Source: Nageia nagi
Lineage: Eukaryota > Plantae > Pinophyta
Direction: 5' to 3'
Assembly (NCBI GenBank): GCA_050084985.1
Contig: JBITNC010000002.1
Coordinates: 38,502,001-38,566,000 of the forward strand
DNA length: 64,000 nucleotides
Shown: piece after piece, positions 1 to 64,000 of the stretch
How positions within the stretch are numbered: the stretch's first letter is position 1
Layout of the letters: each line of letters opens with the position of its first letter
Program-made: the position numbers and the translations under genes
The notes under the pieces: model-generated
What the model saw: only the letters and a program-made list of their open reading frames with translations
What the model was told of the DNA's origin: nothing
Databases searched by the model: none

Positions 1-540
1 TTCATAATGAATAAATATTCAACTTCATAGAAATTTATCTTCATAAAGAGAATGCACTCATCTTCATGAAGAGAAGATACTTATCTTCATAAGGAGAAGA
101 TCCTTGTATTCATAAGGAGAAGATGCTCATCTTCATAGGGAGAAGATGTATGAGTTCATAAGGAGAAGATACTTGGGTTACTTCATAAGGAGAAGACACT
201 TTTCTTTAGAAGAAGAAGATGCTCATCCTTAGAAGGATAAAAAATCCATCTTCATATGGAGAAGATGCTTGTATTCATAAGGAGAGGATGCTCATTATCA
301 TAACTAGAAGATGCTCATCTTCATAAGGATAAGTCATTCATATTCATAAGGAGAAGACAATCCATATTCATAAGGAGAATATACTCACCTTAATAAGGAG
401 AAGATCCATTCATCTTTATAAGTAGAAGACACTAATCTTCAAAAGGAGAAGATGCTCATCTTCAAAAGGAGAAGATTCTCATATTCAAGAAAAGAAGCTA
501 ATGAGAATATGCTCATATTTAGAAGAATAAGACACTCATA
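1..540. repeat. Degenerate 23-bp tandem minisatellite (consensus ATCTTCATAAGGAGAAGATGCTC), about 20+ copies, probably within an old LTR
   Basis: Unit recurs head-to-tail with no unique spacers. Each unit has an internal inverted repeat (CATCTTC-7nt-GAAGATG). It is followed by an LTR-like CTAGGGTTTT...CTATAAAAGG at about 603-628. Confidence 0.85.
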
Positions 541-719
541 TTGTTTGCACTAGACATTGCATGCTTACCAAATTTCCATAGTTAATGCGCATTAAATGCT
601 TTCTAGGGTTTTTTTAGCTATAAAAGGCATATTTATTCCTCCATTTTTACGTTACATTTTCCATTTATATTCGATTTTGATATCCTCTCTCCTTTAACTC
701 TATCCCTTCTCTGTATTTT

Positions 720-882
720 TGTTAGGATTCCATATCCTAATATTTATTGAGGTTTATTTATGTTCTCTAGATTTTTATTAGGATTCCATATCCTAATATT
801 AGGATTCCATATCATAATATCCTAATATTTTTGTTAGGATTCAAAGTAAAATCCCTTTTTTAGTTTTGCTAAGTTCCTAACA
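720..882 (+). repeat. 5' LTR, internally deleted and rearranged
   Basis: Both ends match the 3' LTR, but the centre is replaced by repeated TAGGATTCCATATCCTAATAT pieces. Confidence 0.85.
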
Positions 883-884
883 AG

Positions 885-896
885 TGGTATAAGAGC
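885..896 (+). promoter_or_regulatory. Primer binding site (tRNA-iMet type)
   Basis: TGGTATAAGAGC lies 2 nt after the LTR-terminal CA. The canonical site is TGGTATCAGAGC. Confidence 0.85.
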
Positions 897-1474
897 TTTG
901 ATTTTGGCACCTATGGGAAGATTGAGGATTGAGATTTATGTGTTTCTAGCTGAAATGCTACCAAACGTTTGGTAGAACTTCAAGGTCGCATCAAGTTGGA
1001 AACCTAGATTTTGCCCATTTTACAACTGAAACTTTGCTATTTTTTTTTTCAAAAATTTTCTAATTTTTGTTCCACCATAGGTCGTTACCTCTTTCCACAC
1101 CATAATATTTCTTTTTCATTCCCTTTTGTCCAACTATCTATTCACTATGTATCGATCTTACTACTGTAAATCATTGCCATTTCTAAAATAATAATTTTTC
1201 TTATCTGAATCCTAGGTTTCCTTACACAAATAGCAATTGCTAAAATGGGTAAAAACTTATGGGGCTATTATCTTTCAAACTATGAGGAATTAGGGTAAAA
1301 ATATTTTTTTTAGAAAAAGAGTATAAAATTTTACAAATCATCAAATTAAGACCTAGCCCATTCCTAATATTTTTTCGAGTTGATCATTTTGATATATAGC
1401 AACTATATTTTTTTTCAGGTTTTAAAAATAATAGTTACTAAAAATAGTAAGTTAGGACCTAGTTTGTATTTCAA

Positions 1475-4400
1475 ATGGAGGGAAGAAGATCTCAAGACCC
1501 CACTTTAGAAAAATTAGATCATGAGGTTAAACAACTCCAAGATTACCTTGGTGGAGTTAACTTAAAATTTTCTTTCCAAGAGATAAATGATAAATTCACT
1601 AAATTTATAGAGAAGCTTATAATATTGGGCACTAAATATGATTCTATGAAATTGAATCTATTGTAAGTACAAAAAATAACTCATACAACTATGCAATAAT
1701 CATATATGCAACAACCATCCTCATTCCAAACTACATCAGGTATAATTTTTCAATAATATTCAAGGCCTAATACTCAATTGCAAGCATAACAAATGCATAT
1801 GGTAAGCCCCCAAGCCTTCATACTTCCATGATAAAATAAGCTAGATTTACCCAATTTTAATGAAGAGGATCCAATGAGCTAGATTTATAGACTAGAATAA
1901 TACTTTACACTAAATCAAATTCCTAAGGTTCAAAAGGTCAATGTCGCTTCTTTCCATTTGGAGCATGAGACCATTTAGTAGTACCAATGGTTTGAAAAAA
2001 CTAGTGGGAATCCTTATTGAAGAGAGTTTACAAAATATTTTTTGGTTAGGTTTTGCCCAAGTGATTTTGAGGATTTCACAAGAGATCTTACAAAACTTTG
2101 GCAAACATCAATGATGATGGAATATCAAACATAATTTGAAAAGCTTCCAAATTGCATATAGGGATTATATGAATCATTTTTTAGGAGTTGCTTCATTAGT
2201 GGGTTAAAGAAAGATATTAGGGTAGAATTCAAAATATTTAATCCTAGCACTATGATACAGACTATTAGATTGGCCAAATTGGTAGAACACAAATTCAATG
2301 CCCAATGTTGATAAGGGAAGAAACCATTTAACAAAACTCAAGTTTACCAAGTTGCTCCTAAACCTATCTATTCATTTCAAATTAAGTGACTTAGTCAAGA
2401 GGAAATAAATGAGTGTAGAGCGAAGGGACTTTGCTATAATTATGATGAAAATTATGCAACTGGCCATCGATGTACTACATAGAGTTTGTATTTGCTTAAT
2501 GATGATATTTCTAATGATTCAAAGGATGGAACTATTGTTAAGGAAGAAGCTAATGAGATTGAAATAATTGAAGAAGAAGTTATTATTTCTTGTAATGCTC
2601 TTACATGAATTTTGATACCCTAAATAATGAAGGTTTGTGGATATTTCAAAAAGCATTCTCTCATCATTTTACTTAACTTGGGAAGTACACATAATTTTGT
2701 TGATCCTGGTGTATCTAAACAAACTAATTATTTTATATATATCCTCAAAATAATTTTGAAGTAATTATTGTAAATGGAGGTATAATTTCTTGCAAGGGGA
2801 AATACTGCAATATTAAGCTCAACATGGGTGATTATCACATACAAAGTGACATGTATATACTTCCTTTGGGAGGGTGTGATGTGCTTGTAAGAGTTTAATG
2901 GTTAAGAACATTAGGACCTATACTAAGGGACTTCCTTGAACTATGGATGAAATTCACTATTGCAAGCTATACATATCAACTCAATGGACTACATGTTGGT
3001 CAATCTTAGATTATAAGTTCTCATTGAATAGAGAAGCTGATTCAAAAAGGAAAAAAAGGGATGGTAGGAAAACTATTTCTAATACAATCAGCTGCATAGG
3101 AGGGAGGTGGATTAGTAGAGTTGTAAAAATTATTTGCACATCATGAGAAGGTTTTTGAAGAACCAAATGGATTACCCCCCAACCACCCTCAAGACCATTC
3201 TATACAACTAATCCTTGAAGGTCAACCACCTAACATTTAGCCCTATTGCTACCCATGTTTGTAGAAAGATGAAATTAAAAAGTTAGTACATGAGATGCTG
3301 GAAGTAGGTATTTTTAGGCCAAGTGTAGTCCTTACTCTTAGCTTGTCATATTAGTCCAAAAAAAGGATGTATCTTGGTGGTTGTGCATAAATTTTTAGGC
3401 TCTCAACAAAGTAATTGTGAAAGATAAATTCCCTATTTCCATCATTCATGAACTATTGGATGAGCTACATGGAGCTAAATATTTTTTGAAACTAGATCTA
3501 TAATCAAGATATCATCAGATTCAAATATGTGAAGAGGATATTCCAAAAATAACTTTTTAGATGCATGAGGGTCATTACAAATTTTTAGTAATGCATTCGA
3601 CCTTACTAGTGCCCCTTCAACATTCTAGATTTTGATGAATCAAGTATTTCATCCTTATCTTCATAAATTTATTTTGTTTTTCTTTGATGATATTTTGATC
3701 TATAGCAAGACATGGGAGGATCATTTGGAACACTTAGATTAAACTTTGTAATTACTTCAAGAGCATCAATTATATGCAAAGAAATCCAAGTATTCCTTTA
3801 TGATGCATGAGATTGAATACTTGGGGCATGTCATCTCTTAGTACGAAGTCAAGGTAGATCCATATAAAATTGGAAACATGCATGATTAGCCTATTCCAAA
3901 ATTACTCAAGGGATTACAAGGAGTTTTGAGTATAATAGGTTATTATAAAAAAAATGTAAATAATTATGGGATGATTACAGCTCCACTCACAACATTCTAA
4001 AATGAGATCCCTTTAATTGGTCACCAACTGCTAAATAATCTTTCTCTAAATTGAAGGAGGCAATATGCTCTATTCTTATTTTAGCCATGCCAAATTTTTC
4101 TAAAATATTTATCATTAAGAGTGATACTTTTGGAGTAGTATTGGATGCAATTTTGATGCAAGAAAGAAGACCCTTGGCTTTGAGTAGCAAGGTATTATCA
4201 GGCCAAAATTTAGCTAGATCTATCTATGAAAAGGAGATGTTAGCAATAATTCATGCAATTCAAAAATAGAGATCCTACCTCATTGGGTGACATTTCATTA
4301 TTTGCATAGATCACCATAATATGAAGTATTTCATGGAATAATAAATTTTGAAAATTGAATAACAAAAGTGGGTGACCAAACTATTAGGATATGAATACAA

Positions 4401-5905
4401 AATAGTGTATCAAAAGGGATCAAACAATATGGTTGTGGATGCTCTTCCTTGCAAATTTGAGGAACCTGCAACACTTCAAGCAATTTCACTACCACTTCCC
4501 TAGTGGCTAGAGCAACTGAAATAATAATGACTTCAAGATGATCCAATTCAGGTATTAATTCAACAACTTCATACTAATCCTTCTAGTAGACCAAATTTCT
4601 CTTGGAAAGATGAAGTTTTATGCTTCAAAGGTTACATTGCATTACCATCCACTTCTTCCTGTTGAGAAGTAATACTTTAGGAATTACATGCTATACCATC
4701 AGCAAGACACTTAGGATTTCTCAAAAAGTACAAAATATTGGCTCGATCATTTTATTTGGATAAAATGAAACATGATATCATGAAATTTGTTACAAAATCT
4801 AATATATATTAGTGATATAAAGGTGAAACAATTGGCAATCCTAGTTTACTTCATTCCTTACCTATCCCAAGTTACATTTGGAATGATATTTTGATGGACT
4901 TCATTGAAGGTCTCCCTAAGTCTCAAGGTAAATCTATTATTTTAGTGGTAGTTGATCTATTGTCTAACACTTTTTCTCTTTAGCACATCTATTTAAATCT
5001 ATCAATATGGCCTAAATTTTTGTTGATAATATTTTAAGCTTCATGGTATGCCCTATACCATAGTTAGTGATTGAGATCCTACATTCATTAGTGAATTTTG
5101 AAAAAATAAATTCAAGCTATAGGGAACTTAACTCAAAATAAGTTCAACATATCATCCCAAACTAATGGACAATTTGAAATTGTAAACAAGTGGTTGGAAA
5201 CCTATTTGTGTTATTTTGCATCAGCCTAACCAGTTCATTGGGTAAAATGGATTCCTTTGGAAGAATGGTGGTATAACACTTTATACCATACAACTATTTT
5301 CATGATACCATATGAAACATTATACATTCAAGCACCACCCAAAATAATAACACATATCCCAAGTAGCATGAAGGTCTAAGAAATTGATATTGATTTTTAT
5401 ATTCAATCATATATGATTCATCTTCTTCAAGAGAATTTGTTGACCACTCAACATTGCATGAAGAAACAGGCTGATTAGAATCATGTGGAACAAGATTTTC
5501 AAGAATGTGATATGGTCAGCCCATGTCTTAAACCATATATATATAAATCCTTAAAGATTAAGGGTCCTCAGAAACTATCTCCAAAATTTTATGTCCCTTA
5601 CAAAGTTCTCCAACACATTGGACTTGCTGCTTATAAGTTGGAGTTACTGATTTCCTCCAAGTTTCACCCTGTATTTCATTTATTAAAAAGGTATTAGGAT
5701 TACAGGTTCATATCCAATTAGAGTTTTGGAAATTCATTAATGATGGATCCATTAATATTGAACCTATAGTAATTTTGGATAAAGGCATCCTCAATGTTCA
5801 TCATCATACTATAACCTAGGTTTTAATTTAGTGAAGGGGGCTAGCACTTAAAGATGCAACATGGGAGAAAGCACATGAGATTTACCAAGAGTTTCTAAAT
5901 TTTTA
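1475..5905 (+). pseudogene. Disrupted gag-pol with C-terminal chromodomain
   Basis: Protease L(N)LGSTHNF at about 2670; RT KDKFPI...ELLDELHGA and FFDDILIYS; RH IYEKEMLAIIHAI; INT MDFIEGLPKS and KLSPKFY; chromodomain EPIVILD...DATWE at about 5760-5870. Many stops and frameshifts. Confidence 0.9.
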
Positions 5906-5942
5906 GCTTTGAGAAAAAATCTATTTTCCAATAGGGGTGGCA

Positions 5943-6358
5943 TGTTAGGATCCCATATCCTAACATTTACTTAGGCTTATTTATGTTTTAGTTAATTTAA
6001 TTATTTTCTTGCATCAACTTATAAGGTGAACCATCATATTTTGTAAGGCGAATCATCATTTTGAATGTAAACCACCAATTAGGGTAGGAGGACTATAAAT
6101 ACTTGTAAGAGGGGTAAAGAGGGTATATTGGAAAATCATTTATCTTTTTGAGTGTTAAGCAAGAAGCCCCTTCAAAGCGGTCTGCAATTCATATTACTAT
6201 TAGTAAAGTTATTCTATTTTGTTATTTGGTTATTAATATGAGTACATTATTCCATTTTCTTTACTATATGCATTGTGAGTCTATGGTTATTTCATATTTC
6301 AATATTTCTTATGGTATTTGGGGTAAAACTCCCTTTTAGTTCTGCTAAGTTCCTAACA
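5943..6358 (+). repeat. 3' LTR (416 bp)
   Basis: TG...CA termini with terminal inverted repeat TGTTAGG/CCTAACA, TATA-like CTATAAATA at about 6093, preceded by the PPT. Confidence 0.9.
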
Positions 6359-7339
6359 CTTTTCTAACATCTTTCTATAATACAATAACATCATCCTCTA
6401 CCACTTCTCCCATGGTGAATCTCTTATAACTTCAAAATAATACTCATTTAAAAATATTTTGATAAATAGTTTTTCAAAACTTTGCCCAACCACCGGTTAT
6501 GATATGACATGTATGGGGGATTTTGATCTACTCAAACTCATGACCATGGGCACATTTAAGATTGATCTTGACCTAATGTACCTAATTATTTTTACATATA
6601 AACATGAAAGGTATGAGGTTTATATCATTATCGATGACTATATCATTTCATTTTCCATTCAAGCATCATATGTGCATATGTTGACAAGTCTCCCTTATGA
6701 GGATGGTGAACTTGTAAGTTCAAAATAACCATTATTAGACATTGAAAAAATAATCAGAGAATACATTCAATCTCCTTACAAAATTTCTGACAAGTGATTT
6801 TTCACAAATTATTCTTACTTTTTTATTTTCATTATTGCTTATTTTTAATTTCAATTTTAAAGAATTAATTTTTTTTATAGTAGATCATAACCCTTTTGAT
6901 AGGAGTTTGAAAATTACAGATGTATCCCATCCAACTTTGAAAGCAATTATTGAGTTTTTTCAGGCAAATATAATTTTCCAAGGGTGTTTATCATACATTC
7001 CTTTCTATAGGCTGCATTATATTATTTAATTCCTTCATCATCAAAAGAGATATGATTAATATTGTTTCATTTATGAAAGAATTATATTTGATCTTTTTAA
7101 TAATATTTATAAAACATCCCCTCATAACTATATTTTGTGTATGCATTATTTAACTACTTTTATCTATGAAGAATATTGGAATTTAAAAGAAATAAAACCT
7201 TCATCTATTTATCATCAAAAGTTTAAGGAAATTACATTAAACAAGGAATAAATGTAGGTATTATGAGTTTCTTAATCATCAAGTTTTTAATTTGTTATAG
7301 CAAATTTGAGCTAACATTTTGAATTATGATTTATTTGCA

Positions 7340-8800
7340 GGAAAGAGTAGAAAATATTACTTCATAATGACATGCTAATCTTAAAGCTCATAAACTAGAG
7401 GATTGTGAAGATTCTGAGGTAGGCATACCTAATCTAATATAGAAAAGCAAGATAAAGAGGATAACAATAATGTAGTACTATCTTTGGATGATAGATCCTC
7501 AACATTAGTCCATATTATGCATCATTCTACACATTCTCTATTTGATGAGGATATTGAAGAAGTGCAACATCCACTACAATATCCACAACCATAATAACAA
7601 CCACAATAATAATAAAAACCACCAAAATAACCACAACAACAATAGGCACAATAGGAACTATTTCCACAACAACAACAAAAACATAAATAACAATAATAAG
7701 GTATTTTAATATCATCATATCACATTTGGTAATCCCAAGAATGTTAATTATTTATAACATATTTCTAATGTGTGTTCTGTAGAGGAAGTACTAAAGTTAC
7801 CTTGATGGCCCATAAGAGGAAAATAATTTAGGGAAAGAATCTTAATTTGTTGATGCCACCAAGTGCAAACACTAGGAAAATATACACCATATATACTCTT
7901 GTTCAAATTTTTTCCTCTAAGCTACCATAAGTCTTCCTAATATTCCAAGTATGTCTCTAGGTGGGATCTTACTTTAGGTAGAACTACTCTTTGTGAGCCA
8001 CCATTGGATGAAGATGTTTTTCTACAGGGCATAACTCCATTGACTTATTGTAATCCAATTTGATTTTCTACTAAGTCGATAAGTTCAAGAGGTATAAGTT
8101 ACTTCTGTGAATGAATTTCATGATGGTAGAACACCTTAAGCTTCAACAACACCAACATTAGGTACTCATCCTTAACACTACTCTAAAGGAATATGTTTTG
8201 CCAAAATTGCTCCATTACTCTCACTTTAATATGCAACTAAAGAATGGATTGATCACTACTTCAAAATATAACTTGATACATATGTCACATAGCCTCAGGT
8301 TTCCTCTAGCTCAACTATGAGTTTACTCCCACCAATTGTGTATTAAGATATATCATTACCTCCATAGATATCAATGTATTTGTAGATTGTGTAGTCTTGA
8401 TGTGGAATCTGAGGAGCATTTCATTTTTCACTTATCCTATCTACTATGAGATACAAGGTAGATATTATTTCTTATTGAGAGACACCCATACATTAAAATC
8501 TTGGATTAATTATGAAAATCAAATATGCATTTCCCTCTTCATCCAAGAATTATTCAATCTTAGGAAAGAACTACTTAGTAACAATTTGTAGAAGATAACT
8601 TGATCCTCACTTATCAATTCATTCTTTTAGCCTCCAGAAGCCATGACTAGAAAACAAGGTGTTTCAGAGATACAATAAGAACATCTCATCGTTGACTCCA
8701 ATAAAGACCATCTATGATGATATCAAACTCTTAGATCACTCACTTCTTTGTAACCTTATATTAGGAGAAATCCTTATTCATAGATTTTGTATATCATTTG
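7340..8800 (+). mobile_element. Highly decayed retroelement-like (gag-like?) coding remnant of the older element interrupted by the chromovirus
   Basis: Coding-like composition with a Thr/Pro-rich low-complexity tract, downstream of LTR-like sequence. No diagnostic motif is recognisable. Confidence 0.25.
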
Positions 8801-9099
8801 TTATACTATTTGTTATACTGTTTATTATTTTTCCTATTTTATTTTCTCTAGATTTGCATTAGGCACTCCCGTTACTTTTCATATGTCTTACTTTACAATC
8901 CTATCAAGACCTCTTTTGATCATTAGACATTATACAAATTTAAATTTAAATTTAAATTCATTTTTGTTGATTCTTATATTATTATTATATTATGGAATTT
9001 ACCTTAGTTTTTCTTATATTTTTTTCATTTTCCATGGAATTATTGGAACTATGTTGTTCATTCCCATTATTTTTTGGAATTATGTTCCTCACTCCTATT

Positions 9100-9850
9100 A
9101 TTTTTGTATTTCATAATATTGGTTGAGAATTATTTTATAAAAAATACTCAAATGATTTTAAAATTTGAACTCCAATTTATATTTGATAATATTGACTAGA
9201 AATTATTTTATAAAAATAATTATCTAAATTTAAACTTATATTATTTTTGATACTATTGATTAAAAATTATTTTGTAAAAAATACTTAAAATGATCTATAA
9301 TTTGAACTTAAATTCATATTTGATAATAGTGATTAAGATGTATAACCAAATCCATTTATAATTTCTTCAACTTTCACATTGAATTTATTGGTTTTTACTT
9401 GTTTTCTCATTTTTGTTGATTCTTATTATTATTACATCATGAAAATTTCTTTATTTTTTGTTATGTTCTTTAAGTTTTTTTCATTTTCCTTGCAATTGTT
9501 AAAACTATGCTACTCCCATTATTTTTGGAATAATGTTCCTGACTCCCATTATTTATTTTTGTATTTCAGAATATTTTATGAAAAATACTTAAATGATTTT
9601 AAAATTTGAATTTATATTTAATAATATTGATTAAAAATTATTTTATAAACATAATTATTTAAATTTAAACTTAAATTCAATTTTTAATAATATTGATTAG
9701 AAATTATTTTGTAAAAAATACTTAAAAATGATTTAGAATTTGAATTTAACAATTTATATTTGATAATATTGATTAGGAATTATTATTATTATAAAAATAC
9801 TTAAAATGATCTAAAATTAAATTTAAATTCATATTTGATAATATTGATTT
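9100..9850. repeat. AT-rich degenerate tandem repeat of about 70 bp, within a larger local duplication (about 8930-9300 vs 9405-9760)
   Basis: Recurring TTTGATAATATTGATTAGAAATTATTTT-TAAAAAATACTTAAAATGAT---AATTTGAAC motif. Confidence 0.75.
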
Positions 9851-10894
9851 GTGTAAGGGAGTTGGAGAAAGGATAGTTGAAAACTCTCAAGTCTATAAGG
9901 TGGATATATAATATATGGCATGTGATAATTCCCTACACAAACTTGTAACTCATCAAAAACATTGATTGAAAATTACTTTATAAATAATACTTCAAATAAT
10001 TTAAAAATTGAACTTAAATACTATAAATATACTTCAAATATTAAAGTATTTTTTTATTATTTATTATCATCCTTTAAACTTTATTTCTTTATTACATTTT
10101 TTAATTTATGAATTGTTAGCTAAAATAAATTACATTTATTCATTTATTATCATCTTATGATATCAACAAAAAAAAAAAATGTTATAACATTTCTATCAAA
10201 GTTAAATTTAAGTTTAACATTATTACTAGATACATAAACAAGGTCTAATTATCAATTGGAAGGATTTCAACATCAAAAAAACCCTTTTTTACTCAAAATA
10301 AATTATCTTTCTTTATAAAGATTGTTATTGTTACTAAATTTCAAATAGTCATTTTATTAAAAAATAATAAAATGAAGAAAAACTTAAAATTATATAAACT
10401 AAAGTCAACATTTCAAGATTGTTATAATATCCTATGAAATTATTATTGTATTACTTTAAAATCTATTATATTTTTTAAATATATACTTTAAATTAATAAT
10501 AAACATCCTCTTCATATATTTACTATTATTCAATCATTATCTTTCATATTAATTAACATAAATTTATTACTTTCACATAATACTAAGAGCCAATCTATCT
10601 GTCGTTCCAATAATATTTTTTAAAAATAAATCCACTTTCTATTTATAGCTACGAAAAGAAAGATTGTTGCTTGCACTAACTTAATAAGTAAATTTTAATT
10701 TTTGCTTGATTAATCTTAAAAACATTAAATCAAACTAAAATAAAATAATCTGAAAAATAAATTTATAGAAAGCGAGACAAGTTATTTTTATTTAGTATGT
10801 AAGCCACACTCTTCGATTCAGAGGAAGAAACCCAACGGGATATTAATGGAGGAGTGTTATTCCGTGATGATGAATCACTCGACCTGGATAGTTT

Positions 10895-11125
10895 TCACCT
10901 CTGGATTGTAATGAAAAATGTAATGCTGAATGAGATGATATGGGTTTGGAGTAAGGCTAACTCATGTCGACGGTGATAATGTGCGCTTGTTGGAGAGGAA
11001 GGCAGAATGTGGAAGACGTCCACAAGGCGGGAGAGGAAAGGAGGAATGAAGTGATGGAATGGGCTGTCTATGTCCAAAACTGAGAGGCTGTCTCTCAGAG
11101 ATCTTTCCCAAGGTCTCAATGCCAT
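10895..11125 (-). pseudogene. CpG-retaining gene-like 76-codon ORF (MALRPWERSLRDSLSVLDIDSPF...), possibly a truncated small heat-shock-protein-like pseudogene or first exon
   Basis: Good ACC-ATG-G context, pyrimidine-rich leader, TATA-like CATATAT at about 11184-11190, raised GC and CpG. The +1 frame gives AHIITVDM, which resembles the alpha-crystallin strand AH(I/V)xxxD(L/M)PG. Confidence 0.3.
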
Positions 11126-11569
11126 GGTATGTTTGTTTTCTTCTGAAATAGAATAGAGGGGAATTGTGGAAGAAAGAGCAGCAATATATGGGGGAAACCT
11201 CAGAACTAACGTGCTGTATAGCAAGTATGTTAAGTAAAGGTGCAAGCTATCCATTTTTCAGTGTCTTTCATGTGCATATAGGGTTAAACATCTTCTCTTT
11301 ATTTATTTATTTTTTAAATTGGATTTTGTTTAGGTTGTAAATAAAATGTGTTTATATTGCATGTAAATATTTTTCGTTTAATTTTAATATAAACAAAATG
11401 TGTTTAATTTTTTATGTAAAAGTATTTTGTTTATTTATGGTAGAAAGAAAATATGTTTAAATTGTATAAATGCTTTTTGTCTACCTCAAGAAGATCTTTG
11501 CCAACATTTTTATCTAAGGTTACATGAACGATGTTTACTAGGTTAACTCAAGGCATTTAAACCTTGCTT

Positions 11570-12030
11570 CAATTGTTCGCCTCAATTTGAATATCACCAA
11601 CTATTGCAAAGGTATTAATAAGTGGGGTTAAATGTTTGAAGTTTACAAGGATAAATATAGTTCATTTAACCCCTATTATGTCACCTCACATGTATTTTGA
11701 ACTCACCAAAAACCTTTCATGCATTCATTAATGGTCAAGGTTAAATGTCTTTTGAATTTGTTTATAATATTTATCCCCTTTTAGTATTAAACAAAAGATA
11801 TTTATCTTAGATGTCATATCATCTTGCATGCATTTTGTACATCACCAACTACCTTTGATACATTCATTAATGGTTAAGGTTAAATGTTTTTTATTTACAA
11901 GAATAAACATATGATGTTTATCCCCTATCTCGTATTTTGAGGATGACATATCATCTTGCATGCATTTTGAACGTGTCAAACTATCATTGATGCATCAATG
12001 GCCAATGTTTATTCCCTATTACTACACATG
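11570..12030. repeat. Degenerate local repeats of about 140 bp
   Basis: Recurring CATTCATTAATGGT(C/T)AAGGTTAAATG...TTTATCCCCT and CATATCATCTTGCATGCATTTTG. Confidence 0.55.
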
Positions 12031-12127
12031 CGAAACATGGTCCATATTTTTTCATATTATTATTCATTGCTAGTTACATTGATGTTATAGAGCAATTGAA
12101 TGAGCAATGATGGTTAAGAATTTCAAT

Positions 12128-13435
12128 TTACAATATTCTCCAATTGGGGTAAGTTGTTTGTTTCCTGTTCCTATTTTGTTTAGCATACTTGTTTATCAGG
12201 GAATTCATAACCACAATGTTCGATAAAAACCTTGAATTGAACTTACAACCACAAAATTCGATGAAAATCCATTTCCATAATTCGCATATCTTGTGATCAT
12301 TGAAAACCATGAAATCGTATTTGCATCCTGTATCTTCTCAAACAATTCTTAGATCTTGTTTATTTTTCGATATTTTGTTTACATGTGGAACAACATTTGA
12401 TAAAAACACATTTCCATAATTTTGCATGCTTATTAAGGCATATTCAAAACCATAATGTTTGATGAAAATTTTCTAGCCCAAAAACCACTATCTTGCGCTT
12501 AGAACCATAATATTTGATGAAACCATGTTGGTATATATAGGTTGTTTCTTCATCAAAATTTAATGAGACCCTAACTTGTATTCTTCCACATTTTGCATAC
12601 TTATCTATCTAGGCAATCACAACCATAACATTCAATGAAAAACCTTCTTCAATTATTCTTTAATGGATGTCCATACCTTCTTCTAGAGCTCCCATGGTGG
12701 CACATGCTGGAATAATGCTAACAAAGTTTGCAAAGTTTGACTTTACACCTAACCATTGCATCTTCTTAAAAGTTTCTAGGGCCTTTTAAGAAAACTATTT
12801 TTGGTGGCACATGCTGGAATAATGCTAACAAAGTTTGCAAAGTTTGACTTTACACCTAACCATTGCATCTTCTTAAAAGTTTCTAGGGTCTTTTAAGAAA
12901 AATATTTTTTTGCATATCTTGCGATCATTGGAGTCCATGAGATTGCATCTCAATGAATTATTTTATCATTAATTCACAATCCCTTTCAATGTATCTATTT
13001 TGTGCATATCCTACAATTATTGCATTCCATGAAACTATGTTTGCATCATGCATCTTGTCAAATAATTCCTAGGATTTATATATTCTTCCATATTTTGCAT
13101 CCATATAGCAAAGCTTTTTCAAGTAAATGATTTATTTTAGTTAACCTTTTGACTATTAGATCTTGTAGTTATATTGTAGGTAGGAAAATATTAGAGCCTA
13201 ATCTCTTAGAAAATTCATCCCAACCAATTATTAGATTGTAAAAATCATCAAATCTTGAGGAATGCTTTCTATATTGGGATTTTTCTATGACAATCCAAAT
13301 AATTGTTAATGATAAATTACTCAATTTATTTATAGAGTTTGGCTTTACACTTGACCATTGCATTTGCTTAAAATTTTCTAGAGCCTTTTTAGAAAAATCA
13401 TTTTGCATATCCTATGATCATTGCAATCCACTAGA
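12128..13435 (-). pseudogene. PLS-class pentatricopeptide repeat (PPR) pseudogene fragment
   Basis: Minus strand translates to ELFDKMHDANIVSWNAIIVGYAQN, KALENFKQMQW..VKPNS, NFVSIIPACATMGALEEGMDIH and SNIVVMNSLINKYAK. Multiple stops. Confidence 0.9.
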
Positions 13436-13439
13436 TTAT

Positions 13440-14504
13440 GGGTGAGTGCAAGAAGTTGGGTCCACTTTAAGGCAAAAAAGTGTAAGTATTTTTCATGATT
13501 TTCAAGTTTGGGAATGATTTATCTCAAAATTTGAAGCACTTACACATGGAATCATGAAAAAGCTCAATAAGGTGAAAATGTAGTGCTCAAAGTCTAGTTT
13601 TTAAATATATAATTTATTCCAATACCCAGGTCATAGAATTTAAAATTTGATAGGATGAACAAAAACCATTTGTAAAAAAAAACCATTTTTGGACCATACC
13701 ATGTACGTGTTTGTCACACATAATTTGACTAAAATCAATGTATTTTTGAAAATACTTTTAGGCATAGATACCTAATACATTAAAGCTTATCTTGGATATT
13801 TTTCCATAATTTTTCATCAATATTTTATTTTTATTAAATTTGTATCGAACATGTTTGTGGTTTCGAAAAGAGCTCATGTTCGTCACACATAGTTTGACCT
13901 AAACTTAATCTTTTTTTTTAAAATTTTTTTTTATCTTATAGAGAATTATCTAAAACTTGTCCTTATATAATTTTATTTTTATAACTCTTAAAAAAAGTTA
14001 TTAAGAAAAAATGATACCATCATATTTCAAGTATATAAATCACTTTTACTAAAAAATAATTGAAAAATATAAAATCTTATCCAATTGTAAAAATAATTAT
14101 ATATTTGAAATCTATGCTCTTTTATCTGAAATAAGTTTTGATTTCATGAACAAATTTTGCCAAAACTCCATCAAACATATGCTTGAAGTTGAGATTTTCC
14201 ATTAACATTACCATTAACACATAATTGCATGTCCAAGGCTAAGTATTGGCTCACCAAGCCTTTTTTGAGCCTAAAATTGAGGCAAAATCAAAGATTCAAA
14301 TATCAAGATCTCGATATTTAAAGCTAAAAAAATACATGTATTTTAGTTTTAAATATCAAGATTTCAATTTAAAAAATTAGGATTTTGATATTTATTAGGA
14401 TCTCAAACCTAAATCAGGATCCCAATTTTTCCAACATTGAATTTTAACTTCATTGATTTTCCTCCACTTCCCTTTTGAGTGGACTCATATTCTTGCTTTC
14501 ACCC
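13440..14504. mobile_element. Non-autonomous Sola2-like TIR element (1065 bp) inserted into the PPR pseudogene
   Basis: Imperfect TIRs GGGTGAGTGCAAGAAGTTGGGTCCACTT / revcomp GGGTGAAAGCAAGAATATGAGTCCACTC. Near-TSD TTAT/TTAC. Flanks rejoin into a PPR motif. About 750 bp is homologous (inverted) to 47560-48283. Confidence 0.85.
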
Positions 14505-14585
14505 TTACATCTCAATGAGGTATTTTGTCAAACCTTTCACAATCCCTTTCAATGTTTCTATTTTATGCATATCCCATGATTGTAT
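14505..14585 (-). pseudogene. PPR fragment continuing beyond the TIR element
   Basis: MGYA*NRNIERDCERFDKIPH, homologous to 12945-13015. Confidence 0.7.
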
Positions 14586-14639
14586 TCTCTTTTTCTACTA
14601 TCCTTAAGATCTTCTCTATTATATTATGTATATGAGTGC

Positions 14640-15185
14640 TTGAATTAGGGAGCTAGAAGGATTGAGAGAAATAATGGAGCTTACTATCCATGGTTTATTG
14701 ATGTCAATATATAGCCTTGGGTTCTCAACAACGAAATCCACAAGGTGTACAAACTTACAAACAAGAAGTTAGAGAATTTACTATTCTCAACAACACTACA
14801 GATCATAGCCATCTCAGTCCAAGAGAAGTAGCTAAACATGTGATAACAATACTCCAAACATAGCTTAAAACATGCCTAATACGATAACAAACAAACCCCT
14901 AAAATATGAAGACAAAACAAACAATAACAAGAAATTTGTTACAAAAACAAACTCATTCTGCCCGCACACTGTCGTTTTCTCTACACAGCGATCGACAACG
15001 ATCTTATAGGATCATCGACGATCGGTGGAAATCGGTGACGATCGTAATCAATGGCGATCGGCGAAAATCGGTGGTGATCAGTGGTAATCGGTGGTGATCG
15101 GTGGCGATCGGTGGCGATCTCTATCATGGGCAGATTTATTCTAGAACATTGCAAAAACACATATTATGGAGTCAAAACTCCAACA
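14640..15185. mobile_element. Probable young LTR fragment with CpG-rich GATCGGTGGC short tandem repeats (14988-15120)
   Basis: Ends in CTCCAACA (TGTTGGAG on the minus strand, a typical LTR terminus) and is CpG-rich relative to its surroundings. The left boundary is not defined. Confidence 0.4.
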
Positions 15186-15779
15186 AGGATAAAAATAAAA
15201 ATATATTGAATTAGCTAAAATAGAATACAGTAATGTTAAAAGTTTAATTCTTCTAAAATACATTAACTTATTTCTTTATTCAAGTGCAGTCTATATGATT
15301 TGTAGTGGTTTTCCTTTTCCTTGAGTTCTTTTCTTCTATGGTGACTAGACCAAAAAAGGGCATTGGAGGCAAGTAATTTGAAGTAGTTTGTAAGTGTTAG
15401 TTTTTAACCATCCCAATTTTTTTTAAGCGATGATTTATAGGGGATGATTTATAGCACCCCCAAAAACATTAATGAGGAGGTGAAAACTTGCCCCTTAGTG
15501 AAAAAAAAGATGCACACGGGGGAACTTGAAATATCCTTATTGTTCAAGTTTTTTGAGTTGAGGGGGTTGGAGGAAGAGAGGGGCATTTGATGGGATTACA
15601 AAAGGAGAATGATTCTAGTCATTTCAAGTTTTTCAAACTGAAGGATTTAGAGGAAGAGAGGGGCATTTAGGATTACGATAGGAGAGGAGGTGGGAAGATA
15701 AGGTAGTAGAAGGTATTTCAATCCATGACCTTATATTATTTGTTCATGAGATTGTGATCTTTTGAATGTCCATGCTTTG

Positions 15780-15890
15780 TATTTTCCTATATTCTTTTAG
15801 AAAACTTATGAATCTTGTAATCATCATAGATTGTGAAACCATGTTTCATCATGCATCTTCTCAAATAAATCCCAAGTTTTATGTTAATCT
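15780..15890 (-). pseudogene. PPR fragment
   Basis: Minus strand translates to WDLFEKMHDE...MVSQSMMITR. Confidence 0.65.
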
Positions 15891-18800
15891 TGAAGGAATT
15901 TAATATTTCATGGTCTAAATTCTAGCAAAATTTGGAATAAATATTAGAATTAGTATGTTGCAGGACCATAGTTGAGTGCAAAATATTCAAGATCTATTTC
16001 TTTAATTAAGATAGATATGATTTTGTAGTTCTTCACTGATGCCCATGCTCTTCTATAATTTTATGGGTGCTTCATTTATATTTTGAATGCCCATACTACC
16101 TTCTCTAATTTTTGTGAGCACTTCATTTATGTTTCTGTGTAGATTTGCAATCCATGAGTTCACGCGAAGCCTTCTATACTCCACTTTGTTCTTGTATAAA
16201 TAGAGACTTCATCTCCCATTTTTAATGAAGGAGGATGCTTAATGTAATGATATGCTACCATTTTGGCTCTTAAATATAAACACATTCCTATATGATCTAT
16301 AATACCTTATTGTTGCATGGCATGTTATCTCTTTTGAAGCTTATATACTTGAGAAACACTTGTAGATATTTTGTATCTAATCCAAGGTGATATTTACTTA
16401 TCTATGGTTATTTTACTTCATGGGTACTTATCTATATTCCAACTTTAAAGCAAGTAGTTTTGTTATTTTGTGATTTTTCAAACTACCTTTGTTTGGTTCA
16501 GTTTGCTTTCAAGGGTTATATATTTGTGTTTAGATCTCCATTTAGTGTATTTTCTTCTTAGTTGGATTGTTGGTTTCAATACCATTCCAACCATATACTC
16601 TTTTCCATAATTATTGATGGAACACACTTAGATATAACAAAATACAAAATGTGCCTTATTTGTAGTCTTACTTAGTGAGTCTTGAGAAGTCTATTTGCTT
16701 CCTTCTCACTTTTTGATCCTTCCATCCATGTTGAAAGTATTCCAAACCTTCACCATTAGATAGAGCATTTCTTCCTATTTTTTTATGGGAATAGTGCTTG
16801 GTATTTTTAGGAAACACATAAATGATGGTATCCAAACTTTTCCACTCTTGGCTTCTAGATTGTAGATTCCACACTTGATTTTCCTAGAGTCCTGATGAAA
16901 TTTTATGGATCACAATCTACCAAAACTCTGATATTTCCAAACTATACTATTTTTCAAATTCTCCAAAAATTGGTCCTTGACATTTTCCTTTCCTTTAGTG
17001 TTTGATTTTCTTGAAGATATGATAAGTCCTTATCCATCAAATTCTATTGAAACCTTAGCCAAATTTATGGTATCAAATCTTGGAGCCTTGAGTCTCTAGA
17101 ATCATCATTTGGATTTGAGAGCTCTTTTCTTGAGCCTATTTGGTCCAAATTCTTCATTTGGTATTATATCCTTTGTTCCTTATTCACCATTATTGGGTTG
17201 TGGTGACTTCAGATTCTTCAATTAGTATAAGAGCATTATTTTATCTCTGAACCTTCAAGTTCCTCACTTGGTATTAGAGCATTATTTTGTCTCTGAACAA
17301 TCAAATTTCTCACTTGGTATTAGAGCATTATTTTGTCTCTGAACAATCAAATTCCTCACTTGGTATAAGATCCATACAATCTATTGGATTAAATGTATCC
17401 AAAGAATGGAAGTTCATTATAGTTGCAGATCCTTGTGTTTAATGGAGAACACTATGAGTATTGGAGCATTCAAATGTGGACCTTTCTCATCTCATAAGAT
17501 TTGTAGAATCTTGTTTTGTAGGAATATTTTGAATTTGATGTTGTAGCCTTCATTTAACTTACACTAGATGAAAATAAGGAGCTCATAGAGACCCAAAAGA
17601 AGGATGCCAAAGATTTATTTTCTATATAAAGAGAGATAGATGTTACAATCTTCCCTAAGATTATAGAATGCAAGTTCTCCAAAGTTACATGGGACACTCT
17701 TGAGAGTGCCTACAAAGGATTATCTAGAGCTAGAGTAACCAAGCTATAGCTCTTGTGATGGGATTTTGAATCTCTTTAGATGGGATATGCTGAGACTATT
17801 GAACTATTTATGAACAAAGTTTAATATTTGGTGAATACACTTTGTTCACATGGTGAGCAACTTGATGATAGATGGATTGTAGAGAAGGTGTTGATAAGCC
17901 TTCCCCAAAAGTTTTATCCTCTCACCATTGCAATTAAGGATTCTAAAGACTTAAATCAACTCAATCTCCTAGAATTGCTTGGAAGCTTATAATTATATGA
18001 GCATAAACTCTAGGATAAAGTTGAGAAATTGGACCAAGCATTCCAACACCAACTCTAGATGAATGAGAAACCTTCTACTTACTCCATCTTATAATCCACT
18101 TCTAGAGGCTATGGTAGAGGTCATGGTGGTTGCGATCATGGAAGGAATGATCATGGTAGAGAAAGAGACCGATCAACTGGTAGAAACCAAAGCATAACCT
18201 TTTGATATTATGACTTCTATGTCAAATATGGTCACACTAAGAAATATTAATTTCAGAAGAAGAAGGAATAGAAAGTCAACTATAGTGAAGAGCAAAATGA
18301 TGGTCATAATATCTTCTTCACCCATAATAATTTTGAAGTTAATGATGACCATATTTAATATCTATATAGTGGATGTTCCAATCATATGAATGGGAATATA
18401 AGGTAATTTATTCAACTTGAGGAAAATACTTTGTCAAAGTCTGGTTTGGTGATAATAATCATGTTAACATTATCAAAAAGGTACTATTTCTTTTAAAGAA
18501 AATATTGGTAAGATCATGCATATGCATGACACTTTGTATGCTCCCATATTGAAGCACAATCTCCTTAGCATGGGCCAGATGTGCTTGAAGGAATATTTAT
18601 TCTTCTAGAAGAAAACCTACACCATCATCAATAAGGCTAACAAGTAGGTTATTACAATGATTCTCATGATTGAGAATTGCTTTTATATGTTGAGGATGCA
18701 ATTAGTGGTAGTGAAATTCCTAAAATCCATCACTAATACTACTTGGTTATGGCATTGGAGATGTGGCCACATCAAATTCAACTTACTCTATAGATTTCCT

Positions 18801-21800
18801 AATCTTTTGAGAGGTATGACAACCTTCTCGCTACCTCTTGACACTTTGTGTGAGAGTTGCATTTTTGGGAAACAACATAGAGAGAAATTTCCCTCCCAAT
18901 CATTCCATGCAAAGGCACCTTTGTAGTTAATGCATGTTGATATTTGTAAACCTATGTCAACTCCCATCTTGGCCAAGTGCAAAGTATATGCTTATCTTTA
19001 CTAATGATTATTCTTGGATGAGTTGGTTGTATTTGTTATAGGAAAAATTAGATGCCTAAAAACTTTTGTCAAGTTCAAGGTGCTTGTTGAGAAGTAATTT
19101 GAATATCACCTCAAGAAGTTTGAAATAGAATGTGGTGGTGAATTTATTTCAAATGAGTTTGAAGAACTCTACTAAAAATATGGGATCAAGCAACAATATA
19201 CAATTGCCTACACTCCATAGCAGAATGGAGTGGTTGAGAGGAAGAATCAAATATTCATTAAGATGGCCTAAATCATGCTCAAGGAAATGGGAATAGACAA
19301 CAAATTATGGGGGTAAGCTCAACATACTGGTATTTATATTTTGAATCACTTCCCTATCAAGTTCATGCAACATTCAATCCATTATGAGGCTTGGTTTTGT
19401 AAGAAACCTAGTCTCTTGCACCTTAAAATGTTTATCTCTTCCTCTTATGTGTATGTTCCCAAGGAGAAAAAGCAAAAATTGGATGAAAATCCATCAAATA
19501 TATCTTTATGGGATACTTTGATGAGTCCAAATACTATTGATGCTATGATCTAATCTTTTGAAAGCTACATATCAATCAAGATGTGATCTTTCATAAAAGG
19601 GGAGCATATAAGGATGATTTTGGTACTCCTAACATCAATTCGATGATTGAAGACACCAGTTCATATGATCTAGTTGAGACATTGCAATCTAACCAACCTC
19701 TCTAACCTTAATATCCCAACCTCCCTATGGCTCCAACTCCTTCCAGGAGAAGGATTTCTAGAGATCATTCAAAATCTCAAATGTTGGATAAGGATTTTAG
19801 TAGAAGAGTAACTCAAAAATAAGAAAAGGGGGTGATCAAATCACCAATTATGCTTTGATATCCTCTTCTCTTGTTAAGCCTTCAAACTTTAAAGAAGCTA
19901 CTACAAATAAATATTGAAAAAAGATCATAGACTATGAGATTGAATAGATCTAGAAGAATGAGTCTTGGGAGCTTGTGCCTCCTCCAAAGCACCAAAATGT
20001 TATTGGAGTCAAATAGATATATAAACTCAAGCATAATGTTGATGGTAGAATTGCTACATATAAGACCCGACTAGTGGCTAAAGGCTATGTTCATAAGGAA
20101 GGGATTGATTATGTAGAGACTTTTGTATTAGTTGCTTGACTTGAGATAGTCCTCTCTCTTCTTGCTCTCACATCACATCTTGGTCTTAGTTTGTACTAAA
20201 TGGATGTCAAGTCTTCCTTCCTTAATGGAGATTTAAAGGAAGAAGTGTATGTGAATCAAACCTAAGGATTCAATATTATTGGTAATGAAGATAAAGTGTA
20301 ACGATTAAAGAAAGCTCTCTATGGGATCAAGAAGGAACCTAGAGCTTGGTATTCTCAGATTGACACTTGCTTCTATTTGAATGGTTATCAGAGCTACTCC
20401 ATAGAAGTTACCTTGTACACTAAGGTATCCAACCATGATTTCATCATCATCTATTTGTATGTTGATGATATTATCTTCATGAGTAATTTTACTTTCATGT
20501 TGAATATATTCAAAACTATCATGATTAAGGAGTTTGAGATGAGTTATTTGGGTGACATGCAATACTTTCATGGTATGCAAGTTCAATAATCATCCTTTGA
20601 CATATTCATCATTTAGTCCAAGTATGTTAATGATATGTTTTCTAGGTTTTCCATGAAGGATTGCAAACATGTTGACACTATAGTAGTGCTTAGTACCAAA
20701 CTTATGAAGGAATTTTCTACTTCTCTTATGGATGCCACCCTTTATTGGTCCTTTATTAGCAATCTAATGTATCCTATTGCCACCCAATCCGATATCATGT
20801 ATGCAGTAAGCCTTGCAGCTTGATTCATGCACTCTCCACATGAATCTCATTGGAAAGTAAATGAATAAGGATGCTTAATGTAATGATGTGCTACCATTTT
20901 GGCTTTTGAATATAACACTTTTCTATTTGCTATGTAATACCTTGTTACTACATGGTGTGTTATCTCTTTTGAAGCTTGTATTATTAAGAAGCACTTGCAG
21001 ATAATTTGTATCTAATCCATGGTGAAATTCACTTATCTATAGTTATTTTACTTCATGGGTACTTGTTTGTATTCCCACTTTTGAGCAAGTATTCTTGTTA
21101 TTTTATGATTTATCAAAATGCCTATGTTTGGTTCATTTTTCTTTTGAGGGCTAGATCTTTCTATCTAGATCTCCATTTAGTGTGTTTCCTTCTTAGATGG
21201 ATTTTTAGTTTTAATACCATTCTAACCATATGCTCTTTTCCATCATTATTGGTGGAACATACTTAGATATCCCAAAACACAAAACTTGCTTATCTGTAGT
21301 CTTGATTAGTGAGTCTTGAGAAGTCTATTTGCATCCATCTCACTTTTTGACCCTTCCATCCATCTTGAAAGTATTTTGGACCTTCACCATATGATAGATC
21401 ATTTCTTGCTACTTGTTTTGATAGGTCATAGTCCTATGTCTTATTAGGAATCACATAAGTTACGAGCTTCAAACTTTTCCACTCTCACCCTATAGACTAC
21501 ATATTCTACACTGTTAATATTTTTGGAGTATTAACAAAATCTTACCAACCATAATATGCTAGAACTCCAACATTCCAAATTGCACTATTTTTAGACTTCT
21601 TCAAAACTCGATCTCTGACACTTTCCTTTCCTTCAGGGTTTTGATTTTTCTAGAGATCTAACAAGTACTTAACCATCAAATTTTGTTGGAACCCCAACCA
21701 AATTTATGGTATCAAAGCTTGTAGCCTTGAGTCTCCAAAATTATTATTTAGATTCAAAGCTCTTGTTTTGAGCTTATTTGGTCCAAATTCTTCATTTGGT

Positions 21801-21904
21801 GTCATATCCTTTGTGCCTTGTTCACTATTCTTGGGGTGTGGTGACTTCAAATTCTTTAATTGGTATTAAAGCATTGTTTTATCTCTAAAACTTCAAATTC
21901 CTCA
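15891..21904 (+). mobile_element. Degenerate Ty1/copia LTR retrotransposon; RNase H, PPT and the 5' part of the 3' LTR are deleted
   Basis: 5' LTR is about 15891-17266 (TGAAGGAATT...GTTCCTCA). The 3' LTR remnant 20860-21904 aligns to 16224-17266. Gag FNGEHYEYWSIQM, PR YSGCSNHM, INT WHWRCGH...CESCIFGKQHR, RT YKTRLVAKGY, MDVKSSFLNG and LYVDDI. No TSD was recovered. Confidence 0.9.
17068..17372 (+). promoter_or_regulatory. Array of six tRNA-iMet PBS-like motifs; the last four are spaced exactly 46 bp apart
   Basis: TGGTATCAGAGC-like motifs at 17068, 17159, 17223, 17269, 17315 and 17361. The last five are preceded by CA-NN. Confidence 0.8.
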
Positions 21905-21929
21905 TTTGTCTAAGGGTATTTAATTTTCA

Positions 21930-22150
21930 AAAAATCCATTTTATGTATCACACAATCATTGCAAAATCTTAAACTTTATTTGCATCATGCATCTTATCAA
22001 AAAATGTTAGGTTTTATGTTATTCTTTCATATTTTTCATGTGTATAAGGGCCTTTAATTTAACAAAAATCTATTTATTTGTATCATGAAATCATTGTAGA
22101 CTATGAAACTATGTTTACATTATATATCTTGTTAAAAAAATCTTTGGTCT
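21930..22150 (-). pseudogene. PPR fragments
   Basis: FFDKMHDANKV..FAMIV*YIKWI and FFNKIYNVNIVS*STMIS*Y. Confidence 0.7.
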
Positions 22151-22170
22151 TGTGTATCAAGAAACTCACA

Positions 22171-22668
22171 ACCATAACACTCTATTTACAAGCACCAAGT
22201 AGTCACATGGAGACATCAAATTTAATGTTTATGGGTATTTTGTTAGTGAAGTTAAAATATTCCTCAAGATAGGTTGCACGAACCACAAATTTTGATTTAC
22301 AAGTACCAAGTAGACACTTCCACATACCTAATTCAGGGTTTATGAGTGTTTTGGTATTGAAGTTCAAAGGCTCCTCAAGATAGCTTGCATGAACCACAAC
22401 ATTCAATTTAGAAGAACCAAGTAAACACTTCCACACATCTAATTCATGGTTTATGGGTATTTGGTAGTGAAGTTCAAAGCTCCCTCAAGATAGCCCACAC
22501 AAACTATAACATTCAATTTATAAGCACTAAGTACACACATCCACATACCTAATTAAGGGTTTATGGGTATTTTGGTAATGAATTTCAAATCTCCCATAAT
22601 ATAGCATGTATAAATCATAACATTTGATTTAAAAGCACCAAGTACACACATACATACATCTAATTCAT
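22171..22668 (-). repeat. About 4.5 tandem copies of a 111-bp (37-codon) PPR S2/E1-derived unit
   Basis: Units start at 22171, 22282, 22393, 22503 and 22614. ORF 22203-22436 shows the repeat NVVVxAxYLEExLNFxxKxxINPELGMWKCLLGxCKS. Confidence 0.88.
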
Positions 22669-22859
22669 TTGAGCATAATTTTGGAGCATATTTTAATTGC
22701 ATCAAGTACACACATCACAACATTGGGAAATATGTGAAACTATAGAGCATATTTAAATCATTTGAGCATAATTTTACAACATATTTGAATCTTATTGTGC
22801 TTATATTTAAATTATGACACATGATATGAAATGAATTAAATACATAATATGACTTGCAA

Positions 22860-24760
22860 ATCCTTATTGTGGCCATGAATTGTATATCCTACAATTGTAG
22901 AATTAATAATTATACATGCATTATTGACCTTGTTGGCTATGTAGGCTATCTTAAGGGAGCTTTGAAATTCACTGCCAAGATACATTGTATGATGTGATAT
23001 GAATTGGTTTTGGTTTTCAATATATGATATGATATGAAATGATTTAAATACACCATATCCTCCAAAACCTAGCTTGGAGAATGAAAGTAATTGTTCAACT
23101 TATAAATTTTCCAAGTGTCAAAAATCAATCCAAAAGTGCTAAGTTGGCAAAAATGTACTTATAATACTTAGCCAAACATAGAAAAACTATGTGGTTTCCA
23201 AGTAGTTCATCAAATCCAAGTTTAAGGAAATCCTTGTTGTAGTCATGAATTGCATTTCCTCCAACCATTGCAGTCTATTAGACCATGTCTGCATCATGCA
23301 TCATCCATATTTTGCATTCATGTCCATCAAGTTTTATGTTCCATTTCAATTATTTCAAAATATACTACTTGGGTGTGTGGACGTGTCTAATTTGTGCTTG
23401 TAAATCAAAATGTATCTACTTGGTGCTTGTAAAGCATATCTAAATCTTATTGATCTTCTTAAAGATAGGTTGCATAGCCAAGAAAGTGATCAGAGGCATC
23501 GATGTAGCAAGTATTATGCTATATTTTGTATTACATGTAATTTTGTAGTAGGTGTCTTACAAACATTATAAATATTGAAGATAATGAAATTGTATTTTGT
23601 ATCATGCATCTTGTCAAATAATTCCCAAGCCTTGCATCCTACATCTGATTAAAATTCCATAATTTTTATCATATGATGGTATTGGATCATTTCATATCAT
23701 ATGTTTGAAGCATCCAAGATGGTTTTATGGTAACATTATGAATAACATTGAAGCATCATGATGATACATCTATTAAGAGCTTCTAAATATAGTTAGCCTT
23801 GAATTCTCTAATTCATGATGTTTTGAATAGGTTAACCTAGGGGAAAGATATCTTATTATGCTTATTATGGATGTAATATAACATAGTATTTGAATTTTTT
23901 GGGTTGGACATTTTGCTAAGTATTACAGGCATATTTTTACCAACTTACCACTTTTGGACTAGCTTTTGACACTTTTGTTAAGTATAGTGTTTTATCATGT
24001 ACTTAGTTTTACACCTAATAATTGCATCTACTTAAAAATCTCTATAGTATTTCATGTTGTGCATATCTTACAATCATAGGATTAATCATTATACATGAAT
24101 TGTTGACCTACTTATTTGTGCAAACTATCTTAAGGGAGTTTTGAACTTCACTATTGAAATACCCATAAACCTTGAATTGGGTGTGTGCATGTGTGTACTT
24201 GGTTCTTGTGAATCAAATGTTATGGCTCATGTAGGCTATCTTGAGAATAACCTACTAGACATGGTATAAAGTATTTTTCTTCATCTATGCCTATGTCTAT
24301 AGGGAAAAATCATTTCATGTCACATGGCATAGTTGCAATTACCTCATCTCACCTCTCTTCTCCTCTACCCCATGCCTTTGCTTGTATCACTATCACTTGT
24401 GGGCTCTTTTATTGCCTAGTCTATATGAGAAAATTTTTACAAAATAAATTATGATATGATTTTAAATGATTTAAATACACCATATGATCCAAATACTGGC
24501 TTTGAGAAGGAAACTACTTGTTCAACCCATAAATTTTCTTGAAGAAGGAAAGCAATTATTTAACCCAAAAATTTTCTAAGTGTCAAAAATTAGTCCAAAA
24601 GTGGTAAGTTGGCATCCTTGTTGTACCCATGAAACTATATATGCATCATGCATCTTTCACATTTTGCATAAATATTTATGAGGTTTTATGTTTAATTTCA
24701 AATTTTCAAAAAATACTTCTTGGGTGTGGATGTGTCTACCTGGTACTAAATTGAATATCA
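22860..24760. pseudogene. Patchwork of PPR/E-domain fragments in both orientations with short duplicated modules
   Basis: Plus strand: YTCIIDLVGYVGYLKGALKF (22911) and DLLICANYLKGVLNFTIEIPINLELGVCMCVLGSCESNV (about 24106). Minus strand: ELFDKMHD at about 23600. 23025-23150 repeats at about 24451-24614 and is partly inverted at 23940. Confidence 0.75.
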
Positions 24761-24822
24761 TGGTAGTAGTACTGTAGAGCATATTTGAATCATTTGAGCA
24801 ATAATTAGAACTATAGATCATA

Positions 24823-25172
24823 TTTCAATAATTTCATATCATGTGGTATACTTAGATCATTTCATATAATATAACACAATTACATCATTTCATACCATAT
24901 GGTGTACTTAGATGAATTTCATATCATATGGTACAATTACATTATTTCAAACCAATATGGTGTACTTAGATCATTTCATATATCATATCGTGCATTTGGA
25001 TCATTTCATATCATATGGTATAATAACATAATTTCATAACAACATGGTGTAATTAGATCATTTCATATCGTATGGTACAATAACATCATTTCATATCATA
25101 TGATGGTGCATTTGGATAATTTTATATCATATGTTGGTGCATTTAGATAATTTTATATCATATGATGCACTT
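24823..25172. repeat. Tandem minisatellite of about 25-28 bp (GATCATTTCATATCATATGGTGTACTTA-like), about 12 copies
   Basis: Directly visible recurring CATTTCATATCATATGGT core. Dispersed copies occur at about 23670-23705 and, inverted, near 22820 and 23025. Confidence 0.8.
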
Positions 25173-25299
25173 ATCATGAACATGACTTTATCTTATATAT
25201 ATTTAAGAACACACAAGGCATTCCCCTTATACAATAACCTATCCTTCACAAAATAGTTAACCTCATAACTATACCTCATGTTATGAATCAGCTTAGAAT

Positions 25300-28200
25300 A
25301 TATATCTTTGAATTCCATATCGACCAAGTATTTCTACTTGTATGAATCTTGCACAAAAGGATAAAGTTTTAAAATGGTACTTAGACCTATAATGGATGTT
25401 TGAATTGGTGGTTATGATAACATGTCTACAATCTTGTTCGTACTTCCCTTCTTGTACTTGATGATATGAGATGATATTGTTGTAAGAAGCCCATTCACCT
25501 AAAATACCTTGCCTATTGTAATTTTGATTGAGTTTGCAATTAGTGTAACAACTGGTGGTTAGTGTGGATGATGATTTCATTTCCTAATAGATAATGCTTC
25601 CACTTATTTATAGCTTGTACTAGAGAAATTTTTTTTTTATCATAGATTGGGTAATTCAATATTACTCCACTAAGCTTTTTAGAATGATAACATACATGTT
25701 TCCTTCATTGCATTAACACTACTCCAATTGCATATTCTCTAGCATATATTTCTATCTCAAATGGCTACTGCAGGTTAGGAAATGCTAAGATAGGTGCATT
25801 GATAATCTTCTTCTTAAAGGAGTTAAATGCACTCTATTATTTTCTACTCCATTGAAAAGTAGACCTCTTTCTAGTTATATCATGCAATGGGGATGTTATA
25901 AAACCACTCCTCTTAGTGAAGAAAATAACATTTCTTAGCTGGTCTAAGAGATCATCTATTGTTAGCAATGGGTATCTATTCTTGATGGTGATCTTGTTTA
26001 ATACTTGGTAGTCAATGCACATCCTCCAAGATCCATCCTTATTTAGAACTAAGATTACTGATATTGAACCACAAGGTTTAGTTTGATCAATCCTTTATTG
26101 AGCAATTTGTAAATCTACCTCTTTACCTCCTCTATTTTAGACTATATATAAATTCAAATGTTGGGAAGAGTAGCATCCAACATTGATTGGATTTCATGCT
26201 AGATGGATCTCTTTGGTAGTAGTCCCTTCAAATCCTCAAATAACTCAACATATTCTTCTAACAAGAACTAGACTTGTTGATCCTCATTTCTCAATGTTGT
26301 TCCTAAACTTAACATTATCTTAAGTCCCTCAAATTCCTTTGGTTAGATCATTACAATCATATATTTCTTGATAACACTAATGAGTTTATTGGCATGGTCA
26401 GCTATCACCAACTCCATCTTGTTCCTACTTTTATGAGCATTGATTATATACTTTGCACCATATTTTATAATCCAATATTGGTTCAACTTCCTAAAATAGA
26501 TTCCATCTCTATCCCACAAATATGGAAAAGTCTCCACCTTCAACCTACTCAACCAAACTTCTAAGATGAGATTGGCTTGAGATTTAGGATCATAGACAAC
26601 ATCAATATGATTTTTCTTGGCTTGGATCTTGATATGAAATAGTTGTGTTCTATGATGCTCCATTATTGTACCAACTTACCTTTGAACTATTACACATATT
26701 ATTTCATTATCAACATCAAAACTATCATTTACTATCTCTCCTTTTGTATTCATGGTTACCTTCTTTCCCTTCCTCTTTCCCTTCCTTACTGCCATTGCTT
26801 TATCCTTCTTCTCTAAATGGAGGTCCCAATAGTCATCAACAACATCTCCATCTTGTCACAATGAAAATAATGCTTACTAGGTTTGGTAGTAATTGTGGTC
26901 TTCTTCTCTGATTATTTCTTATTCTCCTTATCTTGGGATTTACCTTTCTTTTGTTATCCAGTATGGCCTACTACTTTGGAATTCTCAAATTACCTCCTTT
27001 TCTTCCTATCTTCCTTTAGGTACTATGTTTGTATAAAAAATCTATCAAGTTTAGTAGGGTCAAATACCTTTATTATTTTCTATAAATAAGAATGTAAACC
27101 TCCAACATATTTCATCAGCACACTAGGATCCTTTATAGAAAGTCCCAATTCAATATATTATTGTTGTAATTTTATGGTATATTCTTAGATGGATTGGCCT
27201 CTATTTTATATCAAGAATTACCACTCCATCATTTGTTTCTTGTGGTATCCTAATGGATAAAATTATTCCTCCAACAACTTCTTGAATTCTCCCCATGACA
27301 CAATAGATAATTGGTTCTCATGCCTTAGGGAATCATCATAGGCTTCCCACCACATCAAAGCATATCCACCTAACTTTAGTCTTACAAATGATATCTTTGT
27401 CAAATCACTAACCATATTATGCACTTGTAAGTACACTTATAGTTTCTTCAAGAAGTTATACAACTCCTTTGTATGCATCTCTCCTTCAAAATTTGGAATC
27501 TCTACCTTGGCCTTTATCTTGTATCTAGTAAAGGATTTATCGGTAGTGGTGGAGTTGAAGATGATTTATCACTATCTTGTTTTCATCCAATTAGTTATGC
27601 CTCCTCATAGGGTTGTCTAGTAATCAAGTTAATAAGTGATCTAGACAAAGTGGCTTTCATTGTGGTAAATTTACTTAGAAAATCATCATTATCATATTGG
27701 AAAGCATGAGGAGAATCCTCTTCAGGAATATTATCCATTTAATCTTCTCTCCTTCTTCTTCCAATCTCAGCATCTTCAAGTAACAATTTAGGATTTTGAC
27801 TCCCTCTCCTTTGCATCCATATTCTCAAATCAAAATTTACTATGATACCACTTGATTTGTAAATTCTTTAAGCTCATAGCCTTAAAAGAGTCATCACATA
27901 AAAATTTTATTATTAATTTAGAAATGTAATGTTAGTGGATTTAACCATTCAATATGTTCATTCTACTACAAATTATAAACATGAATGAAAAAGAAAATCA
28001 TACAACATCCATAATGACACAAGTATTTTTACAAGGTTCCTCTCATTATGAGAATACATACACGATAACTATAGTCTTCAAATCTATCAATTACTATGAA
28101 ATTTGATTATAATAAGGATGAATCCCTTGTTTGTGTCCTTGACATAAGAATAAATCTTTATACAAGAAATTACACCTTAAACATCAATGAAATAGAAATA

Positions 28201-28600
28201 CACTATCTATTTTGTGCCTTTGAAATCTCTCTCCCCCTTTTTCAAACTCTTGGACTTCATTTTTGTTAACACCTCTAAGGTAGTTTTATTTCCATACCTT
28301 ATTCCAATAATCAAACCATCAACTAGGTTATTACAACTTCTTCATTTGATGGTGAACCACATCATCCAATGATTTGGATTCTTTCATGCTCTTGTATGTT
28401 TTCCTAATTTCCAAGTGGATGTATTCAAGTGGATAATGATCTTTCTAATAGCCTATTGAATTGGCTAGGTATCCAAAAGTATTATTAGGTGATAACTTAC
28501 CATGTTAGGTGTCTAATTCCTTTGGCTGAATGCTAGACATTTTACTATTGATTTCACCAACTCTAAGGTGTCTATCATAGTGCAAAAATGCAAGATTGGA
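25300..28600 (-). mobile_element. Degenerate, internally deleted Ty3/gypsy element (5' LTR from 27853 rightwards; outer boundaries approximate)
   Basis: Minus-strand PBS TGGTATCATAG at 27840-27850 after TCA. Gag ALMWWE...SWGEFKKLL; PR YDPKSQANLI; RT WRMCIDYQVLNKITIKNRYPL..IDDLLDQL fused directly to FITSPLH (RT core deleted). Confidence 0.82.
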
Positions 28601-31049
28601 TGTTAAACATCCCATAGTTGATATCATTGACTCCAAGGTATCGATCATGGGATCACTATATAAAAAAGGTAATGTTAGGTGTCAGGTTATCTATTGCTAA
28701 CATCATCAAGCCCAAGGTACCAACTATAGTGTATCAATGTAATATTCAATATCATGCTATCCATTATTGTTATCATCATAGAAAGGTGTTGTTCTTAATT
28801 CAAAAAGGTATAGCATCTCCATTACCGATCCCAATCACCAAGTCTACTAACACCAACTGTAGAGAGGTATTGACCTTAGAGTAAAAAGACATTACATCTC
28901 CTATGATGATGTCATCACCTGATCCACTTATAATCATGATGTATTTGACTTGTTCATCTTTTCAACATCATTGATGCTACTTCAAAATTGACAAGATTCT
29001 TTTCCAAATAAAAAGGATTACCTCTTTACCAAAAATTACAAGATTCTTAAAAGAGTACATGGATCCAATGTTCATCATGGAAATATCTTGTTTGAATTCC
29101 TAGTGTAGATAGATATCCAAATTAGATATCCAATAAGAATTTCCTCATCTCCAACTTGAAGAAAGGGGAAAACTAATTCTTTAATTACATATTGTGGTAA
29201 AGGATTTGGTTTAAAGCCACTAGAATATATGTCACCAAATAGTAGGGCAAGAGCTAACAATATACAATGGTTAAAAACTCATCTAAAATTAGTTTAGGAT
29301 ACCATTGTATATTTTCATGGATAAAAAGTAATGATAATGAACATCAAACAAATCCTACTATAGAAATTAGAGGTTATTCTCACAATAAAGATATATAAGA
29401 GTCTTACCAAGAAATAATAGGAACTTCAATTACTCTAATAATAAGTAACCATGAATATAACACTTATTGATGATTGGTAGAAAACACACATAAAAACCCT
29501 ATAATTACTCTAAAAAAGATTTTTTTTTTTATAAAATCACCAAAGAGGCCATTCAAATTCTACAACAAATGAAAGAGGACCATGAATTGAATTTGGATAA
29601 AATGCAAAGTAAGCTGGTAAAATTTCTAAGGAAGGGAAATATTATTAAATCGATATAAGATTACATGACCATGAAATTCATCATCAAGAACATTCAATAC
29701 CAAGTTCTTCATTGGTTTGCATAAAGAGAAGTCCACTTCTAGGTCTACAATTTTCTATCTTAATAACTAATATCTATAAAGTTAGCTTAGGGTAAGCAAA
29801 AATTTATCACTAGATCTCAAGGTAAAGGGAAAGAAATTACTTTAGAGTTGGCAAGAGAGAATTACTTTTTCTCATGGCTGAAATAAATGAAGTGATATCT
29901 CTTAATATGTAAATTTTTAGGGAAGAGAAATAAATATTTTAGATTTTAGCTATAAATTATGTATTTCTCAAATAGTTGTGTATAATTCTAAATGAAAAAT
30001 ATGATGTTAGAAATCATAAAGTAATCAAGGAAATAAATAAAAGGAATAAGTATATGAAGAATCCAAAATAATATAAAGAAGAAATAATAAATTACCACTT
30101 AGATGAATTTATATAAAATTATGAAGAAATACAACAATTGCTAGATGAATCTACAAAGGAATAAAATATGATTTATTATAACAAAAGCTTTGGAGATAAG
30201 ATTGAATCATAAAACTATAAACTAATCCAAGAAAAACCAATCAAAGTCCAAAACATAGAAGATTAATAACCAATTTAAAGATTCATTTAGGTAAATGAGC
30301 ATTCTTATCACTATCTTGATGAGATTAGGTTTTTAATAGATCAATTACCTTTAGGAGAAATTTATGTATTAATACAACAAATACTTTATTAACACATATC
30401 TATGTGGTGGTATAAAATATGAAATAAATAAATTTCATCACACTTATATGTGATATTATTGAAGGGATTTAAATAAAAATAAACATCACCATCTGCAAGA
30501 CATAAAATAAAGAAAGATAGAGAAGGAGAATTTGTAAGATATAATTAAAAGAAAAGTCTCAAGGATGAGCCTTAGATTTAAGTTGAAAGCCCATGTTAGT
30601 ATGACATGATTTCATAAATAATTATGGTAACATTCATGGTGATGAAAAGAAAAATGATACTACAATGATATTGATCAATTAAGAATAAAGATTATGAATA
30701 AGTGTTAATCTAGGATAAACTACATAATAACAAATAGTTGCTATGTTGTATAAAAATCACCACTTATCACTACAACCAATCGATGATATACAAAGATAAG
30801 ATCAAGAGAATAAGTAGATTTGATGGATGAGAAGAATGAATGAATAAATATAATAATATAAACTCATCCATCTTGTACTACTATATAATAGGAAATAAAT
30901 TTACTTCTATAATATTATCATACTATATTGATCATCCTTTATAGTCATTTATCATTAAAATGTATATTTTACTCCCCATTTTTAATTTTATTTTCTTAAT
31001 ATAAATATTTCCTCATTTATATTTTTTGTTTATTCTTCTTTTTTTCTTT

Positions 31050-33200
31050 TTTGTCTCATTTGTAGGAAGAACCTATTGATCCAATTCATTCAAATCACCA
31101 AACTAGTCAATATCAACCATTAGTCCTTTCATGCATATGGTGTGACCTAGAAGTTCACCATATGGCATGGTGAATAGGCATTTATTTATATTCAATACAA
31201 TTTATACTTATTTGTATTTATTTAACATCAACATTGGTGCCTAGATATTGTTCTTTAGTGTATCAATAATGGTATAATCACCAAGATAGAATTTCAAAAA
31301 ATCATAAATGAACTCTTTGAAGGCATTCATTATGATGGAATAAAAAATTGTAAAGGTATTTTTTAATCCAAATGGTATCACATTATACATGTAGGATCCC
31401 TATTTGGTGGTGAATGTTGTATCCAAGTGATCCTTCTTGATAATTTTAACTTAACAATAACTTTATAAGCTATAAAAAAATTAATATACTTCTTGAATAG
31501 TAACATTTTCTAAGATTTCTTAAGTAAAGAGCATAGTGAAAGGACCATGTTCACAAGCCTTGTTAAGTTTCCTAAAGTCTACATAAATTCAGATATCACT
31601 AGTTTTATTATATTGAATCACCATGGAGCTAATCTAATCCATGTTATCTACTTATGAGATAATGTATTAAGAATTTTATCAATTGCCTCTTTGACTTTGG
31701 TTTTAACATTAGGATTCAAACAATAAGGTTTATGTTTCCTAGGTTGGCATTCAGGCTTGAGTTGAATGTGTATGAATCTTGATTCATCTTTCATTCCATT
31801 CAATTATATCACATCTTTAGTAAATAAATCTTGATATTCAACTAAGAGTTCAATAAATTTATTTACTTGTTTTGTTTAATAATAGCTAATTATTACCATT
31901 TTCAATTATGACTCTATGAAAATATTGATCTTTTAAGTTTTAATATTTGAGACATATTTTGTAGATTCCATTATTCATAAATTACTTCTCTTTTACCTTT
32001 TACCTTCTTCTTAGCTTTCACCAAGTTTTTCAATTTATCTATTTTTTGTGACTTGAGGAGAAGTGGAGCAGTACCTATCTAGGGGGTCTTGTGAATCTAG
32101 TTCTAGAATCATCAAGGGATAAAAATAATAATTCTCTAATTCTAAGAAGTCCCTACTAAATATTTAGGTCATCATTATAGAAGGTGAAAGTTATAAGAAA
32201 ATCATTTTGGAGTTCTCTCCATTTATTAGTTCCTCTCCTCAATTCTTTTTCAATAAACCAATCTTTAGGATGGTTTCAAGTGTCTAATAGAAGATGTGAG
32301 CCCAAATAGAGGGTTTGTGAGTTCCCTATTATCACCATATTTTCTCGTAGTTTTATATGTATTCCAATGGGATCAATTTACCAATATATGATGATGATGG
32401 ACCCTTAGTTTATTTTGATGATTCAAACTAGAGCTTCAGTTGTTACCAAATTTGATCCCAACATTCAAAACTATGTATATGGGTGCTCCACCATCTAGTT
32501 GTTATGGTGATTAAGGTATCTTCAAGGGATTCTATTCGAATAGATTTATCAATGAATACTCTCTTTATTTGGAGTAATAAATCAAGAAACCGAGCCATTA
32601 TAATTAAGAAAGGTATTATGGGATATACCTTTGGTGATTTTACATATTCTTCTACTAAAAGTTTCTCTAGGAGCTCTTCTATTAATTACATGGTGATCAT
32701 ATTTCATAACATTTTAGTGATTTTAGAATCTTCATTGAAGTCAGCACTATGAATACTTTTTTGTCCATAATTAGTAGGGTTGATATGATCATGAAAACCA
32801 TCATACACTTTTCATGATGTCAACATGTAAAGATCATGGATACTTTCTTGTTAATCATCATTTTTTGAACTACTATCATCAATACTAAAATTTAGTAAGG
32901 TAGTGTATGTTTGGTCCATACCTTTGGTAAGTGATATATGACCTTTGCTTGTTAATTTAGCTTATCATAAGCAAATAATGTCATTTAATATATTTTCATC
33001 CTTATGTACTTTTACCATTAATAATGTATCAAGATCCCAATTTTTAATAAATCATAATTATACAACCATATTTGATCACATTGAATCATTTATTTGATCG
33101 TTGATTGAACCAAGATTGATGTTTATGGTCTCAAATCATAATTTGTGAAAGTCATAATTAGTTTTATAGGATTTTATTATAATTTTTGAAAACTTTAAAA
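31050..33200 (-). pseudogene. Ty3/gypsy (non-chromovirus, Tat/Ogre-like) pol remnant, copy 1
   Basis: Minus strand TTFTTK*GSYMYNVIPFGLKN...AFKEFIYDFLKFYLGD and YVDFRKLNKAC; protease-like INLGSIN at about 33110. Confidence 0.75.
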
Positions 33201-33449
33201 TCTTGATTTTCTTATTAATTTTTAAATTTTCCACATCAAACCATTGATCCACATCAATCAATCATGTATATCAAGGTTAAAAATCCATTTTAAAGCTTAT
33301 TGATACTTGTTTATTAAGAGCCTTTACCTAGTTTTTGATACAACTCATAACATTTAATTTTCTATCTTATTATCATTTCTATAATTTTTATACTCTATTG
33401 ATTTGTTCTTGTCCAAGATATTTTTGAATATGGTATTTGTTTATTATAG

Positions 33450-34160
33450 TCTTGTTGCCATCAATAAGACTTTGTTCATCAAAATTGTTCACTCTTGTTC
33501 CTCGAAGGTTGGGGAGATTGTCATGATGATGGTTGAGATGATCAAACTAAAGGTGGTAGTAGTGGATGGCAGAATACTCCAAATGAGGAAGAGGCAACTA
33601 CAAATTGTTGGGTGGCAATTTTGTTTAATGCCATTAATCCCACGACTAGTATTGAACTCGATTGATGAGATATTCAGGACATCCTAGATCATACCCATTG
33701 GCCACGTATCTTGAAAATATTTGGAAGCATAATAAAGAGTTTAATAAGCATAATCATGTCAACAAAGACACCGAGGAAATTCCCTTCGCTCCCACGCCAC
33801 TAGCCAACCCCTCTGCTCTTCCTACCAATGATTAAATGCATGTTGTAGTCATTTCTACCATGGGCAGTTGTTACCTATCATGATAATATTTGTTGAATAA
33901 ATGCTTAGTGTAGTTTCTCTATGAATTGGATGTTGTGCCACATGCTATGGTGGTTTTTTGCTTTTTATAGTGCTTTTGCTTTCTATGTTGTGAGGTGGCT
34001 ACTTTTAGGTCCTGCCAAGTATCGAGCATTGTGTTGTTGGAAGGATTGATGTGTCCCTTTTTGTTAATGTATGCAATTTCGCATGAGATGTGATTTTTCC
34101 ATCCACTTTACTTTTGTATGACTTAAACTTACATTAATACAAAATTTATCATTTAAAAAA
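33450..34160 (+). mobile_element. Probable 5'-truncated LINE 3' end, present only in duplicate copy 1
   Basis: Absent at the paralogous position (about 59165-59185) and ends in an A-rich tail. No diagnostic motif. Confidence 0.35.
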
Positions 34161-34446
34161 TTAACACCTAAATCCAATTTTTATAGATATATAAAAAATC
34201 AATATTCAAATCCGTGTAGATGAAGATACAAACTCCCATTACATGAATACATTTATCACTCCATATATTTTTTATTTTATCTTTATATAATTTCCATCCA
34301 TTTTCATTATTTCAATCAGTAAAAAATTACAATAATTTATCTATTCATTATCGTAATACATTGATAATTAACTAAATTTATTACTGAATTTTCACTTAAT
34401 AAACCCCCCACAGCTCTATTCCAATGTATTGTAAGATAAACTCTCC

Positions 34447-34911
34447 ATTTACTATTACTTGTCTTTGTTTAATTTTATTCTTACATAGATGCCTTGACTT
34501 TAAGATCATTCTCCCACCAAAAGTACATATGGTTAGCTTTCTAAATTACAGTCCTTGAGACATACGTTGGATGAAACTCAAACCCAGTGTATGAATTCAG
34601 GATTCTTTCTTCCATTCTAAGTCAAAATCCTCTTGGTTTCCACAATTTGGTTATGCTGTCATTTTCTCAAAAACCTCACGAGTCCATGAGAATTTAAATC
34701 AAAAGAAAAAACACAACATCACTTTTGAGTATCATTCCATCAACTCCCCAATAATTTATTCATTTATTTTGATTATGACCTGCGACTTTTATAATTGAAA
34801 TCGCTCCGTCCAGGACAGAAATTCTATTATTTTATCAAAATCCTAACGTTATTTCTCACAACAGTAAAATAGTTCCGGAAGTACTTGGATTTTGTACATT
34901 TATTTTTGGCT
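34447..34911 (-). ncRNA. Highly conserved non-coding block, candidate short Pol II ncRNA unit (copy 1)
   Basis: 5 substitutions and 1 indel versus 59475-59938. CpGs retained. Minus-strand TATAAAA (34787-34793) and AATAAA (34474-34479). Only very short ORFs in the putative transcript. Confidence 0.4.
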
Positions 34912-37900
34912 ATATAGGCTTTTGCACTGTCTGAACACAGAATTTTAAGAACCTTTGAATTGTGGAGATTCAAACCTGTAGATTTCATTATTAATGTATT
35001 GACCTTTGATTGCTTGAACACACGGAATTTTGAGAACCTTTGAATATGAAGATTCAAATTTGTAGGTTTTCTTTTTAATTAACGAATTGATTTTGTATTA
35101 ATCAGTGAAATGTTTGAAGGTTTTCACAAATTTTTACAATTGAAGTATCAATATACACAAAATATTCACACTATATTAATTTATTGCATTATGTCATCAA
35201 GTAATTGAAAAGATACTACAACTACTGTCCATCTAAAAAACAAAGAAAAATCAAACCATCCTAACCCATTGCTGGTATTCTCAAACTGATGCACTCTAGT
35301 CAACATTGATGATAACCATGTGACAGAAGTTGCATAGTTAAAAAACCAAGTTGACCCTTATGAGGTAACAAAATCAGTAATTATGCGGCATAAAAAAATC
35401 TTAAAAAGAATTTAGATGTGAATCATGTGATATTTATGAATAATAGAAATTTATTTGAATAATCGGACAATAACCTATAAAAGTTTTGAATATTTTGATT
35501 TTTGATGGTAATTAATCGTCAATTATTTGGAATAAAGGTTGGTTTTTTTTTTAAAAGATGGGTTGAGTTTATAAGGTTTGTACATCAAGAGATGTTAACA
35601 ATTTAATCTTTTCTTTTCAAGGAAGTTGATAGTTTGATCATCCTTCAATCTGATCTTTGAAATAATATTTTATTTACATTTTACACTTAAAAGATTACTT
35701 AAATTTGTATTACTCAACTTTATCTTAAAAATTAAAAATTTACTTTATTATTATTCTCTAGAAATAACAAATCATTTTAATTGCATAATTTTTGTATTTA
35801 AAAAAGATAAAAATTAAATTTAAGTATCTACATTTTGCAACCTTTAGATATGTGGTAGATGAACTTAAGACCATTTTTCCAAAGTAACAAGAGAAAAATA
35901 TTGTTAGTCTCAATGATATTTCCCTAATTATGGTAACATGATGGTGATAGAGAAATGAACTTATTATGACTTATTTTTGCCTTTCTTCTTATATTTTTAG
36001 CTTAAAATTACTTATAAAACTAAGTTGATGCTTAAGATTTAAAATAAAATAACTTAAAAGTTAAATAATCATATGAGTTCGAAGGTATTCAATATGGTTG
36101 GTACCTTTTATAGGTGACATTAAGGACATTATCACTTCTTGATAGAGATTGCATACCACCTATTTTACATACACATGATAAAACACATATAAAAATTAAT
36201 ATAGAAAAATGTAAGATAAATATGAAATTAATGATAAAATACAACATTATAAGGAAACATGTATATGGTAAGAAATGATGTTTAACATCTACCCAAAGGA
36301 TTTATGACAACCTAATAACATCACCATGAATTTTCCATTGTAGGTCTCTTGATTCCCTAAAGATGAAAAGCAAAATGATACATAATGGATCTCCTATGAA
36401 GGGTTCTTCACTAACCCTAAGGACAAATAAGATAATGGTAGCACCAAAACAAAGTGCATAAAGATCATCATAAATTATTCTCAAATGTTATTCAACTCCT
36501 AAAAGCATGATAATTTCAAGAAGATGATTTACTAGCATGATGTTATCATGGGATTCAAGGATCCTCTAATACCAAAGTACCAGAAGGAAAATCATAAAGA
36601 TATAATTAAGTGCACATAGATGATTCCAAAATGTTAATCAACTCCTAGAATTGTGATATTCTTAAGAATATGATTAGTAACATAAGAACATCATGGAATT
36701 CCCATTAGGGATATTTTAATGCCCTAAAGATTCAAATAGGTAAAGAATAATAAAATATGAAAATAAAAATTATAGTATAAATATTGAATAATTTCATCAG
36801 GAGATAATATAAAATAATATTTTTGTGGATACTAAAAAAATTCCATTAATTTTGTTTTTGCATGTATAATGATTTCTATTAAAGTATTTACCCATTAGTG
36901 TAAATATTTCAAGGGTTTTCTTATAAATATTTCATCAATATTGGAGGTTGACTATTGTATATTTTTATGTCTTGTCATTTTATGATTTTCAGTTGTAATG
37001 TATGGAGACTAATGTGTTTTAGAAGATGACACTAATAATATTATAGCTGATCGATGATTGTCTTATTCTTGATGACCCTTGTATTTTCCCAACCATTGGT
37101 TTCTCCCTTATGTGTCCTCAATCTGCAAAGTTGAAGACATGGTGAAGATTGAAAAGTTTAGTATGCATTTGTATTTATAGTAAGTAAAGGTGTATTGCAT
37201 GCATTAACTTCCTATCTTGATAGAGTTATAAGAGAATGACATTTGAGCAATAACACCTAGCCTAGATGTGTCTCTTACCTCATGATCAATTCAACAAAAT
37301 GTAGTCATAGGAAATGTAATAATCATATGGATAGAAGAGTAGGGAAAAATCATATAAAGAATCATAGATATACAACCTTCACTTCCCATAGTTAAAGATA
37401 TTGTAAAGAGTAAAAAGTAGAGCATGTATCTTTATTTGTAGTAAATAAAGTTGTATTAAATTCTTTAACTTCCCATATTAATAGAGTTGTGAGAGAATTA
37501 TATTTGAGCAAGGGTACATGCAATAAGTTGAGTCCCACTTTAGAGGAAGTTATGGGAATTAGTTTTTTATTAGAATGGGGCAAGGATCCTAGGTCCCCCT
37601 TTGGGATCTTGGGGGTCAGGATCCTAGGCCCTAACACTATAATTTGTAAACAAAGGTTTGTGACTTCATTTCCATGTCATTTCTATCAATATGAGAAGAA
37701 CAGTGAAGGAAATAGTGAAGACTTAGGATCTCAGACCTTGTAGTTAATTTTTGACCTCCCACCCTTTATCGTAGCTATCTGCATTATTCTCCCTTCATGG
37801 TATGCTCTGGAAACTCTCCTTTGGATTTTTTTGGGTAAAAAATGCCTTTTTTTTATTTGAAGTAAGGGTTTCAAGTTTTGGGATAAAAATGATTATTATA

Positions 37901-38879
37901 TTTTGAATAAAAAAGGGTTTTTTATGTTAAAAATGAATTTTTTAGTTTTCATGAATTCTTTATTCAAGACAATCAAAATAATCTTGTTGATTTTGTTAAA
38001 TAGTCATTCAAATAATTAATTGATTTATACTTTATTATATGAATAAAAATTGCTTACCTTTGCACTCTTCTTAGTTGTCTTTAAAACATGCTCAAATGTT
38101 CTTATTTGATATATTCTTTCTTCTATGAGAAATAATAATTTAAAACATGCTCATTACTTTACAAATATAATGATGATAAACTTTATAGTTTTAATGATGT
38201 GTAAGTTAATCATGTTGAGAGCTTGGGATTATGTTGATTGATTTTGTGTATGATCATTCAAAAATGATTTGTGTATGTGTGTGCCATAGCCAAAAGAAAT
38301 GATATTGTATAACCAATCAAGTTATACTAATAAGAACACCCAACCAATAGAATCTCCAAACAATGCCTAATATAATTAAGTATGTTGACCTTACAAAGTG
38401 GTTGTAAAATACCTAATTTAATATATTATTGATGAACCTAATAGGAAACTCAAGATCACATTGAGAAATTTGGGCTCAAATACTAGAATGTTGGATGCAT
38501 GTTCTAGGCCTATGTGAAAGAATGTTGGGTGTTCTAGCTTGCATAGTTGTTTCAAATTATGGTTTCAAATAAAAATACTCTGATGAGTGAACTTCTTGCC
38601 TATATCTTATTACACAAACTTCATCAAAATGAATAATCTCCAATGCTATAATATTATGGTTAGTCCATACACTCTATACCTTTGAGTATTCATGGAATCA
38701 TCCATGTACCTTAATACTTTGCTAAGAAGTTATAAATTACCTCATGTTCTTGCTTGTCTAACATAGTCTCACCATATTACAAATGGAATTTTATGGAAAA
38801 TTTTAACTACCTTTAAATATATTTAAGGGAATTTATTAATCTATCATATATATGAGGGCATCAAAAAAGTCACTAGCAT

Positions 38880-39500
38880 ACAATGATAGTTATAAGTTTT
38901 ACCCATGACCTACATATCTTTAAGGGTGGCTGATATCAACCTTTGGTAGAGGTGGCATGATTAGTTTACTAAAAGACACCTTAGACTCTCATTTTCCAAA
39001 TTAGGAAGTAGATCAAACCTAGATTAGGTTGTTTAGAGGTTATCTTATAGCTTGAGAGTTACCTTCTTAGTTTTTTTAATATTTACATGACCATAGGATG
39101 ATTATCCAATATATTTTTCATTTTTTACCTGGTTAGATTTATCTAGATTCCTCCTACCATCTATCTTGTTTATGGATTCAACATGGTCTTAATATACCTA
39201 TAATAATGTTAAGATTCTTCCAATGTGATTTCCAATTGGAGAGCATGAGGCCTAGATTTTATGAAGAATAAATTAGGGATCATTTCATATCCTAATTATT
39301 TTTGAACACTTCCTCATCCTTTATTATTATTATATGTATGGCTCTTATAGTCAAACTAGTAGTAGGGAGATAATAGAAATCTCAAGTACCTAGATATGAC
39401 TATGATGTCCTCTCCATTTATAGAAGTTATTCTTGAAGCTAGCATCTTTGAACATTCTCTTATATTTTATTTTTCATTAAAACTTATATTCCTTTTTCTC
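38880..39500 (+). mobile_element. Possible decayed L1-type endonuclease fragment nested in the DNA transposon
   Basis: Weak motifs in the expected order: GRGGMISLLK, FFNIY, GFNMV, FEHSLI. Confidence 0.25.
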
Positions 39501-40431
39501 ATCAATGAACACCTTTTAGTTCTTTTTAAATTTAAATACTATATTTCTACATGTCATGTCCTAAATTATTTCACTTTATATCTAATGAATTTGATTTATT
39601 CCTTGCCCAAATAGCTCCAATGGATGAATTCACTAGTGGTGTATTAAACCATATAATGAACAACCAAATTCCTTGAAAAATAATAGGTAAATTTATGTTT
39701 CCATGTCTTGAAGTAGGTGTAATTTATCTCTTAATTAGCTTGAATTGGTGCATGCCACTAGATAACTTCAAGAAGCAACCTTGAAGCTTGATCCTTAAAA
39801 ATTAACTTGCAACCTCTAGGTTTTTTTAAAAGTCTAGTTCCTTTCTAAAAATTTCAAAATCCTATTGAACACATGAATAACTAGTTTAGATGGACATGTT
39901 GATAAACATACCTTTGATTAATATTGCAATATAAGGAATTCAAAATAACATCTAATAGTTAGTCCATGCAAAAGGTAAACACAACTCTCATAAGAATGAT
40001 ATTAGCTTTACAATTCTTGTATGGGAAAAAAAATCATTTGACATACATGGGACTTAAGAAAAAACTATGATTATATTTATTTATGTGAAATATAGGTGGC
40101 CTAAAATTAGGACACAAATTCCTTCTAGGAGGTACTTGTATCTAAAGATTTGTTATGCTATAAAATTATTATTATTTCATGTGAAATTTAAGCTTTGTTT
40201 CATTATTACATGGATGTTCAAAAATATTTTATTATTATCTTAATTGAGTGTTAATTAAATAAGTTTCATTTTTAATTTTAATTTAATTTTGTTTAGATTT
40301 GAACTAAACTGTTAGGACTTATATTTTAATTTATGTAGTTATTTATTCTTTTAATTGTTAATTTATGGAGGTGATCTTTTGTACATCCATGGATCCATAA
40401 ATTAAATGAGATTCTAAAATTTAAATCACTC

Positions 40432-40432
<1 letters not shown>

Positions 40433-40488
<56 letters not shown>
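40433..40488. repeat. (TG)28 microsatellite
   Basis: Perfect dinucleotide run. Confidence 0.98.
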
Positions 40489-40489
<1 letters not shown>

Positions 40490-43400
40490 ACGCACATGCA
40501 TGCACTCTTATAGGTTGATAAGACTTTTACAATGGATATGTTTATTGATACCAATGTTACTCATGAGGTGCATGGCTCACATGTACAACCTACAATGGTT
40601 GAACCTCCAACCTCTCAATAAGAAATTATGGTAATTTATAATGCATTTTTGTAGATAGATATGGTTATAAATATAATGATTAAGTTTCTAATTTTAAGTT
40701 TCTTTTTATCTCTTGTAGACCTTGGTTGAAAATACTTTTTCTTGCTAGGTGCATGGCTCATTAGAGTAACATATAGTGGTTAAGCCTTTAGTATCTCAAC
40801 ATGATATGGTAATTATAATGTATTTTAATGTTGTGTGTGTGTGTGTGGTCATTTATAATGATTAAGTTTCTAAATTAAAGTTTATTTTTTTTGAACAATG
40901 TGAGATATTTTTACTTGATACATCACATGGAATGAAGAGGAAGATTAATTATGACCCTTCACCCTTCACCTAGTGAGGACTAGTTTGATAGATTGTTAAG
41001 TGGATGAATTTATAAATGTACAATTTTTATTTATGAGTACATGGACTAGATGGATTGCTTAGCTATATTGTGACTAGATGGATTATATATCTTATTATTT
41101 TGATACATGTACATGTTTATGGATGCCTAGTTTGGATTAAAACTGATATACATGTAACTATTTTGATACGCATGTTATATATGTATGTTGATGGATCATG
41201 CCTAATTCTAGAATAGGTGTTTAATTTATGGATGACAACAATTTATGTTTATATTTTATTTTTTTAAATACAAATCATATTAAAAAAACATAAAAAGGTT
41301 AAAATTAACAAACTAACATTAAAAAGGTTAAAAAAATATACTAAAATCTTATGTTTTATATAATTAACAAATTAACAAAATTGCATGTTTGGTAAAAAAA
41401 GTCAAATGCATTGCATTCATTTTAAAACAAGATATTGGATAAATGATCTATATATTGCATGTAAAGGTAATATAGTTGATATGTTTATCTAAAATTTATA
41501 TGATAAATTATATTTTGAATACATAAAGCTAATCATAATAAATTTCAAAATGTTATCCATGATGAAAGGGTGATCTAAAAGGTAATTATTCATAAAGTTA
41601 TGCTAAAAGTTAAGAATTCTAAAGATGAATATGAAAATAAAAATCATCATGCTTAACCTTAAATAGTTTTTCCTACTATATTGTATCCTAAAACACTTAG
41701 TATTCTAGTACTGAGCATGTCATATGATAAAGAATGAGAGCATAACATCTTGTAACCTTTTCCCCCTCCATGATATCAAAACGTTTGTGTGACATTAAGT
41801 GTAAGATCGATGATGGTGGAGGTGATCAAATTCCTCCAGCCCATTATGATCCCTAAAAATCAAATAGAAAATGTAATTACTTTTATGCTTAATTATTAAT
41901 GATTTAGCATTAAATTCCTTTTTACTAGTTAGCTTACCTAAATCCTTAAGGATTTCAAAATAGATTGATTATCACAACTTTCTATGTCTTTGTAAAAGAA
42001 GGTCTTACATTTCTCATGTCATTCCTTAAATTTATCATAGGTCTATGAGGAGGAGTTGTTATAATATTTTATGTCTCAAATTGTATGGATAAAATCTATT
42101 AAATAATATCTCATCAAACTAGTTGGTTGGTGTGTTAGCTATTATGGGTAATGGGTTATCACTCATATCTAATATTGTAATGTGCATCCAAGATCATACT
42201 AGAAGAATCTACTATAAGTGTATCATACACATTATCACTCTCATAAAATGAGATCAATTAAATCATACTGCTATAATATTTTCCTCCTAAATTGAATTAG
42301 AAAGGAGGCACTCATACTACAAAATATGAGTCTTAACATCCAATCATGTAGGGGTAATTTGGTCACCATCTAATGCAAACATACCAATGACATATAACAA
42401 CTCCATATGTGGAGTTCAAACAAAACAAATTTTGCATCATCAAATGAAAAAATGAGAATATCTTCTCCACTATAGTATGCGTCAATGTATTCCTAATTTA
42501 AACTATTGTATACAATAACTAGACTTAACTTGTTCATTACTTGGTTAATAACTTAACAACTAGTATTCACTTGATATATTTATTATTATTTTTATTTAGT
42601 TAATATAATGGTAGGTAAATATATTTACAATTAGTGATAACCTCAATAATGTTCTTGAAGGTCAACATAACACACCTACTTAAAATATGGCCTTGATAAT
42701 TAAGATAGATAATTCTATTTAGCATGAAAAGATTTCTATAACAAGTTTTATCATATGAGATATGATAGATGTTTAAGACTCCACCAAATGGGAATATCTC
42801 TATAGCATATTAAATCACCTTTATCCAAGAATGATTAGCTAATTTAAAATTTCATTAAGGACATACAAGAATAAATAATAAGTAAATTACACTCTATATT
42901 AGAGAAGCCAAAACTATTTAATATGACATGTACAAGTCTTTTCTAACTTCAAATAAAACCATAATAGGATTTATGCAACGTATGAAATAAATCTCTTAAG
43001 TTTGAAGGGGAGAGGGAAGAGGAGAAGGGGAGGGGAGTGAAAGGGGAGAAGGGTAAGGGAATAAGGGGAGGGAGATAACTCATGGAAGAAGATTAATTTT
43101 AGATCCTAAATCTTAAAATTCATACAATAAATCCATCCCTTGATCATTTATCAAGGACATAAGTCTCCACTAAATAATCTCAATCATAATATTCACACCC
43201 ATTTGCTAAGGTAAAATATTACTCTTTTCTATATAAGGATCTAATATAATATTATAAATACTAATCCAACTAATTACTATAAATTATACATGATCTTACA
43301 AATATCATCAACATCCTCCTCAATACAAGTGAGAGGCTAAGCTATATCCAAAGAGCTTAAAATCTATCAACTACTACTAATGAATGTGATAAAAAATCTA

Positions 43401-44264
43401 ATTACATACATTATGAATACAAATATAATAACTAAAATGTATATCCTTAAATGAAATATCATCACAATATATCTCATAAATCGATAACATGTCCAAATGC
43501 CAAATTTCTATAAAAAACTACCTTCAAAACTTTAGAGATTCTCCATACTCATAAATGGATCATATTTAAGTGCATAATCTATCATAAAGGTACTATCAAT
43601 ACTCTTAAGTAACAAATGAAAATGCATATACCTAATTAAAATCAATTCAAGATAAAGAGATAGTGCACTGAACCATGCATAAATAATCTACAAAATGAAT
43701 CTTACCAGTTAATCCATCCTTAAAACTAACATTCACATATTTCTTAATGCATGAAGAGGAATTCATATGTAATATGTAGGAACCCAAGTTTGTACTAGCA
43801 TCTTCTCTCTTATCCTTGTGATCTAAATTCATATTACTAAAAAAACCATATGAGTACTTATTATAATGTAAGGGGTTCATGGGAAGCAAAAGGGGAGAAG
43901 GGTTAGGGGAGAAGGGGGAGGGAGGGAGAAGAGGAAGGGGAAGGGAAGAAGGGTAGGGGGAGAGAAAGGAGAGAAGGAGAAGCAAAAAAGGGTAGGGATC
44001 AACATATAGACTAACACAACAATCCTCAAATGTACTTGACATGATGTCCCTAAGAATAACAAAAATGCACAATTAGGTACAAATCTAAATATTTATAGGT
44101 GGTGTCAAGAGACACCATTTAATGATAGTTTAATGATATTTGTGTGAGTCCTCTTCATACATATCTCAACAAAATACAAGGGAATATGAGTGAAACATAT
44201 TATAACATAATTGTATTTAATTTTATAATTAAAATAATTCACTATTTAACATTTCCTTTATTTT

Positions 44265-47207
44265 TCAATCCATTGCACCATCTACATCCTCTCTTCTTTC
44301 TAATGCATCTATAATTATCTCATGTTCATCCAATGAAATATTCCACAACACTTTATTAGAAGGCCTCCCTTTATATCTAGATAGTTTTATGTTTATTTAC
44401 AATACTAAATGCAACTAATGTATAATATTATTATGTGTTCCATAATCTTCAAATGTAGGAAAACCATTCTTTTTTTTAAGATATTTTCATATCCATGTGC
44501 CAAAAACCACCATAGAACCTATTGTATAATGAAATCCATCATTATCAAAATTCAGAAAAATGATAAATAGAAAGATATATAGAGACTTTAATAAGATCTT
44601 GAGAAATATATACAAAACTTATTGGATAAAGAAATCCATCACCATCATGTCAAGGTGGATTTAACTTATGTTTTTTCTCAACACATCAAGCTAGCCAATA
44701 CCCTATTTCCTCTTCATTCCCTTCAAGTGCAACAACAACATACATATACATTTGAATATAAATAAATTGAATTAAATTACCTTCTTGTACAAGGTATGAA
44801 ATATGATCATAGTATTTTGATGTAAACAGTTCATCTTCAATTGTTATTTCTTGTTGATCATGGGCTTATGTAGATTTCAAAGATATTTGTTTCCATTCTT
44901 GAACCCCTTCTATATTTATACATGCTTTTGATTCACCTTTAACACAAGAATCACAAAAACATTCAAGATCCCTTATCCATATAGTCCAAGTTCTTTCTTT
45001 TGAGCCTCTAAATGAATGCCACTTTATTGATCTATTGATTATATCACAATCAAGATGAATCAAAATATTATCTTTTTTAACTAAACAAAAGTATCATTGA
45101 ATTATAGAATTCTCACTTTATCTTGTAAATAATATTGTACTACACCATTCCATAATATCACATGCATCTTTAAATACTTGCATCTCCAAATTTTAGTTGC
45201 TCTCTAGCAAGAGCTCTTTGAACAAATGCACTTGATCCATCATGTTCTCCTTTACCATGTTTTTCTTAAATAAAACTCCATATATGTTCGATATTTTTTC
45301 TTTATGAACCTAACTTAGCCATTAAAACACTTATGAATTTTTAAACTATCCCATACAATTATTTGATCGTATGAAATGTTTGGCCATATATATTCCTCTT
45401 TTATCTAAATTATTGTAAATAGCTTAAAACAATATTGGAAAATTTTTTATGAGTGTAATCACTTATCACTCACATAGAAATGGCACTCCCTAAAAAAAAT
45501 TATGTTATCTTTAGTACTATCATTTGCATGTTTACATACAATATGGAAAAAATGGAAACTTGAACTAAATTATAGTATTGAGACTAGATTTATTCTTGTG
45601 GTCTAAGAGTATAATTTTCAATAAATTCAACCATTGATAATATAGTTCTAACCAAAAATGTGTTTCTACATTGAAAAAATTGACTATCAAGCCATCGATT
45701 ATTTTGGGAGTGTTTCACATATTTTGGTAGATACTTAGTCTTAAAATCATCCATGAATGTATACACTTTAATGCTTTTAAGGATCAAGTCAATATGCTTT
45801 CCAATTTTTCCATCCTTCAAATCATACTCAATATTCTTGAATATTCTAACATCCACATCTTGTTTTCCAAATTCATACAAACTAATTTCATGCATAGAAT
45901 CTCCTAATAATGAAAATTTCCCACATTTATGACATTGTCTAGAAATACATGATTTTGAATAAAATGATTTCTCATGAGGAGGTGGACAAAGAAAACTTGC
46001 TATAAACTCCTTGATAGTTTCAGGTGGTATATGAATACCACATTCTTGCATTACATTATTAGTATGTAAATTATAATTTATATTTTGAAAGAATCATAAT
46101 AATATCCAAATTCCATATGATATTTGCAACAACATGTTAATTTTTTCTTGCTAATTATAATTTACCAATGTTTGCATTTCTCAAATGATCTTTAACTTAT
46201 GCTAATATTAAATGATTGTAACACTCCAGAAATAGTTGATACGATTCAATTTGAGTCATATATAGAAGGTGTTTTGGATGATATTCATGATATTTTGACC
46301 CAAATTTCAATTTTGAAATATCTTTAGTGTGTGATGATACCCTTGTTCTATCATGCCAAAAGGTTTCAATTAAAGACTTGATATTGCTAGTCAATTTCAT
46401 GTCAAACCTTGGGAGTCTACTGCTATAACTTCAATATTGGTTGGTTGGATCACTTTTAATTACCTTCTCTTTATGAGATTTTGCAAATTTTTATGAATCA
46501 TATTGAACAATTCACCAATATTTCTTTTGTTTGATATTGTTTTACTTACTATAGCAATTGTTATAGCTCATCATGTTGCATTCTTGTCTTTAGATCTACT
46601 CTTTCTCTTAATAAAACTAATTGCACTAGCAACAATAGACACAACTTCTTTTAGGGGTTCATATTCCTTGTTTTATTTCATATTAATGCCTAAATTTTTC
46701 ATTATTTCTCTAATTTTTGACATTCTTATTTATTGAAACATGATTTGACATTGAACTCATTGCTCTTTATTTTTGAAAATTGATCATGTATATCAATTGT
46801 AATTGTTCTTATTTGTCTTTAAGATAGAAGCTTATCATTGGGAAAATTATGTAAGATATTACTTTCAATTTTTGAAAAAATATTATCATTTACTTTCAAA
46901 GGTGGATCTAAATATATACCCAATGGATTGGTATTGACAGGTGGATATGAAGCTTCTACAATTGTAGTCTCCTCTTCCATATGTGCATCATACACATTCA
47001 TTTCTTGAATGTTGTCCTCCTCAATATTCTCATGAATTTTCTCCTCTTAATCATTGCCTTAGAATTCAATGCTTCATCATTTCTCAATTGGTTCAAAAGT
47101 TTTCTTCTCTCTCTTTTTCATTTTTCATCCTTCTCTCTAATTTCTTTTTCTTATTTAGGTGTTAATTTCCTCTCATATTTCCTTTATTGACATTTTTTTG
47201 ATCCCAT
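44265..47207 (-). pseudogene. Sola2-like DDD transposase pseudogene
   Basis: Motifs in order: TCCCKYH (about 46125), LCPPP...CISRQCHKC, MVEFIENY..PQE*I*SQYY, HFYVSD, IRSNNCMG*FKN, HGKGEHDG (45238-45259), WHSF...RDLECFCDSC. Stops and frameshifts throughout. Confidence 0.8.
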
Positions 47208-48544
47208 GACCTCCTTTAAAAAATGTATTTACTTTAAAATTATTGTAATCACAAAAAATGAATAGAAAATCATAAAAATGAAGAGAAAATTACAAAAAAG
47301 GTCACACGAATCTGTACAATATTGATACACATTAATAATAAATGAAAAATAGTTTTATATGTATTTTTTAATATATTAGGGTTGGATCCTAAGCATCGAC
47401 ATCTCGATGGTGAGTATCTTGTCCCTAAATTCAAATTTTAAACCCACTATTTTTCCTTGGATCTAGGCTCAAAATTATGTTCGATGATCCAACCCTTGGC
47501 TTTGAACCTACAACTTCAAGGTCATAATAATGACAATGGAGTTTACCAACTTTAGGCATGCATTTGATGATATTTTTCAAAGAATTGTTTCATAAAATTT
47601 TGAAGGATTATAGATGAGAGACTGCAGATTTCAAATATGGTTTTTTTTACAATTGGTTGTATTTTAATATAATTTTCAATGAAAGAGGGTCCATAAACTT
47701 TGAAAATTAGGGTTTTATATTTGTTTAATAACTTTTTATTTTTTTGGAATTATGAAAAAACATGTGTGCACAATCTACATACAATTTTCCATAGCTTAAA
47801 AAAAATAAAAATGATAAGTTTAGGTCAAATTATGCATGAGGGATACGAATAATTTTTGAAACAATAATTAGGGCAAATAAAAAATTAATAAAAAAATATT
47901 AATGACAAAATTACAAAAAATACCTTGCATAATATTTAGTGTCTTAGGTATCTTTACCCAAAAGGATTTAACAAAATATTGTAATATAGGTCTAATTATG
48001 CTTGAAGGACATGATGGGAGTGTAGTTCTCAAACTATATTTTTTAAACACTAGGTTTTATTCATGTCTATCACAAATTTATTTCTATGACCTAGGTATTG
48101 GAATAAATTACATATTTGAAAACTAGTCTTTCAATACTACATTTTTACCTAAGTGATATTTTTCAAGATTCAAACTCCAAGTACTTCAAATTTTGATATC
48201 AATTGTGAAAAAACTTGAAAATCAAGGAAAACACTTCCACTTTTTTTTCCAAAAGTATGACTAATCTTCTTGCACACTTACCCACAAAAATACCTAGATT
48301 GACCATGTATCCTACCTAATGATTGTTTCAACAAAATGCACTCTTAATAAATGCAACAATTGTATGGAAAAAGGAGGGAAAAATCATAAAGGATAATCAA
48401 TATGTAATCTTCATTATCTACACACCAACATTCCTTCTCTACATCAACATGATGATTGTTTGATAAAGTGCCTCATTAACATGTTACTTGCAAATCACCA
48501 ACATTCAAGGTTTATGTTAAAATTCATAATTGTAAATACCATGC

Positions 48545-49300
48545 ATGATACAAATGTATATAAAACTAGTGGTTATGGCATTATGTATCCATTAACAACA
48601 TCTTCAAGAAGTCACCATGAGTAAATCTTATTACTATATATTTCATAAAGGCCAACATAAAATAGACATGTAGGTTTATAGTGAGTCTACATTGAGATAA
48701 TAAAGGACCATTTGTTGATATACATTTTTTTTATTGTATTAAAACCTTAGGGTATAAGGATCACCTACCTAATTATATTTTGGAACTATCTATCCAAATG
48801 GAATAAATAAAAAAAATAACAAATCATATCCATCTATAGCTATTATGGAGATAGCATGTAATAAGGCTTACATAATAGAAATTGGGATAAATACCTTAAC
48901 AAGATACATATGTATGCAAAACTAGTGGTTGTGGCATTATGTATCCATTAAAAACATCTTCAAGAAGTCACCATGAGTAAATCTTCTTACTATATATTTC
49001 ATAAAGGCTAACATAAATTAGACATGTAGGTTTATAGTAAGTCTACATTAAGATAATAAAGGACCATTTATTAATATACATTTTTTTTATTATATTAAAA
49101 AATTGGGGTACAAGGATTAGCTACCTACTAATATTTTGAAAGTATTTATCTAGAACATTGATAGCTACTATGGAGATAACATGTAAGAAGGCATACATAA
49201 TAGAAATTGGGATAAAATAAAAAAACTAGTAGAACATTGATAGCTACTATGGAGATAACATGTAAGAAGGCATACATAATAGAAATAGGGATAAATCCCC
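48545..49300. repeat. Tandem duplication of about 355 bp, plus a nested duplication of about 80 bp
   Basis: AAAACTAGTGGTT(A/G)TGGCATTATGTATCC at about 48562 and 48917; TAGAACATTGATAGCTACTATGG at about 49151 and 49230. Confidence 0.85.
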
Positions 49301-50560
49301 TACCAAGTGTACTAGATACCTCTCAAAAAGAGTATATATATACCAAACATAAAACCATAGAAACCTAGATATTTATCCCAAAACAAATATAAACAAACTT
49401 TAGAGTTATCCAAGGGGAAGAACCATCCTCAAGAGATGATTTTTGAGGTTCTTAGTAACTACTGAAGTCTCCTTTATTACATCCATTTCTTCTTTAATGA
49501 AAGTGGAGTTTGTAGTGATGGATCTTACAAACTATTGAAGAAGTTGTTAATTTCCTTTAGGTTAGGAAGATTCTCCTCCTTGGAATTCCTCTTTTGATCA
49601 TTGGAATAAGTATCTAGAGGATTCTTAGCCTTCTTCTTTAGATAAGAGTCTTCCAATCTACCTAATTTGCTTACTAGCTTCTCCTTGATCTTTCTTTTAG
49701 AGTTATGATAATCAATTCTTCCCCTTTTGTAGAAGTAATAATGGGAGAATGGACCTACCCCTTTTTCCTTCCATGGGGAGTCCATTTTTTAATGACCTCT
49801 AAAAAGAAGGGATCCTTATCACCCCTCTAAGGATCCTAATCCTCCTCAACTATCTTAACAACTTTAGAGGAGCCCAAAGTCAATTTGTTTGGTTCCTTAT
49901 TGAAAGAAAAAATTTTGATATGGAAGAAAATTTTCTTATTGAAATGTATGAGAGTAACCTCCCTAAAGGGATCTCTTCCTTCATCAATGTTGACTTCGCT
50001 TGATAATGTTGAAAAATCAAGATTAAAAGACATACATATTTTAGCATTGATAATTTACCCTTATATAGACTAGCCACTAATGTTTTGAAGGATTTGAATA
50101 AAAAGAGTAAAATATTCATAAACTAGTAGCCTTGGATGTGGTTGAGGAAGGCTACATGAAAGCTTTGTATAATTTCTTATCTCTCAACTACAATGAAGTA
50201 CTACATTATGACCAAAATCACCCTCTCCTAAGTATTTGGACATGAATTGTGTTGGTAACTATAGGAGAGATAAACCCATGTACTACTATAAATATCTACC
50301 TCATAATTTAGGGAGTTCTTCTCTGGAATCATATTAATGCCTATTATTATTAGGCTCAAAAATTCCATTAGAAGCTCCACTATGATTTCAAACTTGCTCC
50401 TAACATTATACACCATTCCTCCCAAAATTTTTCTAGAGCTTTTCCATAGGTATATTAGTAAGAGGGAATTTCTTGAGGAAATTCCATAGTCTGTGCTTTT
50501 CTAGTAACACACAAACCTTGGGTCCACTTCAAGAGAAGCTATTTCCAATCTTCCAATTTC
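48726..50560 (-). mobile_element. Probable L1-type LINE derivative (ORF1-like remnant and A-tail)
   Basis: T-runs at about 48725 and 49081 read as minus-strand A-tails. A decayed minus-strand frame (LWNF...LWKALEKFLGGMV...INMIP) is followed by a Lys-rich low-complexity region, as in plant L1 ORF1. Confidence 0.4.
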
Positions 50561-51659
50561 CATGGAAGTATAAAAAATATAGTGATTAAATAACTACAAT
50601 AGAAAGAGAAGCATGTTATGAACATTAGCCTAAAGTACAACCAAGGGGATAAATATATAGAAAGAGAAAATGGCCAACTTCTCATACAAGGGTTATTTGA
50701 CCAAAGATGCTCTTATGCCTGGGAAATCAAAGTATCAATAGAAATAATAATGATTCAAATAAATGGTCATTAGATGTTACATAAAGAATAATTAGAACTA
50801 GAGTTGTTTGGGAATATATTTCCATACTGGCCATACCATACCCTTTGGTTTATATTAGATTACCACTAATAAATAATTTATATATTCCTTTAGGTATATG
50901 AGCATTATTACCACTATCTCATCCAACAAGATTAAATGGTTAATAGATTGATTGCTTTAGTAGAAATTTGTATATGACTACAACAAATAATTTATTAAAT
51001 CTTATCAATGTGGTGCTCCAAAATATAAAAGAAATAGATTTCATCCTACTCATATATGATATTATCAAAGGAAGTTATTTAAATATAAACATCACCATGC
51101 ACAAGATGTTAGATAAAGGAAGATAAAGAAAGAGGTGTTGTAAGATATGAAAAGAAAAGTCTCAATGATGAGCCTTGAATTTGAGTTGGGAAGGATGTTA
51201 GCAAGAGAGAATTTCATAAATAATTATGGTAACTTTCATGGTGACAACAAGATAAAATGATACTACAAAGAGATTGATAAATTAACAATAAATACTAATA
51301 ATAAGTATTAATCTAGGGTAAAATACATAATAACAAAGAGTCATCACCTTGTGTAAAAATCACCAACTATACCTACACCCAACTAATGACATACAAAGGC
51401 AAGATTAAGAGGAGAAATAAAATCAATGGATGAGAAGAATGAGTGCATACGATAGTAGAAGAGAACAATATTAAATCATCCATCATGTACTAGTATATAA
51501 TAAGAAATAATGTTATTACTATTATATTATCATCCTATCTTGGTAATCCTTTGTAATTAATTATCATTAAAATATATATTTTATGTCCCTTTTTAAATTT
51601 TTTTTATTAATCTAAATATTTCCATGTTCATCTTTGCTATTTCATTTTTTTCTTATTGA

Positions 51660-54600
51660 TCTCATTTGTAGGTAAAAACCCACTAATTAGATTCATTCAA
51701 ATGATAAAATAGGTCAAAATCAACCATTACTTCATCCGTGCATATGATATAACCTAGAAGCACAATATATGGTGTGGTGAATAATAATTTATTTAGATAT
51801 AGTATATTTTTTAATTATTTGCATCTATTGAACATCAACATTGGTGCCTAGATATGGTTTTTTAATGTATGAAAAATAGTTTAGTCATCAAGGTAGAACT
51901 CCAAAAAAATCATGAATGAACACTTTGAAGGTATTCAACATGATGTAAACAAAACTAGAAGGGTATTTTTTAATCTAGATGATATCACATTATATATGTA
52001 AGATCCCTATTTGGTGGTGAGTAACATCTTCAAGTGATCCTTCTCAATAATTTTAACTTGAAAATAACTTGACAATCTATCAATAAATTAATATATTTCA
52101 TGAATAGTAAATTATTTTAGGATTTCTTAATTAAAGCAAGTAGGGAAAGGACAATGTTCACAAGCCTTTCTACCTTTCCTAAAGTCTACACAATTTCATA
52201 TATCACCACTTTTCTTATATTGAATCACCATAGGGATAATCTAATCCATGTTGTTTACTTATGAGATAATACATGCATCAAGCATTTTATCAATTGCATC
52301 TTTGAATTTGGTTTTAATATTGGGATTTAGGTGATAAGGTTTATGCTTCTTGGATTTTCACTTGTGATTGATTTGAATGTACATGATCCTTTCTTCATAT
52401 TTCATTCCCTTTAATTCTATCACATATTTAGGAAATAAATCTTGATATTTGACTAAGAGTTCAATAATTTTATTTACTTCTTCTATTGTCTAATAATCAC
52501 CAATTATCACCATTTTTGATCTACTTTGTGATGATATTGATCTTTTAAGTCTTAATATTTAATTCATATTTCATACATTCTATTTTTCATTAATTAATTC
52601 CATTTCAACTCCTTGGGTTTCGTATTTTAGAATTTCTGGTTTATCCTCCTAATCATTGAGATCATCCTTCTTCTTAGCTTTGAAGAGTTTCAAGATGTAA
52701 TCAAAACTTAATTGTACTTAAAACTCTCATTTCTATGCTTTTTGTTTTAACTTCCACATAAAAAATATGAATTGGTATCTTGCAGACTAGCTATGTAATT
52801 GACCAACTAATCAGACCATCAGAACTAGCTATTGATTAGTTAACTAGCCTATCAATTGGTATTATGTAGTGTACTTTTAAAAAAAGTTATTTTATATTTA
52901 ATTTTGCCTTATTTTTGGCTTTGTAAAGGAATATGAAATGAATAACCAATATCGTACATGGTATATGAATTGTATTTATTCTTTATTCTAAGTTGTAATG
53001 AATGTTGGAGTATGTTCTCAAAATTTAATATAAGTTTTACGATGTTCTACAAATTCTAGTTTTTTGTATGATCATTAATGAATGCATTCTTGTCCATTTG
53101 ACTTGTAAAATAGTTTTTCCATGTAATTAGTTGTTTAATTCACTTATTTATTCTAATTAACTTGTATCAAATTGGTTTCAAGGATTTATCTAGGAAGAGA
53201 ATAAAATACATGGAAAGCAATTCAAATGCAATTCTCATTCCATATCTGATGGGAGTTACAATGAGTACTAGAGTATTTAGATGAAGATTATCCTAAAGAT
53301 AAGAGGCTACTAGGATATTGTAGATGTTGGCTATAATGATCATGCTAGTTGGAGTGCCTTGAATTCAGATGCAAAGGATGCAAAGAAGAAAGAGAAGAAA
53401 AACTTCATGGCCCTCTCCTTCATCCAAGTAGCTTTGGATAAGAGCATCTTTCCTAGAATCTCAACTTGTGTCTTAGCCCAAGAAGCATGGGCAATATTGA
53501 GAGAAGGCTACAAAGTGATCTTAAAGGTGAAATAAGAGAATGATACTTTGGGAGATTACTATGTAAGAGTGAAATCCATTATCAATAAAATGGCCACTCT
53601 TGGAGAGAAGATAAAGAAGGAGGTTGTCATCAAGAAGGTTTTGAGAACCTCAAATGAGAAGTATGATACTGATACACTCATTCTTGAAGAAATAAAGGGC
53701 CTCTTAACCATGGAGATTGACCATTTACTTGGCTCTCTTACATCTCATGAAGAGAGAGTTTTGAAGAGAGAAAAGATAGTAATAAGAAAAAGTGATGAGG
53801 AAGCATTCTCCATTAAAAATAATGAATGATAAGGTAGAGGTTCAAGAGTAAGAGGAAGATCTAGAAGAGGAGGAAGAAGATGCTCTTTTGGAAGAGGAAG
53901 AGGAAGAGAATAGAGTACAAAAAATGAACTGACATATGCATCAAGGGTAAGCTACTCTAGAAGAGGAGGAATAGGTATAGATACAAGACATTTGCAATAT
54001 TTTTATTGCAATAAATTTGGCCATTTTAAGAATGAGTGTATATTGAAAGAAGATAAAGAAGGAAAATCAACACACTATGGAGACAAAGAGCATGGATATG
54101 GTGAAGAATAATTATTTGTTTCAATTGAAAGCCCCCAAAAGCTTGAAGATGAGACTTGGCTCTTGGATAATGGTTGCACAAACCACATGATTGATGAATA
54201 GTCTCTACTCTCTTCAATTGATTACTCTTATAGGTCAAGTGTGAGATTAGGATATGAGAAGAGCTTGGATATTTTTGGTAAAGGAGAGATTTAGGTTCCA
54301 ACCAAGAAGGTAGAATATATCTATTATGCTCGAGATTTGAAACAAAGTCTATTGAGAATTGACCAAATGCTAGAGAAGAACTACAAATTGGTTTTAAGAA
54401 AAAGATGCATAAAATTTATGATAAAAACCATGATGGAGGCTTATTACTATTATTCATATGAATAAAAATAAATGTTTTTTGATGAAGTTTCTTGCTAAGG
54501 GTGGAGGTTTTGTATTTGTGGGAATTGAAGATGAAAATACACTTTAGCATATGAGGCTTAGGAACTTGAATTTTTAGAGTTTGTAAACTCTTCCATCAAT

Positions 54601-57600
54601 GGTGAGAGGTATGCCACAAGTAGAAGATTATAAAGACTTGTGTGAGGGATGTGCACTTGGAAAGCAAGCAAGGATAAAGTTTCCAAAGGAAGAAGCATGT
54701 AGAGCCAAACATCCTCTCTAATTGGTCCATACCAACATTTGTGGGTCTATGCAAACTTAATGTTTTGGTAAATCCTCTTACGTTATCACTTTAATTGATG
54801 ATTTTAGTAGAATATATTGGGCTTACTTCATTAAGAGCAAGGATGAAGCATTTGACTATTTTAAGGAGTTTAAAATTTTTATTGAGAAGAAAAGTGGGTA
54901 TAATGTGAAGTGTTTGAGAAGTGATAGAGGAGGAGAGTATTGTAGAAATGAATTCTTTTAGTATTGCAAAGAGAATGGAATCAGGAGACATATAACCTCT
55001 CCCTACACACCACAAAAAAATGGTGTAGCAAAAAGGAAAAATAGGATATTGGTTGAGATGGCTATAAGCATGATGAAAAGCAAGAAACTATCCAATATTT
55101 ATTGGGATTAAGTAGTAAAAGTAGTTGTGTACATTTTGAACAGGTCTCCTATAAGAATTTTGGATAAAATTATCCCCTATAAACCTTAGTTTGAGGGAAA
55201 ACCAAATTTGCAACACTTGAGATTGTTTGGTTATCTTGCATATGTGCATGTAAATGATAAAAAGAGGAGAAAGTTGGATGCTATATTTGAATCTTTTATG
55301 CTAATAGGATATTATGAACATTCAAAAACTTATAAATTATATAATCCTAAGAGTCATAAGATAATTATTTCTAGAGACACTATTTTTTATCAAGGGAGAG
55401 AGTATAGTAATAACAAATTACAACAAAAATTATTTGTATATGAGAGTTGGAAGGAGAGAATACCATAAAAAATGCATCCCAACCATGTTGTGACTCAAAA
55501 ACATAAAGGGTAGCCATCAAGTTTGAGTGTTCCAAGCTCACTAAGAACCTTTAGCTCCACCATAACACAAACAATTGTGAGTACACCAAGTTCACCTAAT
55601 GTAAGGATGATGAATTAAGGTAACAAAGGTAAGATATGATTGAAGGATCAACCAACTATTCAAATCAAAGATGGTAATACCATGAGGAGAATTACAAGGA
55701 TCCAAACCCAAGAAATGCAAAATATAGTCACAAGGCTAAAGAACATTCAATTCCATAGAGATGAAGATAGTGGAGATCCTAAAGGAGAAATGATAATCTA
55801 TGCACTTTACTCCTCTATTTCAAATGTAACTATTGTTGAGCCATATTATTATGAAGAAGCTTGTTCTAATGTTGTTTATATTCAAGATATGAAAGAGGAG
55901 ATTGATGCTATTGAGAGGAATAATACTTGGGAATTTTGTGAGTTTCCCAAAGGTAAAAAGGTTGTTGGTTCCAAGTGGGTGTATAAAATAAAATGTAAGA
56001 GTCATGGGAGCATTGAAAGGTATAAAGCAAGACTAGCGATAAAAGGATTCACATAGCAATATGGTATGGATTTTGAGAAGACATTTGCACCTATTTCAAG
56101 ACATGAAAAATAATATTAGTAAGCTCCAAGATCTTGATACACTATAATTGATAGATTCTTCAAGAATGTGGGATTTTAAATAAGTGTAAGTGAGCCTAAT
56201 TTGTATTTTAAGAAAGATAAATATGATATTTTAATTTTTTATTTGTATCTAGATGATTTGATCTTCATGGGAAGAAATAACAAGATGAATGAAAATTTCA
56301 AAACTCAAATGATGGTTGAGTTTGAAATGAAATATCTTGTTTTGATGAGCTACTTCCTTAGCTTAGAGGTGCATAAAAAAAAGAAGAGATTTTTGTGTCC
56401 TAATCCAAATATGCACATGATATGTTGAATAAGTTCAAAATGGATACTTGCGCACCTGTTGTAACACCTACAACCTATGGAGAACATCTTTGCAAAGAAG
56501 ATGGAGCACTAAAAGTAAACAAGAAAGACTATAGGAGTATTGTTGGAAGTATCATGTTTCTAATATACATAAGGCCAGATTTGTAATGTAATGTTTCATT
56601 GGTTGCAAGGTATATGAGTGATCCATTCATTATCTATCTCTAGGTAGTAAAGAAAATCCTTATATATGCGAAAGAGATAATCAATTTTAGATTACATTAT
56701 ACATGTAGTTCTAAGTTTAAACTCACAGATTTTAGTGATAATATTTAGGGCAACAATTTGGATGATAGAAAGAACATAAGTGGAAATTTCTTCTCTCTTG
56801 GATCAAGTATGATATTATGGAGCTCAAGAAAATAATCCATTGTAGCTCTTTCTATTACTGATGTTGAATATGTAACTATGACAAATTATTCAACAAAAGC
56901 TTTATGGTTGAGAAAGCTATTGAAGGAGATTGGAGATAAGAAAAAAATGTAAATGCCATTTTTTATGATAACTAAGGTACCATTAAGTTAATACAAAAGT
57001 ATGTCTATCATTTTAGAATAAAATACTTTGATTTAAAGATATTTCATTTGAGATTTGGTGGAGAAGGGGATAGTAAATTGAGGTATTATCTAACACAATA
57101 TCAAGTAGCTGATATATTCACTAAATCTATGTAAAAATCTCAATTTATGTTATTAAGAGACTTAATTTTTTATCCTCTTATTATCAAAGGGGAGTATGAA
57201 GAGTTTCAAGATGTAACTAAACCTTAATTGTACTTAAAACTCCCATTTCTATGCTTACTATTTTAACTTTCATGTATAGATTGTGAAATGGTATATTATA
57301 GACTGATTGTGTAATCGAACAACTAGTTAAACCACCAAAATTGACCTACTAATTAATTAATTGGCCTATTAATTGGTACTATGTAGTGCATTTTTTAAAA
57401 AGTTATTTTGTCTTAATTTTTGCCTCATTTTTATCTTTGTAAAGGAATATGAAACGAATAGCCAAGCTCACCCATGAACTATGAATTGTATTTATTTATT
57501 GTTATAAGTTGTAATGACTGTTGGAGTGTGTTCTCAAACTTTAATGCAAGTTTTATAGTGTTCTACAAATTTTGGTTTTGTGTATAACCATTGATGAATG

Positions 57601-58900
57601 CATTCTTGTCCATTTGAGTTGCAAAATACTTTTGATATGTACATAGTTATTAATTCACTTATTTGTTTATTCTAATTAACTTCAAGCTTTCAACAAGTTT
57701 TTTAATTTATCTAACTTATTTGTTTATTCTAATTAACTTAAGGCTTTCAACAAGTTTTTTAATTTATCTATTTTTGGTCACTTGTGGAGAAGCACAATAG
57801 TACCTATCTAGGGGGATCTTGTGAATCTAGTTTTGGAATCATCATGTGATGTAAATAATAGTTCTTTAATTTTATGAATTCCCTACTAAAGTTTCAGGTC
57901 ACTACTATAAAAGGTGAAACTTGTAAGAAATTCATTATGGAGTTCTCTCCATTCATTAATTTCTCTCCTCAATTCTTATTTCATATACCAAGCTCTAGGA
58001 TGGTTTAAAGAATCTAATAGAATATGTCAACCTAAATAGAGGGTTCATGATTTCCCTATTATCTCCATATTTCCTTGTAGTTTTCTATGTATTTAGATGT
58101 GATTGAATCACCAATATATGATGATACTAGATCCTTGGTTTATTTTGATAATTAAAAGCAAATCTTTAGGTGTTGTCAAATTTGATCCCAATAGTCAAAA
58201 TTATACTTATGGGTGTCGTTGTAGTGAGTAAGGTATCATCAAGGGATTCTAGTTGACTAGCTTCACCAATGAATACTCTCTCCATTTGTAGTAAGAAATC
58301 AAGAAATTAGGTCATTATACTTAAGAAAGGTATTATGGGATACATATACCTTTTATGATTTTGCATATTCTTCTACTAAAAATTTCTTTTTAAGCCCTTC
58401 TATTAGTTATTTGGTGATCATATTTCATAACATTTTAGTGATTTCAAAGTCTTCATCAGAATCATCACTATGAAAGCTTTTTTATCCATCATCAGTAGGG
58501 TTGATATGATCATAAAAACCATCACACTCTTTTCATAATGTCAACATGTAAAGATCATGAATCTTTTCTTGTTGATCATCATTTTTTGAACTATCATCAT
58601 CATTGCTAAAATTTGGGAAGGTAGTGTATGCATGATCCATACCTTTGGTAAGTGGGATATGGCCTTTGCTTGTTAATTTAGCTTATCATATGTAAATAAT
58701 GTCATATAATATTTTTCCATTATTATGTACATTTGTCAATAATAATGTATCAAGATCCAATGTTTAGTAAAATATAATTATAAAACTAGATTTGATCACA
58801 TCGAAGTATTTGTTTGATCATTGATTGTTCCAAGATTGATGTTTGTGGTCTCAAATCATAATCTTGGTAAGTCATATTCAATTTTGTAGGATTCTACTAC
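51660..58900 (-). pseudogene. Ty3/gypsy pol remnant, copy 2, split by the copia element
   Basis: Homologous to 31050-33200 on both sides of 52681-57684. Confidence 0.75.
52681..57684 (+). mobile_element. Full-length degenerate Ty1/copia LTR retrotransposon with perfect 5-bp TSD AGCTT
   Basis: LTRs at 52681-53163 and 57197-57684 (TGAAG...CTTCA). PPT AAAGGGGAGTA. TSD at 52676-52680 and 57685-57689. PR WLLDNGCTNHM; INT CEGCALGKQ and LRSDRGGEY; RT KWVYKIK..YKARL and LYLDDLI; RH ADIFTK. Internal RT deletion at about 56118. Confidence 0.95.
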
Positions 58901-59474
58901 AAAATTTGAAGACTTTAAAATCTTGATTTTCTTATTAGCTTTTAAATTTTTCCACATCAACCCATTGATCCACATCAATCACTCATGTACATCAAGGTTA
59001 AAAATTCCATTTTAAAGATTATTTATACTTCTTTATTAAGAGATTTTACCTAATTTTTGGCACAACTCATTACATTTAATTTTCCATCTTATTATCATTT
59101 CTATAATTGTATACTATATTGATTTGTTATTATTTAAGACATTTTTGAATATAGTATTTGCTTAATAATTTTTTTATCAAAGCTAACACTTAAATCCAAT
59201 TATTATAAATATATAACAAATCATTATTTAATAGATCAAGATAATGTTATAAAAACAATTATTTTATTAATGAAAATGCCACTACAATCCACAAACTCTC
59301 ATTGCATTAATACATTTAATAAAATAAAATAATAATAATAATATCAATCACTTCACATAAATTTTTATTCTATATAAATTCTATCCATTTCCATTATTTC
59401 AATAATTAACAAATTACAATAATTTATCTAGTCATTATCATAATACATTGATAATTAACTAAATTTATTACTGG

Positions 59475-59938
59475 ATTTACTATTACTTGTCTTTGTTTAA
59501 TTTTATTCTTACATAGATGCCTTGACTTTAAGATCATTCTCCCACCAAAAGTACATATGGTTAGCTTTCTAAATTACAGTCCTTGAGACATACGTTGGAT
59601 GAAACTCAAACCCAGTGTATGAATTCAGGATTCTTTCTTCCATTCTAAGTCAAAATCCTCTTGGTTTCCACAATTTGGTTATGTAGTCATATTCTCAAAA
59701 ACCTCACGAGTCCATGAGAATTTAAATCAAAAGAAAAAACACAACATCACTTTTGAGTATCATTCCATCAACTGCCCAATAATTTATTCATTTATTTTGA
59801 TTATGACCTGCGACTTTTATAATTGAAATCGCTTCGTCCAGGACAGAAATTCTATTATTTTATCAAAATCCTAACGTTATTTCTCACAACAGTAAAATAG
59901 TTCCGGAAGTACTTGGATTTTGTACATTTATTTTGGCT
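59475..59938 (-). ncRNA. Highly conserved non-coding block, candidate ncRNA unit (copy 2)
   Basis: About 99% identical to 34447-34911. Confidence 0.4.
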
Positions 59939-60767
59939 TTTTGTGCATGTGATTTGGCAACGAAAATCAAAGTTTACTTACTGTGCAGATTGTCAAAGAA
60001 ATAAATCTTTCTCTTTTTTGGCTCTCATTCTCTTTCCTTTCCTCCATACCAGTTTTGGCTTTTGACTGTCTGAACACAGAATTTTAAGGATCTTGGAATT
60101 GTGCAGATTCAAACCTGTATATTAAATTATTAATGTACTGGCTTTTGATTAGCTGAACACAGAATTTTGAGAACCTTTGAATGTGGAGATTCAAACCTGT
60201 AGATTTCGTTATTAATGTATTAGAAAAATTCAATCCTGAATCCACATGATTAAAATGTTGGAAGTTTACCCACTCAAGACGTACAAGAAATTATTTGTCA
60301 AAACAGTTAGTGAACTTGTTCTTGACGTGCTATACACGATTATTAGAGCAATGCATGTGGACAAGGGATTCTCAAACTGATGCACTCTAGTCAACATTGA
60401 TGATAACCTTGTGATAGAATTTGCATAGTTAAAAAAAAAAGCTGATTCGGCGATTAGTTGATTATGAGGTAAAAATATCAATAATTATGAGGCAGTAAAA
60501 AATCTTTAAAGAATTTAGATGTGAATCATGTGATATTTATGAATAATCGAAATTTATTTGAATAATCGGACAAAAACCCATAAATTTTTTTTATTTTTGA
60601 TGGTGATTGATCGCCAATTATTTGGAATAAACGTTGTTGTTTTAAACCTTGGGTTACTATAACCAAAAGAAGAAATCTTCTGCTCACCTACTTCGCTAAA
60701 TAGACAGGCATACCAATGGTTGATATGTAACTTTCAAACTTAAATAATAATATATTATGATACTTAG

Positions 60768-60839
60768 AATGGATTCAATCACAAAAATTCAAATGGATTC
60801 AATCACAAAAATTCAAATGGATTTAATCACAAAATTTCA
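60768..60839. repeat. Three 24-bp tandem repeats (AATGGATTCAATCACAAAAATTCA)
   Basis: Directly visible. Confidence 0.9.
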
Positions 60840-63211
60840 AAGTTCATAAACTTTTAAGGAAGTTGCACACATAGTGATGAATAGAATAAGTTATTTCGAA
60901 TAGAATCAAAATATATTTAGGTTAGTTTATAAAGTTCAATGGCAAAAAATATAATATAATATGAATTGATGAATAGGGGAGTTGAAGAGTTGGGTAGTTC
61001 AAAGCTCTTGAATATGGGCTACCCAGGTTTAAAACTCTTTGCCTCTAAGAGTTGAAACATACCAAAAATTTCTCCCAAGGAGTGACAAAGGATCTTAGCC
61101 AATAGTGGAAATGTAGACTGGGCAATTGTTGTTTGCTCCCCTACTAAGATAGGCACTAAAAAATCCATAAGTCCCCTAAGCCAAAAATATTGCAACCAGA
61201 ACATGGAGACAACACAACTAGGTGCAGATAAAAGCCCTCCCATGAATCAAAAGAAAGAGAGCTCACAAAAGAAAGAAAAGAAGGAGAAGATTGATAAATC
61301 ACTCGATATCACTCCCTTGGCATGGGTTCCAGCAGATCAGCTGGTACCAAGAGTAGATTCCAGGAAAATGCAAAAGACGCGTACCTTGGCAAAGAAGGAG
61401 CAAAGAAGTCTCATGCTAGTTAATCTTTTGTCTTTAGTAAAGTAGTCATTATACTAATAGTAGTTTGATAAATAGTTTGGTAGTGTTGTAACAAGGTTTT
61501 GGCTACATTTTGATGAAACCACTAGGTATGGTAGTTTCCTTCAAAGAAACCATTTTTGTGGGGACCGCATAAAACCCTACACCTTTTGATAATATAATTT
61601 ATCCTTATTATCAAAAATATACCAAATCTTATTGAGTTGATAGTAGATGCAGATGAGGCCAAAATCATGCTCCAATTGGAATTTGAAATAATGGATAACC
61701 CTCAATCATGGATCTAAGCATAAAAAAATAAAAATATATATAATATAACGTATTAAAGAAATTCATATATTATATTAAATGATTTCAATCCAAATACAAA
61801 AGTTAAAATAATTGATAAATGTAGATTTTTTCTTTTTAGAGGAGTTAGGGGAGTAGTGGTTATTATATCTATTAGAAATGCTAAAGAAGAAGTGAAGAAA
61901 CTTTATTTTCCTACAAAAAAATAATTAACTAAACTATGTATATTAAAGATGAATAAATTTTAAAAATTTGTAAAAAGACTATAAAATTGATTTGAAATCA
62001 TATTCAACTAGAAGTAACATATTTTATGTAAAATTTGGGGAAGGGATGGGATATGAGGTAGATTAATTGAAAAAAATAAAAAGTAAAATTGTAATTGGGT
62101 TTTCTTTTGATATTAGATTTTGAGCTACTAATGGAATATTGGTTGATCAAGGTATAATGGTATTTAAACATCCATCAAAGTTTAAATCCTACAAGCACCT
62201 TATAATGATGATGTTGTGCTTTGAGGTGATGTTAATAATGATGTTGAAGTACAGTGGTGATTTGAATATTGAGATAAAAGGTGACCCTTTAGCTGTCCAA
62301 TATGAATTGTATTACCTAACTAGGTGGGTTAGATTATTAAATATTATTCAATCCATCCTTAACTAATAATATTAAAATATTAACATTATAGAAAGGTGTA
62401 GATTAAAAAATAAAAATAAAATGTAATTTACAATATTAACTTTATAAATTATAAATTACTATTTTATTTATGAGTGAAAAATCAATATGCAATATTACAA
62501 TGATATAGTAATTTGGTGCACTTTTTATTTAGGGTATATAAGAGATTTATGAAAAATCAAGGCAAAGTTACATAACAATCCTAGATCTACCATACATTCA
62601 TATAAATATAAAAAATAATATATGTGTACCTATTTTGGAAAATAATTACCCCTTGTAAAAGCTTCATAACCTCCCTTGCCTAATTCTTGTAAACTAGGGT
62701 TTTGTATGGGTTTTAACACTTATCTCAAATATTTGAGGGGGTAGGGCCAACCTTGATGATTATCAAGATTCCCCTTGTATGTTAGTGACTAAATATGAAA
62801 TAATGAATCAAAATATGCATTCAATACTTGAAAAAAACCAACCAAAGATAAAGCATACCTAGAAAATGAGATTGAAAGCTACCACAATTATCTAAGGCTT
62901 GAAAAATTAGAAAATAAGATATACGGTAGGCTTTCAAGATGATAAAATGACTAATGAAGGTTATTCTCTTCTGTAATTTTTATATCTCAAAATTTATGAG
63001 GGTTTTCAAATGACTTTAATACCTCATATTTGAGATTTGCTTGCTTCTATTTGGCTTGAAATTATATGGTTTGGTAGAAGATAAATTTCAACTTGGTATA
63101 AATATATGAAAAATAGTTATTCAATAATTCAACCTTGTGGTGATTATCATGTAGGGATTATAGGGTTTGCACATTAAGAAATGTTAACAATTCAATATTT
63201 TCTCCTCAAGG

Positions 63212-63266
63212 AAGTTGATGGCTTGATCATTTATCACATTTTAAGGGATGATCAAGCCATCAACTT
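63212..63266. repeat. Perfect 19-bp inverted repeat with a 17-nt spacer
   Basis: AAGTTGATGGCTTGATCAT ... ATGATCAAGCCATCAACTT. Confidence 0.9.
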
Positions 63267-64000
63267 AAAAATCAAAAATTAAATGTAAGTATCTACATTT
63301 TGCCACCTTTAGAGATGTGATGGATGAACTTAAGACCACCTTTCCAAAGTAATAAGAGAAAGATATTATTAATCTCAATGATATTTCCCTTATTATGGTG
63401 ATGATGGTGATAGAGAAATGAACTTATTGTGACTTATTTTCGCCTTTCTTCTTATACTTTTGACTTAAAATTACTTATAGACATAATTTGATGCTTGGGA
63501 TTCAAAATAAAATAACTTGGAAAGTAAAATAATCATATGATTATGAAGAAATTCAACATGATTAGTATCTTTTCTAGGTGACATTAAGCACATTATCACT
63601 TCTTGATAGATTTTTCATACTACCTATGTTACATACACATGTAATAAACATATATAAACATTAATATAGAAAAACATAGGATAAACATGAAATTAATGAT
63701 AAATACAACATTATAAGAAAATATGAATATGATAAGAAATTATGTTTAACATCTACCCAAAAGATTTATGATGGCCTAAAAAATCACCATGAATTTTCCA
63801 TTTTAGGTTTTTTGATGCCTTAAAGATAAAAAGGAAAATGAGACATCATGGATCTCCTATGAAGGGTTCTTCGGTACCCTAAGGACAAACAAGATAATGG
63901 TAACACCCTAATTAAGTACATAAATATTATTATAAATGATTCTAAAATATTAATTAGCTCCTAAGAGCATGATAATTTCAAGAAGATGATTTACTATTAT

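Follow-up and report, generated by a model that had tools for sequence, protein, structure and literature searches.

The 64,000-nucleotide stretch of Nageia nagi DNA analyzed here (the window) carries, at positions 37512 to 48283, a single insertion of 10,772 bp with GGG...CCC ends and imperfect terminal inverted repeats (TIRs) of about 30 bp. We interpret this insertion as a dead, autonomous-type cut-and-paste DNA transposon of the Sola2 group, whose family occurs in very high abundance in the host and its relatives, and we put the probability of this reading at roughly 0.85. A Sola2-like element had been proposed in a preliminary description of the window, and that proposal is supported by the GRG...CYC form of the ends, the 4 bp gained at the target, the order and spacing of the transposase motifs, and the absence of a Pfam transposase domain.

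Results

The large copy was inserted into one unit of a host repeat of approximately 261 bp, and a unit without the insertion (the empty site) is present in the same window at 37126 to 37339. Positions 37126 to 37250 of this paralogue were 78% identical to the left flank of the element (37387 to 37511), and positions 37248 to 37339 were 71% identical to the right flank (48285 to 48376). When the flanks were joined after taking out the GGG...CCC sequence plus exactly 4 bp, they aligned to the paralogue without gaps, with 160 of 214 positions identical (75%), whereas taking out 0, 2, 3, 5, 6, or 8 bp required gaps in each alignment (four gap columns for 8 bp). The empty site contains GCAA once (37247 to 37250). 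At the element, GCAA is found on the left (37508 to 37511) and ACAA on the right (48284 to 48287), the exact match between the two being CAA only; the single G-to-A change lies at what would formerly have been a CpG with the last C of the element. The boundaries, the GGG and CCC termini and the approximately 30-bp TIRs of the preliminary description were thus upheld by the empty site and the end alignments, and the empty site reported there was genuine, but it extends further than the interval of about 37231 to 37301 originally given. With the gapless 4-bp alignment and the TIRs, the whole element was annotated at 37512 to 48283 on the minus strand, which is the strand of its transposase gene.

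At its 5' end (37512), the element reads GGGTACATGC, and at its 3' end (48283) it reads ...CACTTACCC; the two terminal repeats align with 26 matches in 38 columns and two 2-nt gaps. The 5' TIR (37512 to 37541, plus strand) matched the family consensus GGGTGAGTGCAAGAAGTTGGGTCCACTTTA at 21 of 30 positions, and it could be aligned from its first G with the ends of three short relatives whose flanking sequences were unrelated. The 3' TIR (48254 to 48283, minus strand) has drifted away from the family consensus; other copies, in four sequencing runs, leave the sequence of the large copy at 48245 and continue as the consensus GGCCATAAAGTGGACCCAACTTCTTGCACT, this consensus terminal repeat being the loose end seen at 48245 in those runs. 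The ends recurred: seven 3'-type ends aligned up to ...ACCC and then diverged, and four 5'-type ends aligned from GGG onward.

Contigs matching 44146 to 48283 at ≥80% identity numbered between 3,770 and 17,962 per run in the four plant sequencing runs. These contigs covered the transposase gene and the 3' end, and the depth from other copies dropped to about 0 past 48347. The family also includes non-autonomous derivatives of 1.05 to 1.26 kb, one of which, 1,065 bp long, lies in the window itself at 13440 to 14504 (minus strand, inverted relative to the large copy, flanked by TTAT and TTAC) and shares 83% identity from end to end with a metagenome locus, L007. The deepest coverage in the depth profile was recorded for the terminal 0.8 kb or so that the short derivatives have in common (47449 to 48283), which matched the window at 13446 to 14273 and loci L001, L002, L004, L006, and L007 at 68 to 75% identity by blastn. 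Since the short derivatives have kept only the ends, they must borrow transposase. Two further matches of the repeat core were set aside as chance matches, namely, L003 and L008, the latter in a bacterial MAG and the sole result of the scan of genome contigs; a scan of viral contigs for the repeat core gave no match. Sequence of the family was also present in air-metagenome runs.

Only about 4.1 kb of the large copy (44146 to 48283) was deeply covered by other copies. The left 6.7 kb had no recognized content and was not common to the long relative L002 (blastn). Within this part, the interior of approximately 6 kb at 37542 to 43566 contained no recognizable gene, with no tRNA, no Rfam match, and no blastn match to L002, and the part of it to which depth was mapped (43000 to 43566) was shallow. 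No candidate for a second gene was found among the stop-free segments of 37512 to 44300, and no tRNA gene or Rfam match was detected in the element, the whole window, or the related loci. A 528-bp segment at 43567 to 44094, which includes a GA-rich, telomere-like array (43881 to 43997, detected with a tandem-repeat finder), is skipped by other copies, as contigs of three runs join 43566 directly to 44095. It could therefore be that the element was much smaller when it transposed, about 4 to 6 kb, and that its present 10.8 kb includes later insertions and local duplications. The skipped segment fits such growth, as do the depth profile (thousands over 44146 to 48283 versus tens to hundreds over 43000 to 44145), the lack of a blastn match between 37512 to 44259 and L002, and the local repeats and (TG)28 array inside the element. 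However, no nested element was identified, neither TE proteins nor paired LTRs or TIRs were found within 37512 to 44259, and published Sola2 elements reach 10 to 15 kb. We regard a smaller original element as a real possibility, a little short of even odds. The size of the large copy had been called unusual in the preliminary description; this is not supported, as published Sola2 elements span 10.3 to 15.3 kb (PMC3627910, Additional file 1).

The transposase gene is a ruin occupying 44265 to 47207 on the minus strand, and it was searched as separate stop-free pieces. Homology was confirmed for 46487 to 44671, with tblastn matches of intact relatives in collinear order; of the full 47207 to 44265 span assigned to the transposase beforehand, the stretch that precedes 46487 in the gene is rich in K and E and represents a putative N-terminal region. 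All minus-strand motifs named in the preliminary description (CCCxxH, EFIENY, SNNC, HGKGEHDG, and CxCxxC) were located, and a remnant of an ISDD-type motif was added to them. From the N-terminal side, these comprise a zinc-binding-type motif, CCCKYH (46117 to 46134), whose counterparts in relatives are CCCKHH, CCCRYH, and CLCRYH in the alignment, and a second cysteine cluster, CISRQCHKCG (45920 to 45949), which aligns with the invariant C112, C117, C120, and G121 of an alignment of relatives (A2). The first catalytic motif, DFxENY, is present as EFIENY (45611 to 45628) and has its D changed to E; A2 shows no variation at D215, N219, or Y220, and a close relative, P0002, retains the D. In-frame stops follow at 45590 to 45592 and 45584 to 45586. 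YVSDK and a stop (45459 to 45476) represent a decayed ISDDxxHD motif, for which A2 shows conservation of D272, H275, and D276. In place of SDGCxxQFK, the second catalytic motif, the gene reads SNNCMG followed by a stop (45346 to 45366), so that N stands for D and the stop for Q; in other copies, the S is preceded by a W (positions 45367 and 45369). The third, HGKGEHDG (45236 to 45259), keeps its D and is identical to the A2 consensus, and it is spaced 40 aa from SNNCMG, compared to 37 aa in P0102. Further downstream are a C-terminal CxCxxC motif, CFCDSC (44944 to 44961; tblastn to P0102 residues 808 to 843, E = 7.8e-4; CFCFSC at residue 448 of P0130), and the remains of a C-terminal β-rich domain (44265 to 44865; tblastn to P0123 residues 434 to 549), which looks BAH-like in the model of an intact relative. 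With the first catalytic D replaced by E, the second by N, at least four in-frame stops, and several frame shifts, the large copy cannot make transposase.

A search with the 167-aa piece encoded at 45593 to 46093 returned 99 database relatives at E ≤ 0.001, and intact relatives of approximately 630 aa from liverworts, a charophyte, cnidarians, and molluscs were collinear along the whole gene. In the 27 relatives of A2, D215, D306, and HGKGxxD348 were invariant or nearly so, the third catalytic residue thus being D and not E. In the AlphaFold model of P0130 (pLDDT 85), D215, D306, and D348 are positioned in β1, just after β4, and where the helix following β5 begins, and residues 198 to 402 matched the catalytic cores of retroviral integrase and Mos1 with Z scores of 9.7 to 10.4. 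When Sleeping Beauty was considered as well, the P0130 core superposed on the three with Z scores of 9.2 to 10.4 and an rmsd of about 3.0 to 3.4 Å over 141 to 170 residues, with the acidic residues at the canonical positions; at approximately 10% identity, this reflects a fold in common rather than family membership. The predicted structure thus indicates that the transposase of the relatives is built on an RNase H-like DDD core. In the model of one relative, residues 503 to 622 matched BAH domains with a Z score of about 6. No Pfam transposase domain was detected in the eight stop-free pieces or in the sets of 8, 27, and 6 relatives, and a PDB sequence search with P0130 gave no match. In the ESM Atlas, the 167-aa piece gave uninformative scores below 0.9, while P0130 hit unnamed cnidarian and mollusc clusters and one streptophyte DUF7869 cluster; membership in DUF7869, suggested by the latter, was not confirmed by hmmscan.

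We compared these motifs with those published for Sola2_DFa-2 and Sola2_PPa-1, which read DFKEN, ~42 aa, HFDVFSDVLNH, ~40 aa, WSDGAKHFKS, ~37 aa, YHGKSDVD (PMC3627910, Additional file 3). In the family consensus (A2), the corresponding motifs are separated by about 50, 33, and 36 aa, and by eye, in an unscored comparison, DFxENY, HFxxSDxxxH, WSDGxxxFK, and HGK(G/S)xxD have the order and spacing seen in the two published elements. The ends agree as well. Dictyostelid Sola2 elements of D. fasciculatum (DFa-2 and DFa-3) have GAG...CTC ends, and Sola2 duplications are 4 bp (PMC3627910); here, both window copies, L004, and L006 have GGG...CCC, and G-to-A or C-to-T variants of it were found in L001, L002, L005, and L007. 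The likeness to Sola2_DFa-2 and Sola2_PPa-1 therefore covers the 4-bp duplication, the GRG...CYC ends, the short imperfect TIRs, the DDD transposase motifs (by-eye comparison), and element sizes of 10 to 15 kb. There are also differences: the plant and animal relatives have an additional cysteine cluster, CxxxxCxxCG, their stretch from the first CxxC to the first catalytic D is longer by about 100 residues, and they carry a C-terminal CxCxxC followed by the β-rich domain; the large copy has no Fanzor cargo, and the target sites are not strictly AWWT. Sola elements have been reported to be without a Pfam transposase domain (PMC5751038). A literature search for the transposase motif strings found no match.

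Discussion

Given that the link to Sola2 is a comparison of motifs by eye, and that several superfamilies have no Pfam models, the element might belong to another superfamily (Academ, Kolobok, Novosib, or an unnamed one) and resemble Sola2 in short motifs only. Kolobok elements duplicate TTAA, and TTAA was found in none of the eight flanks. Academ elements duplicate 3 to 4 bp and encode a DDE transposase that is frequently accompanied by helicase or XPG partners; here, the third catalytic residue is D and not E and no partner genes were seen, while the length of the duplication does not discriminate. Further superfamilies were considered and rejected: CACTA/CMC, with its CACTA ends and 3-bp duplication (the ends here are GGGT...ACCC, and the pieces and 27 relatives have no Transposase_21-type or other Pfam transposase domain), PIF/Harbinger (the flanks GCAA/ACAA, GTAA/ATAA, and AATG/AATA are not TWA, and there is no DDE_Tnp_4/Plant_tran domain), and hAT and Mutator, which duplicate 8 bp and 9 to 11 bp (8-bp removal needs the four gap columns, and there is no hAT dimerization or MULE domain). 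With four motifs over about 150 residues agreeing with published Sola2 in order and spacing, GRG...CYC ends, a gain of 4 bp, and Sola2 being the main class II superfamily in a conifer genome (10.64898/2026.07.23.736688), we consider a superfamily other than Sola very improbable. That the sequence was never mobile, and is instead a decayed gene of the host or a domesticated transposase that merely happens to have repeat-like sequences on either side, has in its favor only that the gene is dead; it is hardly credible in view of the empty-site paralogue, the ends conserved across many copies, the short derivatives that retain the ends alone, and the thousands of contigs in four runs.

The length of the target site duplication (TSD) had been taken as fixed at 4 bp. 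This is still the reading that we favor, and only the removal of 4 bp gave a gapless empty site; however, every pair seen carries one mismatch, and 3 bp with a terminal A would be compatible too. Three of the four complete copies have flanking 4-mers that match at three of four positions (GCAA/ACAA, GTAA/ATAA, and AATG/AATA), each with a G versus A difference and none a perfect 4-bp pair. From the base composition, we calculated a chance of approximately 0.002 that at least three of four elements would reach a 3/4 match. The remaining complete copy, L007 from a metagenome, has unrelated flanks (CCTT and AAAT), and its contig is possibly a chimera produced in the assembly of a repeat. The window has a GC content of 29.5% and CpG at 0.14 of expectation, a composition similar to that published for Welwitschia. 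With CpG so depleted, and because a G-initial TSD forms a CpG with the terminal C of the element, CCC|G would be expected to decay into either CCC|A or CCT|G. Under the 4-bp model, such decay at the junction explains both G/A mismatches as well as L005, which ends CCT|G. The same arithmetic is fitted by a 3-bp duplication with a ...CCCA end, since the two flank copies share only CAA exactly; the insertion would then be the same mobile element but would break the 4-bp rule of Sola, and perhaps belong to Academ or Zator. Counting the A after CCC as part of the element turns the flanks of both window copies, the large and the small, into perfect 3-bp repeats (CAA and TAA), and the ...CCCA end explains the A that follows six of the eight 3' ends examined as well as CpG decay does. 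Yet no A follows the end in L005 or in L006 (CCC|T), and L001 is still imperfect at 3 bp (ATG/ATA). Moreover, the inverted repeats show symmetry solely with GGG...CCC as their ends; across four copies, the nucleotide preceding the 5' GGG is A, A, G, and T, with no matching T, and the agreement of the transposase motifs with published Sola2 speaks against placement in a 3-bp group. The 3-bp alternative is therefore unlikely, although it deserves to be kept in mind. Where the last C of an element adjoins the first base of the duplicated target, CpG decay can blur short TSDs in heavily methylated genomes, which is a warning for classification by TSD length.

For live copies of the Sola2-like family, the sequence features suggest the following mechanism. 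A transposase of about 630 aa, with N-terminal cysteine clusters, a predicted RNase H-like DDD core, and a C-terminal β-rich domain, would bind the TIRs of approximately 30 bp and then excise the element. The ends would be joined to target DNA cut with a 4-nt stagger, and gap repair would produce the 4-bp duplication. One could speculate, although we think it rather improbable, that there is a plant-type branch of Sola2 in which a C-terminal BAH-like chromatin reader steers insertion and the autonomous units, of 10 to 13 kb, carry extra content.

Sola elements have reportedly been known in plants since 2009. As they were already reported from non-flowering plants, the large copy is an ordinary find. 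Sola is listed among the eight DNA-transposon superfamilies of plants, being absent only from the angiosperms analyzed (PMC9804982 and PMC6839031), and in Cupressus sempervirens, Sola2 ranks first in abundance among the class II superfamilies (10.64898/2026.07.23.736688), so the description of a poorly catalogued plant lineage is not supported. Like the family studied here, the Sola2 elements of C. sempervirens have a seed-plant host and very high abundance; the preprint gives the superfamily label only. Beyond annotation, the importance of the element is small, given a dead copy and a superfamily already reported in plants and abundant in at least one conifer. For annotation, the empty site within the window provides clean boundaries for a copy whose family often goes unclassified in automated pipelines, and the consensus terminal repeat and the set of short derivatives can be used for masking the family.

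Boundaries and insertion site of the large element

The large element, a 10.8-kb insertion at 37512-48283, starts with GGGTACATGC at 37512 and stops with ...CACTTACCC at 48283. Over 38 aligned columns, the two termini pair as an imperfect inverted repeat with 26 matches. Immediately outside the element lie GCAA (left) and ACAA (right). The insertion splits a host repeat unit of about 261 bp, the left arm of which (37387-37511) is 78% identical to 37126-37250, and the right arm (48285-48376) 71% identical to 37248-37339. The preliminary description had proposed an empty site within the window. GGG...CCC plus n bases was deleted, the flanks were fused, and the product was aligned to the uninterrupted paralogous host repeat at 37126-37339. 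Of the values used (n = 0, 2, 3, 4, 5, 6, and 8), n = 4 was the only one giving a gapless alignment, with 160 of 214 positions identical, while each of the others introduced gaps. This confirms the empty site, which extends further than had been claimed. The host DNA around the insertion (37126-37511, 48284-48376, and 48544-49150) is itself repetitive, with units of about 261 bp at 75 to 78% identity; to the right, a 251-nt repeat is present in two copies 356 bp apart (90% identity).

Related copies and the consensus terminal repeat

Contigs from four public runs (four organisms, three studies) were aligned to 43000-48700 (5,701 letters), and between 3,770 and 17,962 contigs per run matched at an identity of at least 80%. 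In the four runs, the summed depth over 44146-48347 ranged from hundreds to tens of thousands and fell to approximately zero past 48347. At 48245, contigs of all four runs diverged from the large element and went on with GGCCATAAAGTGGACCCAACTTCTTGCACT, which, read on the opposite strand, gives the first 30-odd bases of the small element, a non-autonomous relative of 1,065 bp lying in inverted orientation at 13440-14504 (flanks TTAT/TTAC). Since all four runs switch to this sequence, matching the end of the small element, the consensus terminal repeat of the family is GGGTGAGTGCAAGAAGTTGGGTCCACTTTA. The 5' repeat of the small element equals this consensus perfectly over 30 nt; the ends of the large element have drifted away from it.

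When the repeat core was used to scan JGI metagenome contigs, six loci proved true, three of them single ends. Two others were complete short derivatives, L001 (1,258 bp) and L007 (1,053 bp; 83% identical to the small element over its whole length), and L002 was a long relative that follows window 44259-48275 collinearly and is decayed as well. Seven 3'-type ends aligned through ...ACCC and diverged thereafter, and four 5'-type ends aligned from GGG on. Upstream of the long relative, L002 also contains an open frame (287-517, minus strand) that shows a CCHC-type zinc-knuckle pattern, now decayed; it is probably what remains of a retrotransposon gag.

Length of the target-site duplication

In a common orientation, the flanks of the four complete copies read GCAA/ACAA, GTAA/ATAA, AATG/AATA, and CCTT/AAAT. 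None of the four pairs is perfect, three agree at three of four positions, and every mismatch in these is G versus A; from the base composition of the window, we calculated a chance of about 0.002 for at least three such pairs in four. The window (1-64000; GC 29.5%) is strongly depleted of CpG and CWG (CpG at 0.14 of expectation, CAG/CTG at 0.28, and CCG/CGG at about 0.1). A target starting with G would create a CpG with the last C of the element, which would then decay to CCC followed by A or to CCT followed by G; such changes are to be expected of a CCC-G junction because CpG stands at 0.14 of expectation here. L005, a single metagenome locus, ends with CCT followed by G.

The 3' junctions examined were 48283/48284, 13439/13440, and those of L001, L002, L004, L005, L006, and L007. 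An A follows the 3' end in six of these eight, as would be seen if the element ended in ...CCCA and the duplication were just 3 bp, although a 4-bp duplication with CpG decay fits this equally. We consider the 3-bp alternative unlikely: symmetry of the inverted repeats holds solely for GGG...CCC, the 5' GGG is not preceded by a T, and the A is absent after the ends of L005 and L006. For these reasons, we prefer a 4-bp duplication with CpG decay at the junction. L007 showed no duplication in either reading, and this locus, a short-read metagenome contig running through a high-copy repeat, may be chimeric. In heavily methylated genomes, CpG decay at the junction can shorten an apparent short target-site duplication by one base.

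The transposase gene is dead

Stop-free pieces of the minus strand were searched individually, without joining or repair. All transposase motifs named in the preliminary description were located on this strand: the zinc-binding type CCCKYH (46117-46134), the first catalytic motif EFIENY (45611-45628), the second, SNNCMG plus a stop (45346-45366), the third, HGKGEHDG (45236-45259), and the C-terminal CxCxxC as CFCDSC (44944-44961). Beyond those named, the minus strand has a second cysteine cluster, CISRQCHKCG (45920-45949), and a decayed ISDD-type motif, YVSDK plus a stop (45459-45476). Among 1.84 billion representatives, the 167-aa piece at 45593-46093 matched 99 proteins at E ≤ 0.001, and a search seeded with a liverwort relative gave about 25 intact proteins of 570 to 660 aa. 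Along the window, the intact relatives are collinear between about 46490 and 44670. Among all relatives of the protein, the named ones belong to the liverworts Calypogeia and Riccia, the charophyte Klebsormidium, a coral, and a nucleariid.

Across 27 aligned relatives, D215 (DFAENY), D272 and H275 (ISDDxxHD), and D306 and Q311 (WSDGCxxQFK) are invariant, and H342-G345 and D348 (HGKGxxDG) nearly so. In the large element, D215 is replaced by E, D306 by N, and Q311 by a stop; other in-frame stops lie at 45590-45592, 45584-45586, and 45459-45461, and the reading frame changes several times. The gene is dead, and the observation of a large insertion with a decayed transposase is confirmed. P0093 and P0096, long animal-type relatives from ENA assemblies, have a C-terminal OTU cysteine-protease domain (891-1020, Pfam E 2e-11, and 841-985, E 4e-3, respectively), and the charophyte relative P0122 (Klebsormidium nitens KFL_005820050, 1,180 aa) is annotated jointly with leucine-rich repeats, which may reflect a true fusion or an error in the gene model.

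Fold of the transposase and assignment to Sola2

No Pfam transposase domain was found in the gene pieces or in their relatives. hAT, MULE, CMC, PIF, Tc1/mariner, piggyBac, P, Merlin, Transib, and Ginger were ruled out because their Pfam transposase domains are absent; PMC5751038 reports the same lack for Sola. The AlphaFold model of the intact relative P0130 (mean pLDDT 85, pTM 0.84) has the RNase H-like order beta1-beta2-beta3-alpha-beta4-alpha-beta5-alpha, placing D215 in beta1, D306 directly past beta4, and D348 where the helix following beta5 begins. Foldseek matches to this model were weak, and every one belonged to the RNase H-like superfamily. With an exhaustive structural aligner, residues 198-402 matched retroviral integrase cores (Z 10.4, rmsd 3.3 Å, 153 residues) as well as Mos1 and Metnase (Z 9.2 to 9.7). 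A PDB sequence search with a transposase relative gave no match.

In a supplement of PMC3627910, Sola2_DFa-2 has DFKEN as its first catalytic motif, WSDGAKHFKS as its second, and YHGKSDVD as its third, with HFDVFSDVLNH as the ISDD-type motif; Sola2_PPa-1 has DFKEN, WCDNARHFKS, and YHGKSECD, with no ISDD-type motif seen in its printed excerpt. Compared by eye and unscored, these two published transposases share the motif order of this family at near-equal intervals, which supports the Sola2-like reading. The same paper (PMC3627910) also describes dictyostelid Sola2 elements with 4-bp AT-rich duplications and, in the end alignments, GAG...CTC termini.

The beta-rich C-terminal domain of P0130 (503-622), the remains of which lie at 44265-44865 (minus strand) in the large element, resembled the BAH domains of DIM2, Arabidopsis EBS, and MTA1 (Z about 6.1 to 6.2 over 77 to 87 residues). 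As this domain was modelled within the whole protein, a BAH-like identity is only a lead. In the literature we searched, the reader domains described in fusions with transposon proteins were Chromo and PHD, and not BAH.

Size, interior, and standing of the family

The element had been described as unusually large and its lineage as poorly catalogued, and neither claim was supported. Published dictyostelid Sola2 elements measure 10.3 to 15.3 kb (PMC3627910), making 10.8 kb ordinary. Sola is listed among plant DNA-transposon superfamilies, after Bao et al. 2009 (PMC6839031, PMC9804982), while being absent from the angiosperms so far analysed (PMC9804982), and in Cupressus sempervirens, according to a 2026 preprint, no class II superfamily is more abundant than Sola2. 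All told, the large element is an unremarkable, dead copy from an abundant and already known family.

Deep cover by other copies was limited in the four runs to about 4.1 kb (44146-48283); cover was shallow over 43000-44145, and contigs of three runs skipped 43567-44094. The left 6.7 kb had no long open frame, tRNA, or Rfam match, did not resemble its counterpart in L002, and held no nested element that we could find; this part may consist of variable sequence of the family or of material inserted later. Directly downstream of the transposase gene, both the large element (43004-43082 and 43881-43997) and L002 (2961-3218) carry GA-rich arrays with units like GGGTTAGGGG or AAGGGTAAGGG, which are faintly telomere-like. 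Inside the large element, a perfect (TG)28 microsatellite is located at 40433-40488, and part of the sequence around it recurs at a distance of about 400 bp to the right (40415-40448 versus 40814-40847).

Other content of the window

The composition of the window is similar to that published for Welwitschia (GC 29.07%), and air-metagenome runs contain parts of it. Only three open frames of at least 130 aa are present. An open Ty1/copia reverse transcriptase fragment of 138 aa lies at 55640-56056 (plus strand), its closest relatives being proteins from ENA assemblies at 62 to 70% identity.
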